Positions 1-59,735 of a stretch of DNA of 59,735 nucleotides are shown one piece after another. The notes beneath the pieces are model-generated. The model was not told the origin of the DNA, ran no database searches, and was given only the letters and a program-made list of their open reading frames with translations. Both the position numbers and the translations under genes were made by a program. The stretch is taken from the IMG/VR virus record IMGVR_UViG_3300028388_003770, positions 1 to 59,735 of that record. The stretch is one strand, 5' to 3'. This stretch comes from a virus (taxonomy: Duplodnaviria; Caudoviricetes). The stretch's first letter is position 1. Every line of letters begins with the position of its first letter.

Positions 1-194
1 GGGCGCGCGCCAGGGTTGCTGGGTTTGGCGTAGTGGGGGCTGGGCCGGGGGCGCAGCTCGTTGTACCAACGCCAGTGCTTCGGGGGTGCGGGCGGCGGAC
101 CGGGAGTGTGGTGGACCCAGACGCGGCTGGTATAGGCCGTGGTGCCGGGGTCGTGGGTGCACGGGGCTGTGGAGTAAGGGTCGTAGGGCGCCAT
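1..194 (-). CDS. 5' part of a 99-aa hypothetical protein continuing at 59735..59630 across the circular junction
   Basis: ATG at 194 (MAPYDPYST...), open to base 1 and in frame into 59735 (...QRRRWRRKRW...GERP*). The stop overlaps the next ATG (ATGA). Confidence 0.55.
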   Translation of the reverse strand, partial: MAPYDPYSTAPCTHDPGTTAYTSRVWVHHTPGPPPAPPKHWRWYNELRPRPSPHYAKPSNPGAR

Positions 195-315
195 CCGGAG
201 AGTGTAGCTCCTAAGAGTGCTCAGGAGGAAGGGGCGTTGGTTTTTGGCAAATCGTATGAGAGCAACCCGGGAATGGGGGTATATGCCCCCGCGCCTCTGG
301 GTCCATACCCCCCCG

Positions 316-764
316 TGTGACGTTTGCCCTAGGGTGAGGGCTGACCCGGACACGGTAGACAGACACCTGCTAAGGCCCTCTAGCTCCTGAGTATCAGGGC
401 GGAACCCGCACCGCAACCTTGTGTGCCTGCGCCTAGCGCGCTTGCCCACCTGGAAGCACCGCGGCGACCTTCCTGGAGCCATCTGGAGCGAACACGTGGC
501 TAGGTTTTGTGCGGCGTGCGGCCGGTAGGCGGTCGGGGGAGTTCTTCGGGCACGGCGTGTCCTGACATCCCAAAAGACACGAGACAGCTACGCGCAAACC
601 GGCCCCCGGCTGCCAGACGGGGTATGGAACGCGCAACGGCGGGTGAAACGTCCGAAGCGGGGCGGGGTAACTGATACGCTAGCGGCCAGCACAAGGTCTG
701 CTACCCAGTAACGTCACAAAGAGAGGCTGCGCCCGATAGGGCCGAAGCGAGAGAACCACCCTAG
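316..764 (+). ncRNA. Candidate large structured ncRNA, family unknown
   Basis: Nested helices 316-324/710-718, 354-364/696-705, 368-377/684-691, 380-384/678-682, 391-397/671-677, 405-414/657-666, 479-486/613-620, 499-513/591-603. Pseudoknot 331-336/757-762. No credible ORF. Confidence 0.6.
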
Positions 765-807
765 TAGCGCGTAGCGGGGCTGGCGACCCCATCATATAGG
801 AATCGGT

Positions 808-860
808 GCCCCCGGGGTTTGCCCGGGGGCGTTCTTGTGCCCGGCCGCAGCGGGCACAAG
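808..860 (+). other. Tandem GC-rich hairpins upstream of first early gene
   Basis: GCCCCCGGG..CCCGGGGGC (808-830) and CTTGTGCCCG..CGGGCACAAG (~835-860). Confidence 0.5.
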
Positions 861-908
861 GCGTGCGCTTCATCGGGAGGCGCATGCTTCAACCTGCGGA
901 GAAACGCT

Positions 909-1427
909 ATGACCAACCCTATCACCGCCAAGAACTTCGGCTCGAAGCTGGGCTCCTGGAAGCGCTCGGCCACGTCCATGCGCAGCACCGCGCAGGCGCT
1001 GCTCGAATTCGGCTTCGACCGGTACGCGGAGAACGGCGACGCGGGCTACCTCAGCCGCATGGTCGCCGCGGCGCGCGAAATCAAGGGGCTCAACGCATCG
1101 CGCATGATGGCCTACGTCACGGCGCACGCGAACGTGCGCTGGAACGAGGAGAAGGGATCCTTCTCCAAGGCCAAAAAGAAGGACGAGCCGGTGGTCCAGG
1201 AGCGCGCGGTGTCCTGGTACGAGTTCGGCAAGGCCGAGCCGACCCCGCGCCCCTTGGACGTGAACAAGCGCCTGGAGTCCATGCTCAAGGCGGTCCAGGA
1301 CGCCGATGAGGTGAAGTTCTCCTCGAAGGAAGCTTATGACACGCTGCGGAAGATCCGCAGCGAGCTGGAGGCCCTGGAACTCCAGGCGCTGGAGCTGGAG
1401 ACGGCCGAGGAGCGCGCCGCAGCCTGA
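909..1427 (+). CDS. Hypothetical early phage protein (172 aa)
   Basis: GGAG RBS then ATG 909, strong GC3 codon bias. Confidence 0.85.
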   Translation: MTNPITAKNFGSKLGSWKRSATSMRSTAQALLEFGFDRYAENGDAGYLSRMVAAAREIKGLNASRMMAYVTAHANVRWNEEKGSFSKAKKKDEPVVQERAVSWYEFGKAEPTPRPLDVNKRLESMLKAVQDADEVKFSSKEAYDTLRKIRSELEALELQALELETAEERAAA

Positions 1428-1442
1428 GTCTCGATCCACCCT

Positions 1443-1510
1443 GCCCCGGGGTATCGCGCCCCGGGGCGCAACGGGCAAGGCGCCTTGTGCAGCAACGCAT
1501 GAGGCGCCTT
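1443..1510 (+). other. Tandem hairpins downstream of first early gene
   Basis: GCCCCGGGG/CCCCGGGGC and CAAGGCGCCTTGTGC/GCATGAGGCGCCTTG (with G-U pairs). No U-tract. Confidence 0.45.
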
Positions 1511-1564
1511 GCCAGCTTGGTGCGGGCTGACCGCACCGCCGTGTACAGCAACATAGGAGGAACC

Positions 1565-1771
1565 GTGGGCAAGATATACCTCGGAGCGTGCGTGACAGCA
1601 CGTAACCCGGGCGGGTGCGCCCGGATCTTGTGCAATGGGTGCTGGGTGCGTCTCGGCACCGGCCATGAGGTGGAGTATTGGCGCGTCACCAGCTACATGG
1701 TGAGGCGTCGGATGCTCGTCGGGGTTTGGGACTACGAGCACAGGGAGCTGCGCGAGGTGGTGTGGGAGTAG
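1565..1771 (+). CDS. Small hypothetical protein
   Basis: AGGAGG RBS, GTG start. Confidence 0.55.
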   Translation: MGKIYLGACVTARNPGGCARILCNGCWVRLGTGHEVEYWRVTSYMVRRRMLVGVWDYEHRELREVVWE

Positions 1772-1799
1772 GCGCGCGCCCCTCCGCACCTCCCTGTGA

Positions 1800-2030
1800 C
1801 TCCACAAGCTCATCCCGTCTTTGGCCTCTACAGGAGCGCGTGGAGGCACGTCTCCACAAGAGCGTGCATGAGATGTGTCTCCACGAGTGCTCCACGAGTA
1901 GGAGCAGACAAACGCCCTTTTTGGATAATTTCGGTCTGTTTTGTCTGTTCTCGTAAGTGGCTGATTCCAAACCACTATCCTATATATATATACTATTATC
2001 CATAAAAGACATATATATATAGGATATATC
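1800..2030. promoter_or_regulatory. Putative replication origin (iterons plus AT-rich inverted repeat)
   Basis: CTCCACRAG x4 (1800, 1852, 1879, 1890). Perfect 16-bp IR TATCCTATATATATAT (1976-1991)/ATATATATATAGGATA (2011-2026). Confidence 0.55.
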
Positions 2031-2100
2031 GTGAAGACTTCTGCGCGCCCGCGGGTGCCTTCTCACCACGGCCTTTACACTGCGTAACTCAGGAGGAACT

Positions 2101-2604
2101 ATGCCTACCCTTGTTGCCGAGCCCAAGAGCAAGCCTCTTTACAAGCACATCGCCACAGCCTGCGATGCGCTGCGCTACTGCGAGCGCCGAGCCAACAGGC
2201 CCACGCGCTCCTCCCGCGACCGCTCGCTCGCCAACCCCACCGAGGCGCAGCGCGCCCGTGCCGAGGAGTGGCAAGCACGCTGGGAGCGCGTGCTCGATTA
2301 TATCCAAGCTCACCTGCTCCCCTCGGGGAGTGGCTTCGACGCGGGCATCAAGATCGACCGCGCCCGCTCCAGTGGCACCGAGCTGCGGCTCGAGGTGCCC
2401 TTCCACCACCTGAGCGAGCACGGCTACTACGCTGGGTGGACGGAGCATCGGGTGAGCGTCTACCCGTCGTTGGTACACGACATCACCATGAAGATCACGG
2501 GGCGTGACCGGGATCAGATCCAGGACTACATCCTGGACACGCTGGACACCGTGTTGCGCACCGAGTATTCCTTGGACGACCTGCTTCAGGAGACGCTGCC
2601 ATGA
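2101..2604 (+). CDS. Hypothetical phage protein (PSGSGFD motif)
   Basis: AGGAGG RBS, codon bias, ATGA coupling to next gene. Confidence 0.85.
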   Translation: MPTLVAEPKSKPLYKHIATACDALRYCERRANRPTRSSRDRSLANPTEAQRARAEEWQARWERVLDYIQAHLLPSGSGFDAGIKIDRARSSGTELRLEVPFHHLSEHGYYAGWTEHRVSVYPSLVHDITMKITGRDRDQIQDYILDTLDTVLRTEYSLDDLLQETLP

Positions 2605-2843
2605 GCACCATCGACGTCACCCCCATCGGCACCACGTGGTTCTTCGACCAGGGCCGCCTCGCCCTGCGCTACCACGACAGCACCGGCTACGAGGTCAGGT
2701 GGGGGCGCTCGCACCGGTTCGTGCCGCTGCACCGCACCAAGGCCGAGAACATCCTCGCCACGCGGGTGGTGGAGCGCACCGAGCCGTTCGACCCCGAGCG
2801 CGCCTACCGCCTGCGCACCCGCCGCCGGCTGGTGTGGATGTGA
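2601..2843 (+). CDS. Hypothetical protein
   Basis: ATGA overlap, GGAG RBS. Confidence 0.75.
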   Translation: MSTIDVTPIGTTWFFDQGRLALRYHDSTGYEVRWGRSHRFVPLHRTKAENILATRVVERTEPFDPERAYRLRTRRRLVWM

Positions 2844-2965
2844 GCGCTCTGGGCTCAGCCCGGGTCACCAAGCGTGAATGGCAGGCCGCCGGCGGCCTGC
2901 GCAACCCGAGGTGCTGGCGCCGGCAGGTCCGCGGCGCCTGGCACTACTTCATCCGACTGTCCTAA
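2840..2965 (+). CDS. Small hypothetical protein
   Basis: GTGA overlap with upstream stop, fills gap. Confidence 0.5.
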   Translation: MSALGSARVTKREWQAAGGLRNPRCWRRQVRGAWHYFIRLS

Positions 2966-2991
2966 CTCACCAGCTACTACAGGAGACACCC

Positions 2992-3261
2992 GTGGCTGAC
3001 ACTCCCGACATCTCTGAGTACGCGAAGCACACGTTCTTCCGCCTCGTGCAGGCGGCCAAGGACGACCAGCTGCTTCTCATCGCCACCACCTCCAAGAGCA
3101 CCGGGGAGCCGGTGTTCATGATCTGCGCCCGGGGACCCCACCCCGCCGACGAGAGCCTGTTCAAGGTGTACCCGCTGGGGACGGTGTTCGCCGGGGACCC
3201 GGCCGACGAGGTGAACACCCCCGAGGGTCTGCGCCCGGACACCCGACACCTCGACAGCTGA
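2992..3261 (+). CDS. Hypothetical protein
   Basis: AGGAG RBS, GTG start. Confidence 0.75.
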   Translation: MADTPDISEYAKHTFFRLVQAAKDDQLLLIATTSKSTGEPVFMICARGPHPADESLFKVYPLGTVFAGDPADEVNTPEGLRPDTRHLDS

Positions 3262-3536
3262 TGGACACTCCCAAACGCAGGTACGTGCGCTTGCGCCACG
3301 GATTGCTGCACGCCGGAGGCCTGACAGGATACCCAGCGGGTGCCGTCGTGCCTGTTGTCCCGGCGCGTAACCAGCCCGACTTCGAGGCGCGCGGGCTGGT
3401 GTTCATCGACACACCCGAGCTGCGTGACGACCACGTGGGGCTCCTGGCCAACCCCGCGGACTATGAGGAGCTCGAGCCCCTGCTCGCCGCCCTCTACGAC
3501 CACCTCCCCCTCACACAGGAGAACGACCATGGATAA
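3261..3536 (+). CDS. Hypothetical protein
   Basis: TGATG coupling. Confidence 0.7.
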   Translation: MDTPKRRYVRLRHGLLHAGGLTGYPAGAVVPVVPARNQPDFEARGLVFIDTPELRDDHVGLLANPADYEELEPLLAALYDHLPLTQENDHG

Positions 3537-3903
3537 CTCCGCACTGAGCGGCGCAGCCGCTCTCAGCATCATGCTCAACAACCCCACCGGCCGAAGCACC
3601 GAGGCCCGGGTCCTGCGCCTGGGCCCGGGCCTCACGCTGTACTTCAGCTACTCCACACTGATCGGCGTGTCCGGCCCGCTCGGGGCCGTGCGGTGCACCA
3701 ATACCTGGGGCCCCACCACGGGCAGGCACATGAACGAGATGGGCCTGCGGTCGAACAGGTGGGACGAGGTGAACGAGGAGGCGTTGCTCGCCCACCTGTC
3801 CGAGGAGCTGATCCGCCTGGGCCTGGAGCTCCTGCCCAAACACGCGCGCTCTCCCCTGGCAATGGCGAGCCTGTTGCACGAGCTCTACGGAGACGAGGCA
3901 TGA
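3529..3903 (+). CDS. Hypothetical protein
   Basis: AGGAG RBS, codon bias. Confidence 0.8.
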   Translation: MDNSALSGAAALSIMLNNPTGRSTEARVLRLGPGLTLYFSYSTLIGVSGPLGAVRCTNTWGPTTGRHMNEMGLRSNRWDEVNEEALLAHLSEELIRLGLELLPKHARSPLAMASLLHELYGDEA

Positions 3904-4106
3904 GACACACCATCACGCTGCGCCGCATCGCCTCCGGGTGGGTGGCGCAGTCCGACGACCCGCAGTGGCCGACGCTGTTCGGCACCGATACCCTGCCGAC
4001 CGGGTTCACCGCCGGGGCCGCCCCGGCCGACGTGCTGGGTGACATCACCCGGCTGAACCCCGACGCCCGGGTGGTGCTGGCCGTGCCGCACGGGCTGGAG
4101 GGCTGA
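3900..4106 (+). CDS. Hypothetical protein
   Basis: GAGG RBS, ATGA overlap. Confidence 0.75.
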   Translation: MRHTITLRRIASGWVAQSDDPQWPTLFGTDTLPTGFTAGAAPADVLGDITRLNPDARVVLAVPHGLEG

Positions 4107-4107
4107 C

Positions 4108-4578
4108 ATGGCTGACCGCTCGTATGTCCATCTCACCGTGCCGGCGTGGGCAGTGCCGCTGGTCGAGGCCCTCGATGACAGCCACGAGAGCTACGATGAG
4201 TCCACCATAGGCACGAGCGTAGCCTGGTTCGGCTACGCCGAGGTGCCCGGTGGGCAGCTCGAGCTCCTGCCCATCCTGGAGGAGGCGGGCGTGCCCTACA
4301 ACCAGCAGTACGACGCTGGGATCGAGTATGGTCCCGGGGTAGACATGAGCCGGCCCGACCGGGAGGAGTTCAACTGGGAGAGCTCCACCTTCGCCAACAT
4401 GGTGGTCGAGATCGCCAGCGGCGGGACCCCGTTGCTCGAAGGCATCGCCTGGCTGCAGCGTTTGCGCGAGGCCTGGCCCCGGCCGCTGACCGAGTACACC
4501 ACCCCGCCCCCGCAGTTTCAGCCCGTGCTCGACCGGGTGCGGGCCGAGAACGCCGCTCACAAGGCGTCGCCGGAGTGA
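4108..4578 (+). CDS. Hypothetical acidic protein
   Basis: GGAGG RBS, codon bias. Confidence 0.8.
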   Translation: MADRSYVHLTVPAWAVPLVEALDDSHESYDESTIGTSVAWFGYAEVPGGQLELLPILEEAGVPYNQQYDAGIEYGPGVDMSRPDREEFNWESSTFANMVVEIASGGTPLLEGIAWLQRLREAWPRPLTEYTTPPPQFQPVLDRVRAENAAHKASPE

Positions 4579-4880
4579 ACGGCGAGGGCGAGGGCGAGCA
4601 CGAGATCAACACCGACGCCTGCGCTAGGTGGCGGTACGCTTTCAACCGGGTGGAGAACATGCAGCCGGTGGAGCGGGCACTGGCCGCCACTGGCGGCCCG
4701 CCCACGCACCCGAGCGCGAGGACCAGGGCGGTGGCCCTGGCGTGGATGACCTACGGACCCGAGCGCACCTGGGTGCTGGTGCGCATGAAGCAGCACGCCA
4801 TCATGTGGTTGAGTCACGACCGCGAGGACTGCGTGCTCTACAAGCGGTACATCGACCTGAAGGGAGACAACCATGACTGA
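4575..4880 (+). CDS. Hypothetical protein
   Basis: GTGA overlap. Confidence 0.65.
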   Translation: MNGEGEGEHEINTDACARWRYAFNRVENMQPVERALAATGGPPTHPSARTRAVALAWMTYGPERTWVLVRMKQHAIMWLSHDREDCVLYKRYIDLKGDNHD

Positions 4881-5112
4881 CACTGACACGGGCCCCGGGC
4901 CCGCCATCCACGAGCACCTGCGCCACGCCGCCTCGGCGATGGCGGCGCACATCGAGCTGCCGTTCGCCAAGGCTCAGGTCCTGGCGAGCGAGGCCGGCGA
5001 CACCAGCACCGCCGAGCGGGTGGCCAAGCTGCACGCTGCCGTCAAGCGGATCATTGAGCTGACCGCCGCCGAGGCCGAGCGCCATACCACCCGGAGGGGA
5101 GAGTGGCCATGA
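4873..5112 (+). CDS. Hypothetical protein
   Basis: GGGAG RBS. Confidence 0.7.
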   Translation: MTDTDTGPGPAIHEHLRHAASAMAAHIELPFAKAQVLASEAGDTSTAERVAKLHAAVKRIIELTAAEAERHTTRRGEWP

Positions 5113-5609
5113 CCGCCATCAAGCCCGCCATCAAGACCGCCCTGCTGCCGCTGCGCAGCGACGGGGATTGGCTCGCCGACTACAGCTATGACGTGGGTCT
5201 CGTAGCCCTCACGCAGGAGCACGTCGAAACCCTGCTGCGGTTGAGGGATACCTTCGGCACCGTGCTCTGGCTCGTGGAGAAAGCCCTCATGCCTCACAAC
5301 GCGGGGCTGCAGACGATGGGGTTCCACCTGTCGTTCCTCGACTACTCGTGCGCCCCGTACGGGATCGAGGACATCGACCACCTGCTCGATGACGACCTGG
5401 AAGCGCCTTTGGTGGTACCAGGGGAGCCGGAGTGGGAGCTGCAGCGCAACGATGTCTTCCCCTCGCCCACCGAGTGCGACCGGGTCACGATCACCCCCGA
5501 GGGGCTGACGTGGTCCTTCTATCCCAAGCACAGCGACGCGCTCATCACCACGGACACCCTGGTCTGGGCCCTGGTGGAGGATATGCCGCCACAGGCTGCG
5601 AAGCCATGA
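5109..5609 (+). CDS. Hypothetical protein
   Basis: ATGA overlap, codon bias. Confidence 0.75.
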   Translation: MTAIKPAIKTALLPLRSDGDWLADYSYDVGLVALTQEHVETLLRLRDTFGTVLWLVEKALMPHNAGLQTMGFHLSFLDYSCAPYGIEDIDHLLDDDLEAPLVVPGEPEWELQRNDVFPSPTECDRVTITPEGLTWSFYPKHSDALITTDTLVWALVEDMPPQAAKP

Positions 5610-5905
5610 CCTACAACTACCGCTGCACCCGCAAGGCCTGCCGGCAGCGAGTGACCAAGCGCCGGCGCATCGAGGAGTACGTGCACGACAAGCACAGGAG
5701 GTGTGAGGCCTGCGGCGGGGCGCTGTCGCTGGACCCGGCGGTGCGCCGCCAGACCAAGACCCGGACCTGCCACTGCGACGGGTACCACTTCCCGCACCAC
5801 AAAGGATCGTTCTGGTGCAACCACTACGAAGGCGAGCGCGCCCACGAGGATGAGCGGGACCGCGCCTTCGCCATGATGAGGAGCTTCTATGCACGTACCG
5901 GGTGA
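5606..5905 (+). CDS. Cys/His-rich putative zinc-binding protein
   Basis: CxxxxC, CxxC and CHCDGYHFPHHKGSFWC motifs. Confidence 0.75.
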   Translation: MTYNYRCTRKACRQRVTKRRRIEEYVHDKHRRCEACGGALSLDPAVRRQTKTRTCHCDGYHFPHHKGSFWCNHYEGERAHEDERDRAFAMMRSFYARTG

Positions 5906-6290
5906 GCACTACCTGTCCAACCGCGTGAAGCGACGAACTGTCGCAGGCGTGGCCGTGTTCCTCACCGTGTTCTTCACCGCAGCGTTCATGCTGCCCGACT
6001 CTCCCAAGGAGCTTGCTATGTCCCAGCACAACACCACCATCCTGTCCACCAAGGACGTCACCGTTACCAGCGAGCCGGGCGAGATGCTCCGGTTCAGCTA
6101 CCCCGGCAGGACCTTCGACACTGCCCTGCCGCAGGAGTGGGTAGACAACGTGACTGCCCGCATCGGGGTCAACCCGGTCGGCCACGTGGTGTGGCTGTAC
6201 CCCTCGGGCTCGATCTTCGGACACCCGGCGCCGACCGACGTCGAGGGCATGCTGCTGCTGGGCCGGATCGCCAGCACCTACTGGCCGTGA
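5889..6290 (+). CDS. Hypothetical protein (N-terminal hydrophobic segment; alternative start 6018)
   Basis: RBS before both 5889 and 6018. Confidence 0.65.
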   Translation: MHVPGEHYLSNRVKRRTVAGVAVFLTVFFTAAFMLPDSPKELAMSQHNTTILSTKDVTVTSEPGEMLRFSYPGRTFDTALPQEWVDNVTARIGVNPVGHVVWLYPSGSIFGHPAPTDVEGMLLLGRIASTYWP

Positions 6291-6760
6291 GCGTCCGAGA
6301 ACGCACGAGGCCGCTCATGGCGCTGGCCCGGCGGACCCGGGCGCTGGCAGTCCAAGCGCTGATCGAGCGCATGCGGTCCAGAACGGGGACCTTCGCCGAT
6401 AACCTTCGAAGCCACCGGACCAGCGTCCACATCGTCGAGCTGAGCCCGACTGTCTCCGGCCCGACGATCAAGCACCGCCTAGTGCCTACCAAGCCGCATG
6501 GAGGGAAAATCTCACAGTGGGAGCTGAACGTGTATCTGCCCGGCGATTGGGCCGAGACGGTGTCCGACCGGGGCCTTACCTTCGCCGAGGAGGCGTTCGT
6601 CATGCAGGCTGAGCCGGTGCCCGACACTCCGGTGTTCAAGGCCAAGGTCCTGCGGGTTGGGTCCGCGGGTTTTCTCATAGCGGACGAGTTCCTCACCAAG
6701 AGGGGAGCGACGGTGCGAGCGCACCACCACCTGCTGGTAGCCATGTCCGAAGCGACGTGA
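6287..6760 (+). CDS. Hypothetical protein
   Basis: GTGA overlap, fills gap. Confidence 0.6.
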   Translation: MSVRERTRPLMALARRTRALAVQALIERMRSRTGTFADNLRSHRTSVHIVELSPTVSGPTIKHRLVPTKPHGGKISQWELNVYLPGDWAETVSDRGLTFAEEAFVMQAEPVPDTPVFKAKVLRVGSAGFLIADEFLTKRGATVRAHHHLLVAMSEAT

Positions 6761-6784
6761 CACGGCTACCATTCTTGTCAACTG

Positions 6785-6795
6785 TGTGCTATAAT
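6785..6795 (+). promoter_or_regulatory. Extended -10 sigma70 promoter
   Basis: TGTGcTATAAT 30 nt upstream of ATG 6825 (which has a GAGGAGG RBS). Confidence 0.7.
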
Positions 6796-6824
6796 GCACA
6801 TGCTGTACTACAGAGGAGGTCAAC

Positions 6825-8036
6825 ATGACCGACAACAACATCCTGGCCCAGGCCAGCAAGAACCTGCTCCTCGTGGAGCTCAAGGGCATCGGGGGCTGGA
6901 CTCCCAACGTACGTTTGAAAGACGCCAGTGCCGTACTGGCGAAGCATTACGGCAGCTCCTCCGACAAGGCGTTCAAGGGCACGGAGAACATGCTGCCCCC
7001 GCCCCACGACGAGGAGTTCAAGGAGCTGAAGGCGGCGTTCGGTGCCGTGCGCCAGGCCTTCTACGCCCACACCATGCCGTTCGGTTCCACGGTGGATGCC
7101 AAGTCCGGAAAGGTTCGGGCCGAGGGCAAGCGCGCCGTGGTCGCCAGCAAGATCGCCGACGGCAGCTTCTTCGCCCTGATGGACGGGCTCCAGGGTGGCC
7201 TGGCGCAGACTCGGGAGCGCTTCGCCGAGGTGCTGCCCACCCGAGTGGCGACGATAAGGGCCGAGGCGGCGCTGGGCAGCCAGTTTGACGAGGACCGCTA
7301 CCCCACCCCCGAGGAAGTCCGCCGCGGGTGGTACTACGAGGCCATCGTGCCGGAGCCGATCCTCGACGCCGCCCGGGTGGCGAGCATGGGCCTGCCGCCG
7401 GAGGTGGCGCAGATGATCGAGGAGAACCTGGCCCGAAAGGTGGAGTCGCAGGTGAGCTTCGGCCAGCAGCAGCTGGTCGATGAGACGCTGCGCTACATCA
7501 AGACCATGGTCACCAACCTGACCAAGCTCAACGCCTACTTCAACGGGCAGAGCGAGGGCAAGCGCCCGGCCATCTTCGACTCTCTGGTGGACAACGTCTC
7601 CGAGAGCCTGGCCAAGCTGCGCACCTACGCCCTGCCGGGCACCGCCGAGGGTGACGCCGTCTTGAGGCTGGCCGACGGCATCGAGCAGCGCCTCGACATG
7701 GAGAGCGTCGACGCCTCCCTGCTGCGCAACGACGGCAAGATCACCGAGCGGGTGCTCAAGGGGGCGAAGGAGGCGACCAAGCTGATCGACGCCTGGGCCG
7801 GATCCGAGACGGTGTTCGATGAGCCGGCCATGCCGATGGGCACGCAGAAGATCCCGCAGCCCCCGGCGCCGGCCAAGCCCGAGCCCGAGGAGCTGGACAT
7901 GGACGCGCTGCTGGCGGGGCTGGAGGACGAGCCCCCGGCCCAGCCCGAGGAGAAGGAGGAGAAGGAGGAGAAGGAGGAGGAGGAGGACGCCACGGACGCA
8001 GACAACGACATCGACGACCTGCTCGCAGGTTGGTAA
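6825..8036 (+). CDS. DUF3150-like protein with acidic C-terminal tail
   Basis: 403 aa, helical, adjacent to AAA/vWA pair as in phage/ICE clusters. Family by resemblance only. Confidence 0.6.
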   Translation: MTDNNILAQASKNLLLVELKGIGGWTPNVRLKDASAVLAKHYGSSSDKAFKGTENMLPPPHDEEFKELKAAFGAVRQAFYAHTMPFGSTVDAKSGKVRAEGKRAVVASKIADGSFFALMDGLQGGLAQTRERFAEVLPTRVATIRAEAALGSQFDEDRYPTPEEVRRGWYYEAIVPEPILDAARVASMGLPPEVAQMIEENLARKVESQVSFGQQQLVDETLRYIKTMVTNLTKLNAYFNGQSEGKRPAIFDSLVDNVSESLAKLRTYALPGTAEGDAVLRLADGIEQRLDMESVDASLLRNDGKITERVLKGAKEATKLIDAWAGSETVFDEPAMPMGTQKIPQPPAPAKPEPEELDMDALLAGLEDEPPAQPEEKEEKEEKEEEEDATDADNDIDDLLAGW

Positions 8037-8045
8037 AGGAGGGCG

Positions 8046-8195
8046 ATGAGTAGACCCAACAACGTGATCCGCTTCCCCCTGGAACGCCGTCTACAGAGGG
8101 AGAAGCTCCCGCCACCCAAGCGGCGCGTGATCGTCTCGAAGAAACGCACACGCACCATCCACGTCGACGGCAGAACCTACGTCATCGAGGAGTGA
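8046..8195 (+). CDS. Small basic hypothetical protein (NVIRFP motif)
   Basis: AGGAGG RBS, 49 aa. Confidence 0.6.
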   Translation: MSRPNNVIRFPLERRLQREKLPPPKRRVIVSKKRTRTIHVDGRTYVIEE

Positions 8196-8201
8196 CTTAG
8201 C

Positions 8202-8226
8202 CCCCGGCTTCGGCCGGGGCAGGAGG
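8202..8226 (+). repeat. UUCG hairpin + RBS, copy 1
   Basis: CCCCGGCTTCGGCCGGGGCAGGAGG, identical at 9525-9549. Confidence 0.85.
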
Positions 8227-8331
8227 GCTTATGGAGTACCAGCATACTCGGGCTGGCTACCCCCTGTGAGCAACGCACCAATAACCGTCCCGCGATGGGA
8301 CGTCGAGATAGCTGAACCACTGGAGAGAACC

Positions 8332-9510
8332 ATGACTGACATCAACCTGATCGTCGAGAACGCCGTGGCCCTGTACCGCACCAAGCAGAACGACCGGCCC
8401 ATGCCGGTCTACATGCAGGGCCCGCCGGGATGCGGCAAGAGCGCCCTCGTCGAGGGCGTGCTGCCCGGCGTGCTCGAGGAGCACTTCTTCCCCAGCGCCG
8501 AGCCCACCGAGCGCCCGGCCCGGCCCAACACCCACTGGTCGCCGTGCGGCACCGTCGCCGTGGTGACCGAGATCCTGTCCACCGTGGAGAGCACGGACGT
8601 GCGGGGCTTCGCCATGCCGGTGAAGGACCGGGAGACCGGCGCCTACGAGACGGCGTGGATCATGCCCGCCCTGGTGCGCTCCGAGCAGTGGGCCTACGCC
8701 CAGGGTGCGAAGATCGTCGTGTTCTTCTTCGACGAGCTGCCGCAGTGCGACACCTCGACGCAGAAGGCGGTGGTGGACATCATGCTCAACGGCCGGATCG
8801 GCGAGTACGGTCTGCGCCGCACCACCTGGTGCATCGGGGCGGGCAACCGCACGCAGGACATGGCCGGTGCCAACCGGCTGCTGTCCATCCTGCGCAACCG
8901 GGTGGTGAATTTCGACGCCGAGATGCCGCTCAAGCCCTGGCTCAAGTGGGCACTGGCTCACAAGATGAGCCCGGTGATCGCCGACTTCCTGGAGTTCCGC
9001 CCGGACCTGCTGGCCGAGGTGCAGCCCACCAAGGACGGTGCCTTCCTCACCCACCGCTCCATGACGCAGGCCTCCAACCTGGTCAACGCCATGAAGCGGG
9101 TGCACGGGATCACCGACCCCATGGGGCTGCCGGACGACGACTTCACCCGGGACGCGGTGGCGGGCACCATCGGGGAGGCGGCGCAGGTGGAGCTCTACGC
9201 CTACGTTGCCGACGCCGCTGAGCTGCCGAAGCTCGACGAGATCATCAAGGACCCGGAGGGCTGCAAGGTCCCGGATAGCGAGCACCTGTCGGCGCAGTAC
9301 GCTGCCGCTCAGATGCTCAAGCGCGGCGCCACCCAGCACAACGTGGTCCAGCTGTGGACCTACGCCGAGCGCCTCATGAAGGACATGCAGGCGAAGATCG
9401 CCAACGACCTGCTGGAGAATCAGTTCGGCGGCGTGCTGTTCAACACCAAGAAGTTCAGCAACTGGCTGGCCGAGAACCGCAGCCTGATCACGGCCACGTT
9501 CGCCCGCTGA
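8332..9510 (+). CDS. MoxR-like AAA+ ATPase
   Basis: Walker A GPPGCGKS, Walker B FFFDE, GAGN sensor, LRNR arginine finger. Confidence 0.9.
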   Translation: MTDINLIVENAVALYRTKQNDRPMPVYMQGPPGCGKSALVEGVLPGVLEEHFFPSAEPTERPARPNTHWSPCGTVAVVTEILSTVESTDVRGFAMPVKDRETGAYETAWIMPALVRSEQWAYAQGAKIVVFFFDELPQCDTSTQKAVVDIMLNGRIGEYGLRRTTWCIGAGNRTQDMAGANRLLSILRNRVVNFDAEMPLKPWLKWALAHKMSPVIADFLEFRPDLLAEVQPTKDGAFLTHRSMTQASNLVNAMKRVHGITDPMGLPDDDFTRDAVAGTIGEAAQVELYAYVADAAELPKLDEIIKDPEGCKVPDSEHLSAQYAAAQMLKRGATQHNVVQLWTYAERLMKDMQAKIANDLLENQFGGVLFNTKKFSNWLAENRSLITATFAR

Positions 9511-9524
9511 TCCACCCACCAACG

Positions 9525-9549
9525 CCCCGGCTTCGGCCGGGGCAGGAGG
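9525..9549 (+). repeat. UUCG hairpin + RBS, copy 2
   Basis: Identical to 8202-8226. Confidence 0.85.
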
Positions 9550-9553
9550 AAGT

Positions 9554-9958
9554 ATGGCCGACTACTACACCCAGTTCAGCTTCCTGTTGTCGGGCGACGG
9601 CCTGTTCCCGGCCCGAGTGAAGCAGTGGTTCGATCACCACTACAAGGAGTGGCAGAGGCTGGAGGACAAGCAGGACGAAGACTTCTACGAGACCTACTCG
9701 GACATCCGGTTCAGCATCGAGGACGGCCACCTGTGGCTGCACCACACGGAGGACAACTGCGGCAGCGTCGAGCAGGCGATCAAGATGGTGCGGGACTGGC
9801 TGGAGTTCCACGACATCCACGAGCCGGTGCTGTTCACCTACGCTCAGACGTGCAGCAAGCCCGCGCTTGGAGCGTTTGACGGCGGGTCCGTGCTGGTCAC
9901 CCGGGACGAGGTGATCTTCGGGCTCGATGCCCAGCAAGTGTACAACCAGAGGAAATAG
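9554..9958 (+). CDS. Hypothetical protein (MADYYTQFSF family)
   Basis: AGGAGG RBS, codon bias. Confidence 0.85.
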   Translation: MADYYTQFSFLLSGDGLFPARVKQWFDHHYKEWQRLEDKQDEDFYETYSDIRFSIEDGHLWLHHTEDNCGSVEQAIKMVRDWLEFHDIHEPVLFTYAQTCSKPALGAFDGGSVLVTRDEVIFGLDAQQVYNQRK

Positions 9959-9960
9959 CC

Positions 9961-11181
9961 ATGGCACAGCATCAAGCTGTTACTGAAGCGGTGAGTTACA
10001 TCGTCGCCAACAAGAAGACGGTGTTCTTCGCGAGCTTCCTCATGCAGAGCAAGCCGAAGATGCGCATCGTCGTGGCCGACACGCTGGTGACGGCCGACGG
10101 GCGCACGATCGAGAACAAGACGGCGGCTACCGACGGGGTCACCATCTACGTCAGCAAGTGGTGGCTGGACCTGCCGATCCTGGAGCGCGTGTTCGTGCTC
10201 TGCCACGAGGTGCTCCACGCCATCCTGGCCCACATGCCTCGCAGCACGGCCTATGCCAAGCGGGGCTTCGGCATGGACCTGAAGCCGTTCTCGTGGCAGC
10301 GCGCCAACAAGGCGCAGGACTACGTTATCAACGCGGCGCTGATGGAGTCGCGCATCGGCACCATGCCCCGCATCGGGCTGTACCGGGCTCGTGGCGACGC
10401 ACAGAGGACCTGGGACGACGTCTACATGGAGCTGCCGGACGAGGATGACGACAGCGGCGACGGCTCGGGCGGCGACGGCTCGGGCGGCAACGGCTCGCTC
10501 GACCAGCACCTGCCGGCACCCAACGGCGGCCAGGTCGACGAGCGCGCTCACAAGCAGTCGGTGGCCCAGGCCCGCAACGCCGCCAAGGCAGCCGGCGAGC
10601 TGCCCGGCGGGCTGGCCCGGATCATCGACGGCGTGCTCAACCCGGCGGTCCCGTGGAAGGACGTGTTGCGGGACTTCCTCTCGGCGCACGCCGGGCAGGA
10701 CGAGAGCACCTGGCGCCGACTCAACCGTCGCCGGCTGGTCACGCCCCCGGGGCTGGCGTTCCCGGGCAAGGACGGGTTCCGCATGGAGGGGATCGTGGTG
10801 GCCATCGACACCTCCGGGTCCATCGGGCCCGACGAGCTCAAGGCGTTCCTCGGCGAGCTCAAGGCGATCCTCACGGACGTAGCGCCGCGGGAGGTGCACC
10901 TGCTCTGGTGGGATACCCAGGCTGTGCACAAGGAGGTTGAGTCCGACGACATTGACTCCATCGAGAGCCTCGAGGCTTACGGCGGGGGCGGTACCAACTA
11001 CGCCTGCGTGCCCAAGAAAATCGGTGAGCTGGATCTGGATCCGGAAGCAGTGGTGTGCCTCACCGATGGGTACGTGGCCTGGCCCGACGAGTCCGAGATC
11101 CGCTGGCCTCACATCACCGTGAGCACCAGCGATCACGAGGCTCCGTTCGGCATCAACACGCAGATCCATGTACCGCGTTAA
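9961..11181 (+). CDS. Metallopeptidase-like + vWA domain protein (DUF2201 type)
   Basis: AATDG, HEVLH (HExxH), MIDAS DTSGS, GGGT, LTDG. Confidence 0.9.
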   Translation: MAQHQAVTEAVSYIVANKKTVFFASFLMQSKPKMRIVVADTLVTADGRTIENKTAATDGVTIYVSKWWLDLPILERVFVLCHEVLHAILAHMPRSTAYAKRGFGMDLKPFSWQRANKAQDYVINAALMESRIGTMPRIGLYRARGDAQRTWDDVYMELPDEDDDSGDGSGGDGSGGNGSLDQHLPAPNGGQVDERAHKQSVAQARNAAKAAGELPGGLARIIDGVLNPAVPWKDVLRDFLSAHAGQDESTWRRLNRRRLVTPPGLAFPGKDGFRMEGIVVAIDTSGSIGPDELKAFLGELKAILTDVAPREVHLLWWDTQAVHKEVESDDIDSIESLEAYGGGGTNYACVPKKIGELDLDPEAVVCLTDGYVAWPDESEIRWPHITVSTSDHEAPFGINTQIHVPR

Positions 11182-11617
11182 GAGCACGTCCTCCGCTCGA
11201 CGCCGCGCCAAGCGCCTGGCGCTCGAGACCGGGATCCCGCAGTCGCACATCCTGCTGGAATCCCGGGCCTCGCACGATCGCCAGGTCAGCATCGGCGACG
11301 TCGAGTGGTGGTACACCACCCACAAGAGGTGTGGCCGGCGCCGCCCGATCCCTGAACACCAACCCGGAGGAACGCCTGTGAAAGAGCGTGAGAAGTACCC
11401 GGCCATCGTGGCGTGGGGAGCGATGATGCACTCCTACAACTACTACATCGACGACCAGGTAGCACTGGCCGCACGCGACAAGGCCCCTCGCCTCGCCGTG
11501 TTCCGCAAGCAGAGCCGGTGGGTTACGTTGAAGGAGGTGACCGGCCAGCCGGCGCGCCAGTATTTCCGCCAGCACCACCCGGAGCTGGCCCTGGAAGCAT
11601 GGGGGGAGCCGACATGA
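11168..11617 (+). CDS. Hypothetical protein (possible internal start GTG 11378)
   Basis: ORF fills gap, GGAGG before 11378. Confidence 0.6.
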   Translation: MYRVKSTSSARRRAKRLALETGIPQSHILLESRASHDRQVSIGDVEWWYTTHKRCGRRRPIPEHQPGGTPVKEREKYPAIVAWGAMMHSYNYYIDDQVALAARDKAPRLAVFRKQSRWVTLKEVTGQPARQYFRQHHPELALEAWGEPT

Positions 11618-12282
11618 CACCCGCCAAGAGAAAGCGCCTCGTCGAATCCCTCAACACGGCGGCCCTCAAGGTGCTCAACGCCGTGCCCCGGCACCAGGCC
11701 GCCACGGTTCATCAGATCGAGCAGGCTATGGCCGACACCGGGCTCAACCCGAACCACAAGGGCGTGCTCAAGTGGCTGAACACGTTGAGGGACTCGGGCC
11801 TCATCGAGGAGCTTGAGCCCCGGCGCTTCAAGCAAGTCATCGTGCGAGTGAAGCGCAGCGCCCGCACCACCCCGGCCCCCGTGCCGGCCGTCACCCAGGA
11901 GGAAGCACCTATGAGCAAACCTGTGAGCAAGAACCGCATGACCTTCATGCAGCGCATGGCCGTTGCCAGGCTGATGATGGATCACCCCCACCTCACGCGA
12001 GCCGACATGCTGGCCAAGGTGGACGGGGAGGTCGACTTCCCCGTCACTGAGCACAACCTGGAAGGCATCGCCAAGGAGATCCGCTACAAGTTCCAGATGC
12101 CCGCCGGGGGCAAGACACCCCCGAGCAAGCAGCTGCGCGTCGACCTCGGCGTGCTGGCCGGGGCGATGCTGCGCATCATCGACGGGCTCGGCATGGAGAT
12201 GCCCTACCAGACCCGGGCCTCCCTGGAGCGCATGCAGACCCGGTCCTCCACCCCCACCGAGGCCGAGCAGGCCGAAGACTGA
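11614..12282 (+). CDS. Putative winged-helix DNA-binding protein
   Basis: ATGA overlap, wHTH-like 'WLNTLRDSGLIEE'. Confidence 0.65.
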   Translation: MTPAKRKRLVESLNTAALKVLNAVPRHQAATVHQIEQAMADTGLNPNHKGVLKWLNTLRDSGLIEELEPRRFKQVIVRVKRSARTTPAPVPAVTQEEAPMSKPVSKNRMTFMQRMAVARLMMDHPHLTRADMLAKVDGEVDFPVTEHNLEGIAKEIRYKFQMPAGGKTPPSKQLRVDLGVLAGAMLRIIDGLGMEMPYQTRASLERMQTRSSTPTEAEQAED

Positions 12283-12291
12283 GGAGGCACC

Positions 12292-12567
12292 ATGCAGATT
12301 CGAGGGCAGCAAGGGACACCCCGCATGCCGGGCACCGTCCGTGGTTGGACGATCCGCCAGTGGGGCATCGCCATCAAGCGCGCCGGCCACCGGCCCCGCA
12401 CCTGGGAGGAGGCGATGAACCTCTACGATGAGTGGCAGCGGCGCACCGACGTGCAGCCCGGGCAGGTGCAGATTGCCGGCGGCGACTACAGTGCGGACCT
12501 CGAGGGGGCGCAGCACGTGTGGCGCCTCGCCGTTCAGCAAGGGGTGCTGCCGGGGCGCCGGCGGTGA
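12292..12567 (+). CDS. Hypothetical protein
   Basis: GAGGAGG RBS. Confidence 0.7.
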   Translation: MQIRGQQGTPRMPGTVRGWTIRQWGIAIKRAGHRPRTWEEAMNLYDEWQRRTDVQPGQVQIAGGDYSADLEGAQHVWRLAVQQGVLPGRRR

Positions 12568-12833
12568 AGTACCCGACGATGCTGGTGATGGGCTGGACGC
12601 AGCAGGAGTGGGTGTGGGTGATGGAGCACTTCGGTATGGCGGCGGCCACCCTCGAGGGGGCTCTGGAGCTCCAGCAAAGGTGGTTGCTTGCCGGCAACGA
12701 GGCACCCCACCCCATACCGCCCCTGCTGCGGGCCGTCCGGTTCCCGAACCCGGCGGTGCGCAACCCCTACGAGCACGCCGCTCATCAGCTGTTCATCCAC
12801 GCCAAGCTGGAGACCAAGGTGACCTATGGCTGA
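12564..12833 (+). CDS. Hypothetical protein
   Basis: GTGA overlap. Confidence 0.6.
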   Translation: MKYPTMLVMGWTQQEWVWVMEHFGMAAATLEGALELQQRWLLAGNEAPHPIPPLLRAVRFPNPAVRNPYEHAAHQLFIHAKLETKVTYG

Positions 12834-13440
12834 CACACACCACGTACCAGAGGCGGTGCTGGATAAGCACCGCAGCATCAACACCGACGACGATTGGTGG
12901 GAATGCACCATCGAGCAGTTTGTCGAGGACATGAAGCAGAAGGGTATCGACACGGACGCCAAGCAGGTGTCCTTCCGTGGGTTCTGGAGCCAGGGCGACG
13001 GCGCCAGCTTCACCGGCAGCCTCAACCTCACCAGGTTCTTCGCTGCCCACCCGGATCTGCTCGAGAGCTTCCCGCACCACAAGCGGATGCTGGACCTGGG
13101 CGGGTACGACGACTTCTCCATCGAGGTCGGCCGCAACTCCAGCGTGTACTACCACGAGCACACCATGAGCCTCACGATTATGTACGGCGTGGACCTGGAT
13201 ACCTGCTTCGACCGGGACACCGCGCTCGGAGAGTGGGCGTTCCAGGACCTGGACAAAGGGCTGGATGCGGAGATCCTGGAGTTCGAAGAAGCGGTGCTTG
13301 ACCTCATGCGGGACTACGCCCGCGAGCTCTATCGCTCGCTGCGAGAGGAGTACGAGGGTCTTACCAGCGACGAAGCAGTGGCCGAAGCGATCGAGGCCAA
13401 CGAGCTGTGGTCCCCCGACGAAGACGAGGAGACAGCATGA
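12826..13440 (+). CDS. Acidic protein of the family often annotated 'antitoxin of TA stability system'
   Basis: FRGFWSQGDGASF and LREEYEGLTSDEAVAEAIEANE motifs. Confidence 0.7.
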   Translation: MADTHHVPEAVLDKHRSINTDDDWWECTIEQFVEDMKQKGIDTDAKQVSFRGFWSQGDGASFTGSLNLTRFFAAHPDLLESFPHHKRMLDLGGYDDFSIEVGRNSSVYYHEHTMSLTIMYGVDLDTCFDRDTALGEWAFQDLDKGLDAEILEFEEAVLDLMRDYARELYRSLREEYEGLTSDEAVAEAIEANELWSPDEDEETA

Positions 13441-13465
13441 CGGTCATCGCCAAGAAGCTCAGGTG

Positions 13466-13633
13466 ATGGACCGGCGCGAGTTCGTCAAAGCGGTGATCCT
13501 GCGCGGCAAGATCGGGCCGGCCGAGGTGAACCTCACCCCGAAGCGTGCCAGGTTCCAGCCGGCCCGGCCGCACGACGAGAGCTACATGCGCGGCTGGCAC
13601 CAAGTCGGACAGCGCGTAGGGAGGGAGCGGTGA
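13466..13633 (+). CDS. Small hypothetical protein
   Basis: ORF continuity in early operon. Confidence 0.5.
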   Translation: MDRREFVKAVILRGKIGPAEVNLTPKRARFQPARPHDESYMRGWHQVGQRVGRER

Positions 13634-13708
13634 CGGTCTACAACACGAGCGGCTTGGCCGGCATCCCGGGCGGCCGGCTGGAACCTGTGACAATTAGGAG
13701 GCCATAGT

Positions 13709-13885
13709 ATGGCGAGCACACCGGAGATTTTTTCACGAGGCGGCCAGCGCGCCGCGATCCAGGCCGGCAAGGAACGGGCGCCGGGCCTGCCGACTAATCC
13801 GCGCAAGGCGGCGAGCTCGATCCGGTACTGGTCCGGGTGCGCCAAGCGAGCGCTTGCGGAAGCGGCGAGGCGCGGAGCACGGTAA
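13709..13885 (+). CDS. Small hypothetical protein (58 aa)
   Basis: AGGAGG RBS. Stop TAA is part of the TAAC core of attC-like arm A. Confidence 0.6.
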   Translation: MASTPEIFSRGGQRAAIQAGKERAPGLPTNPRKAASSIRYWSGCAKRALAEAARRGAR

Positions 13886-13905
13886 CGATGAGGTGAACGG
13901 CGATG
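13881..13905 (-). repeat. Orphan attC-like half site (arm A)
   Basis: AAC-gatga-GGTGAACGGCG-ATG, same pattern as the left arms at 14247 and 14527. Confidence 0.5.
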
Positions 13906-13922
13906 CCAACAGCACAAAAGGA

Positions 13923-14276
13923 ATGACGGCTGTAGCCTACGCTACGGAGAAAATGACTATGAGTGAGAAAGTATTTAACTGGGTAACTGAACAAATGGGC
14001 AAGGGTGAACGTGCTGGAAACTTTGCGCAGGATGTCACTGTGTGGAGCGAATACGCGGTACGCGCCGCCATCCTTCGTGCTCTGGCGCTTGCCGAGAACC
14101 GAACCCGCTACGGGTGCCACTGCGACCTTGAGCCGCACATGCAGCCTGACGGCTGCGTGATTGATGATGGCAGGCCACAGGACTGCATTTATGCCGCCGG
14201 AGCGGGCCGAAAAGAGCGCTGCGAATACTGGCGGATCGTGGTGCCCAACGAGGAGGTGAGCGACGATGATGTATGA
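13923..14276 (+). CDS. Hypothetical protein, Cys-rich C-terminus
   Basis: Lower GC, CHCD...C...C...C motif. Confidence 0.7.
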   Translation: MTAVAYATEKMTMSEKVFNWVTEQMGKGERAGNFAQDVTVWSEYAVRAAILRALALAENRTRYGCHCDLEPHMQPDGCVIDDGRPQDCIYAAGAGRKERCEYWRIVVPNEEVSDDDV

Positions 14277-14369
14277 GCAATGGAGGATCAGCTACCAAAG
14301 CTCCGAGCAAGCGGCACGGGCTGCCTTCAAGGCTTGGCAGGAAGCGTCCGCTGCACCGGCTGGTTATGC
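14243..14369 (-). repeat. attC-like recombination site B (127 bp)
   Basis: GCCCAAC-5nt-GGTG AGCG ACG ... CGT c CGCT g CACC-5nt-GTTATGC. Two extrahelical bases. Minus-strand core GTTGGGC fits GTTRRRY. Confidence 0.65.
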
Positions 14370-14535
14370 CGACCGGCTTGCTATATGGCTAAAGTGTCTT
14401 ATTAGGCACAACTGGTTGTATGACGGGCCGGGGCCAAGAAACGGTCAATGGCACAGGGAATGTCAGAGGTGCGGGAAACGCCAGCACGCTAGATACGACA
14501 TGATGTACGGTTCAACCGATTGGCATGACGATTGA
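14266..14535 (+). CDS. Hypothetical protein starting inside attC-like site B (zinc-ribbon C-terminus)
   Basis: GAGGAGG RBS from the left arm. Right arm translated as SAAPAGY. CQRCG motif. Confidence 0.7.
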   Translation: MMYEQWRISYQSSEQAARAAFKAWQEASAAPAGYADRLAIWLKCLIRHNWLYDGPGPRNGQWHRECQRCGKRQHARYDMMYGSTDWHDD

Positions 14536-14647
14536 GGTGAGCGGCGATGACTACCTGTAACCATCTTTGGAGATCCATAGACTCTACCAGAGCACAATGC
14601 GCGAAGTGCGGCGAGATTCAGTCGTCCGCTCCACCGGCTGGTTCAAC
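14523..14647 (-). repeat. attC-like recombination site C (125 bp)
   Basis: GCATGAC-6nt-GGTG AGCGG CGA ... TCG t CCGCT c CACC-ggctg-GTTCAAC. Confidence 0.6.
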
Positions 14648-14813
14648 GCTTCCAGGGCTGACCGAGGACGAGCAAAAGGACTTTCGCCTGCTCGGGATGA
14701 AGCCGCTGGGCCAATGCAGTCTCGACGACTGGGAGCGCTATATGGAGCTGTCGCAGAAGGCCCTCGATGGGCTCATTGAGCAAGTCAAACTCCGGACACG
14801 GATTGACTCATAA
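14547..14813 (+). CDS. Hypothetical protein starting inside attC-like site C
   Basis: GAGGTG RBS from the left arm. N-terminal CxH..CxxC. Right arm translated as SAPPAGS. Confidence 0.7.
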   Translation: MTTCNHLWRSIDSTRAQCAKCGEIQSSAPPAGSTLPGLTEDEQKDFRLLGMKPLGQCSLDDWERYMELSQKALDGLIEQVKLRTRIDS

Positions 14814-14828
14814 CGACGAGGCGAGGAG

Positions 14829-15023
14829 ATGAAAATGAAAGATTGGGAGAAGCAGGCGCGACAGCAGTCACGCCGTGAGTGGGAGCAAGATATGCGAGGC
14901 CTTCACCATGCCCGCTGGACCGACCCAAGTGGTCGTGGATGGTGGGCCTGGGTTGTTCTCCTGGTCCTTGTGCTTCTTGGGGGCTTTGGTAGCAGCATTA
15001 TTTCGGTCTTCCTCGGAGGCTAA
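14829..15023 (+). CDS. Small membrane protein
   Basis: GAGGAG RBS, C-terminal TM helix. Confidence 0.65.
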   Translation: MKMKDWEKQARQQSRREWEQDMRGLHHARWTDPSGRGWWAWVVLLVLVLLGGFGSSIISVFLGG

Positions 15024-15025
15024 CC

Positions 15026-15253
15026 ATGGACGTCCGGACGCCCCTGCGGCGAGTGCACTACTTGAGGAGACAATCAATGGCAAGTGCTGAGAGTGACCTG
15101 CGCCACATCCACGTCAAGTGCGCCCTGCGCCGAGCGTTGGACCACCTCGAGAGGCGCGAGTGGTTCGAGGTGGTGTCCGCCTGCCAGGAGGCAGAGATCG
15201 TTGCCCGGGCCGAGTACCAGGGCCAGGAACAGGAGAGGAAACGCGCGCGATGA
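15026..15253 (+). CDS. Hypothetical protein (alternative start 15077)
   Basis: GGAGG RBS, ATGA coupling to polA. Confidence 0.65.
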   Translation: MDVRTPLRRVHYLRRQSMASAESDLRHIHVKCALRRALDHLERREWFEVVSACQEAEIVARAEYQGQEQERKRAR

Positions 15254-17196
15254 CACCGATCTTTCTCGACTACGAGACGTTCTGGGACGTCGGCTACACG
15301 CTGAGCAAGCTCACGCCCTTGGAGTACCTGACCGACGAGCGCTTCGAGCTGCAGACCTGCTCGACCATCGTCGGTAGGGGCGAGCCCGTGTTCACCGTGG
15401 GGTTCGACGAGACCGCCGAGTACCTGCGATCGCTGGACATGAGCGACGCCATTGTCGTGGCCCACAACGGCAATGAGTTCGACCACATGATCTCCCACTG
15501 GATGATCGGGCTCCGGCCCCGGATGTGGGGCGACACGCTGGCGATGGCCCGGCCCCACCACGCCAAGAACCCCGGGCTCAGCCTGGCCAAGCTGGCCGAC
15601 CACTTCGGGCTGCGAACAAAGGGGTCGCTGGACTTCGTCAACCTCAAGGGGGTGCGGCTGGAGGATTTCACCGCCGCCGATCTGATGAAGATGAAGGCCT
15701 ACAACGACCTCGACGCCTTCATTCTGCGGGACCTGTTCCCGCTCCTGCTGCGCAAGACCCCGCCCGACGAGATGCGCCTGATCGACGAGACGGCGCGCAT
15801 GATCCTCGAGCCTCAGTTCGACGCCGACACCGACCTGCTGCGCCGTGGGCTCAAGGCCGAGCGGGTGCGCAAGAAGCGCCAGCTCCAGCGCCTCGCCGAG
15901 CTGCTGGACACACGGCGCACCGACGAAGACTGGGAGGTGTGCGTACGCGCCACCTGCAGCTCGCAGGCGAAGTTCAAGGCGCTTCTCACGGAGCTTGGTG
16001 TCGAGTGCCCCATGAAGCCAAGCCCGAGCGACCCCGCGAAGCGGATCCCGGCCCTGGCCAAGACCGACGAGGGCATGGCCGCGCTGCTGGAGCACGAGGA
16101 CGAGGTGGTGCGGGCGGCGGCCGAGGCCCGGCTGGGGGTGAAGTCGACCCAGCTGGAGACCCGGATCGTGCGGTTCCTCGACGCTGCCGAGCGCTGCGAC
16201 GGGAAGCTGCCGGTGCCACTGCGTTACGCCGGGGCGGACACCACCCTGCGTTTCAGCGGCACCTTCGCGCTGAACATGCAGAACCTCCCGCGGATCGGCA
16301 AGAAGCCGAAGATCTCCGACGTGCTGCGCTACAGCCTGCAGGCGCCGGAGGGGTACGTGGTGTGCGTGGCGGACCTCTCGGCCATCGAGCTGCGGGTGAA
16401 CCACTTCCTGTGGAAGGTGGAGGACACCATAGCCCGGTTCGACGCCGACCCGCAGGCGGACGTCTACAAGAGCTTCGCAGCAGAGGAGCTCTACCACATC
16501 GCCGAGGAGCTCATCAGCAAGCTGCAGAGGTTCGTCGCGAAGGTGGCCCAGCTGCAGCTCGGCTACTACTCTGGGTGGCCCAAGCTGCAGGCAGCGGCGC
16601 GGATCATGTCCGACGGCGACGTGCTGCTCGAGGACCAGGAGGCCCGGCGGATCGTCGACGCGTGGCGGGCGAAGTACAATCGGATCGTGGACGGGTGGCG
16701 GCGCCTGGGCGAGGCCCTGGAGTTCATGCACGACGGCAACGGGCTGTTCCCGATCGACGAGTGGGGGCTGTGCATCGCCTCCAAGCACGGCATCAAGACG
16801 CCCAAGGCCCTGCTGACCTACCCGCAGCTCCACCAGAGGGACGTGGAGCGGTTCGGGCGCATGCAGCCGCAGTGGTTCTACAAGTCGAGTCGCGGGATGA
16901 AGGCCGTGCACGGCGGGGTGCTGTGCGAGAACATCAGCCAGCACCTGGCCGGCCAGGTGATGAAGGACGCCATCGTGCGCTTCAGCGCCACCGGCATCCC
17001 GGCGCGCTACTGCTACCGCCCGCACCTCGCCCACCAGGTGCACGACGAGATGATCTACGTGGCCAAGGCCAAGCACGCCGACCGGGTGCTGGCCGGGATG
17101 CAAGACGCCCTGCGCGCCCGCCCCGAGTGGTGGCCGGAGCTGGTGACCTGGTCCGAGGGAGGGTACGCGGACTGCTATGGGAAGGTGGACAAGTGA
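15250..17196 (+). CDS. polA: DNA polymerase family A with 3'-5' exonuclease
   Basis: ExoI LDYET, AHNG..FD, motif A ADLSAIELR, motif B RFVAKVAQLQLGY, motif C QVHDE. Confidence 0.95.
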   Translation: MTPIFLDYETFWDVGYTLSKLTPLEYLTDERFELQTCSTIVGRGEPVFTVGFDETAEYLRSLDMSDAIVVAHNGNEFDHMISHWMIGLRPRMWGDTLAMARPHHAKNPGLSLAKLADHFGLRTKGSLDFVNLKGVRLEDFTAADLMKMKAYNDLDAFILRDLFPLLLRKTPPDEMRLIDETARMILEPQFDADTDLLRRGLKAERVRKKRQLQRLAELLDTRRTDEDWEVCVRATCSSQAKFKALLTELGVECPMKPSPSDPAKRIPALAKTDEGMAALLEHEDEVVRAAAEARLGVKSTQLETRIVRFLDAAERCDGKLPVPLRYAGADTTLRFSGTFALNMQNLPRIGKKPKISDVLRYSLQAPEGYVVCVADLSAIELRVNHFLWKVEDTIARFDADPQADVYKSFAAEELYHIAEELISKLQRFVAKVAQLQLGYYSGWPKLQAAARIMSDGDVLLEDQEARRIVDAWRAKYNRIVDGWRRLGEALEFMHDGNGLFPIDEWGLCIASKHGIKTPKALLTYPQLHQRDVERFGRMQPQWFYKSSRGMKAVHGGVLCENISQHLAGQVMKDAIVRFSATGIPARYCYRPHLAHQVHDEMIYVAKAKHADRVLAGMQDALRARPEWWPELVTWSEGGYADCYGKVDK

Positions 17197-17369
17197 CGGC
17201 CCACAAGTGGGCGCCTTATTACAGCCACACCCCCGAGGATCTGTTCCGCGGGGCCCGGCGGCGCTGCACAAAGTGTGGTGCCATACAGGAGCGCGTCGCC
17301 GACCACGCTTGGGGTCGAGTGGTGGCCCGGCGCTGGTCTCCGCCGGCGGGGCGATGTAAGGGCAAGTGA
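17193..17369 (+). CDS. Small zinc-ribbon-like protein
   Basis: GTGA overlap, CTKCG. Confidence 0.55.
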   Translation: MTAHKWAPYYSHTPEDLFRGARRRCTKCGAIQERVADHAWGRVVARRWSPPAGRCKGK

Positions 17370-17494
17370 GCATCCTTGAATACCTGCGCGTGATCCCGCG
17401 CCGGTGCAACGGCCACAAGGGCAATCGGGTGTGCCTGCACCAGCACGAGCTGTTCCACGTGGAGCCGGAGCCCCATCAGCTGGCGCTGCTGTAG

Positions 17495-17523
17495 GTGACG
17501 CAGCGATCACGCCCCGATAGAAT
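17495..17523 (+). promoter_or_regulatory. Sigma70-like promoter
   Basis: GTGACG-17nt-TAGAAT upstream of 17556. Confidence 0.5.
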
Positions 17524-17555
17524 AGGCAATGTCCAACAACAACTAGGAGAGGTTT

Positions 17556-18269
17556 ATGAGCAAGCCCGTAGCCTGGAGCTACTCTGTCCTGAGCAGCTTC
17601 GAGACGTGCCCCCGTCGCCACCACGAGACCCGTGTGGCCAAGACCACCCCCGACCCCATGGGCATCGACGCTCTGCTCGGGATCGACAGCCACAAGGCCC
17701 TGGAGCTGCGGGCGCGGGACAACATGCCGCTGCCCCAGGTCATCACGTCCCGCACCCCCGACGGGCTCAAGACCGGCAAGATGTCCACCGAGGGGTGGGA
17801 GGCCTACGTCCGCAGGATCTGCGCCGCCCCCGGGCAGCTCATCACGGAGACGCAGGTCGCCCTCAACAAGAACCTGCAGCCGGTGAAGTGGTTCGGCAAG
17901 GACGTCTGGGTCCGGGGCGTGATCGACATCGGGAAGATCCTGGGCAACAAGGGCATGTTCTGGGACTGGAAGACCGGCAAGCGCAAAGAGGACACCGACC
18001 AGCTCAAGCTGTTCGCCGCGCTCGGGTTCGCCAAGTGGCCGCAGCTCGAGCACATCCGCACGGGGTACCTGTGGCTGCCGGCGAAGAAGCTCGATCAGGA
18101 GTCGTTCAGCCGGGCCGACGTGCCCAGCATCTGGGACGCGTTCCTGCCCCGGGTACGCCGCCTGGAGCACGCGCATGCCGAGAACAAGTGGCCGGAGAAG
18201 CCGAGCGGGTTGTGCAAGAAATGGTGCCCGGTCCACCACTGCCAGTACAACGGGCAGTTCAGGGGGTAG
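17556..18269 (+). CDS. Cas4-like PD-(D/E)xK exonuclease
   Basis: SYS..FETCP, GVID, DWKTG, QL, C..WCPVHHC cluster. Confidence 0.9.
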   Translation: MSKPVAWSYSVLSSFETCPRRHHETRVAKTTPDPMGIDALLGIDSHKALELRARDNMPLPQVITSRTPDGLKTGKMSTEGWEAYVRRICAAPGQLITETQVALNKNLQPVKWFGKDVWVRGVIDIGKILGNKGMFWDWKTGKRKEDTDQLKLFAALGFAKWPQLEHIRTGYLWLPAKKLDQESFSRADVPSIWDAFLPRVRRLEHAHAENKWPEKPSGLCKKWCPVHHCQYNGQFRG

Positions 18270-18297
18270 CCCCTCACCACCACGACTGGAGAAGACT

Positions 18298-18663
18298 ATG
18301 TACGCACGAATCTTGCTGAAGCCGAACTACCTCATGATGTTCGGCGAGCGGGGGTATCTGGCAGAGGTGCTTCGTGTCCTGAACGTGGACCAACGAGGCC
18401 GCGTCGCGATGGAGGTCTTCATCGAACCGTCCTCCATTGAGGCGGTCAGGACGTATGCTTCCTCGTTTACTCCGCTGCGGAAGGTGCAAGACCCGGTCGA
18501 GCGTGATCGCTTTACGCTGGTCACCGAAGACGACTTCCGCGCTGCGCTCATGCGGGTCGAAAACGCAGAGGCGGCTGCCCGACAGGCCCTCACTGCTTGC
18601 GAGGAGGCGCTGTCTTGTATGCAGGAGTTGGTCGACACGCAGGGCCGCAGTGGCCACTCCTGA
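18298..18663 (+). CDS. Hypothetical protein (lower-GC insert)
   Basis: GGAG RBS, ATG 18298. Confidence 0.65.
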   Translation: MYARILLKPNYLMMFGERGYLAEVLRVLNVDQRGRVAMEVFIEPSSIEAVRTYASSFTPLRKVQDPVERDRFTLVTEDDFRAALMRVENAEAAARQALTACEEALSCMQELVDTQGRSGHS

Positions 18664-18955
18664 AGGACGGGTCAAGGCCGCGGTCAAGCGGTGGCTCACG
18701 GCCCGGGGTGTCTACTACTACATGCCGGTGCAGAACGGCATGGGCCAGTCGGGCATCCCGGACTTCATGTGCTGCTTCCCCTGGCTGAACGGGCGCATGG
18801 TGGCAATCGAGACCAAGGCGCCGGGCAAGCGGGGATCCACTACCCCCAACCAGGATCGCGAGATCCGCAAGATCAACAAAGCCGGTGGGGTGGCCGTCGT
18901 CATCGACGATGTGTGCCAGCTCGACGAGCTGTTTGGGAGGGACGATGATCGTTAA
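18650..18955 (+). CDS. VRR-NUC domain nuclease (Holliday junction resolvase-like)
   Basis: TPEGRVK, GIPD, AIETKAPG, TPNQ, GGVAVV. Confidence 0.9.
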   Translation: MATPEGRVKAAVKRWLTARGVYYYMPVQNGMGQSGIPDFMCCFPWLNGRMVAIETKAPGKRGSTTPNQDREIRKINKAGGVAVVIDDVCQLDELFGRDDDR

Positions 18956-20480
18956 ACCCCAGTTCCGCAAGCTGCTGATGCGCCTGCGGGACCCGCTCCG
19001 AGTGGTCGGCTTCGTGCCGCAAGCCAAGGTGGTGCAGTACCGGGGCCGAGCGCTCACCGTCGTACCGTTCGAGATCGACGTCGTGAAGGTGCTGCGCAAC
19101 CTGGGCATCGAGCCACCGAGCCCCATCGAGCACTACTACGACTGGCCCATCCGCCCGGGCTGGACGCCGATGCGCCACCAGATCGCCACGGCTGCCTTCT
19201 TGAGCGAGCACACCCGAGCCTACTGCCTGAACGACCTGGGCACGGCGAAGACGCTGTCCGCCCTGTGGGCCTTCGACTACCTGCGCCAGGAAGGCAAGGT
19301 GCAGCGCGCCCTGGTGGTGGCCCCGCTGTCCACCTGTGAGCGCACGTGGGGAGACGAGGTGTTCGCGCACTTCCCCCATCTCTCGTTTGCCGTGCTCCAC
19401 GGCACCAAGAAGAAACGCCTGCAGCTGCTGGACACGGACCCCCAGGTGGCGATCATCAACCACGACGGCATCAAGACCATCAGCAAGCACCTGGTGCGCC
19501 GCCAGTACGACGTGGTGATCATCGACGAGCTCTCTCAGGCGGCGCGCAACGTCGGCACCGACCGGTGGAAGGCACTCAACAGCCTCGTGCACGGCCGCCC
19601 CTACGCCTGGGGCCTGACCGGCACGCCGATCCCCAACAGCCCCATGGATGCGTGGGCCCAGTGCCGGCTACTGACGCCGAACAGCGTGCCGGGCTACGCC
19701 TCGCACTTTCGCTCGAAGGTGATGAACCAGGTCACCACGTACAAGTGGGTCCCCAAGCCGGATGCGGTGGACACGGTGTTCGCTGCCATGCAGCCGGGGA
19801 TCCGGTTCAAGCGCACCGACGTGATCGACCTGCCGCCGGTGATGTACGAGGAGCGCGAGTGTGACCTGACCCCGGACCAGAAGCGCGCCTACAAGGAGAT
19901 GTGGGACCGCTCCTACACCGAGCACAAAGGTGAGGGGATCAGCGCCGCCAACGAGGGTGTGCGCGTCACCAAGCTGGTACAGATCTGCTGTGGCGCAGCG
20001 ATCGGCGACGACACTCAGGTGACGTTCCCGCCCAAGCCACGCCTCCTCACGCTGCTACAGACGGTCGAGGAGGCGCCGGCCAAGGTGATCGTGTTCGTGC
20101 CCTACCGCGCTCCTCTGGAGCTGATCAACCACGTTCTCAGTAAGCGCTACTCGACGGCGGTGATCCACGGTGGTATCACTAAGACGGCTCGCGACCTGAT
20201 CTTCCACAAGTTCCAGAAGGAGCCCGACCCGCGGGTCCTGGTGGCGCAGCCGGCGGCGATGTCGCACGGGCTCACGCTGACTGAGGCGAACATCATCGTG
20301 TGGTTCGCGCCGCCGAACAACGCTGAGACATATCAACAGGCTAACGGCCGGATCTCGAGGCCGAGTCAGAAACGAAACCAGCTCATCATCCACCTCCACG
20401 GCACCCGCCTGGAGCGCCGGATGTTCGAGCGGCTCAAAGAAAAGGCCACGCTGCAGGGGGTGCTACTCGATATGTTCTAG
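18945..20480 (+). CDS. SNF2-family helicase
   Basis: HQ, DLGTAKT, IIDELS, LTGTP, HGLTLT, QANGRISR. Confidence 0.92.
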   Translation: MIVKPQFRKLLMRLRDPLRVVGFVPQAKVVQYRGRALTVVPFEIDVVKVLRNLGIEPPSPIEHYYDWPIRPGWTPMRHQIATAAFLSEHTRAYCLNDLGTAKTLSALWAFDYLRQEGKVQRALVVAPLSTCERTWGDEVFAHFPHLSFAVLHGTKKKRLQLLDTDPQVAIINHDGIKTISKHLVRRQYDVVIIDELSQAARNVGTDRWKALNSLVHGRPYAWGLTGTPIPNSPMDAWAQCRLLTPNSVPGYASHFRSKVMNQVTTYKWVPKPDAVDTVFAAMQPGIRFKRTDVIDLPPVMYEERECDLTPDQKRAYKEMWDRSYTEHKGEGISAANEGVRVTKLVQICCGAAIGDDTQVTFPPKPRLLTLLQTVEEAPAKVIVFVPYRAPLELINHVLSKRYSTAVIHGGITKTARDLIFHKFQKEPDPRVLVAQPAAMSHGLTLTEANIIVWFAPPNNAETYQQANGRISRPSQKRNQLIIHLHGTRLERRMFERLKEKATLQGVLLDMF

Positions 20481-20488
20481 TATAAGTG

Positions 20489-20517
20489 TTGACAAGAACG
20501 CAGCCATTGTTTACATT
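20489..20517 (+). promoter_or_regulatory. Sigma70 promoter
   Basis: TTGACA-17nt-TACATT, then AGGAGG RBS and ATG 20540. Confidence 0.7.
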
Positions 20518-20539
20518 AACTCAACAACAGGAGGACGCT

Positions 20540-20950
20540 ATGGCTGACGTAGAGCAGCTTACCACGGACCAGCTCATCGAGCGCTATGTCACGATCCGCG
20601 ACGGCAAGGCCGAGCTGGAAGCGGCGCACAAGCAGAAGACGGCGCGCTTCAACCGCGCCATGGAGAAGATCGAGAACCTGCTGATGGCTCGGCTGGACGC
20701 CGAAGGCGAGGAGTCCAAGCGCACTCCTCACGGCACCTGCTACAAGGCGGTGCACACCCGAGCGAAGGTGTCGGACCGGGACGCGTTCCTGCACTTCGTC
20801 ACCGAGCACGACGCCTGGGATTTCGTTGAATCCCGGGTCAACGGCAAGGCTGTTGAGAAGTACGTCGAGGAGCACGGCGACGTGCCCCCCGGCGTCAAGA
20901 CCACGCGGTACGTCAAAGTCGGCGTCCGCCGCGCAACCACTGGAGAGTGA
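20540..20950 (+). CDS. Conserved phage replication-module protein
   Basis: Coiled-coil N-terminus, PPGV motif. Confidence 0.8.
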   Translation: MADVEQLTTDQLIERYVTIRDGKAELEAAHKQKTARFNRAMEKIENLLMARLDAEGEESKRTPHGTCYKAVHTRAKVSDRDAFLHFVTEHDAWDFVESRVNGKAVEKYVEEHGDVPPGVKTTRYVKVGVRRATTGE

Positions 20951-20955
20951 AACCC

Positions 20956-21861
20956 ATGAGCAACATCGTACCTTTCAATCAGGCCGATAACCTGCCCGCC
21001 CACCTGCGCCAGCGCAAGGGCAACACCGGCGCCCTGACCCAGGGCGTGGGGCCCGGGTTCGCCCGCATGTCCATCAAGGGCAAGGTCTGGGCCGTCGTCC
21101 ACGGTGACGAGCGCAACGTGGTGATGAACCCGAAGGACCCGGAGAGCCCGGCGACGTACCTCGGCGCGGTCATCGTGGCGGCGAGCCCCCACCTGTCCCG
21201 CACCTACTTCAAGAAGGGCTTCGAGGAGAACGTGGCGGCGACCCAGCCCGACTGCGCCTCGCTGGATGGGGTCAAGCCGGACCCGGGGGTTCCGGACAAA
21301 CAGGCCGAGTCCTGCGCCGCCTGCCCCCACGCCGCCTACGGCACCGGGGCGAACGGCAAGGGGTTCCGCTGCGCCAACCACCGGCGTCTGGCGATCGCCA
21401 AGCCCGGCGACTACAACGAGGAGGACCTGATGCTGCTGAACGTCCCCGGAGGCTCGCTGAAGAACCTCCGCGGCTTCGCCGAGCAGCTGGACAAGCGCCA
21501 GGTGGACTACGACATGGTGCTGACCCGCCTCAGCTTCGATGCGGAGGAGGCCACGCCGAAGCTCGTCTTCACCCCGGTCGGCTACCTGCCCGAGGACCAC
21601 TACCAGCAGGTGCAGAAGCTGGCCGACAGCGCGATGGTGAAGCAGATCCTGGGCACGCCCGAAGCGGAGGTCCTGGGTACGGCCGGCGCGGAGAAGAAGG
21701 CTGCGGAGAAGAAGGCCGCTGCGGAGAAGAAGGCCGCTGCGGAGAAGAAGGCCGCCGAGGAGAAGGCTGCGGCTGAAGCGGCCTCCAGCAAGGAGCAGGC
21801 GACGGGCGGCGACGGGCTGGCCGACGATCTGGACGCCATGCTGGCGGACTTCGACGACTGA
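20956..21861 (+). CDS. Putative single-stranded DNA-binding protein
   Basis: Position in module, CxxC, AAEKK repeats, acidic C-terminal tail (ADFDD). Confidence 0.7.
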   Translation: MSNIVPFNQADNLPAHLRQRKGNTGALTQGVGPGFARMSIKGKVWAVVHGDERNVVMNPKDPESPATYLGAVIVAASPHLSRTYFKKGFEENVAATQPDCASLDGVKPDPGVPDKQAESCAACPHAAYGTGANGKGFRCANHRRLAIAKPGDYNEEDLMLLNVPGGSLKNLRGFAEQLDKRQVDYDMVLTRLSFDAEEATPKLVFTPVGYLPEDHYQQVQKLADSAMVKQILGTPEAEVLGTAGAEKKAAEKKAAAEKKAAAEKKAAEEKAAAEAASSKEQATGGDGLADDLDAMLADFDD

Positions 21862-21883
21862 CGGCTGATACCACGGCAACCCC

Positions 21884-21909
21884 GGGGCCCGGCTGCGGCT
21901 GGGCCCCTT
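21884..21909 (+). terminator. Hairpin, weak terminator-like
   Basis: GGGGCCCGGC-TGCG-GCTGGGCCCC-TT. Confidence 0.45.
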
Positions 21910-21927
21910 AACCGAGGCCACCACACA

Positions 21928-22209
21928 ATGAGCTTTGACAGAAACACTGCCATCAGAGCGGGGGTGAAGGCGAAGCACGTCGCCCGCCTGCTCGGCGTCA
22001 GTCGGTTCACGGCCAACAACTGGCTGTCCGGCCGCCGACAACCGCACGACCTGATCCACCGGCGGGTGGACCTGTTCGAGGAAGCCCTGAAAGAAGCCAT
22101 CGCCGCAGGGGAGCTGCCCATCACGGACGACGACATGCTCCCCGAGGAGCGTTCCGTGGAGCTGATGCGTATCCTGCGCACCCACATGGAGAAACTCCGC
22201 GAGTCCTGA
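21928..22209 (+). CDS. Helix-turn-helix protein
   Basis: VARLLGVSRFTANNWLSG. Confidence 0.8.
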   Translation: MSFDRNTAIRAGVKAKHVARLLGVSRFTANNWLSGRRQPHDLIHRRVDLFEEALKEAIAAGELPITDDDMLPEERSVELMRILRTHMEKLRES

Positions 22210-22235
22210 GAACGCAGCGATGGAAGCCCAACGTT

Positions 22236-25139
22236 ATGAGAACAAACGATTTTCTACGGGCTGTATTGCCTACCGAAGGCGTGTATTTCGCTGCCTCGTG
22301 GACGAAAGACGAGCGCTATCCGAAAGGGGGGTATTTCCACAACGTGCCGTGCAGCACGATCGAGGAGGTAGCGCTGCAAGCCAAGGCCCTGGCGAGCGCC
22401 GGCCAGGATGCCTACTTCGCTATGGCGTCTTTCCTCGAGGATTCCTACTGGGATCCGGTTCGCAAGAAGTTCCGCAGCCGCACCCAGGACAACGCGCAGT
22501 GGGTCAAGTCCGCGTGGCTCGACCTCGACTGCGGAGAGCAGAAGGCCGCCAAAGGGCGCGGCTACCGGACGCAGGCCGAGGCCGTGAAGGCGTTGAAGGT
22601 GTTCCTGAAGGACACCGCGCTGCCTTCTCCGACGCTGCTGGTCAACTCGGGCAACGGGATCCACGCCTACTGGGTGTTCACTCAGCCGGTGAAGGCCCAA
22701 CTGTGGACCAAGGTTGCGCGGATGTTCAAGGCCGTGCTCGCCGAGATGAAGGTGTACGCCGACCCGATGCGCACGGCAGACGCCGCCAGCGTGCTGCGCC
22801 CGCCGGGCACCTCGAACCTGAAGGACCCGGACAACCCCAAGGAGGTGCGCGTGCTGCGCGAGGGGGCCCAGGTTGGCTTCAAGACGTGGGCGACCCGGCT
22901 GCGGGATCTGTCCACTCAGCTGCGCGTGTCCGTGCCCGGGAGCAAGCCCGCCGCCCGCAGCAAGAACTCGGCCCTCAGCGGCGGCAATCCGCAGCACAAG
23001 CCGAGCGACGCCGAGAAGCTGGCAACCCTGTGCCCGACGGTCGGCGCCATGCAAGACTCGGAGGGCGCTGATCAGCAGGAGCCTCTGTGGTATGCCTGCC
23101 TGGGCGTGCTGGCGTTCACCGAGCAGAGCGACGAGATCTGCCACGCGTGGTCGAAAGGCCACGAGGGGTACAGCTACGAGGCGTGTCAGGAGAAGATCGA
23201 GGCACGGCGCGCGACCGGCTTCGGCCCGACCACCTGCGATTACATACGCCAGCTCGAAGGCTCGCTGTGCGCCAACTGCGTGCAGAAGTGCACCTCACCG
23301 ATCGTACTCGGCCACCCGGACGCGACCCACGCAGTGCGCGAGACGGTCGAGGTGTCGGGTGGCGCCGCTATCGACGTCGGGATCCCGGCCATGCCCGAGG
23401 GGATGGAGGACTACGTGTTCGACCCGGAGCGCGGCGGGCTGTACGTGTGGACCGAAGACAAGGAAGGCCGGCGCTACCAGCAGCGGCTGTGCTCGGCCTT
23501 CCCCACGATCGCCTACCTGTACGTGGACACCGACGGCGAGCACTACGCCCACCTGCGTACCCGCACCCGCCCCGGTGTGTGGGAGGAAAGCGACATCAAG
23601 GCCTCGGCCCTGGCCCAGGGGGGCTACGCGCTGGCCAGCGCGCTGGGGGGTAAGGCCGGGCTCGTGGCCCGCAACCAGAAGGGAGTGACAGAGTTCATGC
23701 AAACGTGGTTCGACCGTCACCGACAGAACCAGGACCTGCAGGTCATGCGCCGGCAGATGGGGTGGCACGCGGACGGGACCTTCGTGCTCGGGTACCGCTC
23801 CTACACGGCCGACGGCGAGGTGCTGGGGTGTACGCTCAGCAAGGAGCTGCACGAATACAGCAGCGCGCACGAGCCGGGCGGCAGCCGCGACGAGCAGGTC
23901 CGCCTGCTCGACCTGCTCTACAATCGACCGTTCTACGAGTGCTATCAGTTCGTGCTGGCCGCGAGCCTGGGCTCGGCCCTGATCCCGCTGATCCACGACG
24001 AGCCCGTGGGCGTGCCCATCAGCCTGTGGGAGAAGGACGGGGGACGGGGCAAGACCACGGCGTGCCGCCTCGCCATCGGCCTGTGGGGGGACCACCGGGG
24101 CAACGCCCAGGTGGCTCATGCGGAGAACATCACCGAGTACGCCATGTACATCATGGCCGGGATGCGCCGGCACCTGCCGGTGCTGCTCGACGAGACCACC
24201 CGGTGGGACCCAAAGCACATCGCCAAGTTCGCCTACGTCTACTCCTCGGGGGTGTCGAGGATCCAGGGCAAGGCCGAGGGCGGGCTGCGCGACAACAGCA
24301 CCCGCAACTGGCAGAACTTCCTCCTGCTCACCGGCAACTCCAGCCTGGTCACCAAGATGGACAGCTCGATCCCGGGCTGTGGGCCGCAGGTGGCGCGCGT
24401 GTTCGAGGTGGAGATCAAGCTGCGCAAGGAGGATCTGCGCAAGGAGGACCGAGAGCTGGTGCGCGAGCTGAGCAACCACTACGGCCACATCGGCACCGAG
24501 TTCATCAAATACGTGGTGCCGCGGGCGCAGAAGGTGAAGCAGTTCACTAACGCCATTTACAAGCACCTGCAGGATACCGTGGACGACTCGGCCGACGCCC
24601 GCTACTGGCTGATGACCGCGGCCTGCGCGATCGCCGCCAACCGCATCGCCTCCTCGCTCGGGCTGTTCCGCTGGCAGCGCGAGCCACTCGAGCAGTGGAT
24701 CTCCGACCACGTGCGGGCCTTGCGCGGGGTGTCGAACGATATGGTCGAGGACCCGGGGGAGCTGCTCTCCAAGATGTTCAACGATCTGCGCACCGGGTTC
24801 CTGGTCACCGACGTCTTCGGCGGCTACAGCCAACGGGCCATGATCGACCCGCACTTCCCCCCGCCCCGGAACCAGGAGTTCACCGGCAGGTTCATCACCA
24901 AGCACCGCGAGCTCTACATCCCGATACGCGTGCTCAAGCGCTGGTGCTCGGACCAGAACATTCCCTACAAGCACCTGCAGACGATGCTGCAGCAAGGTGG
25001 GTGGCTGGCCGATAAGAGCACGAAGAAGTCCCTCACCGTCGGCACCAAGCTCGGCAACATCGGCCAGACCCGGTGCTGGAAGCTGGTGTTCCAGCCCGAC
25101 GACGACCTCGAGCTGGTGCCCGACGATCACTCGCACTAG
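22236..25139 (+). CDS. Primase-helicase (primase N-terminus, PriCT-like, DUF927/NTPase C-terminus)
   Basis: DLD, VNSGNGIHAYW, VLRPPGT, QMGWH, GRGKTT, LLDE. Confidence 0.88.
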   Translation: MRTNDFLRAVLPTEGVYFAASWTKDERYPKGGYFHNVPCSTIEEVALQAKALASAGQDAYFAMASFLEDSYWDPVRKKFRSRTQDNAQWVKSAWLDLDCGEQKAAKGRGYRTQAEAVKALKVFLKDTALPSPTLLVNSGNGIHAYWVFTQPVKAQLWTKVARMFKAVLAEMKVYADPMRTADAASVLRPPGTSNLKDPDNPKEVRVLREGAQVGFKTWATRLRDLSTQLRVSVPGSKPAARSKNSALSGGNPQHKPSDAEKLATLCPTVGAMQDSEGADQQEPLWYACLGVLAFTEQSDEICHAWSKGHEGYSYEACQEKIEARRATGFGPTTCDYIRQLEGSLCANCVQKCTSPIVLGHPDATHAVRETVEVSGGAAIDVGIPAMPEGMEDYVFDPERGGLYVWTEDKEGRRYQQRLCSAFPTIAYLYVDTDGEHYAHLRTRTRPGVWEESDIKASALAQGGYALASALGGKAGLVARNQKGVTEFMQTWFDRHRQNQDLQVMRRQMGWHADGTFVLGYRSYTADGEVLGCTLSKELHEYSSAHEPGGSRDEQVRLLDLLYNRPFYECYQFVLAASLGSALIPLIHDEPVGVPISLWEKDGGRGKTTACRLAIGLWGDHRGNAQVAHAENITEYAMYIMAGMRRHLPVLLDETTRWDPKHIAKFAYVYSSGVSRIQGKAEGGLRDNSTRNWQNFLLLTGNSSLVTKMDSSIPGCGPQVARVFEVEIKLRKEDLRKEDRELVRELSNHYGHIGTEFIKYVVPRAQKVKQFTNAIYKHLQDTVDDSADARYWLMTAACAIAANRIASSLGLFRWQREPLEQWISDHVRALRGVSNDMVEDPGELLSKMFNDLRTGFLVTDVFGGYSQRAMIDPHFPPPRNQEFTGRFITKHRELYIPIRVLKRWCSDQNIPYKHLQTMLQQGGWLADKSTKKSLTVGTKLGNIGQTRCWKLVFQPDDDLELVPDDHSH

Positions 25140-25149
25140 GAGAACCACG

Positions 25150-25467
25150 ATGAGCAACGACAACCGCATCACCGAGGAGCACGTCCACGAGACCGTGCTC
25201 ACCGAGCTTTACCACGTGTTCCCGGGCACCACGCAGACGGTGTGCTGCCTGACCCTGAAGAACGGCTTCACGGTCGTCGGCGAGAGCGCGTGCGTGGACC
25301 CGAACAACTTCGATGCGCAGCTCGGGCGGCAGTACGCCCGAGAAGATGCCATGCGCAAGGTCTGGGAGCTGGAAGGCTACCTGCTGCAGCAGCGCATGCA
25401 CGAAGGGAAGGCCGCGGCGCCGAGCAACGAGGACGTCGAGGCCCTGGTCGACGATCTGACCAGCTGA
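25150..25467 (+). CDS. N4 gp49/Sf6 gp66 family protein
   Basis: LKNGFTVVGESACVDP.NFD..LG...A...KVWELEGY. Confidence 0.88.
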   Translation: MSNDNRITEEHVHETVLTELYHVFPGTTQTVCCLTLKNGFTVVGESACVDPNNFDAQLGRQYAREDAMRKVWELEGYLLQQRMHEGKAAAPSNEDVEALVDDLTS

Positions 25468-25500
25468 GAAAGAGAGGGCCCCGGAGTGCGGGGCCCAAAA
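25466..25500 (-). terminator. Hairpin with pyrimidine tail on the minus strand
   Basis: GGGCCCCG/CGGGGCCC stem 25476-25496, minus strand continues TCTCTTTCTC. Confidence 0.35.
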
Positions 25501-25520
25501 CCACCAGAGGAGGAACCACT

Positions 25521-26057
25521 ATGCGTGACAGGCACATCATGCTCGACTTGGAAACGCTTGACAAGAGGCCGTCGGCGGTGATCGTGGCCATCGGCGCCGT
25601 GCTGTTCGACCGAGACGGGGTCCACGGCGAGTTCTACGCCGGCGTCGACATCGACAGCTGCTTGGATCTCGGGATGACTGTGAGCGGGGACACCATCTTG
25701 TGGTGGTTGGAGCAGGCGCAGGCGGCGCGAGAGGCGCTCTACGCACCCGCGAAAACCCCGTGTCACCTGCACTTCGTTCTGGAGGACTTCAGAGTGTGGG
25801 CTGGCACGGGGTCGTTGGTGTGGGGCAACGGCGCGGCTTTCGACAACGTGATTCTGGAGGCGGCCTACCGCCGGACGCTCCGGCCCCCGCCGTGGGACTT
25901 CTGGAATAACCGCTGCTACCGCACCGTCAGGAACGCCTACCCGAGCGTGGCCCGCCACACCCCAGCGATCGCTCACCACGCGCTCTACGACGCCCACGCA
26001 CAGGCGACCCACCTGATCGAGATCCAGCAGAGTTATCCGGAGGCGCAGATCCTGTGA
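25521..26057 (+). CDS. DEDD 3'-5' exo(ribo)nuclease (Rv2179c/DUF5051-like)
   Basis: MLDLET, WGNGAAFD, HHALYDA. Confidence 0.9.
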   Translation: MRDRHIMLDLETLDKRPSAVIVAIGAVLFDRDGVHGEFYAGVDIDSCLDLGMTVSGDTILWWLEQAQAAREALYAPAKTPCHLHFVLEDFRVWAGTGSLVWGNGAAFDNVILEAAYRRTLRPPPWDFWNNRCYRTVRNAYPSVARHTPAIAHHALYDAHAQATHLIEIQQSYPEAQIL

Positions 26058-26965
26058 GCACTCTCAGACCCATGCGCGGGGTGGCCCCGGCCGGCCCGCT
26101 AACTCACTGGCCCTACCTGGCCTCGCCGAAGATCGACGGCATGCGGGCCCTGGTCCGGGATGGTGTGGTGCTGAGCAAAACGCTCAAGCCGATCCCAAAC
26201 CAGCTGGTGCAGCGCACGTTCGGCCACCTCCACGGGGCCGACGGTGAGCTGACGGTGGGCCTGCCTCGTAAGACGCACGAGGACGACGACGTGTTCGGCC
26301 GCAGCCGCGGGCCGATCATGGCTCGCAGTGCCATAGCGGACTTCCGCTTCAGCATCTTCGACCGCTGGGACCTGCCCGAGGCCAACGCCGGCTACCGCGT
26401 GAGCCGGCTGGTCGAAGGCGTGCCGGAGACCCAGGGCGCCTTGTGGCTCAACCACGTGCTGGTGCACAGTCAGCAGGATCTCCGCGTCGTCTACCAGCGC
26501 TGCCTCGACCTGGGGTTCGAGGGCGTGATGCTGCGGCGCCTGCCGGGCACCTACAAGTACGGCCAGTCTACTGAGCGCGAGGGGTTCCTGCTGAAGTTCA
26601 AGCCGTTCGTGGACAGCGAGGCGGTGGTGCTTGGCACCTACGAGCAGACGGCCAACACCAACCCGGCGACGCTCGGCGCCGACGGCTACACCAAACGGTC
26701 CTCGGCCAAGGCCGGCAAGCGCGGCAAGAACACCCTGGGTGGGTACCACGTGCGCGACATCCACACCGGGGTGGAGTTCGACATCGGCAACGGTGTCGGC
26801 CTGACCAAGGCTGAGCGCCAGCGGCTGTGGAAGGTCCGCCACCACCTGGTCGGGCAGATCATGACCTACACCTACCAGGAGGACGGCACCAAGGACCGCC
26901 CGCGGATCCCGCAGTTCAAGGGTTGGCGGGCCGCCATCGACATCAGCGAACTGGGGGAGGAGTGA
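26054..26965 (+). CDS. ATP-dependent DNA ligase
   Basis: KIDG, DGEL, EGVMLR, LLKFK, PRIP. Confidence 0.93.
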   Translation: MSTLRPMRGVAPAGPLTHWPYLASPKIDGMRALVRDGVVLSKTLKPIPNQLVQRTFGHLHGADGELTVGLPRKTHEDDDVFGRSRGPIMARSAIADFRFSIFDRWDLPEANAGYRVSRLVEGVPETQGALWLNHVLVHSQQDLRVVYQRCLDLGFEGVMLRRLPGTYKYGQSTEREGFLLKFKPFVDSEAVVLGTYEQTANTNPATLGADGYTKRSSAKAGKRGKNTLGGYHVRDIHTGVEFDIGNGVGLTKAERQRLWKVRHHLVGQIMTYTYQEDGTKDRPRIPQFKGWRAAIDISELGEE

Positions 26966-27780
26966 TGAAGGCTCACCTCGTTGCAGAGGCGACGAAGAAG
27001 CTACGCGACCTCTATCGAGCGCCGGACACAGACCGTAGCGAGATCCAGCTGCGAGCGGGGGACTTCCTCGACGAGCTCCTCAAAGCCATCATGGTCTCGG
27101 TGAAGTTTCAGATCCCCTGGAGCACCATCCAAGGGATGGAGGTTGAAGACGAGTGGATTCCACTCCCGTTTAAGTATTGCTACTTTGAACTCCTCGGGTA
27201 CGAGGGGGAAAATCTGATGGCAGTAGTCGCGTACCAGGTGGACGACGACACGATAGGGCTCTACCCGTTCAGCGGGAAGACACGCGACCCGCACGGGCTC
27301 GACTATAGCCCTCAAGGGTGGACCGCTGCCGTATACAAAGACGCCGACGGCAAGCCCTACTACGACTACAGAAACACGTTCGAGGATATAGTCGAAGAGG
27401 CGGAAGGCTCTAAGGGAGGAGACGACGCAAAGGCGGCTGATTTCTTGGTCTGGATGGTTCGAGCGACCTGCGCCCTGCTTGCGTGCTCCAACATCGAATA
27501 CGAAGACAACGCACCGCCCGAGCGTTTGAACAAAAAGCGAACACGTCGTGACAAGGTGCCCCTGTTCACCTATAAAACGCTCGTGCTTCGCCAGAACGAG
27601 AAAAGGCATGCTCACTCCAACGAACACTCAGACCGCAGCGGGCCGCGCCTCCACCTCCGGCGGGGACATATCAGGCGGTGCGCCAGCGGCAAGCGCGCGT
27701 GGGTGTCCCCGTGTATAGTCGGGGACAACGAACGCGGTTTCGTCCACAAAGGCTACTTGGTGAGGAGAGGAAACTCATGA
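26965..27780 (+). CDS. Hypothetical protein with C-terminal HxRRGH motif
   Basis: GGAGGAG RBS, lower GC. Confidence 0.8.
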   Translation: MKAHLVAEATKKLRDLYRAPDTDRSEIQLRAGDFLDELLKAIMVSVKFQIPWSTIQGMEVEDEWIPLPFKYCYFELLGYEGENLMAVVAYQVDDDTIGLYPFSGKTRDPHGLDYSPQGWTAAVYKDADGKPYYDYRNTFEDIVEEAEGSKGGDDAKAADFLVWMVRATCALLACSNIEYEDNAPPERLNKKRTRRDKVPLFTYKTLVLRQNEKRHAHSNEHSDRSGPRLHLRRGHIRRCASGKRAWVSPCIVGDNERGFVHKGYLVRRGNS

Positions 27781-27916
27781 CCACCCAGGAAGTGATCGAC
27801 TGCATCAACCGCTTTTTCAGTGACAAGTCCCGCACGGCCGCCGAGACCCGGGAGGGGCTCGAGGAGATCTTGGCCGAGGTGGAGTCCATGTGCGACGCGC
27901 TCGCGGAGGAGGGGTG
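27777..27916 (+). CDS. Small hypothetical protein
   Basis: GAGG RBS, ATGA overlap. Confidence 0.55.
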
Positions 27917-28264
27917 ATGACGAAGTACTTTGGCTCGGCTCGCGGAGCTGACCACATGAAGGTCGGGGTGACGGTCCGGAACCCCGCGCCTCTGGAGCGC
28001 GAGATTCGCGCAGTGTGCCAGGAGCTGGCCGACTTCCTGGTGGAGAAGAACCGCGCCTACGGCAACAGCGCGGCCGAGCCGGCGGGCGTTTTCGCCAAGC
28101 GCCTCGACCCCCTAGCACAGATCGACGTGCGCATCGACGACAAGCTCAGCCGCCTGGCCAAGGGCAGCGAGTACCCTGGCGACGACACGGTGAAAGACCT
28201 GGCCGGGTACCTGATCCTGCGCATGGTGGTCTCCGGGCAGCAGCCGGAAGACGGACCGTGGTGA
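27917..28264 (+). CDS. DUF1599-like (nucleotide-modification-associated) protein
   Basis: KN..YGNS, RIDDKLSR, DT..DLAGY. Confidence 0.75.
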   Translation: MTKYFGSARGADHMKVGVTVRNPAPLEREIRAVCQELADFLVEKNRAYGNSAAEPAGVFAKRLDPLAQIDVRIDDKLSRLAKGSEYPGDDTVKDLAGYLILRMVVSGQQPEDGPW

Positions 28265-31200
28265 GCGGCGTCTCGGAGTGCGCCGGAACCCGGCCTCCTC
28301 CTTCGCATCCTGCAGCTCCTTCCACTCCTTGCGCAGCCGCCGCTCGGCGGCCCGGTCTCCCTCCCTGCGCGCCTCCGTGAACGCCTTCTTCAAGTCTGAC
28401 GTCCGCCGGCTGTAGTGATCCTCGTAGCTCTGCAGCTGGCGCTGGCGCTCGAAGCGGCGCTGCTGCGACGGCGCGCTGAGCCCCACCCCCGCCTGCAACA
28501 CGTTCCACAGGCCGATCTCCTCGGGCGTGAGCACCTGGTCTCCGTTGTAGGTGGTGTCGCCCTCGACCGCCAGGCGCCCGGCGGTGAGCGCGCTTCTCAG
28601 GCCGTTGGGCAGCACCTGCTCCATGGCCCGGTAGTAGTCTCCCTCCGCAACTCGACTCATCCCACCCCACACCACCTTCTTGCCAAGCGAGGCCGACGGG
28701 CCCAGGGCCCCGGCCAGCAGCTTGTCGTAGCTGTCGTAGTCGCGCACATCGGCACGGATGTAGGGCAGCAGGCTGACCACGTTCTGGGCCCCCAGTCGGC
28801 TGGTGAGGTTCATGTCGAACAGCGTCGGCAGGCCGTTGAGCACCACGTCGGTGATCTCCGGCGACAGCCCGATGTTGTCTGCCGCCTTGCGGAAACGCAG
28901 CACCTGCGCATCTTTGTCCCAGGGCTCGTCATCATCACCGAACAAGCTGCCGGCCACCCCCAGGGCGCTCTGCATGAACGCCATCCCCGGCAGCCCCAGG
29001 CCCCCGGCCAGGGCCGCGTAGTGCCCGAGGGTGTAGAGCAGGGACATCCGTGCTACGTGGCGCACGTCGGCGCTCTCGCCGCTGAGCGCGTCGTCGACCA
29101 AGCGCGCCAGGTAGAACAGCTGGATCAGCTGGAACTTGCGGAACTGGAACAGCGCTTTGGCCCCGGGGATGAACTTCGGCGAGATGAACTTCGGGGTGTT
29201 CACCCCGTCGTAGTCGCCGTGGGTCACGTCGATGACCTTGCGCGCGTAGTTGATGGCGTGGTCCTCAGCCATGCGCTTGCCACCGTACTTGGCGTCCGGC
29301 TGCTGCGTGCCCAGCCGGTAGGCGGCGATGCCGGTGACCACGCGGTTGAGCGTCTCCACCTTCGCCGGCAGCCGGCGCACGGTGCGGTCGAAGATCCGCT
29401 GCCCCTGCGAGAGCGGCCCCTCGCCGGTGTCCGCCACCTGCCCGAGCTCCAGGTCCATGGTGATGTTGATCGCGCCGGAGTCGAGCAGGCGCTCAACTAC
29501 GTGGCGCACGTCCTCGGGCACCTTGGAGGTGTCGAAGTGCTCGAAGGCCCCGGCCGAGGTCACCATGTCCTTGACGTCGCGGTAGGCGCGCAGCACCTCG
29601 CGCTGCGTCGTGGCGTAGCCGAAGCGCCCCGCCATGTAGGGCACCGACATCATCCCCACCTGCGTCATGTTCTGCAGGTAGTAGGCTGGCGAGAACAGCA
29701 AGTACCAGGCCGAGGAGACCGCGGCCAGCCGGTCGGAGACGGGCGTGGGGCGGTAGTCCATGGACTTGCCCCAGTGCCAGTACAGCCCGTTGACCAGCCG
29801 GGTCAGCTCGTCGCGGTTCACCCCGGCGGCCATGCGCCCCTTCGGGTTCTCGACGAAGCCGGCGATGTTGTTGACCGCGTCGTTGGTAGCGGAGAGGTGC
29901 TTGAGGTTGGCGATGTAGTGGGCGTTGGCTCGGCCCTGAACCACGAACGAGCGGATCATGTCCTGGTCGGCGCCGCGGATGTCCCGGGAGTGCTGCGCCG
30001 CCTGGCGCGCGTGGCTCTCCGTCATCACCTGCAGCGCCAGGTCCTCGGCCATGTTGAGCAGCTGCTTGGCACGCTCGGAGCCGTCGTCGGCCATGCCGGC
30101 GATGTAGGAGCGCAGTCGGTCCACCTCATGCAGCCCCACCACAGGGTTCTCACGCCACTGGGCCTTCTCCCAGGAGTCGGTGTGGGTGAACTCCTTGCCC
30201 AGCTCCTGCACCCGCCGGGCAGCCTCCCACCGCGACTCGGCGAACTCCAGGGCGTAGTGCTTCGGATCCGCCCGCAGCTGCTCCACTTTCTTCCAGTCCT
30301 CAGCGTCCCGGGCTTGGCCCATCTCCGGAGAGTACGCCTGCACCACGAAGGCCCCCTGGCGCTTGAGCGGCATGTAGGGCCCCTCCAGCTCGACCAGCGT
30401 CTTGCCGAAGGCCTTCACTGCGGCCTCCCGGTCAGCCTCGATCTCCTTGCGCTCCTCGGCGTTCTTGGCCTGGGCCAGGCGCGCAGCGAAGGTGTCGGTG
30501 ATCCGCCTGTTGATCAGGTCCTGGATCTCGCGGTAGTCGTCGTGCATGATCCGGTGCATGTCGCGGATCACCTGCTGAGCCTCCGGCGAGAACCGCTCGA
30601 AGCGCTTCTTCATGGCCGGGTCCACCACGGCGTTCAGCTTCCACGGCGGCGCGTAGCCCCAGGCCTTTTTCAGCCGGGAGTCCATGAGGAACAGGTTGAT
30701 CGCCTTGCGCTCGTCCTTCTTGCCCTGCAGGTTGTAGGTTCGGTCGAGCACCTCGGTGACCACCTTCTCACGCTTCACCCGCTCGACCTTGGTGTCGGTG
30801 ATCGCCTGCATCAGACGGCGCACGTGGGGCTCGAGCGCCGGGACCCTCTTGATGACGATGTCGCCCAGGTCCTTCAGGAACGCCAGCCCGATGTAGGTCT
30901 TCTGAACCGCCGAGCGTACCGTGTCAGTGAGCGCTCGCACCGGCGGGCGGTAGTCCTCGGGCAGCTTGTTGATGTTGGCCTCGACCGCGGCCTGCGCCTT
31001 GTCGGACACCGAGCGCCGGGCTGTCTGCTCGACGGCGTCCTCCTCAGCTTCGCTGAAGACGGTGTCGCTGTACCTGATGTCCGGGTTCTCCGGATCGTAG
31101 GTGCCTGCATTACCCGTGGCGCTCTTGACCTGCGTCGGGCGCAGCGGTACCCAGCTGTCCTCGCCCAGCCCCTCAACGCGGTTCGGGTAGACAAACCCGT

Positions 31201-33500
31201 CGTACCCCGCCTCCTCGATAACGTCGCGCACCTTGTCGACGAACTCGTTGTTGTGCGCTGTCATGTCAGTGCGGTACCCGCGCTGGTTGGGGTCGTAGTC
31301 TTGGGCGAGCTGCTCCAGCTTAGCGGCGCTCCGGTTGTCGCCCAGTCCTTTGAGCGTAGTAATCAGCGTGCGGGCCATCGCCCCGGCGTTGTGCCAGCGC
31401 CCGACGTCTGGAAGCGTCAGCGGGTTCTTAATGCTCAAGTACACCGGCATTACGTGGGAGTCTTCAGGGTAAGCCTGCCCCGCCGCGGTGTCCTCTGCGA
31501 TGTGCTCCAACCGCGTGTTGGCCTGGTTCAGCGGGCCGAAGTGCGGCCACGGGCCATTTCCACGGAACGAGTCGAAGTCGGCGCGCGTCCCGTGGTAGAG
31601 CACCAACGGCTCGCCGTCCTCATCGACAACCTGGCTGCCTGCAAACCACCTATCGAAGGCGTTAGAGAAACGGTCGATGGCTGCAGCCATGCCGAAGCTG
31701 ATCGACTCGTCGCCGCGCATCTCCACCGTCTCGGGGTCGGCCAGCTCGATATGCGCCGCGCCCAGGGCCAGGTCCACGAACTCCTGCGCCGAGAGCTGCT
31801 CCGACTTCAGCCCGAGCTTGCGCATCGCCCGCTGGAACGCCTGCCACACAGTTTGGAACCAGCGCGCCAGCGAGCCCTTCTGATCCTGCAGGGCGGTGGG
31901 GTCGACGCCGCGGTGCACCGCCTCCTCGATGAAATAGGCGACCACCTCGCGGTTGACCTTCTCCGGAGGCACCTGGGCCTGCTCGACCCGGCGCAGCGCG
32001 CCCTTGGCCGCCGCGGCCTCGACGCTGTCGTTGTCGGCCGTGGACCACTGCTGCACCTGCCGGGCAAGCCGGCGCTGCTGGGCCGCGGGGACCACGCTCT
32101 CCAGGCCGAGGTGGGTGCCCACCTCGTGCATGAACACCGACAGCTCCCGCCCGGCCGGGACGTGCTCCAGGATGAAGGTGGCGTGGCGCACGCCCTGGCG
32201 CGTATCCACCCAACCCATGGTGCGCAGCGTCTTGCTCCGCGTCTCGCTGTAGCCCTGGAGCTTCTTCGGATCCACCCCGTCGGCGATGGCATCGGCCGCC
32301 GTGTCGTAGATGTGCAGGCGCCAGTTGGACGGGCGGCCCAGCGCGCGCTTGACCACGCCCTCGAAGGTCGCCCGGTCGGTGGGGTTGCGCACCGCCGTGG
32401 CCGTGATCGCTTCGCGGGAGGTGCCGGTCGCCGGGCGGCCATCACTGAAAGCGGTGTCACTATCGTCAAACCTAGCGAAAGCGGACTTGACTTGGTTCTT
32501 CGTATCCCACACCACTACTTGCGGCTTACTCACGTATTGCGAAGATGTAACCCCCTCCCCCCCATCCAAGAGGTTCATCATAACCAGACCATCGTGCCCG
32601 CCTGCTCTAGCACGTCGTAGGGCGTTAGTAAACGTACCCGGGCGAACAACCTTCCCTCCGTAGTTTTCGACCAGAGGGTTGCTTAATCGAATAAAAACAG
32701 GAACAGAAGCAGGATTCGCGTCGACCCAGTCCCGCTTCTCTCTGTCATACACTTCACCAGCAACGGCGTATTGATTACTCAGCTCAGGGCGCGAAAAGAA
32801 AACAGCGTTTTCGTCTCTGTCTAGGCTAGGCACAAAGGGTTCCCCCCGGCTTAGCCAAGCGGCATCTTTCGTACCGTGCACTGCGCGAACAACAGCCGGA
32901 GTCCCCGTCTTCACTTCACTAATGTCGATAACGCGCTCAACTCCGCCCCACTCAGCGGCTTTCTGCTCAGCTACACCCTCCTCAGCCTCGCTGAACTGCG
33001 TATCGTCGTCGGGCGGCTTGGCTACTCGCCGGCGCTTCTTGGTGACGATTCGGGGAGCCTGCTGCTGCGCCACAGGACCTGGAACAGGTTCGCCCGCTCC
33101 AGCAGGTCCTTCGTCTGCGGGGCCTTCTGCGACAGGCTGTGCTGCAGCGCCGGGGGCGTCTCCGCGATCTTGCGGTTCGTCTGCCTTACGATTTCGGAGA
33201 CGGATGTTGCCTGCTTCATACTCACCTCTCAGGGCCTCGGTGGCCTGCTGCACTGCTGCGGGGATGTCCCGCGGCGCCACGTCCTCCAGCGCCACGATGA
33301 AGTCGAGGATGCCGTCCTGCGCGCTCGGACGCAGGTCACCCCACGCTACGTCCTCGACTGCCTTGCGCCACAGGGCCTGCGCCTTGCGCTCGCGCTCGGC
33401 GACCCTGTCTGCGTTCGCCGCGGCAAGCGCCTCCTGCCGGATCCGCTCCTGCTCCGCGATGAGGCGCTGGTGCGCTTCTTCCTCGGGCGTGAGCGGCACT
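28112..33500 (-). CDS. Large polyvalent (internal virion) protein, C-terminal part: two ART-PolyVal-like domains, HExxxH metallopeptidase, LPD38/PLxRFG-like C-terminus
   Basis: YHGT..VYL.IKNP..GYDG motif twice, MHEVGTH, YMPLKRQG. No good start; probably continuous with 33336..36026. Confidence 0.8.
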
Positions 33501-36026
33501 CTTGACTCCGCGTTCGTCCAAGTAAGCCTGCTGTGCCTCGGCTGCGGCGTGCCGGGGCGCCACAACCCCCTCGCTGCTCGCAGCGGCTACCGTCTCCTGG
33601 GCCTCCTGGGCCTCCTGGGCCTCCTGGGCCTCCTGGGCCTCCTGGGCCTCCTGGGCCTCATACGCCTCTTTGCGCCGGGCGTTGAGCTCCTTCTTCTCCT
33701 CAGCCGAGAGCTCGTTGACGCGCTTGACCTTGCGTTCTTCCAGGTACTTTCGCCGCACCTCGGCTGCGATGCGTTGCCTGGGCGTCACAGACTCCTCGTT
33801 CCCGTCGTGGCTGATGCCCTTGCGGATGCCGATGCCCGCGGCCTGGGCCTCAGCGGCGTCGATCGTCGACCCCTCAGTGCCCTCGCGCAGTTCCTGGGCC
33901 TGAGCCGCAAAAGAACTCAGGATGCCTTTGGCCTCGGGGTGGGCCCGGCGTAGCTTCTCCAACCCCCGAACCACCTCCCTCTTGGCCAGCTCCTGGTGGG
34001 CCGATTTGAGCATCCCGGCTTTCTTCAGGGCGCGGGCCACCGAAGGGTAGCTGTTGTGCTTTCCGAGGTGCCCTCCCTTGCGGCTGGCGCGGGCGTTTTT
34101 CTCGATCGCGATACCCGGCGTCTCCATGCCGAAGGTCAACCGCACCGCAGCCTCCTCCAGAGGTGTGATGTCGGGGGTGTTGCTGAGCAGATCCTGGGCG
34201 AGGCCCACAAACGCGTCACGCACTTCGGCCGTGTCCTCCAGAACAGGGGCCTCGTCCTCCGGAGTCTGCACAACAGCCGGGGGTTTGCGCTTCACCACGA
34301 TCGTCTGCCGGGTCTCCGTGGCCGGGGTCTCCGTGGCCGGGGTCTCCGTGGCCGGGGTCTCCGTGGCCGGGGTCTCCTCCATGCCTAGCCGACGCTTGGC
34401 GTTTACCACCAGCTCGTCCATGGCCCGGGCGCTCTTACCGCGCCGCTTGTTGGCCTTGCTGTCGTAGTCCTTGAAGAACGCCCGCGCCTTGGCTTCGGCC
34501 TCCGGCGTGTCGTTGCTCAACGTCTGCAGCTTCTCGTAGAGATCCCGCACCGGCTTCATGGGGGTCGAGGGGTTGGTCTTGTTGACCGCGGCCGCCGCTC
34601 CTTCCTCGGAGAGCTCCTCCATCACGCGCTCGCTGACGGTCCTCACACGGGGCGGCAGCTTGCCGGTGGCCCGCCTGTGCAGGTCTTCGCCAACCGTGAG
34701 CTCACGCTCCACCTGCGTCTCGGGGTCGCGGAAGACTACGCCAGAAGGCTCGTTGTACGCCTGCTCGAAGGTGTCTTCGTAGCGCTTCTCAGCAGCGCGG
34801 CGCTGCTTCTCTGACAGCTCCTCGGGAACATCCAGCCCAGCAGCGAACTTGCGATGCGCAGCGTTGCGGAAATTAGTCGGCAGGCCCGCCATCAACTCCT
34901 CGGCCGTCGGCTCTGTGGGCGTCTGCTCAGGCTGCGGCTCGGGCAGGGCCCGGGGACTGAGCATCAGATTCATCGGCACCACCAGGCCCGCGCCGCCCAG
35001 GCCGCCAGCCGCGCCGGCAAAGATCGACTGGCGCTGCTCGCGCCAGAACTCCTCGGTGCCCAGCTCCTTGTTGGCGCCCAGGTACTCGAGCGGGTTCTGC
35101 AGCCCTTCCTCGGCACCCTCGGTCACCACGCTCAGACCGGTGAGCTTGCCGGCCCGGGCCAGCTTGCCACCGCGACGGCCGAACTCGGCCAGCTTCGCCG
35201 CTCCCGGGATCATCCGATCCAGCCCGGCCAGCCCATACAGGGCCAGGTCGCCCAGCCCCTCCACCGCGCCCGCGGCCAGCCCGTAGCCCCACACCTTGGG
35301 CAGACTCACCTCGCCGCCAGTGCGCGCAGCCTCCTCCACCGCTTCAGGGTAGATCTGGCCCAGCTCCTGGCCCGCCGAGTAGCCGCCGACGCCGGCCACG
35401 AAGCCGCGCTTGCCTACCTTCTCCGCGTACTCCTTGGCCGCCTCCTGGAAGCCTGCGTCCGTGAGCGTCTTGAGCCCCTTCTTGATCCCCTGCTTGGCGA
35501 TGACCCGCCCCACCAGGCCCGCGCCCAGGCCGCCGACCAGCGAGGTCGCGCCCTTGGTGGCGTGGTACTGCAGCGCATCCACCCAGTCACCGACGCCGCC
35601 CTCCTCCACGAGGTGGTCGAACTCGTACTGCGGACGCTGGTTCGCCGCCACGTCGCGCATGTTGCGGCCGTAGACCTGCAAGCCCCAGTCGCGCACGCCT
35701 TCGAGCCCCACCGTGTCGCCGACCAGGGCCGCGGCCCCGCCGCCGAGCCCCTTCAGCTCGGACCAGGCGTCGCTCAGGGCGCGGCCGGTGTCGGAGATCT
35801 GCTCGATGTCGCCGAAACGCCGGGTGTAGCTCTGGCGCAGCGTGTCATCGTCGACCTGAGCTTCTGGGCGCGCGGCGCGGGCGCGCGTGGCCCAGGCCGA
35901 GAAGTCGTCCTCGTTCGGCCCGCCGCCGTAGTTCTCGCGATAGTAGTCTGCGAGCTTGCGGTCAGGGACGTTGGGGTTGCGCGGCTTGGCAGCCTGGATC
36001 CACTCGCCGAAAGAAGGGCGGGCCAT
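33336..36026 (-). CDS. Large polyvalent/internal virion protein, N-terminal part
   Basis: Gly/Ala-rich segments, EGAEEGLQ motif, ETPAT and EAQ repeats. Confidence 0.8.
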   Translation of the reverse strand: MARPSFGEWIQAAKPRNPNVPDRKLADYYRENYGGGPNEDDFSAWATRARAARPEAQVDDDTLRQSYTRRFGDIEQISDTGRALSDAWSELKGLGGGAAALVGDTVGLEGVRDWGLQVYGRNMRDVAANQRPQYEFDHLVEEGGVGDWVDALQYHATKGATSLVGGLGAGLVGRVIAKQGIKKGLKTLTDAGFQEAAKEYAEKVGKRGFVAGVGGYSAGQELGQIYPEAVEEAARTGGEVSLPKVWGYGLAAGAVEGLGDLALYGLAGLDRMIPGAAKLAEFGRRGGKLARAGKLTGLSVVTEGAEEGLQNPLEYLGANKELGTEEFWREQRQSIFAGAAGGLGGAGLVVPMNLMLSPRALPEPQPEQTPTEPTAEELMAGLPTNFRNAAHRKFAAGLDVPEELSEKQRRAAEKRYEDTFEQAYNEPSGVVFRDPETQVERELTVGEDLHRRATGKLPPRVRTVSERVMEELSEEGAAAAVNKTNPSTPMKPVRDLYEKLQTLSNDTPEAEAKARAFFKDYDSKANKRRGKSARAMDELVVNAKRRLGMEETPATETPATETPATETPATETRQTIVVKRKPPAVVQTPEDEAPVLEDTAEVRDAFVGLAQDLLSNTPDITPLEEAAVRLTFGMETPGIAIEKNARASRKGGHLGKHNSYPSVARALKKAGMLKSAHQELAKREVVRGLEKLRRAHPEAKGILSSFAAQAQELREGTEGSTIDAAEAQAAGIGIRKGISHDGNEESVTPRQRIAAEVRRKYLEERKVKRVNELSAEEKKELNARRKEAYEAQEAQEAQEAQEAQEAQEAQETVAAASSEGVVAPRHAAAEAQQAYLDERGVKSAAHARGRSAPAPHRGAGADPAGGACRGERRQGRRARAQGAGPVAQGSRGRSVG
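33594..33657. repeat. 9-bp tandem repeat (CTCCTGGGC)x~7
   Basis: Encodes (EAQ)n. Confidence 0.9.
34310..34377. repeat. 15-bp tandem repeat (ETPAT)x4
   Basis: GGTCTCCGTGGCCGG repeats. Confidence 0.9.
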
Positions 36027-36047
36027 CAGTACACCTCGCGGAACGGA

Positions 36048-36992
36048 TCATCGACTTCGTCGGTGGCGCCCCCCAGCGGGCCTCTTGTAGTCCAGCGCCT
36101 GGCGCGCGAGATCCAGCTCATCACCCTCCAAGCCGAGCTTGCGCAGCTGCACGCCCAGCTGCTGCTCGTCATCGTAGGCCTGGTAGTCGCGATCATAGGC
36201 GGCGTCACGGCGGGCGCGCTCGGCCGCGATCGGGACCAGCCCGAGCCCGGCCTGCCCCAGGGCCAGCCGGTAGCGCAGCAGGTCACCGAACCCGCCGCCC
36301 CCGGTGGGGGTGTGGCGCAAGCCACCGAGCAGCCTCTCCACCCCCCTCTGGAGGTCTTTGTCGTCGGCGCGCTGCGGCGCCCGGGGGCGCGGGCGGGCCT
36401 GCGCCTGCGCCTGCGCCTGCGCCTGCGGTTGGCTGCGGCCTGCGTCGACACCGAACTGCTGAGCCACCGCCTCGCGGGCCGCCTCGCGCAGGGCCATCCC
36501 GTTGCGCAGGGAGGCCGGGATCGACGTGTCGCTCGCCTGGGGGAACATGGACTTCAGCCTGCCGAGGTCTACGCCGTAGGGAAACTGCTGCGCGGGGGCC
36601 GTAGCCCGGCCGGGGGCCTTGAGCTGGGCCGGCTCGGCCGGGGCCGGGTTCGGTCGGGTGGTCGCCGGGGTGGCGCCCTCCGGCGCGGGGGCCGGGGTGC
36701 GGCCACGGCCGCTGCGGTTGTAGGGATTGGCGTGCGCGGGCGAGCCGAACAGCCCGTAGGCGAAGCGCCCGATCGGGGCGCCGACCGTCTCGGCGGCACT
36801 GGAGGCGGCGCTGCCTACCTGCTCGCCGACGTCCGCACCGAAGGCCACGCCCCCGGCGAGCGCCCGGCGCGTCTGTGCCCCGTAACGCTCTGCAGGAGTT
36901 CGAGCGCTGTCTACGTCCTGAGCAGCTTGCTCATAGACCATCCGAGTTCGTGGGAGCTGCAGGCCATATCCTTCTTCACGGGGCACGGTCAT
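36048..36992 (-). CDS. Putative internal virion protein
   Basis: AGGAGG RBS, position before polyvalent gene. Confidence 0.7.
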   Translation of the reverse strand: MTVPREEGYGLQLPRTRMVYEQAAQDVDSARTPAERYGAQTRRALAGGVAFGADVGEQVGSAASSAAETVGAPIGRFAYGLFGSPAHANPYNRSGRGRTPAPAPEGATPATTRPNPAPAEPAQLKAPGRATAPAQQFPYGVDLGRLKSMFPQASDTSIPASLRNGMALREAAREAVAQQFGVDAGRSQPQAQAQAQAQARPRPRAPQRADDKDLQRGVERLLGGLRHTPTGGGGFGDLLRYRLALGQAGLGLVPIAAERARRDAAYDRDYQAYDDEQQLGVQLRKLGLEGDELDLARQALDYKRPAGGRHRRSR

Positions 36993-37025
36993 TACCTCCT
37001 GGAGTTGCTCTGGAGACTAGCACGA

Positions 37026-38543
37026 TCAGCTATCCAGGGCGAGCGGGTCGTATTTGCCATCTTCGTCGTGGTAGCCGTCCAGCCATATGCGCTTGCCGTC
37101 GACATAGATGCCGTGGCCGGACTCGTCCGCCGGCGGCTCAGGGGTGCCGTCTGCCCAAGCCTTGAAATGGGTAATCGCCGGGTACGCCGACAGCCCATAC
37201 TGCTGCGCAAAAGTAATTGCGTCGCCCGCAGCGAACAGACCTACTTGTCGTCCTTCAGCTACAGAGGCTTGCGTATAGGAAGCGACCGTTGTGCCGTTTA
37301 CTGTGACCGTAACCTGATCACCCTTCACGACCATGCGCAGCACGTTCTCACCGAGCAGCGCCGGACTTCCCTCATGCGCTGGAAACCCATAGTAGTGTAC
37401 ATAAGTGCTGTGCTTGATGTGGAGCGGGGTAGGCGGGTTAAAGGTTTGCGTGCACCCTGCGTAGAGCCCTGCGCAGTCCGAATCATCGTAGTAGCAAGAG
37501 TTGGAGGTCGGATTCGCGTTGTAGTAGCGGTAGGCCCGACGGCACTGCACGTCTGTTTCACTTACCACGTAGTCCCCCCATACCCAGCTGGCGCAGTCGA
37601 GGTCGTCTACATCTCCAAAACCACGCTCGCTGTAAGGCGGTAGTGGAAATCTGAACCCGTTCATCTTTAGCCACGAAAGCGGCTCGTTAAGAACGAAGGT
37701 GCCTGCGACCTCTGTCTGGCCAAAAGTGGCCAGCTGGATGTTGTGGCCAACGTAGTCTGCTTCCGCAGCCTGCTCATCGTAGCCCGCACTGAGAGAGATG
37801 GCAGGGGCGCTCCACGTGTAAGCGCCGTCAACGGCATGATATGCACCCAACGAGTAGGTACGGCTCTGTGTAATCGTCCACTCGTAGCCCGTGGTGTCGC
37901 CGAAGTCTGCTTTGACAGTGATCCCAGTTTTCTCGCCTCTTCCGCTGTAACGTGCTGCTGGCCGAATCTGCGAAGCCACGCTGGTATAGCAAGTAGGGTA
38001 GTCCTCCAAAACGCTGCCGCTGCTGCCATAGCAATAAGCTTCAGAGTCACTTGGGATTGTGCCTGGAGGGCTTCCTTCCAGTTCTTGCTTGGCCAGAGTG
38101 AACCCGACTTCGATCGTGTGATCAGCGCTGGTCAGCAGAGCTTGGTACGCCGCAAGCGTCTTTTCGGTAAAAACATCATCACTCGGTACCAGCGCAGACA
38201 CCACGCGGCTGACACGATGGCTTTTGTAGTCGCCGTAGCGTTCGACGCCGGCGTCCGAGTGTAGGTAAACACTCCCGTTTATGTACAGGAGCGCTTCTTC
38301 ACGCTCCGCCGTGTGGCCTTTGAAAGAAACTGCCTGCCCCGAACGCAGTTGGAACGCCGCAGGGTCGCTCCAATACTTGCCCAAATTCGACGCGTCCGCT
38401 CTGTCGAAGCGGTCGACGATGAAGTCGGTTTCGGGCAGGTTGATGTAGTAGTCACAGCAGTTGGCCAGGATGTGCTTGACCATCCTCTCCAGCTTGCTGA
38501 CCCGCCGGGCTACATGCTTCAATCTGTCGAAGGTACTTGCCAT
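37026..38543 (-). CDS. Putative tail/receptor-binding protein (lower GC)
   Basis: Beta-rich Tyr/Gly composition, TGATG coupling. Confidence 0.65.
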   Translation of the reverse strand: MASTFDRLKHVARRVSKLERMVKHILANCCDYYINLPETDFIVDRFDRADASNLGKYWSDPAAFQLRSGQAVSFKGHTAEREEALLYINGSVYLHSDAGVERYGDYKSHRVSRVVSALVPSDDVFTEKTLAAYQALLTSADHTIEVGFTLAKQELEGSPPGTIPSDSEAYCYGSSGSVLEDYPTCYTSVASQIRPAARYSGRGEKTGITVKADFGDTTGYEWTITQSRTYSLGAYHAVDGAYTWSAPAISLSAGYDEQAAEADYVGHNIQLATFGQTEVAGTFVLNEPLSWLKMNGFRFPLPPYSERGFGDVDDLDCASWVWGDYVVSETDVQCRRAYRYYNANPTSNSCYYDDSDCAGLYAGCTQTFNPPTPLHIKHSTYVHYYGFPAHEGSPALLGENVLRMVVKGDQVTVTVNGTTVASYTQASVAEGRQVGLFAAGDAITFAQQYGLSAYPAITHFKAWADGTPEPPADESGHGIYVDGKRIWLDGYHDEDGKYDPLALDS

Positions 38544-40363
38544 CAGCCCGCCTCTACCAGCGCGGCCACGGCCGACAGCGCGTTCTCGGCACCGGCAATC
38601 ATGGTCTCATAGAGCTGCACCCCGGTCTTCGCTGCCGAGGCCTTCAGCTCGTGGAAGTTGTTGACCGCGCCCAAGGCGCCGTTCATCTGCGCGGTGTTGG
38701 TGCGGATCGCGTCCAGGTACTGGCGCGCCCGGCCGATGTCGCGCTGCAGCTTGGTCGAGACGTTGAACTGCTTGATCTGCTGCTGGCGCTCCCAGATCTG
38801 GATCAGCTCCTTGTTGTCCTCGGCGTCGAGGTTGGCCGAGGCCAGCGACTGGCGCATCTTCGCCTCCATCTTCTCCAGCAGGAGCTTGATGCGCTCGCGC
38901 TCCTCGAGCTTGAGTGCGAGCTCGGCCTTGAAGCGCGCCTCCTTGCGCTGAGACTCGGTCGCCGCGGCCTCCACCAGGTTGTTGTGCACGGAGGCCTGGG
39001 CGCCGTAGAGGTCCACCTTCAAGCGCTCGCCCGTGATCGCCTTGCCATAGGCGTCGAACTCGTCGGAGCGGGCCCGGACTTTGGTGGCGAACAGCTCGGC
39101 GCGGACCTTCGAGCCCTCGAGCCGCAGACGCTCGATCTCGGCGTCGAGCATGTCGTGCTGGTCACGCAGGCGCTGCACCTCGTAGCGATCCAGCACTGCC
39201 TGGCGCAGGGCCTGGTAGAACCGCAGACGCCCCTCGTTGCGCCCTTCCTCGGCTTCGATACGCTGCAGCTCTCCGCGGAACTGCTCCAGCTGCGCCACGA
39301 CCGACAGCCGCTGCTCCTCGTGCAGCTGCCGGTAGAGCTGGCGCACCTCTACGCGCAGGCTGACCAGCTGCACGTTGGCGTTGTGGAACTTGATCGCGAA
39401 GTCCGCCGAGGCCTCGGCCGAACGCAGGGCCCGCTCGTACTTGGCGCCGACGTAGCGCAGCATCGCGTCCTCCAGGGTGATGCCCTGGCTGACCGCGAAC
39501 TGGCGCGCCTGCAAGTAGAGGTCGGAGCGCTTGAGCGAGATCTCGCGGCTGACGTCGGCGAGCGCGGCGTCGCCCTCCTTGTGGATCTCGCGCTCGGCGG
39601 CATACAGCGCCCCCGGCGGCAGCGGCAGGTTCTGCGAAGCGATCCCGCGGTGAGCCTTCTGCAGCGCCACGTGGTTGAGCTTGGCCTGGCGGTCGCGGGC
39701 CCGGTCCCACAGAGCCTGCTCGTCTTCCGGGTGGATCCCGTAGCCGCCGTTGTCCAGGTCGCCCTGCAGCAGGGCGCTGATCGAGCTCTTGAGGTCCGAG
39801 CTGTAGTCGGTCTCCACGAAGGAGAAGGTGTTGTCGGGCGCGCTCACCAGCTCGCCGATGTCCGGCACACTGAGGTCGGTCTCGCTGATCGTGACCGTCG
39901 GCACCTCCGGCAGCGTCGACTCGCTGCGCCCCGGCTGGCTGGGGAAGGCGTAGCTCTCCCAGTCGTCCAGGGAAATGTCGCGCACCGTCGGGTCTTCCGG
40001 TGCCGTCGGCACTGGGGTGGTGGGCTGAACCGGAATGTCGAGCGGCAGCGGCTCGGCGGTGAACTCCGGAAAGTTGTCGTCGGCCCAGACCGCGGGCTGG
40101 CTGGCGCTCGGGTCGTCCGGCGCCGCGTGCTCCTCGAGCTCCAAGCTCTCGCGCCGCAGCGGGCCCAGGTACGTCAGCTCCTCGGCCTCCGGGACGTTGA
40201 ACCCCGCGCTGAGGTCGAACCAGGGCGCGAGCAGCCAGTTGCCGCTCAGTCCGAGCGAGTCGTCCGCGGCAATCTCGGAGAGCTGGTTGATGAACGCCTG
40301 CGCGTCCTGAGCGGCAGCGTCGGCACGGGTGTTCGCGTTAGAGATGATCGTGGAGACTGCCAT
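38543..40363 (-). CDS. Virion structural protein, coiled-coil
   Basis: 606 aa, strong codon bias, tail module position. Confidence 0.8.
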   Translation of the reverse strand: MAVSTIISNANTRADAAAQDAQAFINQLSEIAADDSLGLSGNWLLAPWFDLSAGFNVPEAEELTYLGPLRRESLELEEHAAPDDPSASQPAVWADDNFPEFTAEPLPLDIPVQPTTPVPTAPEDPTVRDISLDDWESYAFPSQPGRSESTLPEVPTVTISETDLSVPDIGELVSAPDNTFSFVETDYSSDLKSSISALLQGDLDNGGYGIHPEDEQALWDRARDRQAKLNHVALQKAHRGIASQNLPLPPGALYAAEREIHKEGDAALADVSREISLKRSDLYLQARQFAVSQGITLEDAMLRYVGAKYERALRSAEASADFAIKFHNANVQLVSLRVEVRQLYRQLHEEQRLSVVAQLEQFRGELQRIEAEEGRNEGRLRFYQALRQAVLDRYEVQRLRDQHDMLDAEIERLRLEGSKVRAELFATKVRARSDEFDAYGKAITGERLKVDLYGAQASVHNNLVEAAATESQRKEARFKAELALKLEERERIKLLLEKMEAKMRQSLASANLDAEDNKELIQIWERQQQIKQFNVSTKLQRDIGRARQYLDAIRTNTAQMNGALGAVNNFHELKASAAKTGVQLYETMIAGAENALSAVAALVEAG

Positions 40364-40364
40364 A

Positions 40365-41516
40365 TCAGGACCGCCTGTTCACGCCGTGAGGCTTGAAGGT
40401 GAGTGCGTTGATGTCGAAGTCCGCGCCCTGCACGTTGGTCAGAGAGAACTGCCAATGCAGTGACTCCAGCTGGCGCCCGGTCGGCACCGGCACGGGGTGC
40501 AGCCCCGCTTGGGAGGGGCTCACCTGATAGCTGTGGACGTCGTCCTCGCCGTCGATAGTCACGTGCAGCTGCAGGTCACCACCGGCGCGCAGGTCCACCA
40601 CCACCGTCCCCAGGCGCGTCACCTGCTCCGCGTCCAGGTCGGTGACGCCGAACGTCAGCGTGGCGCCAATGGCGCTGCCGTCATCGTCGTCCCCCTCCAG
40701 CAGGAAGATGCCCTCGTCGGACATGCCGTAGTAGGCCCCGTTGAGCTCGACCAGCGAGTGGAAGTCGTAGTTGGTGTAGTTGGAGACGCCGCCGCCCTCG
40801 GTGTTGAGCAGCCACGCGGTGAACGCCTCCACCAGGTCGTTCAGCAGGCTGCCACGCGAGCCCAGGGCCGGGAGCTTGGCGGCGCCCGACAGGAGGTGGC
40901 CCGGGGCCAGCACGCCCGCGCCGAGCAGCGCCGGCAACACCACGGCGCCGGAGGCGACCCGCCCAGTCCGGGCCCACCCAGACACGGCCAGCGCCGGCAG
41001 CGCGGCCGATCCGCTCAGGTAGGTCCCGCGGTGCAGGGGGCCCTCGCCGAGCAGCGCCGGGAGCTTGACCGCTCCCGACAAGACATACTCGCCGGCGCCC
41101 CAGCCCGTGCCAAGCAACGCCGGGAGCTTGACCGCCCCGGAGAGCACGCGCCCGTTGTGGAGTTGGCCGGCGCCCGAGAGCCCGGGGAGGGTGACCTGGT
41201 TGTTGGGGATGATCCAGCCGGAGCCGGCCAGCGCCGGCAGCGTGGCCGAGCCACTCAGGACGTGCCCACTGTGGAGCGTGCCGGACCCGGTGAGCGGGCG
41301 CAGCACGGCCGAGCCGCTCAGGACGTACCCGCTGTGGAGCGCGCCGGACCCGGTGAGCGGGCGCAGCACGGCCCTGCCGGTGCCCATCGCCCCGGTGGTG
41401 AGCGTGCCGGACCCGGTGAGCGCGCCGAGCGCCACGGCGCCCGCCATGGCCGTCGTCTCCAGGGAGCCCGATCCGGCCAGTCCAGGAAACTCGACGTGTC
41501 CGGATAGCGTCCCCAT
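40365..41516 (-). CDS. Tail structural protein with ~16-aa Gly-rich repeats
   Basis: LSGSAxLPALxGxGxL repeats, conserved-looking C-terminus (NYTNYDFHS). Confidence 0.8.
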   Translation of the reverse strand: MGTLSGHVEFPGLAGSGSLETTAMAGAVALGALTGSGTLTTGAMGTGRAVLRPLTGSGALHSGYVLSGSAVLRPLTGSGTLHSGHVLSGSATLPALAGSGWIIPNNQVTLPGLSGAGQLHNGRVLSGAVKLPALLGTGWGAGEYVLSGAVKLPALLGEGPLHRGTYLSGSAALPALAVSGWARTGRVASGAVVLPALLGAGVLAPGHLLSGAAKLPALGSRGSLLNDLVEAFTAWLLNTEGGGVSNYTNYDFHSLVELNGAYYGMSDEGIFLLEGDDDDGSAIGATLTFGVTDLDAEQVTRLGTVVVDLRAGGDLQLHVTIDGEDDVHSYQVSPSQAGLHPVPVPTGRQLESLHWQFSLTNVQGADFDINALTFKPHGVNRRS

Positions 41517-41575
41517 ACGCGACTGCCTCTATCGTGTGGGCGCCGGCATCCCTGCCGGCGAAGTCACCTCGATGC

Positions 41576-42430
41576 TCAGGCCGCCGGCTGCTCGACGGAG
41601 TAGCTGCCCAGCGTCTGGACTGCGCTCTCAGCGATCGCCGTGTTGTTGATGTCCATCTGCGACCCCGAGGTGGCGACCGCGCCATCGAAGCGCGCAGCCG
41701 TAGTGCTGGCCGCGGTCGGGTCGTCGCCCTCCTCGTAGCAGCGGAACCAGCCGACGGTCCCGCTGGCCACGGCCGTGCCCTGCGCCGTGTCGGCCAGCGC
41801 GGAGACCCCGTCGGCCGAGTCGACCCAGGACAGCCCATCCCCGCCGCCGTCCTTCGACAGCGTGCACAGCAGCGTGCTGGTGCCGGAGCTGTCGTCGGCG
41901 CCGGCCGGCTGGCTGCCGGTGAACAGGGCGAACTTGCACCCGGCCATGACTTCCTTGAAGCCGTCGAGCAGCTCGTCGAGCACCACCGTGTCGAACAGCG
42001 AGGTCTCGCCAACCGTCGCGTCGGTGGACTGCAGGGTGACCCGGGTCGTGGTGTCGGTGGCGATGAACAGGATCGTGTGCTGCGTCCAGTCCACGTCGGC
42101 CAGCGCGCCGGAGTCGGCGATCGCGTCGGGGTCGCCGGTGGTGCCGACAAGCACCCGGCCCTCGGCCGCGGTCCCCGCCTTGAAGTAGTAGGTCAGCTTG
42201 TAGACGCGCCCGACGCGGGTCGTGATGTCCTGGTAGGCCTGGCCCGGATTGACCCCGCCAGCCTCGGCGACCTGCAGAGCGTTGCCCGCCTGCCCGCCTG
42301 CCACGCTCGAGAGCGTCGCGTCGGAAGCCGTCCAGCCCGTGGTGTCCGAGTCGAAGGTGCCGTTGGAGAGGAGGCCGGCGGCCGTCCCCATGAGCTTGTT
42401 ACGGAGTCCAGTGGAAGCTCGCAGCGTCAT
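41576..42430 (-). CDS. Structural protein with inserted carbohydrate-binding-like module
   Basis: NGTFDSDTTGW...YQDITT..GRVYKL CBM-like segment inside a short phage structural fold. Confidence 0.7.
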   Translation of the reverse strand: MTLRASTGLRNKLMGTAAGLLSNGTFDSDTTGWTASDATLSSVAGGQAGNALQVAEAGGVNPGQAYQDITTRVGRVYKLTYYFKAGTAAEGRVLVGTTGDPDAIADSGALADVDWTQHTILFIATDTTTRVTLQSTDATVGETSLFDTVVLDELLDGFKEVMAGCKFALFTGSQPAGADDSSGTSTLLCTLSKDGGGDGLSWVDSADGVSALADTAQGTAVASGTVGWFRCYEEGDDPTAASTTAARFDGAVATSGSQMDINNTAIAESAVQTLGSYSVEQPAA

Positions 42431-42467
42431 GATGTAGTCCTCGTGTTGTCGTGATCGCTGACGTCCG

Positions 42468-43676
42468 TCAGCTCCGTAGCACCGTCAAGAGGTGGTTCTG
42501 GCCGTTCGCTCGCCGGAGTATAGCGGTGCCGGCGTGCCCTGTCAGCGACCCTATACGGCGCTGTGTGAGGTTCACGGCCTGGCCGTCGGGGTATCCGGCA
42601 CAGATACCGCGCGGGCTCGCCCACAGCAGCACCGGGGTGTCCGTGCCCTCGCCGAGCACCCGGCCGTCGGTCTTGGTGAGCGTCCCCGGGATCATCCCGT
42701 AGTCCATCACCTTCTTGGAAGACATCTGCTGAGGGTCCGTGCCTTGCAAGAAGTACACCGCCTCAGCCGTCCCCACGTACAGCCCGGCGAACCGGCCCGT
42801 GTCTACCCCGCCGAGCCCTGCGACCTCGCTCGGGAAGGCGAAGAAGTTGCCATGCAGGTTGGTCAGCTCGCTGTAGGGGTGGGTGTACACCACCAGCCCC
42901 GTGCCGTCCTGGCCGCCGAGGCTGCTCCACAGCCGGGCCGCGAACTCCTCCAGGAACCCGCCCAGCGGCAGGTTGTCCAGGTTGTCCGCCTCGCCCGGCA
43001 CGCCGAGGTCCGTGGCATCGCCTGCGTAGCTGATGTAGCTGCTCTCTCCCGTGGCTACCTCGTCCGCCAGGTAGGGCACCTCGCCGTCCGGCGTGCTGAG
43101 GTACAGGCGCACCGCCTCCACCCCGGCGGCGACCAGCTCCAGCGGCGTGTGCGGGATCCGGACCGACACCCCGCCGGCGAGCTGCGCGGCGCTGTAGGAC
43201 ATAGGGCCCTCGGCCCCGCGGGCATCCACGTAGGCCAGGCCCACCATGTAGCCGCCGGCCGGCAGGGCCCCGACCTCCGTGGACTCGAGCACCAGCGAGC
43301 CCGGCTTGAGCACGCCGACCTGGCGGTTCGCGCCCCGGTCGATGACGCCGGAGTCGGCACCGGTGGTCCAGTACAGGCGATCGTCGTAGGCGCGCACCGC
43401 GCGCAGCGCCCGGCTGGTCACGGTGAGCGTGGCCACTGAGGTGGCTGTGCCATCGGTGTTCAGCTGCTTGAGCGTGGCGCCCTCGACAAACAGGCAGGTG
43501 CGCCCGTCGCTCCACCCCGCCGCGGGAGACCCAGCGTAGAACAGCGAACGCCCAACACGGCGGCTGGGCTTGTTCTTCTTGCTGATGTCGATGTTCTCGG
43601 CCGCGACCAGGCCGTCGAGGCCGACCTCCATCGGGTCGTCCTGGAGGTTCAGCCCGGGGAAGTTGGTGATGCGCAT
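42468..43676 (-). CDS. Tail tubular/stabilisation protein B-like
   Basis: FPGLN..AENIDI N-terminus, position after adaptor. Confidence 0.65.
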   Translation of the reverse strand: MRITNFPGLNLQDDPMEVGLDGLVAAENIDISKKNKPSRRVGRSLFYAGSPAAGWSDGRTCLFVEGATLKQLNTDGTATSVATLTVTSRALRAVRAYDDRLYWTTGADSGVIDRGANRQVGVLKPGSLVLESTEVGALPAGGYMVGLAYVDARGAEGPMSYSAAQLAGGVSVRIPHTPLELVAAGVEAVRLYLSTPDGEVPYLADEVATGESSYISYAGDATDLGVPGEADNLDNLPLGGFLEEFAARLWSSLGGQDGTGLVVYTHPYSELTNLHGNFFAFPSEVAGLGGVDTGRFAGLYVGTAEAVYFLQGTDPQQMSSKKVMDYGMIPGTLTKTDGRVLGEGTDTPVLLWASPRGICAGYPDGQAVNLTQRRIGSLTGHAGTAILRRANGQNHLLTVLRS

Positions 43677-43678
43677 GG

Positions 43679-44341
43679 TCAGATCCGACGCGGGATGCGC
43701 ACCCGGCGCTCCTGCGGCAGCTCACGCCACGCGTTGATCTCGCGGGCCGAGCGGGCCGGGCCGAAGCGGCGCGTGAAGCGGCTGATGTAGCGGTCGGCGA
43801 GGCGCGTGCGCCGCTCCGGGCGTGAGTCCGAGGCGTCCGTGGTGAGGATCGCCTCGTAGGCCATCCACGCCGTGAGGTCGTCGTGAAGGTGAGACGGCAC
43901 GGCCGGCTCGTGGTTGGGCTCAGTCATCGGCGTGAGCGGGTACCAGACGCCGCTCAGCGTGATGGTGATAGCCGCCTTCGGCAGCGGCGCCAGGTACAGC
44001 ACCTGCCCTCGCTGCCCGAACGTGGTGGGGGTGTCCTGCGTGGTGTAGCGTTCCTGCCACGCTTCCAGCTGCTCGGCTGTGCCCTTGGCGATCGGCTTGC
44101 CGTCGACGTAGACGCGCTGCACTACGATCGACTCGGGCCGCACGCCGGCAGACGGGATCTCGTACTCGCCGTCCCCTACTGACAGCGCCAGGTCGTACTT
44201 GGCCCGCAGGCACAGCGCCCGCTCAGCTGCTTCGCGCTCCGCGCGGTTGGCGAAGATGACGAAATCAGAGTCACCGAGGCTCGGGGCCACCCGTGCATCC
44301 ACGAGCCCCCGGGTCCGGTGAATGAGCTCGCTGAGCTCCAT
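43679..44341 (-). CDS. Head-tail adaptor / tail tubular protein A-like
   Basis: 220 aa, position after capsid, LYLAPLP and P.VP..LH motifs. Confidence 0.7.
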   Translation of the reverse strand: MELSELIHRTRGLVDARVAPSLGDSDFVIFANRAEREAAERALCLRAKYDLALSVGDGEYEIPSAGVRPESIVVQRVYVDGKPIAKGTAEQLEAWQERYTTQDTPTTFGQRGQVLYLAPLPKAAITITLSGVWYPLTPMTEPNHEPAVPSHLHDDLTAWMAYEAILTTDASDSRPERRTRLADRYISRFTRRFGPARSAREINAWRELPQERRVRIPRRI

Positions 44342-44344
44342 GCC

Positions 44345-44653
44345 TTACTCGGCCTGCTTGGGCGCGGCCTTCTTGGCCGACGTCTTCTTGGCGGGCTGAG
44401 CGGGCTGGGTATCCTGAGCGTCCTCGAACTCGCCTTCGGTCACGGGCTCGCCGGCAGCCTTCTTCTCCAGCGCGGCGATCAGCGCGCCGGTGCGCAGCTG
44501 CTCGTCGGGCTTCATGCGATCAAAATCGAACACGACCCCGTTCGGGCCGGCAATGAACTGGCGGCGGTTCTTGCCGCGGCCGATGACGGCCGCCTTGCTG
44601 ACCGTCTCGACACCGAGCTTGCGGAGGTCTTCGAGCGTGTACTGGCGCTTCAT
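44345..44653 (-). CDS. Hypothetical protein
   Basis: AGGAG RBS. Confidence 0.75.
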   Translation of the reverse strand: MKRQYTLEDLRKLGVETVSKAAVIGRGKNRRQFIAGPNGVVFDFDRMKPDEQLRTGALIAALEKKAAGEPVTEGEFEDAQDTQPAQPAKKTSAKKAAPKQAE

Positions 44654-44671
44654 GAGGGGTGCTCCTGTTGA

Positions 44672-44700
44672 TGAAAGGCCCCGGGGCCGGAGCCCCGGGG
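44672..44700 (-). terminator. Rho-independent terminator-like hairpin after capsid gene
   Basis: CCCCGGGGC-TCCG-GCCCCGGGG-CCTTTCAT. Confidence 0.55.
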
Positions 44701-44716
44701 ATCTCACTCACCGGCC

Positions 44717-45703
44717 TTAGTCGGCGACGACCAGCAGCGCCAGCGACTCGGGCTTGACGCACTTGCGGCCGAACACGGTCAGGCCACGCACGAGGTCACC
44801 GAAGTCGTTCTGGTTCCGCAGCGTCTCGGTCTTGTTCACCTGGTTGGCGAACGTCAGCGCGGAGCTGTGGCCGGCCACCACGGCGTGGCGAGCCAGGGTG
44901 CCAGCGTCCGCGCCGCCGACCCAGTCCTCGTCCGCGTTGGCGGTCGGGAGCAGGTTGGAGACGTAGAGCTGGAACCGGTCGATCATCCCCAGCTTGCCGT
45001 TGCGCAGCGGGCTGGAAGCGTCACCGGTGTAGTAGGCCTGCGCCAGGCTGGACTGCATCAGCAGGTAGCGCTCCTTGGGAGTGATGACCAGGAAGCGGCC
45101 CTCCTCCGGGACGTTCTGCTCATCCAGCACCGAGGCCAGCGCCAGGATGTAGGACAGGATGTTGTCCTTGGTCAGCGCCTCGGGAGCCGCGTCGGTGCCC
45201 AGGTCGTAGGACCCGGAGATCACGCCCGCGGTGGCGCCCTTGTTGGCCGCCGCACCCTGGTCGAAGGTGCCCGCCCAGCAGTTGGTGTCGATCTGGACTT
45301 TGAGCTGCTGGCCGGCGTCGTCGCTGAACATATTCATCAGGTCGAAGTTGGCCTGATGGGCGAGGACGTCGTTCAGCTTGAACCCGAAGTATTTGCCCTG
45401 GTCGATCACCAGCTCGAGGGTGTCCGGAGCCGGCACCTCGTAGGTGAGGGTCATCCCCGCCTCGTAGTCCGCGATCGAGATGCTGGGCGGATTCTGGATG
45501 ATGACCTTGTCGCCCATGTTCGAGATCTCGCCCTCCCAGTTGGTGTTGGAGACGGCGGCGAACGTGGACGCGGCGAAGAACTTCGCGTTGAGCTTGCCCG
45601 ACCACAGGGCCGGGATGAACTCGCCGGAGTAGTAATCCGGTGCGATGTCGAAATCCGATCCGGCGTTGATCGGGTAAGTAGCGGCCGGAGTGATGGTGCT
45701 CAT
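44717..45703 (-). CDS. Major capsid protein
   Basis: FIPALWSGKL, NTNWEGEI..GDKV.I, LDEQNVPEEGR, FGDLVRGL.VFG. Confidence 0.9.
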   Translation of the reverse strand: MSTITPAATYPINAGSDFDIAPDYYSGEFIPALWSGKLNAKFFAASTFAAVSNTNWEGEISNMGDKVIIQNPPSISIADYEAGMTLTYEVPAPDTLELVIDQGKYFGFKLNDVLAHQANFDLMNMFSDDAGQQLKVQIDTNCWAGTFDQGAAANKGATAGVISGSYDLGTDAAPEALTKDNILSYILALASVLDEQNVPEEGRFLVITPKERYLLMQSSLAQAYYTGDASSPLRNGKLGMIDRFQLYVSNLLPTANADEDWVGGADAGTLARHAVVAGHSSALTFANQVNKTETLRNQNDFGDLVRGLTVFGRKCVKPESLALLVVAD

Positions 45704-45743
45704 GAGGGCCTCCTAGTTCTTAGCTGGAGCTGTCTGTGCTGCG

Positions 45744-46766
45744 TCAGCGGACGCGCCCTTCGCGGACAGCCTTGTTGATTTCTACCTCCAGCGCCTGGAA
45801 CTCCTCAGCTCCGATCTTGCCGCGAGCGGCTCGGCCGTAAACGTCCGAGATCTGATCCTGCGTCCAGACTCTGGGCTGCTGGCCGTCAGGAGTGCTCGCC
45901 GCTCGAGTCGTCTTGGATCTCGGCGGGGACACCTGGCTCTCCAGGGGGTCTACTACCTGGGGAGCCTGCTCATGAGTGGTCGCCGAAGCGTCACCACCCT
46001 GCTCGTCCTTGAAATTATTGAAGATTGCTGCGACGCGGTCAACGTCGAGTGCGTGCTGAGCGTCGAGCAACAGCTCCTGGCGCTTCTTGCCAGACATCCT
46101 GTCGATCTCACTGAGCCAGGTCTTCCACTCCAGAGAGTCGTTGATCGCCTGCCAGTCCACCACCTTGGCGGTCAGGTCACGGAAGAACAGCTGCTCCGCG
46201 GACAGAGTGGCGCGCTCGCCGACCTGCGTGACCTGGCCACGCATCTCGTCGATCGCTGCCATCACACCCTGCAGCTTGGCGTTGACCGCAGCGACAGCGT
46301 CGTGCGCGGCCTTGGCGGCCACGCGCTCGGTCATCCGGACCTGGTCCACGCCGAAGGACTCGACGTCTTCCTCCGTGGCTCCCTTGGGAGGCTCGGGCTC
46401 CGGCGCGGGCGGGTTCTCGATCCGGTTCAGCTGCTCCTGCATCTGCTGCAACTGCGTCTTGAGTTCGGCGTTCTCGTTGCGCGTCTCGTCCATGGCCTCG
46501 CGGTTGCGGCGCAGCTCGGCGTCGGCGTGGCCCTTGAAGGACAGGTAGCGCTGCTTCCAGGTCTCCTCGTCGCCGCCCTGATCCTGCGGCTGGGCCTGCG
46601 GCTGGGCCTGCGGCTGGGCCTGCGGCTGGGCCTGCGGCTGGGCCTGCGGCCCTGCGGAGGGGGTGGCATCGGGCTCGGCCACGGGCGTCGGCGCTCGGCT
46701 GGCCATCCGGGACTGGATGGCTTCAGCACGGTCCAGCTCGGCCTGCACGTGCTTCGGTAGACTCAT
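45744..46766 (-). CDS. Capsid scaffolding protein
   Basis: Position, WKQRY...G, coiled coil, C-terminal EI..A.REGRV. Confidence 0.8.
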   Translation of the reverse strand: MSLPKHVQAELDRAEAIQSRMASRAPTPVAEPDATPSAGPQAQPQAQPQAQPQAQPQAQPQDQGGDEETWKQRYLSFKGHADAELRRNREAMDETRNENAELKTQLQQMQEQLNRIENPPAPEPEPPKGATEEDVESFGVDQVRMTERVAAKAAHDAVAAVNAKLQGVMAAIDEMRGQVTQVGERATLSAEQLFFRDLTAKVVDWQAINDSLEWKTWLSEIDRMSGKKRQELLLDAQHALDVDRVAAIFNNFKDEQGGDASATTHEQAPQVVDPLESQVSPPRSKTTRAASTPDGQQPRVWTQDQISDVYGRAARGKIGAEEFQALEVEINKAVREGRVR

Positions 46767-47011
46767 TGAGTTCTCCTGGGTTGCTGTTGGAGTTTCGTCA
46801 GGACCTGGTCGCTGCGTTCGATGTCGTCGAACATCTGCTTCAGGAGGCGGGCTTGCCCTTGTGCACGCAGCATGTCGTCTTTGCTGTGCGCATTATCCTG
46901 GCGCCCCCGCACCTCCACGAGCAGACCTGCGAGATACTCGTCAGCGAACGGCCGTTGGTCCCCTTGCTTAATTCTCAGCAGCAGCTTGGCTACGCGTTCC
47001 GTGATCTTCAT
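46763..47011 (-). CDS. Small head-morphogenesis-region protein
   Basis: LRAQG motif, between portal and scaffold. Confidence 0.75.
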   Translation of the reverse strand: MKITERVAKLLLRIKQGDQRPFADEYLAGLLVEVRGRQDNAHSKDDMLRAQGQARLLKQMFDDIERSDQVLTKLQQQPRRTQ

Positions 47012-47016
47012 TGCTT

Positions 47017-47045
47017 CTTATACGGTACAGGCCTCAGAGCGTCAA
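47017..47045 (-). promoter_or_regulatory. Possible sigma70 promoter giving a leaderless transcript
   Basis: TTGACG-17nt-TATAAG, ATG 6 nt downstream, no RBS. Confidence 0.45.
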
Positions 47046-47052
47046 TAACAGC

Positions 47053-49137
47053 TTACTGAGACGGAGGCTCGAAGGCGTTCACCACCGGCGAGCCGTCCTG
47101 CAGCGTGTTCTGGCTCGGGGCCGGCAGCGCCAGGCCCATCCCCGCGGGGCCGGCGGGGCCGGCGGGGCCGGCGGAGGCTCCGCCGAAGATCGGCGTGGCG
47201 TTCTCGGGGACGACCTTGTCGGTGTTCATGTTCAGCGATTTGGCTACCTCGCGCAGCACGTGCGCCCGGCCGTCCTTGCCGGTGATGGCCAGGTCCGCCG
47301 GGTTGTTGGTGTTGCGCAGGAACTCGATCATGCGCAGCTGCGCCGCTTCCCGGGCGATCAGGCTCTTGGCGCCGCGGGCCTGGACCTTGGCGTCGCCCTT
47401 GATGCTGGGGTCCGGGGCGTAGAGCATGTTGTGCTCGTAGAGGTTCTGCAGCATCGGCGCCATGATCTGCAGGTCGATCGACCCCACCACGTGCTGGATG
47501 ACCTTGCCGGCGTTGGAGATCGCCATGGAGAACCCGGAGGCGGAACGCCCGACCCCGCCGCCCGGGGTACCGCCGTTCATGTAGCTGGGCACGCCGAGGA
47601 TGTCGTCCGCCTCCTTGGAGAACTTGTCGTAGATCCCCATCAGCTCAGCGGCGTTGGACTGCGGCTGGAAGAACCCGATCGGCGGGGCCGTGGTAGGCCC
47701 GCTGGGGTCGCTCGTCGTCTGGAAGGACTTCCAGGGGTAGAGCATCTCCACGTCTTCGCCAGCCGGCAGCCGGTCAATGTTGTACCAGACCAGGGGGCCG
47801 GAGGCGATCTGCATGTTGTTGGCCAGGGAGCGCGCGGCGTGGTTGCACATCGCCTGCACGTCGCGGATCTGGTCCATGGGGCTGTTGCCCCAGAACATCC
47901 CGGGGAGGTTCTCCCAGCTGTCGCGGTAGTAGGGGCGGTTGCCGTGGGCGTCCTTATTGAGCACCGCCTTGATCACCCAGCGCCCGATCAGCCAGGCCTC
48001 GACCTCATACTCAGCCAGCGGGTCCGGGATCTCCTGCGCGCTCATGCCCCAGTCCAGCAGATGCTGGCCCATGACCGAGCCCCAATACTGCAGGGCGTCG
48101 ATCTGGTTGGAGGGGTTGCTCATGTTGTGCACCCGGCCCTCGATGGCGCCGCGCTCGCTGTCCGCCATGGTCCAGTCGCGCAGCCCGCCCATGCCGTGCT
48201 CGCGCAGTACCCCGTCGATGGCATCGTCGGAGTACCCTGCGGTGCCCTTCATAGCCTGGAGGTCAGAGCGGTGCAGGCGGTGGAACTCGATGAAGTCGCC
48301 GTCGTTCGGGCACTCGGCCCCAGGGCTGGGGTAGACGTAGAAGGGGTCGACCCGCTCCCACTCGGGGACCAGGGCGTAGTCCTTTTGCGGGCTCCAGTTG
48401 CCCTGGCCGTCATCGACCCACTGCACGGTGAGCTTGCGCCGGATCACCGGCCCTTTCAGGATCGCCGCCGGGAACGTCGTGATGTCGTCCACGATGTCCG
48501 AGAGGGCCTTCATGAAGCCGCCCTCGATCAGCTGGTCCTGCATGTAGTCTTCCATCTTCTCGGCCCGGGACTTGGCCTCGTCCTGCAGCTCGCCCATGAT
48601 CGCCTTGCGCTGCTCCTCGATCACTTCGCGCATGTCGATCGGCAGGTTCTCGTCCGCCAGCATCTGCATCGCCTGCTGCGAGCGCTGGAACAGCTCCTGC
48701 ACCATGTTGGGAGGCATCTGCGGGATCGGGGTGGCCTCGAGCGTCCAAGGCTTCTCGGTGCCGTCCGCCATCAAGCTGTCCCGCAGCCAGGAGGAGATGG
48801 CCCGGGCCTTGGCCGAGGACAGGAGCATGTAGATCTCCGAGCCCTCGAACTTGCGGATCTGCTCCAGGACGTTCGGGTCGTACTCGCCGCGGCGCTGGCG
48901 CATCGACTGCAGCATCCGGAGCTCGATCGGGTCCTTCTCGCGCCGGTTGATCTCCCAGGCCTTGCGGATATGCGCGGCCATCCCGGTGAGCACCGGCGTC
49001 TGGGTGCGTGCCTCAGCTTCCTGCTTCGCCCGCGTGTCGAGCGCTTGCTGACCGACCGCCGTCATCACCCCACCGAGGGAGAGCCCCTGCGTCGGCGGTG
49101 CGCTGTTCGGGAAGGGGATCACAGTTTGGTCGGCCAT
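47053..49137 (-). CDS. Portal protein
   Basis: 694 aa after terL, DPFYVYPSP, FWGNS, RSASG.SM. Confidence 0.88.
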   Translation of the reverse strand: MADQTVIPFPNSAPPTQGLSLGGVMTAVGQQALDTRAKQEAEARTQTPVLTGMAAHIRKAWEINRREKDPIELRMLQSMRQRRGEYDPNVLEQIRKFEGSEIYMLLSSAKARAISSWLRDSLMADGTEKPWTLEATPIPQMPPNMVQELFQRSQQAMQMLADENLPIDMREVIEEQRKAIMGELQDEAKSRAEKMEDYMQDQLIEGGFMKALSDIVDDITTFPAAILKGPVIRRKLTVQWVDDGQGNWSPQKDYALVPEWERVDPFYVYPSPGAECPNDGDFIEFHRLHRSDLQAMKGTAGYSDDAIDGVLREHGMGGLRDWTMADSERGAIEGRVHNMSNPSNQIDALQYWGSVMGQHLLDWGMSAQEIPDPLAEYEVEAWLIGRWVIKAVLNKDAHGNRPYYRDSWENLPGMFWGNSPMDQIRDVQAMCNHAARSLANNMQIASGPLVWYNIDRLPAGEDVEMLYPWKSFQTTSDPSGPTTAPPIGFFQPQSNAAELMGIYDKFSKEADDILGVPSYMNGGTPGGGVGRSASGFSMAISNAGKVIQHVVGSIDLQIMAPMLQNLYEHNMLYAPDPSIKGDAKVQARGAKSLIAREAAQLRMIEFLRNTNNPADLAITGKDGRAHVLREVAKSLNMNTDKVVPENATPIFGGASAGPAGPAGPAGMGLALPAPSQNTLQDGSPVVNAFEPPSQ

Positions 49138-49179
49138 GGTGCGTCCTCAGCTGCTTTGGGAGACTCTAGCACAGGCGGT

Positions 49180-50664
49180 CTACCACCGGTAGCCGCTACG
49201 CTTGACCTCTCGCCGCTCGCTCTTGTGGGTGTACTGGCCCAACAGGATGTTGCCCTCGATCACCAACGCTGCGTACTGAAGCGCGTCGTGAGGGTGGCTG
49301 TACGGGCCCTTCTTGTCCGGCTTCTCAGCAGCGTTGCCCTGGCGGTCGAGCGCGTACTTGTAGCCGTGGCGGAACCCGGCGATCAGCACCCTGCACTCCG
49401 GGTTGATCTGGAACGCCGGCAGCCCGCCGACGTTCAGCGACAGGATGCGCTCCACCGACTGGATCCGCGGCTCGATGCTGTTGGTGACGGGGCGCACCAC
49501 CTTGAACCCGGCGCGCTTGAGCACGTCCACCGGGGTGATCTCGTTCATCTGGGTTTTGTCGAACCCCGCCGGGTCCGGCGCAACCAGGAACGAGCACCCC
49601 GTGAAGCGGCTCTGGGCCAGCAGCGGCCGGAGCTTGCGGTCGATGAAGGTCTCGATGCCCATGTTCTCGCTGGTCTCCTCAGCGAGGCAGATCACCCGGC
49701 CGCGCACGTTGCGCTGCAGCAGGACGACCGAGGGCGTGCGGCCGAAGTCCAGGCCGATGACCACCGGGTACTCGGCGGCCTTCAGCGGCAGGAACGGCTC
49801 CGTGGCGACGTGGATCTGCGGGTTGAAGGTCTTCTCGTATACGGGTTTTCCCTTGAGGGATCTCCCGTACTTACACCGCATGTAGACGTTGACGTAGTCC
49901 TCGCTCTTGCCCGGGAGGATGTCGGTGTAATAGGTCGGGTCCAGGTTCTGGATGTTGTCGGCCGCCGGGTTGACGTACCACTCGGTGTGGTCGTAGCCCA
50001 GCAGTGGCGGCTCGTCAGGCGCCTCGCCGTAGCGGGCCAGATACTCCTCCGGAGACAGCAGGGCCGGAGGCTGGATGCTGATGTCCCAGTTGCTCGGCGG
50101 CTCCTCCATCTGCTCGAAGTGCCAGGTGTCGGCGTCCGGCATGTTGGTGTCGAAGATCGCGCACGAGCGCGTCGGCGTGCCGTCGGCCCCGGACGGGTAG
50201 CGCTTGAGGCGGGCGAGCAGGCCGTCGACGACGTCGCTGTGGAGCTCTCTCCACTCGTTGCCGTAGAGGAAGGTGATCTCCAGGGAGAGCGCGCGCTGTA
50301 CGTCCTGCGGCGTGTCCAGAGGCATGAACCACACCTCCAGATCCAGGAAAGTGCCGTCGTCCAGGGGCTGGCGGATGTAGTAGGCCTTCTCGCTCTCCTT
50401 CCAGTGGCCCCAGATCCCAGGTGGGAACCAGGTGAAGAACGTCTTGCGGACGGTCTTCGCCAGCTGGTCGGCGGTGTTACGAGTGATCAGGGCCCGGGTC
50501 TTGCGCTCGCCGCGGGCGTTGGGCTCCTGCTGCAGCGCCAGCTTCACCAGCTCGTGGCAGCAGCACACCGACTTGCCTGAGCCCACCGGGCCGGCGATCA
50601 GGCGCACGTAGGCCGGGGAGTTCATGAACTCCCACATAGTCTGCGTAGCCTGGAACTCGCTCAC
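49180..50664 (-). CDS. terL: Terminase large subunit
   Basis: GPVGSGKS, RNT, NEWRE, DTNMP, GLDFG, SHPHDALQY. Confidence 0.95.
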   Translation of the reverse strand: MSEFQATQTMWEFMNSPAYVRLIAGPVGSGKSVCCCHELVKLALQQEPNARGERKTRALITRNTADQLAKTVRKTFFTWFPPGIWGHWKESEKAYYIRQPLDDGTFLDLEVWFMPLDTPQDVQRALSLEITFLYGNEWRELHSDVVDGLLARLKRYPSGADGTPTRSCAIFDTNMPDADTWHFEQMEEPPSNWDISIQPPALLSPEEYLARYGEAPDEPPLLGYDHTEWYVNPAADNIQNLDPTYYTDILPGKSEDYVNVYMRCKYGRSLKGKPVYEKTFNPQIHVATEPFLPLKAAEYPVVIGLDFGRTPSVVLLQRNVRGRVICLAEETSENMGIETFIDRKLRPLLAQSRFTGCSFLVAPDPAGFDKTQMNEITPVDVLKRAGFKVVRPVTNSIEPRIQSVERILSLNVGGLPAFQINPECRVLIAGFRHGYKYALDRQGNAAEKPDKKGPYSHPHDALQYAALVIEGNILLGQYTHKSERREVKRSGYRW

Positions 50665-50684
50665 AGGCTCACAGGCTCACAGGC
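50661..50684 (-). repeat. (GCCTGTGA)x3 at terL start
   Basis: Seen directly. Confidence 0.9.
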
Positions 50685-51036
50685 GCACGTCCACCACGAG
50701 GCTGCGCGTCCACTCCAGCCCATTCGGGTGCCCGGCGTCGTAGGTGACGATCTTGCACCCGTGCACCACCCCGGGCTCGAGCAGCAGGCCGCCTTCCCCG
50801 TCGCCCACGTTCCCGAGCTTGAACTTGACCACCGGCTTGAGCTGGCCCGGCCGCCACTCTTCTGAATCAGACCACCAGATTACGGAGGATCCTACAACAG
50901 CAGAGTCGATCGTCTGACCGTCAACTTCTAGCACTACTCGAGTAATATCGCTGAGGTCGGCAAGAGGCACGCCCCGGGAGAGCAAGAACAGAGCGAACTC
51001 ATTATCGCGGTTAAGAACCACAATTTCAGTGCTCAT
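50677..51036 (-). CDS. Hypothetical (tail accessory, Ig-like) protein
   Basis: 119 aa, beta-rich. Confidence 0.7.
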   Translation of the reverse strand: MSTEIVVLNRDNEFALFLLSRGVPLADLSDITRVVLEVDGQTIDSAVVGSSVIWWSDSEEWRPGQLKPVVKFKLGNVGDGEGGLLLEPGVVHGCKIVTYDAGHPNGLEWTRSLVVDVRL

Positions 51037-51037
51037 C

Positions 51038-51238
51038 TCAAGTAACCTTTACCGTTCGTTTACTCTTCCCGCCGTAGACTGTCCGGCGAACCTCAGCGCT
51101 CAATGTCCCACGTAGTATCGTTGCGCTGGCAATACCTGGCGCAGGGATGGTCTCGCCTGGCTGAGCGTAGACAATAACCCCACTCATCGCGTATGGGCGA
51201 ACAAACCGAGTTCCAGCTGCGCCAAGTACGCCAGACAT
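51038..51238 (-). CDS. Small hypothetical protein
   Basis: Fills gap in operon. Confidence 0.55.
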   Translation of the reverse strand: MSGVLGAAGTRFVRPYAMSGVIVYAQPGETIPAPGIASATILRGTLSAEVRRTVYGGKSKRTVKVT

Positions 51239-51241
51239 GGA

Positions 51242-51508
51242 TTAACGCTTCCTGTCGTGCAGCCCACGCACGGCCAGTTGCTCTGCCGGCGAGGGCGCCT
51301 CGTCCGCTAAACCACGCTCGCTCAGCTCCTGCAATTCAGCTTCTTCTTGCTGAACACCCAGCTCGTCTTTCGGGGACTGCCGCCGAATCAGCTCCTGCTG
51401 GATTTTCGCAGCCAGCGGAAGTGCGTCCTGTGCCACGTTCAGCCCACCAGCCTTGGTTGCCAGGTCCAACAAGTTCATCAACTTCTGTAGTTCTTCGCTC
51501 GAAAACAT
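51242..51508 (-). CDS. Hypothetical protein
   Basis: AGGAG RBS, LLDLATKAGGL motif. Confidence 0.7.
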   Translation of the reverse strand: MFSSEELQKLMNLLDLATKAGGLNVAQDALPLAAKIQQELIRRQSPKDELGVQQEEAELQELSERGLADEAPSPAEQLAVRGLHDRKR

Positions 51509-51528
51509 GGAAGGGTCTCCTAATCAGC

Positions 51529-51873
51529 TTATACTATTTCTTCCGGGAGTTCCGTATTGACAGTCGTTTCGACTGCCTCCTTTGTAGTGGTGACGTTGGC
51601 CTGTGCCGTAGCGATAGTCTCATCCGCCCGTTTTACCACGTCCCTGACCGCTCGCTTGATTCCCCGGATTGCCACCAGCGAGCGTTGATTGACTGTCAGC
51701 TCGTCGATGCTGTTGAACATCGGGTTGCCCTGGGCGTCCGTAAAGGCTAGCACCTCGTTCGCATGCAGCCGCGTGAAAGCCCAGCCGATCTTGAGCAACA
51801 GCTCATTGGTCGGCGCTGGGTCATCCAGCAGGGCACCGACGAGTTGGGTAAGTCGTTCGTTTGCAGTTGCCAT
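51529..51873 (-). CDS. Hypothetical protein (possible fibre chaperone)
   Basis: AGGAG RBS, directly after fibre. Confidence 0.75.
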   Translation of the reverse strand: MATANERLTQLVGALLDDPAPTNELLLKIGWAFTRLHANEVLAFTDAQGNPMFNSIDELTVNQRSLVAIRGIKRAVRDVVKRADETIATAQANVTTTKEAVETTVNTELPEEIV

Positions 51874-51885
51874 TACAGTCTCCTG

Positions 51886-54800
51886 TTAGAAGGCGCTGAA
51901 GTCGGCCAGGGTGATAGTTTTCGTAACGCCCCCGGCAGTGATTTTCATCATGATGTCGCCGTCGTCCCCGGAGCCGGTGCCGTTGGACTGCCAGATCAGC
52001 GAACAGCCCTCTGAGGGATCACCTGGATCGGATGACAGCTCGCTCAGGACCAGGCCCGCGTATCCTCGGGACAGCGTAGGGTGGCCGAGCCACCTTACCC
52101 CATTCGTGTTCGGCCAAAGGTTCTCGAATATTTCCCACCCGTAGGTCGAGTTGTAGCGGAACTTAGGGGACCCGCCAAGCTCAAGACTGATCCCAGCATT
52201 TTGGACGGGGCCGTTCAATGACAGGTTTCGGCTCGACCCAGTGCCAGCCGCCTCTGTCGTGATCTTGAATGTGTTCGCATCCCACTTGACTACGCCACGC
52301 TCGTAGTTACTCGCGTCCGTGTAAGCGTTGTAGATGTTGAGCGTCTGCGGGTTTGTGTCCCTACGCAGATTGACCGTGCCAGGGCTACCGGCAGCCGCCG
52401 TACCGCCAGCGATGATTACGTCACCGCCATCTCCGCCAGTGCCGCTGGTATGATCACCTGCTTCTATATAAATGTGGCCTGCTGGATTACCATAGTCTGA
52501 CGAGTTTGCGCCAAACAGCAAAAGCCTGCCAACTCCACCACTACCACTGACTCGTTGGCGAACACCTAGTTGCAGGGAGAGATTACTAGCTCCCCCCGCA
52601 GAATCTGTCGCTACAACGCAGCCACCACTGGTTATTAAGCTTTTTGCAGACACTGCATCGGCACGAACAATCGAAATCCCCCCAGTGCTTGCCTTAGTCA
52701 GGTTAAGCCGATTAGCAAAACCGCTCCCCGCAGTGATTGTTACGTCTCGCTGCGAGCTGCCCGTACCAGCTCCCTCAACACTCATCGTGAGCGTGTCGGC
52801 ATCCCAGCGCAGGAAGGCCCGCTCGTAATTGCTCGCGTCGGTATAGGTGTTGTAGAGACGAAATTCCTGGGCGTTGGTCCCGTTGCGCTGGGCCAGGGTA
52901 TTGGCGGCGTCTCGATACAGGATTACATCTAACGTCGGTCCTAGAGAAAGCGCGTTCTGGTCCTGTATCGTCCGCACATAACCATTACCGGAACGCAGCC
53001 ATATATACCCGTCACCGCTATATACACGGACATTAGCGCCCCTATTTAGATCAATGGCAGCATTGCTTCCGTCTCCAACAACGAGACTCCCGCCTTTCAC
53101 TAGCTTAAGGTGACTCGTCCCGCCCACCTGCAAATCCAGCAGCTTGCTATCCGCTGCACTCGCCGTATCCGTGATGTTGAGTTTTATCCCAGTGAAGGTT
53201 GTCGCGCCCTCGTTCCATGTGCCGGCCAGGTCCAGCAGCTTTTCGTCGGCAGTGAATGCACCCCCGGACGCGGTCAGCTTCTTTGCGGTGAAAGCCGCCA
53301 TGCCTGAGTCGTCGGCGAGCCGGGCGGCCACTGCGGGGCCGGTGCCTTTCAGCCCCGCATAGCTGGCGGTGCCCAGGCCGAACGCGATGAAACCGTTGTT
53401 GTTGCCGGTATCGGCGATGCAGACCTGGCCGGCTTTCGGGGTGTAAACCCGAGTGCCTGCGCCGCCGCCCGAATGGGACAGGAAGTCCAGCCCGCCGTTG
53501 TTCCAGAGAAGGCTCAGATTTCGGCTGGCACCCGTGCCGGCGGCCTCGGTACCGACCTTAAACGTGTCGGCCTCCCAGCGCAGGAAGGCGCGCTCGTAAT
53601 TCGAGGCGTCGGTGTAGGTGTTGTAGAGGCGGTACTCTTGGGGCCCGCCGTGAGCTGACGCCCCAGGATCTACGTATTGCTCTAGAATGCCGTCGCCACC
53701 GCAGTGAAGCTGCAATTCCGGCTGAAGGGACGCATTGTTGTCACCGTAAGACCACTCAAATGTTCCATTGCGCGGAATTCGACAATACCTTCGGTATGAA
53801 CCTAGATGCAGCAAACTACCTAAGCTGTCATCGCCCAACAGGACCGACGAGGCGTTGGAGTTTGGCCGGTAGAACTGTAGGAAACCCCCGTAGGCCTTCG
53901 CCTCGTTCTTCGCCCGGATGCGCACTCCGTTGGCGTTCGAATAATCGAGCTTGATGCCGGTGGTGGCGTTGTCGAAGTCCACGCCGTTGAGCAGGACCTC
54001 GAAATAGGTATTCCCGTCCGCGCCGATGTCCAGCAGCTTGCTGCCCAGCGAGCCGGTTCCAGCGGCCTGCTTTTCGATCTTCAGGCTTCCCTCCGCGTCG
54101 AATCCTATCGACGTGCGCTCGTAATTGCTCGCGTCGGTATAGGTGTTGTAGAGGCGGAATTCCTGGGCGTTGGTCCCGTTGCGCTGGGCCAGGGTATTGG
54201 CTGCGTCGCGGTATAGCCTGAGATCGGTACTGTTGCTGCAGTACGAATTAGCAGACCAGGCAAAGGCTCCGAGACTCCCAAGCTGTAACTCGCCGCCGTC
54301 TACATAATCAGTGAAAGCCGCTAAACCAGAAGTCCGGCCTCGATTAATGAAGACGTATCCTGACGTATGCATTTGCACCCAGCCACCTGTGAACGTGGCT
54401 GGCCACAACCCTTTGTTCGAGGCGACGCCTACATCGCCATCCTTCTGCACAATGAACGTACTTGCCCCGCCCACCTGCAAATCCAGCAGCTTGCTATCCG
54501 CTGCACTCGCGGTGTCGGTAACACTTACACCCAGTCCAGTGAAAGTGACCCCTGCATCATTCCACGTCTGCGCCAGATTGATCGTGCCACCGGTAATAGC
54601 TACCGCATCGGCATCCTGCGTAGCCATGGTGCCCAGCCCAGACTGCTGCACAAACAGATTTGCCTGCGCAGCAGTAGGCCCAGCCGAGAATACCTGCGAC
54701 ACAGCAGCAGTTAAATCAATCCCGGCGCTTCCATCCGAGGTGCTTTCAATCGTGCCGATTGTCAGTGTATCCGGGCCGCCGTCTCCTTTCGTAATCGTCC

Positions 54801-55032
54801 CGACCCCGACCTGCATCTTGGCCGTGCCGCCTACTACTGCAGCAACAGACGGATCGTCGACCAGCGAATACGGAACCTCTGCTTTGCTCTCTCCAGCAGC
54901 CAGCCCAAACGACGCGGCCAACCCATTGTGCATCTCGTCTATCGGGCCAGAGAGATTAATCACCGCCCCAACAGATGCAGTCAAGGCAGAGTTAACTGTT
55001 TCTGCCGCAAGGTTTACAAAACGGTCAGCCAT
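51886..55032 (-). CDS. Modular tail fibre protein
   Basis: 1048 aa Gly/Ser/Thr/Ala-rich, GLGTMATQDADAVAITGG motif, four YN.YTDASNYER repeats. Confidence 0.85.
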   Translation of the reverse strand: MADRFVNLAAETVNSALTASVGAVINLSGPIDEMHNGLAASFGLAAGESKAEVPYSLVDDPSVAAVVGGTAKMQVGVGTITKGDGGPDTLTIGTIESTSDGSAGIDLTAAVSQVFSAGPTAAQANLFVQQSGLGTMATQDADAVAITGGTINLAQTWNDAGVTFTGLGVSVTDTASAADSKLLDLQVGGASTFIVQKDGDVGVASNKGLWPATFTGGWVQMHTSGYVFINRGRTSGLAAFTDYVDGGELQLGSLGAFAWSANSYCSNSTDLRLYRDAANTLAQRNGTNAQEFRLYNTYTDASNYERTSIGFDAEGSLKIEKQAAGTGSLGSKLLDIGADGNTYFEVLLNGVDFDNATTGIKLDYSNANGVRIRAKNEAKAYGGFLQFYRPNSNASSVLLGDDSLGSLLHLGSYRRYCRIPRNGTFEWSYGDNNASLQPELQLHCGGDGILEQYVDPGASAHGGPQEYRLYNTYTDASNYERAFLRWEADTFKVGTEAAGTGASRNLSLLWNNGGLDFLSHSGGGAGTRVYTPKAGQVCIADTGNNNGFIAFGLGTASYAGLKGTGPAVAARLADDSGMAAFTAKKLTASGGAFTADEKLLDLAGTWNEGATTFTGIKLNITDTASAADSKLLDLQVGGTSHLKLVKGGSLVVGDGSNAAIDLNRGANVRVYSGDGYIWLRSGNGYVRTIQDQNALSLGPTLDVILYRDAANTLAQRNGTNAQEFRLYNTYTDASNYERAFLRWDADTLTMSVEGAGTGSSQRDVTITAGSGFANRLNLTKASTGGISIVRADAVSAKSLITSGGCVVATDSAGGASNLSLQLGVRQRVSGSGGVGRLLLFGANSSDYGNPAGHIYIEAGDHTSGTGGDGGDVIIAGGTAAAGSPGTVNLRRDTNPQTLNIYNAYTDASNYERGVVKWDANTFKITTEAAGTGSSRNLSLNGPVQNAGISLELGGSPKFRYNSTYGWEIFENLWPNTNGVRWLGHPTLSRGYAGLVLSELSSDPGDPSEGCSLIWQSNGTGSGDDGDIMMKITAGGVTKTITLADFSAF

Positions 55033-55104
55033 GGAGAGTTATCCCAGTTAAGTAACGTCGAGGACTGCGATCTTGTCACCGGCATGCAGGGTCATCTTTA
55101 TCTC

Positions 55105-55551
55105 CTAGCTATGATACAGCACACCAGTCTGCCAAAGCAGTGTAAATCCACCAAGCAGCAACGTTGCAATCAAGCCAACTAAAGAGATCATCGTGTTGCG
55201 TAAGCTGCGGTTTACCTCCCGCCTATCAGACTGCTCTTGCTGATCGTGCTTGTCAAACCTCTTAATATGGCTCAGCAACGCTGACTCTATCCTCATCATC
55301 GTGTCGATCAAGGCTTGGCGCATAATATCAGCCGTTTCAATATGGTGGTTCAGATTGTGTCTATCCTCTTCCACCGCGCGCTCTAGGCCGTCAACACGCT
55401 CAGCCAGGCTTAAGTGATCTCTATGTAGCTCTGCCTGTCCGCACTGAACATGGTCGATCTGCGTGCTAAGCTTGTCTAGATGCCTGTGGAGGTGAGAAAT
55501 CTGGTCCCTCAAATCTCCGTGCCTTTCCTCCTCCTCCCGCCGCTCTGTCAC
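55105..55551 (-). CDS. Coiled-coil protein with C-terminal TM (holin-like candidate)
   Basis: AAGGAGG RBS, single TM. Confidence 0.6.
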   Translation of the reverse strand: MTERREEEERHGDLRDQISHLHRHLDKLSTQIDHVQCGQAELHRDHLSLAERVDGLERAVEEDRHNLNHHIETADIMRQALIDTMMRIESALLSHIKRFDKHDQQEQSDRREVNRSLRNTMISLVGLIATLLLGGFTLLWQTGVLYHS

Positions 55552-55567
55552 TCAATCCTCCTTGTTA

Positions 55568-56059
55568 CTATTCAAGTAGGAAACGTTGCGTTTGCCACCA
55601 CTCCAACAGCCGCATCCGTTGTTCTTCTGACATATTCGGAAAGACCTGCTCCGTGCCCGGAGGCAGAGACGTATCAGTAAGCACGTCCGCCTCTAATCGT
55701 GCACGTCGGTAAGCGCCGATTTCCGGCACAGCCGCTGTGCTGATTTTCTCTAGCGCACGAACAAGCGCTTCGTTCGTTCGGTTTTCCAAACTATCCGAAG
55801 TCGCTGTTACTTCGCAGTTTGGACCAATCTTCAACTCTGCCTCGCCCACTTCCCTTTGCGAGTGCACAGTCAGCGTGCATTCCGCACGCGTTTCGGGGTC
55901 AACGTAGCGATATATGTAGGCTGCGCCCTGGTTCACCACGCCAGTCTTACCAAACCCGGTTAGCTCCGACGTGGCAGTACACCCACCAAGCAGCACCAAC
56001 AGCATCGCCAGGGTGCTCAGCGCGGCCAGGGCCGCGGCGGTCCGCAGGGTCTTGCGCAT
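55568..56059 (-). CDS. Lipoprotein (spanin-like candidate)
   Basis: Signal peptide and lipobox LGGC. Confidence 0.65.
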   Translation of the reverse strand: MRKTLRTAAALAALSTLAMLLVLLGGCTATSELTGFGKTGVVNQGAAYIYRYVDPETRAECTLTVHSQREVGEAELKIGPNCEVTATSDSLENRTNEALVRALEKISTAAVPEIGAYRRARLEADVLTDTSLPPGTEQVFPNMSEEQRMRLLEWWQTQRFLLE

Positions 56060-56119
56060 GGTGGTGCTCTCCTTGTGAGTGGTCGTGGTTGCACTGCGGC
56101 TGCGCCGCTCAGTGCGATA

Positions 56120-56212
56120 TTAGCTCCCCCACAGGATATAGGAAACCCCGTAGGAAGCACACGTGACGAGAGTCGTGGCCAGAAGCAGCTCTCGCAAGCT
56201 CGTTTGAATCAC
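56120..56212 (-). CDS. 30-aa hydrophobic peptide
   Basis: GTGA overlap, GGAGG RBS, TM-like. Confidence 0.4.
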   Translation of the reverse strand: MIQTSLRELLLATTLVTCASYGVSYILWGS

Positions 56213-56856
56213 CCCTCCAGCAGCTCCCTGACGTAGTGCCTCATGGCGTGGTCGCCACGGCGCTCGAGCCCGTCTTCGTACCCCAGCTGCACCACCGGCA
56301 GGGGCCGGTACCCGCCCATCCACCAGCGCGGGACCTCGGTGAACGGGTCGTCGCCGTGGCGGTAGTAGGTCGCGACGACGTTCGGGTGCGGCTTGGAGAT
56401 CATACAGCGCGGGGTGCCGAAGCCGACGAACCGTACCGGGAACCCGAACGCGCGCACCAGGTGGGCGAGCAGCAGCCCGACCCCGGCGCCCAGGCTGTGC
56501 CCGGTGATGGTGATCGGCGCGAAGAGCGGCTTCGCAGCCCGCGGCGGCTCATCCCCGACGCAGTCCCGCAGCAGCTCGGTCTCCCACAGCAGGTGGTCAA
56601 ACAAATCCCGAGCTCCCTTGAGCATGCCGGCGTGGGCCCAGCCGATGCGCCGGTCGTACCAGGGCAGGATCCGCAGGTCCCGGATCACGTCGAGGAACCC
56701 CAGCCCGCTCAGCAGCAGGCCGGTCTCGGTGCCGCGAATCGCCACCGTGCGGTCCTCGACCAGGTACTCGATCTCGCCCACTACCCCGGTGTGGTGGGCG
56801 TAGGCGCGCTCGCACATCTGTGCCAGGCGCAGCATCTCCAGGCTAGTGCTGACCAT
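56209..56856 (-). CDS. Class-3 lipase (alpha/beta hydrolase)
   Basis: VAIRGTE, HAG, TGHSLGA, FGTPR, D and terminal H..Y. Confidence 0.88.
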   Translation of the reverse strand: MVSTSLEMLRLAQMCERAYAHHTGVVGEIEYLVEDRTVAIRGTETGLLLSGLGFLDVIRDLRILPWYDRRIGWAHAGMLKGARDLFDHLLWETELLRDCVGDEPPRAAKPLFAPITITGHSLGAGVGLLLAHLVRAFGFPVRFVGFGTPRCMISKPHPNVVATYYRHGDDPFTEVPRWWMGGYRPLPVVQLGYEDGLERRGDHAMRHYVRELLEG

Positions 56857-57280
56857 AATGGTCGCCGTCCAGGTCGTAGAACCGGAACGGCCCGATCTGC
56901 GCCACCATCTTGGCCGGGTCGGCCCAGTACGGCGCCGGGATCGAGTCATCGTAGTAGCTGTCGGCCCCGGGCACCGGGTTCTCCAGCGCTCCGGTGTAGA
57001 CCTGGTGGGCGAGACGCAGGCAGCGCCGCCACGAGGCCATGTCGCTCTGGGGCCAGGTAGTGAGCTGGCGGTCGTTGGGGTCGGTCATCGAGGAGAACTG
57101 CCACTTCTTGCTCACCACGCTCATGACGTCGCGGCCCCACCAGTCGGTGTGATGGACCCGGTTCATCACCGCGTGGCAGACAGCGGCGATCGCCTCGTCC
57201 GACTCACCGCGGGCCTCGCGCCACGCCACCAGGGCGAGGAAGGTGACGTCCGCGCTTTCCTGCAGAGACTTGAGCATCAT
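56843..57280 (-). CDS. Endolysin, SleB/Hydrolase_2 cell wall hydrolase
   Basis: EARGES, AV..AVMNRV, QFS, GADSYY, IGPFRFY. Confidence 0.9.
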   Translation of the reverse strand: MMLKSLQESADVTFLALVAWREARGESDEAIAAVCHAVMNRVHHTDWWGRDVMSVVSKKWQFSSMTDPNDRQLTTWPQSDMASWRRCLRLAHQVYTGALENPVPGADSYYDDSIPAPYWADPAKMVAQIGPFRFYDLDGDHYGQH

Positions 57281-57346
57281 TTGTTCAGTACCCCCGTCTG
57301 TCAGAGTAGAGTGAAGCTGCCGCCAGCTCTTCGTCCAGTCGGCTGA

Positions 57347-58021
57347 TCACTGCTCTTCCTCATAGGTCGCCCAGTCCTCCCACACCTCCACTGTGTGGGT
57401 AGCGGCCACCTGTTCCTCCTCCATACATTCGTCCAGGACGCTCACCGATCCGTTGTCACAGAGGATCGGGTCGAACCGTCCCAGCCCGGATCGCACGCGC
57501 ACCATGGCATGATCCGCAGCCCGGATCGGCGGCGAGTAGGCCCACTTGCCGGGCGACTTCGGGATCATCTCGCCCGGGTAGTAGTCATAACCTCCACCAC
57601 CGTCGCGGATCCGCACCAGGTCCACCTCGAACACGTCGCCCGACACGCCCTGCGCCCGATAATGCTCGTTCCAGCGGTCCAGCCGCTCTCGCAAGTCAAT
57701 CGCGAACGGCGCGCAGGTAGTGCGCAGGTCGTAGGCGCTCGGCTCGCGCTTGGCCAGGCCGTACTCCACCATGCCTTTCGCCCGCTCCCACTCCAGGGCG
57801 CAAAGCTCCGGCGCGGCTTCCGCGTCACCGTAGCCGCCCGGACAGAAGCGCATCACTTCGCCACGTGCTACCGCGTCCGCCGAGAACCATGCAGCGGGCT
57901 CATTGAAGGCGGCATCGGCGCGGCAGAACAGGCCGCCGTTCTGGGCGTCCTCGATGTCCGGGCACAGGGTAGTTCCAGCGACCACCCAAGCGAGGCCAAC
58001 GGCCAGGATGCCTGGAATCAT
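57347..58021 (-). CDS. Putative exported protein
   Basis: N-terminal signal-like segment, several Cys. Confidence 0.65.
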   Translation of the reverse strand: MIPGILAVGLAWVVAGTTLCPDIEDAQNGGLFCRADAAFNEPAAWFSADAVARGEVMRFCPGGYGDAEAAPELCALEWERAKGMVEYGLAKREPSAYDLRTTCAPFAIDLRERLDRWNEHYRAQGVSGDVFEVDLVRIRDGGGGYDYYPGEMIPKSPGKWAYSPPIRAADHAMVRVRSGLGRFDPILCDNGSVSVLDECMEEEQVAATHTVEVWEDWATYEEEQ

Positions 58022-58323
58022 GGCTTATCGACCGCCATGACCCTATCGACAGAGATAGACCCTGACTCTTTCCCGCCTTGGAGGCGGTACGACACGATCA
58101 AATCGCCGGCTTTGAGCGCTTGGCGAAACTCCTCAAAACTCAGCGACGTAGACACAGGACCCTCGACAGTGAGTACGACGTTTTTGGTTTCCTTCATCCC
58201 TACTAAGCCCTTGGCGCGCCGAATAAATTCTTCGTTATTTGGAGGCACGCAATCCGCCGCCTCCTCTAACAGTACGAGCAACCCCTCGATTACCGCCTCA
58301 AGCTCTGCCGTGCTGGTCGCCAT
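58018..58323 (-). CDS. Hypothetical protein (lower GC)
   Basis: AAGGAG RBS. Confidence 0.7.
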   Translation of the reverse strand: MATSTAELEAVIEGLLVLLEEAADCVPPNNEEFIRRAKGLVGMKETKNVVLTVEGPVSTSLSFEEFRQALKAGDLIVSYRLQGGKESGSISVDRVMAVDKP

Positions 58324-58486
58324 AACCTATCTCCTTACGTTTACCAGTCATCATTTTCAGTGGCTTCGGGAGCCTGGCGCTCCCGCAAAAGCTCCTGAAG
58401 GCGTTTGCCGCGCTCGGCGTCGCGCAGGAACTCCTCGTGCGTCTCGTACGGGACGAGCGCGTTGTGGCGTTCTACCTGGTCGAGGG

Positions 58487-59080
58487 CTACGCCCAGGCCC
58501 AGTCGTCCAGGGCCTCGGGCTCCAGCGTCTGCGGGGGCTTCGCAGCCTGTGGCGCCAGCTCTCCCTCGATAGGCTCGGGGCCCGGGGGCACCGCGCCCTG
58601 GCTCATGATGCGCACCTGCTCTCCACCCGGGGCGATGATGGTCAGACTCAGCCCGCCACCGGCGCCGCGGTTCTGCTCCTCCCTCGGCTCCAGCTCGCCC
58701 AGCTTCGCCAGAGTCTTGAAGGCGTCGATGCGGTGGCCGGCGGTCACGTCGCGGTCCTGGATGATGGTCTCCATCTGCCCCACGTTGTCGTGCACGATGG
58801 TGCGGCAGCGGGCACGGAAGGCCCGGCCGTCGTCCTCCACAGCCTGCTTGGCAGCAAGCAGCCGGTGCTGGAACTCCGGGACGTCCTCCCACGGGCGCAC
58901 CCGGTCGGGATCCACCCCGTTCGCCCAGCAGGTGTCCTCGAAGGGGTTGGTGCCGATGGCGAGGTCGATGTACAGCCTCTCAGGAAAGGCTGGAATCGTC
59001 AGGCTGCGTCCAGCTCCTGTACCGGTTCTCGGCAAGCTGCTCATGAGGTGAATTCTGTCCGCCGGCCCGCAGCCCGTCAA
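58487..59080 (-). CDS. Putative terminase small subunit (alternative start 59044)
   Basis: Size, N-terminal HTH-like region, helical core, near start of late arm. Inference from position. Confidence 0.5.
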   Translation of the reverse strand: MTGCGPADRIHLMSSLPRTGTGAGRSLTIPAFPERLYIDLAIGTNPFEDTCWANGVDPDRVRPWEDVPEFQHRLLAAKQAVEDDGRAFRARCRTIVHDNVGQMETIIQDRDVTAGHRIDAFKTLAKLGELEPREEQNRGAGGGLSLTIIAPGGEQVRIMSQGAVPPGPEPIEGELAPQAAKPPQTLEPEALDDWAWA

Positions 59081-59358
59081 GCCTTGTGGAGCAGATAGTC
59101 CTTGGTGCGCTCGAGCAGCCAGGCGATTTTCGCCTTGCTCGCCTCCGAGGCGAACACCTGCAGCTCGCCCTGCTCGTCGAACCCGCAGACCACTACCTCC
59201 GCAAGCGGGTTACCCTCGTGGAACTCGACGACGCCCTCGATCACGCGGGTCGGCGGCAGCGGCAGCCGTGTATTGCAGTCGAGCAACACGACGTTGTCGG
59301 GCTTCGCAGCCGATGGCGGCTTCGCAGCCGGTGGCGGCTTCTCGGGCGGCGTGCTCAC
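59077..59358 (-). CDS. Hypothetical protein
   Basis: GGAGGAGG RBS, GTGA overlap. Confidence 0.75.
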   Translation of the reverse strand: MSTPPEKPPPAAKPPSAAKPDNVVLLDCNTRLPLPPTRVIEGVVEFHEGNPLAEVVVCGFDEQGELQVFASEASKAKIAWLLERTKDYLLHKA

Positions 59359-59633
59359 ACCACCTCCTCCCCCGCGGCCTTCTCTCCGGACTCGCTGCCT
59401 GTGTCCTTCTTCACCTGGTAGGGCATCCACTCACAGTAGGCGTCTCTGGGGCGCGGGTCCTCGGGTTGGCGCAGCGCCACGCTCATGCGGCCTTCGACGG
59501 CGCCGGTGGCGCGGCACACGGTGAGGTTGACGAGGCGGTCGCTGTGCACGGCAGCGATGATCGCGGCCTGGGGCTGGATGTGGCCCTGGTCGTAGAAGTG
59601 GACGATACGGCCAGCGGTCGGGGTGATGCTCAT
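59355..59633 (-). CDS. Hypothetical phage protein (PTxGRIV family)
   Basis: AGGAG RBS, PTAGRIVHF, AAII, VNLTV, WMPYQ. Confidence 0.85.
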   Translation of the reverse strand: MSITPTAGRIVHFYDQGHIQPQAAIIAAVHSDRLVNLTVCRATGAVEGRMSVALRQPEDPRPRDAYCEWMPYQVKKDTGSESGEKAAGEEVV

Positions 59634-59735
59634 GGACGTTCTCCTGTATGAGGCTTGTGAGCTTCCAGAGTAGCCAGCCACCGCTTGCGGCGCCACCTGC
59701 GGCGCTGAACCACGGAGGGTTGGCGGGACGGGCGC

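What the first reader, a model, noticed from the sequence alone, without database searches (positions are those of the whole stretch)
14243..14647. Integron attC-like sites embedded in phage ORFs: candidate in-frame protein-module shuffling system
Seen in sequence: two ~125-bp imperfect inverted repeats. Site B is GCCCAAC-gagga-GGTGAGCGACG (14243-65) ... CGTcCGCTgCACC-ggctg-GTTATGC (14345-69). Site C is GCATGAC-gattga-GGTGAGCGGCGA (14523-47) ... TCGtCCGCTcCACC-ggctg-GTTCAAC (14622-47). Each has AAC/GTT-type cores (GAC in the left core of C), 5-6 nt unpaired spacers, paired L boxes and two extrahelical bases. Established: this is attC architecture (R''-L''-VTS-L'-R', 57-141 bp), here with the minus strand as top strand and GTTGGGC matching GTTRRRY. 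Unlike normal cassettes, the genes run antisense to the sites and begin inside them. The left arm supplies the RBS (GAGGTG) and ATG. The ~75-80 nt loop encodes an N-terminal module. The right arm is translated as a linker in the same frame in both genes (SAAPAGY / SAPPAGS). Inference: recombination at the GTT cores would swap C-terminal modules onto N-terminal modules in frame, giving combinatorial small proteins. The phage encodes no tyrosine recombinase, so a host IntI would be needed.
Basis: partly seen in the sequence, partly recalled or inferred. Interest (0 to 1): 0.85.

Follow-up and report, generated by a model that had tools for sequence, protein, structure and literature searches.

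The report
Integron attC sites wrapped around phage gene starts
Two small neighbouring phage genes each begin inside a hairpin-forming DNA site of the kind bacterial integrons use to move gene cassettes, so each looks like a very compact mobile cassette of about 280 bases rather than part of a system for swapping protein halves.

Summary
Sites B (14243-14369) and C (14523-14647) share near-identical arms around unrelated ~75-nt interiors, and the arms carry the SD and ATG (left) and an in-frame linker (right).

I first read the hairpins as chance, because folding energies and SD occlusion are ordinary. Comparative data reversed that.
- Homologues of ORF1's N-terminal motif sit in or beside textbook attC arrays in two other IMG/VR phages.
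- A covariance model built only from those foreign sites finds the real aadA1 attC of plasmid R100. It also ranks sites C and B first and second in the whole window (17.5 and 13.4 bits; background at most 11.6).
- A second phage (G404) carries two more elements with the same arms around other N-modules.
- In 3 of 4 such genes, the heptamer at the stop codon is the reverse complement (6-7 of 7) of the gene's own GTT core. That is the closure expected of a circular cassette.

Best reading: degenerate or atypical attC sites of ~280-nt whole-gene cassettes, with the gene written on the recombinogenic bottom strand. In-frame module swapping at GTT is not supported as the main reaction. Activity is untested, and no integrase is present.

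The parts
13880..13902 (+). Half-site A. It is a 5' arm only: CGGTAAC-GATGA-GGTGAACGGCG. The stop TAA of the upstream 58-aa ORF lies in the heptamer. No 3' arm was found.
   Evidence: (D1 family). R3 gives no hit here.
13903..13926 (+). A 7-codon mini-ORF started by half-site A's SD and ATG. Its TGA overlaps the ATG (13923-25) of orf117 as ATGA.
   Evidence: Read from the sequence. Inference: termination-reinitiation, as described for short ORFs in attC sites (PMC8876359, passage).
13923..14276 (+). orf117, which reads through the 5' arm of site B (...VVPNEEVSDDDV*). No family match. GC3 is 0.63.
14243..14369 (+). Site B, an attC-like site of 127 nt. R' GCCCAAC 14243-49; spacer 14250-54; L' 14255-65 (contains the SD GGAGGTG); loop 14266-14344 (ATG plus the N1 motif of ORF1); L'' 14345-57 with two extra bases; spacer 14358-62; R'' GTTATGC 14363-69.
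   Evidence: the DNA MFE of the + strand shows these pairs; 13.4 bits, full model.
14266..14535 (+). ORF1 (89 aa). It is the N1 motif MxYEQWRISYQSSEQAARAAF..WQEA, then the linker SAAPAG, then a C/H/C/C zinc-ribbon module of a small phage family with weak DUF1660 matches. Its stop TGA lies in the spacer of site C.
14249..14528 (+). The inferred ORF1 cassette if cut at AA|C: 280 nt. Its far-end heptamer GCATGAC (14523-29) is 6/7 the reverse complement of its own R'' GTTATGC.
   Evidence: p 0.020 over 15 positions tried. The crossover rule comes from PMC5027507 passages.
14523..14647 (+). Site C, an attC-like site of 125 nt. R' GCATGAC 14523-29 (GAC, not AAC); spacer GATTGA 14530-35; L' 14536-47; loop (ATG plus 25 codons); L'' 14622-35; spacer 14636-40; R'' GTTCAAC 14641-47. 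The L box has canonical geometry: 3 bp, an extra base at 16, 6 bp, an extra T at 23, then 3 bp.
   Evidence: (17.5 bits, E 0.023, best hit in the window).
14547..14813 (+). ORF2 (88 aa). It is a CxH..CxxCG N-module, the linker SAPPAG, and then a unique C-part. It has no homologue except itself. Its stop TAA lies in half-site D's heptamer.
14808..14828 (+). Half-site D. It is 5'-arm-like: TCATAAC-GACGA-GGCGAGGAG, followed by the ATG of a 64-aa ORF. It has no 3' arm and is not complementary to R'' of site C (3/7).

Best explanation
Region 13.88-14.83 kb is a small, partly decayed array of integron-type gene cassettes in a phage that has no integrase of its own. This matches the 'CALIN' situation already reported in phages.

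Sites B and C are its attC sites, of the long-loop kind (125-127 nt), with the + strand as the recombinogenic bottom strand. The genes are unusual in being written on that same strand and overlapping the whole site:
- the upstream gene stops in the R'/spacer;
- the spacer and L' arm double as the Shine-Dalgarno sequence;
- the loop holds the ATG and the first ~26 codons;
- the L''-spacer-R'' arm is translated as an Ala/Pro/Gly linker;
- the gene's own stop overlaps the heptamer that closes the R box when the cassette is circular.

Shown: the anatomy, the likeness to real attC sites, the closure, a second phage with the same design, and atypical base composition.

Inferred: a host IntI cutting AA|C in the left arms would excise or insert whole genes of ~280 nt (ORF1 = 14249-14528). 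On the mRNA, which is the same strand, the hairpin would also occlude the SD, tying translation to the upstream gene. Whether B and C are still recombined is unknown, since each carries defects.
For: 1. Foreign context. 19 of 37 candidate stretches in IMG/VR encode ORF1's N1 motif.
- In L013 that gene lies between two attC-like sites (2879-2942 and 3160-3228).
- In L029 it follows an array of six such sites.

2. Model test. Model R3 was built only from 7 of those foreign sites.
- It finds the aadA1 attC of R100 at 41.9 bits, on the strand opposite to aadA1. That is the only hit of 13 bits or more in 50 kb of R100.
- In the whole window, both strands and filters off, its two best hits are site C (17.5 bits, E 0.023) and site B (13.4 bits, E 0.26). 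The next best is 9.7.
- Background in 73.5 kb of other phage loci reaches at most 11.6 bits. A held-out divergent true site scores 13.3.

3. Arm similarity. The arms align without gaps to the foreign attC arms.

4. Geometry. Site C has the canonical 3 bp, extra base at 16, 6 bp, extra T at 23. That spacing is the one given for aadA7-type sites in PMC5027507 passages.

5. Second phage. G404 (82.7 kb) has two more elements with the same arms around different N-modules, read in the same frame as ASARPFGSA and ASTAPPHGSD.
- Paired L-box positions and GGTT are invariant across the four, including third codon positions.
- The extra bases and the 3' spacer vary, and those changes alter amino acids.

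6. Closure. For 3 of 4 genes, the heptamer at the gene's stop is the reverse complement of its own R'': 6/7, 6/7 and 7/7, with p 0.020, 0.058 and 0.014.

7. Composition. GC3 is 0.58-0.65 here, against 0.85-0.95 in flanking genes.

8. Boundary motif. AACGANGAGG marks three successive gene boundaries. These are 3 of the 5 matches in the window, where 0.59 are expected.
Against: - The scores (13-17 bits) are far below real sites under the same model (42-72 bits).
- The narrower model R2 missed B and gave C only 7.2 bits.
- The IntegronFinder model itself could not be run.
- Folding is no better than shuffled sequence, and the + strand is not clearly more stable than the - strand.
- Site C has GAC in place of the conserved AAC and pairs only 3/7 in its R box.
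- Site B has two mismatches in the canonical L-box register.
- ORF2's cassette does not close (4/7 at best, p 0.67).
- Half-sites A and D have no partner arms.
- There is no tyrosine recombinase in the window or in the L029 and L013 records. The host is unknown.
- Genes on the bottom strand contradict the canonical cassette layout.
- Only two phages in IMG/VR carry these arms, so conservation of the arms may reflect recent common descent rather than selection.
Confidence: 0.62

Rival explanations
1. The selected function is on the mRNA. The left arm (SD plus ATG) pairs with a segment ~27 codons downstream. ORF1 and ORF2 are then translated only when a ribosome finishing the upstream gene melts the stem (translational coupling). 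The attC likeness would be ancestral or incidental.
For: - The SD GGUG pairs with CACC in the RNA MFE or centroid folds.
- orf117's stop (14274-76) lies past ORF1's ATG, and ORF1's stop (14533-35) lies inside ORF2's SD region.
- The L-box stem is invariant in four elements while the R box is poorly kept in 2 of 4.
- attC stem-loops on mRNA are reported to hinder translation, and short ORFs in them to relieve it (PMC8876359, passages).
- The N1 gene of L026 also pairs its SD with a segment after the motif. It ranks 0 of 19 against non-cognate pairs.
Against: - RNA z-scores are -1.16 and -0.18.
- Occlusion of -14..+3 by downstream sequence ranks 113th and 15th of 209 candidate starts in the same genome.
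- Cognate SD-to-downstream duplexes are no better than non-cognate ones across 18 related loci.
- This reading does not explain the conserved GTT, the fixed 5-nt 3' spacer, the positions of the extra bases, or the closure heptamers at the stop codons.
Confidence: 0.17
2. The sites work as in-frame recombination joints. Exchange at the G|TT core in the right arm joins any N-module (the loop) to any C-module, giving combinatorial small proteins.
For: - The right arm is read in one frame in all four elements.
- N1 occurs with at least 8 different C-parts. ORF1's zinc-ribbon C-module occurs in 14 proteins without N1. No hit other than ORF1 itself spans both halves.
- P0004 shares N1 plus ...APPAG and then diverges.
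- The complementarity of B's R'' to C's R' fits cassettes cut at G|TT as well as cassettes cut at AA|C.
- Synthetic attC sites do work inside peptide linkers (PMC7439510, passages).
Against: - The extra bases lie on the arm opposite the left-arm AAC. That makes the + strand the bottom strand and places the cut at AA|C, upstream of the ATG (PMC5027507 passages).
- Top-strand recombination is about 1000 times less efficient (PMC8946536, passage).
- G404's cassettes stand alone and end in a bare heptamer, which fits only the whole-gene unit.
- In most N1 proteins homology ends at residues 21-26, before any PAG.
- After PAG, P0004 continues with His, whose codon cannot start with the T of a kept GTT core (inference).
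- The junctions among L016, L018 and L022 variants show no hairpin.
Confidence: 0.08
3. There is no special element. Two neighbouring paralogous gene heads share a translation-initiation block and a linker block by duplication or gene conversion. Their partial complementarity and attC look are then chance.
For: - Other initiation blocks are also repeated in this genome: GGAGACAACCATGACTGACA and close variants at 2982, 4863 and 8322.
- 19% of other SD-start blocks pair with the right arm as well as the real left arm does.
- Folding is ordinary.
Against: - An attC model that never saw this phage puts C and B first and second out of about 119,000 positions.
- The same arms occur twice in an unrelated phage of 52.6% GC over the 5.3-kb locus fetched.
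- 3 of 4 genes show closure.
- The interiors are unrelated, which plain duplication does not explain.
Confidence: 0.08

Closest known systems
Clusters of attC sites lacking an integrase (CALINs) in temperate and virulent phages (Qi et al. 2023, PMC9892861; abstract, section 3.4 and passages read)
   Same: - attC-type sites flank small genes in a phage with no intI.
- The sites are recognisable with a covariance model.
- That paper showed 5 of 6 tested phage attC sites recombine with IntI1.
   Different: - Here the sites score weakly (13-17 bits under my proxy model).
- Each site is wrapped around a gene start.
- The genes lie on the bottom strand, which that paper does not describe in the parts I read. 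Its supplementary tables were not available to me.
Canonical integron cassette and attC, e.g. aadA1 in In2/Tn21 of plasmid R100
   Same: - R'/R'' cores, 5-6-nt unpaired spacers, and an L box with extra bases at positions 16 and 23.
- Length within 57-141 nt.
- The stop codon of a gene lies inside the site.
- The R box closes in the circular form.
   Different: - In aadA1 the gene is on the top strand and ends before or inside the site.
- Here the gene is on the bottom strand, starts inside the loop, and is translated through the second arm.
Synthetic attC sites embedded in peptide linkers and in lacZ (Nivina et al. 2020, PMC7439510; passages read)
   Same: An attC hairpin coexists with a reading frame, and one arm encodes a flexible linker.
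   Different: Those are designed sites with 3-21-nt loops, tested with IntI1. The elements here are natural, have ~75-nt coding loops, and are untested.
Short ORFs inside attC or attI (ORF-11 type) and attC stem-loops that hinder translation (review PMC8876359; passages read)
   Same: - A start codon with its own SD sits inside a recombination site.
- Termination-reinitiation occurs at cassette junctions. Half-site A's 7-codon ORF overlapping orf117's ATG looks like this.
   Different: Those ORFs are short leader peptides on the top-strand mRNA. Here the whole 88-89-aa protein starts in the site.

Membership tests
Integron attC site | Inverse core RYYYAAC and core GTTRRRY at the two ends, with the AAC/GTT triplets conserved (PMC5027507 passages). 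| tested here: inconclusive
   - B: GCCCAAC is 7/7 and GTTATGC is 6/7.
- C: GCATGAC is 5/7 (GAC, not AAC) and GTTCAAC is 6/7.
- GTT is kept in all four elements. AAC is kept in 2 of 4.
Integron attC site | R' and R'' pair to form the R box. | tested here: inconclusive
   - As they lie in the array: B pairs 5/7 and C pairs 3/7.
- In the circular form of the ORF1 cassette: 6/7 plus a G.T pair.
- G404-2 pairs 7/7 and G404-1 6/7. ORF2's cassette reaches at most 4/7.
Integron attC site | An unpaired central spacer of about 5-6 nt on each side. | tested here: met
   GAGGA/GGCTG in B and GATTGA/GGCTG in C. The 3' spacer is 5 nt in all four elements.
Integron attC site | An L box with extrahelical bases on the arm opposite the AAC of the recombined strand, at the canonical spacing. 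| tested here: met
   - C, G404-1 and G404-2: 3 bp, an extra base at 16, 6 bp, an extra base at 23.
- B: extra bases on the correct arm, but the register is shifted (17 and 22) by two substitutions.
- The same arm carries them in aadA1's bottom strand.
Integron attC site | Length of 57-141 nt. | tested here: met
   127 nt and 125 nt.
Integron attC site | Recognised by an attC covariance model. | tested here: inconclusive
   - The IntegronFinder model was not on hand.
- The proxy model R3, from 7 phage sites, was validated on aadA1 attC (41.9 bits).
- It ranks C and B first and second in the window, at 17.5 and 13.4 bits. Background is at most 11.6, a held-out true site scores 13.3, and true sites score 42-72.
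Integron attC site | Recombined by an integron integrase as a folded bottom strand. | not testable with these tools
   This needs an attC x attI or attC x attC assay.
Integron gene cassette (canonical layout) | The ORF is on the top strand, followed by its attC. | tested here: not met
   The genes lie on the strand that R3 matches, which is the bottom strand in the aadA1 control. The same holds in L029, L013 and G404.
CALIN (two or more attC sites, no integrase nearby) | At least two attC sites close together and no intI. | tested here: inconclusive
   Two sites lie 280 nt apart, and no PF00589 match is found in the complete 59.7-kb record. The result depends on accepting the weak site calls.
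SD-sequestering mRNA hairpin / translational coupling | The stem includes the SD and start, folds better than chance, and stands out among gene starts. | tested here: not met
   The SD is in the stem. However, z-scores are -1.16 and -0.18, and the ranks are 113 and 15 of 209.

The most novel reading that the evidence does not exclude
These would be a natural class of ultra-compact (~280-295 nt) 'inside-out' integron cassettes used by phages. The gene is written on the recombinogenic bottom strand, so one hairpin serves four roles at once: recombination site, ribosome-binding switch, coding sequence for an exchangeable N-terminal module, and linker. Bottom-strand cuts (AA|C) would move whole genes. 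Rarer top-strand cuts (G|TT), or recombination between the conserved arms, would re-pair N- and C-modules in frame. That would make them a natural counterpart of the synthetic attC-in-linker design, and a route by which phages and host integrons trade small early genes.
Probability: 0.15. Interest if true: 0.85.

Novelty: new variant of a known kind. Interest (0 to 1): 0.66.

Why it matters
attC sites and CALINs in phages were reported only in 2023, from 21 of 10,705 genomes (PMC9892861, sections and passages read). How genes become joined to attC sites remains unclear; I state this from my own knowledge, not from a paper read here.

Here four elements in two unrelated phages show a gene and its attC fully superimposed, on the bottom strand, with closure at the stop codon. 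If these sites are active, three things follow:
- Phage early genes of ~90 aa could be moved one by one by a host integrase.
- Standard attC finders, which expect short non-coding sites after genes, would miss them.
- Nature would have anticipated the engineered use of attC sites inside coding sequence.

If they are dead relics, they still document traffic of cassettes between integrons and lytic-type phages.

Tried and rejected
- Close relatives: none were found. blastn against phage records gave no match. DNA polymerase relatives reach at most 46% identity in viral and metagenome contigs and lack these genes.
- Rfam: nothing in the region. The 8 weak hits are all far below their gathering scores.
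- Pfam and PHROGs: nothing for ORF1, ORF2 or orf117.
- Model R1, built from B and C, finds no third copy in the window.
- My early reading, that these were duplication footprints or SD hairpins with attC at about 5%, was dropped.
- DNA of P0003, P0004 and P0021 could not be obtained.
- The genome-contig scan found only one N1 gene, in a Comamonas MAG with no R3 hit.
- A scan for the right-arm pattern in 401 genomes of that order gave only scattered 1-2-mismatch matches, at most two per genome and no clusters, in 43 genomes. A reversed-pattern control was similarly scattered. This is not informative.
- The junction among the L016, L018 and L022 C-terminal variants shows no hairpin.
- tblastn of the window's small proteins against the N1 loci found no other shared cassette genes.
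Full report
**What is there**

The window is a complete 59,735-bp IMG/VR virus record (CheckV 100%). It has about 65% GC and no close relative in the collections searched.

Two adjacent + strand ORFs, ORF1 (14266-14535, 89 aa) and ORF2 (14547-14813, 88 aa), each start 7 nt after GAGGTG.
- The block GAGGTGAGCGRCGATGA occurs exactly at both starts, with a third, 2-mismatch copy at 13890 (6 matches at up to 3 mismatches, 0.63 expected).
- About 90 nt downstream, both carry GTCCGCTSCACCGGCTGGTT (0.04 expected).
- That block is read in the same frame in both, as SAAPAG and SAPPAG.
- The ~75-nt interiors are unrelated (878 of 2000 shuffles reach the global score, 558 of 2000 the local one).

**First pass: the hairpins look ordinary**

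- Folding of the 125-127-nt sites is no better than shuffles. RNA z-scores on the + strand are -1.16 and -0.18. DNA z-scores are +0.42 and +0.52.
- The left block pairs with the right block no better than 2-19% of controls, depending on the null.
- Occlusion of the SD and start by downstream sequence ranks 113th and 15th of 209 candidate starts in this genome.
- Rfam has nothing here.
- No tyrosine recombinase is encoded (0 of 1 record, with controls 14 of 14).
- A model of B plus C finds no third copy.
- Other initiation blocks are also repeated in the genome (family D20).

At this stage I put attC at about 5%.

**Modules**

ORF2 has no homologue but itself. ORF1 is a two-part protein.

A full HMMER search of 1.84 billion representatives gave 23 proteins at E up to 0.001.
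- One is ORF1 itself.
- 8 match only residues 1 to about 34-53. This is the motif MxYExWRISYQSSEQAARAA(F/Y), often followed by WQEA and an Ala/Pro/Gly-rich stretch, then unrelated C-parts.
- 14 match only residues about 32-89. These are a 50-70-aa C/H/C/C zinc-ribbon family, of which 3 of 14 members weakly hit DUF1660.

P0004 is identical in kind through ...APPAG and then diverges. So N- and C-parts do occur in different combinations.

**The turn**

Scanning IMG/VR for the N1 motif gave 19 loci from 37 candidate stretches. I ran my rule-based attC scan over them. In the window it finds only site B, and it hits 11 of 300 shuffled genomes. It showed a cluster in L029.

L029 is a 43% GC phage early region with an SSB gene and lysis genes. 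Reading it showed textbook sites after successive small genes, for example GTCTAAC-GTCTGA-GGTAACCGGC...GGTCCGGTTCACC-GATGG-GTTGGGC. They lie just upstream of its N1 gene.

A model from four of them (R2) found a further site in L029 and two in L013. There the N1 gene (3001-3177) lies between the two sites as a cassette.

CALINs in phages, including virulent ones, are in print (Qi et al. 2023, PMC9892861; I read the abstract, section 3.4 and passages).

**Testing the window with an independent model**

R3 was built only from 7 sites of L029 and L013.

- Positive control. In plasmid R100 it finds the aadA1 attC at 41.9 bits (E 1e-9). This is the only hit of 13 bits or more in 50 kb, and it lies on the strand opposite to aadA1. 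So the model strand is the bottom strand.
- Window. Over the whole window, both strands and filters off, the two best hits are site C (14528-14642, 17.5 bits, E 0.023) and site B (14238-14374, 13.4 bits, E 0.26). Site B matches the full model with an 80-nt local insert. The next hit is 9.7 bits.
- Background. In 73.5 kb of other phage loci the best background hit is 11.6 bits. A held-out, divergent true site of L029 scores 13.3.
- Weaker results. The narrower R2 missed B and gave C 7.2 bits. True sites score 42-72 bits, so the window's sites are weak members at best.
- Family structure. The family alignment has 87.8% of cells paired and 11 of 17 pairs with changes on both sides, reached by 0 of 500 shuffles. 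That alignment is fitted to the model.

**Anatomy under the attC rules** (PMC5027507, passages read)

On the + strand the layout is R' (RYYYAAC), spacer, L', loop, L'' with extra bases, spacer, R'' (GTTRRRY).
- Site C has the canonical L box: GGT/ACC, an extra C at 16, GAGCGG/CCGCTC, an extra T at 23, CGA/TCG. Its R box is poor (GCATGAC/GTTCAAC).
- Site B has a good R' (GCCCAAC) and pairs 5/7 in its R box, but has two mismatches in the L-box register.
- The arms align without gaps to the foreign attC arms.
- The DNA MFE folds of the + strand show these pairs.

**A second phage**

Scanning IMG/VR for the left block gave at least 120 stretches, of which 80 loci were delivered. One of the 80, L102, also has the right arm followed by GTT.

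Its record (handle G404, 82.7 kb, 100% complete, 52.6% GC over the 5.3-kb L102 locus fetched) holds two such elements by R1, at 41.6 and 39.1 bits. It also holds a canonical-size attC-like site by R3 at 27.4 bits, next to a zinc-ribbon gene. A left-to-right pattern scan finds only these two in IMG/VR.

Both G404 elements start ~90-aa genes with other Cys-rich N-modules, and both translate the right arm in the same frame.

Across the four elements:
- the paired L-box positions and GGTT are invariant, including third codon positions;
- the extra bases and the 3' spacer (GGCTG, GGCTG, GTTTG, GCATG) vary and change amino acids.

That pattern points to a constraint on nucleic-acid structure rather than on protein. 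With only two lineages, recent common descent cannot be excluded.

**Closure**

If a cassette is cut at AA|C, its own R' heptamer lies at its far end. For each gene I compared the reverse complement of its R'' with the 15 heptamer positions around its stop codon.

| Gene | Heptamer at stop vs expected | Match | p |
|---|---|---|---|
| ORF1 | GCATGAC vs GCATAAC | 6/7 | 0.020 |
| G404-1 | GTTGAAC vs GCTGAAC | 6/7 | 0.058 |
| G404-2 | TCTGAAC vs TCTGAAC | 7/7 | 0.014 |
| ORF2 | best of 15 positions | 4/7 | 0.67 |

So 3 of 4 close.

For the adjacent pair B and C, this relation fits cuts at AA|C and at G|TT equally. The G404 cassettes stand alone, each ending in a bare heptamer with no second hairpin, and that fits only the whole-gene unit. 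The inferred units are 280 nt (ORF1), 285 nt (ORF2) and about 290-294 nt (G404).

Further support:
- Four successive gene boundaries carry a heptamer of the RYYYAAC type, then GA..GA, then GG. AACGANGAGG accounts for 3 boundary sites among its 5 matches, against 0.59 expected.
- Upstream stops lie in R' or the spacer, as in L029 and L013.
- GC3 is 0.58-0.65 here against 0.85-0.95 for the flanking genes.

**Mechanism**

Shown:
- the anatomy;
- the likeness to attC;
- closure;
- recurrence in a second phage;
- atypical composition.

Inferred:
- A host integron integrase acting on the folded + strand would excise or insert whole genes at the left-arm AA|C.
- The same hairpin on the mRNA would hide the SD until the upstream ribosome passes. 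This is a side effect already discussed for attC sites (PMC8876359, passages).
- Half-site A, with its 7-codon ORF overlapping orf117's ATG, looks like a leftover that still provides reinitiation.

The mosaic proteins leave this open, but nothing here requires it.

**Limits**

- No IntegronFinder model was available.
- No close relatives were found.
- No reads could be laid (none listed).
- The host is unknown.
- DNA for P0004-type genes could not be fetched.
- Paper supplements were closed, so Qi et al.'s tables of site orientation could not be checked.
- My literature check comprised three searches. None listed a natural attC that contains a gene's start and N-terminal coding region. That is not proof of absence.

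Noticed in passing
L029:1102-2656 (IMGVR_UViG_3300033416_000029): An array of six attC-like sites at 1102-1166, 1351-1426, 1704-1770, 1989-2068, 2339-2415 and 2586-2656. Each follows a small + strand ORF in a phage early region, downstream of an SSB gene, with the genes on the bottom-strand side. No PF00589 match is found in the 26-kb record.
   Followed up: yes
L013:2634-3420 (IMGVR_UViG_3300033069_001127): The N1-family gene is a cassette between two attC-like sites. The upstream 86-aa ORF reads through the whole site 2879-2942 and stops in its GTTAGGC core. A lone 3' half-site lies at about 2634-2660, and a lone RYYYAAC-type heptamer lies at the end of the next gene.
   Followed up: partly
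G404 (IMGVR_UViG_3300035150_000037): 7266-7337, 14986-15115 and 15812-15935, all minus strand: A second, unrelated phage carries two compact gene-in-attC cassettes. It also has a canonical-size attC-like site after a Cys-rich 93-aa gene.
   Followed up: yes
window 14238-14249 and the matching place before G404-2: The 7 nt before the left heptamer's AAC part are the same in both phages: GTGGTGC..AAC. Under the cassette model this stretch should belong to the upstream neighbour. Unexplained.
   Followed up: no
window 15133-15144: AGCGTTGGACCA is 11/12 complementary to TGGTTCAACGCT (14639-14650), which includes R'' of site C. It could be the far end of a 612-nt cassette holding ORF2 and the next ORFs. 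However, it lies inside a 75-aa ORF, and matches of this size are common in the region.
   Followed up: partly
19 IMG/VR loci L011-L029 and L030: The 21-28-aa N-terminal motif MxYE(A/S)WRISYQSSEQAARAA(F/Y) is kept in phages of 38-67% GC. It is joined to many unrelated C-terminal parts, and has no Pfam or PHROG name. The variants L016, L018 and L022 switch C-termini at one point.
   Followed up: partly
window 17193-17369: A 58-aa ORF overlaps the end of the DNA polymerase gene (GTGA). It is a probable paralogue of ORF1's zinc-ribbon module (hhalign E 2e-4, probability 46%) and ends in ...SPPAGRCKGK.
   Followed up: partly
window 2982, 4863, 8322: Three genes share a near-identical 20-nt initiation block, GGAGACAACCATGACTGACA (85-100% identity).
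   Followed up: no
window 33585-33674, 34310-34384, 36381-36428, 46566-46661, 40851-41441, 52238-54519: Several coding tandem or dispersed repeats: 9-, 12-, 15- and 63-nt periods, and 110-112-nt repeats about 520-1300 nt apart. They probably lie in structural genes on the minus strand.
   Followed up: no
window 14382-14412: A short AT-rich palindrome, GGCTAA...TTAGGC, inside ORF1 scores 9 bits with R3 on both strands. It encodes the conserved IWLKCL motif of the zinc-ribbon family, so it is probably a chance match.
   Followed up: partly
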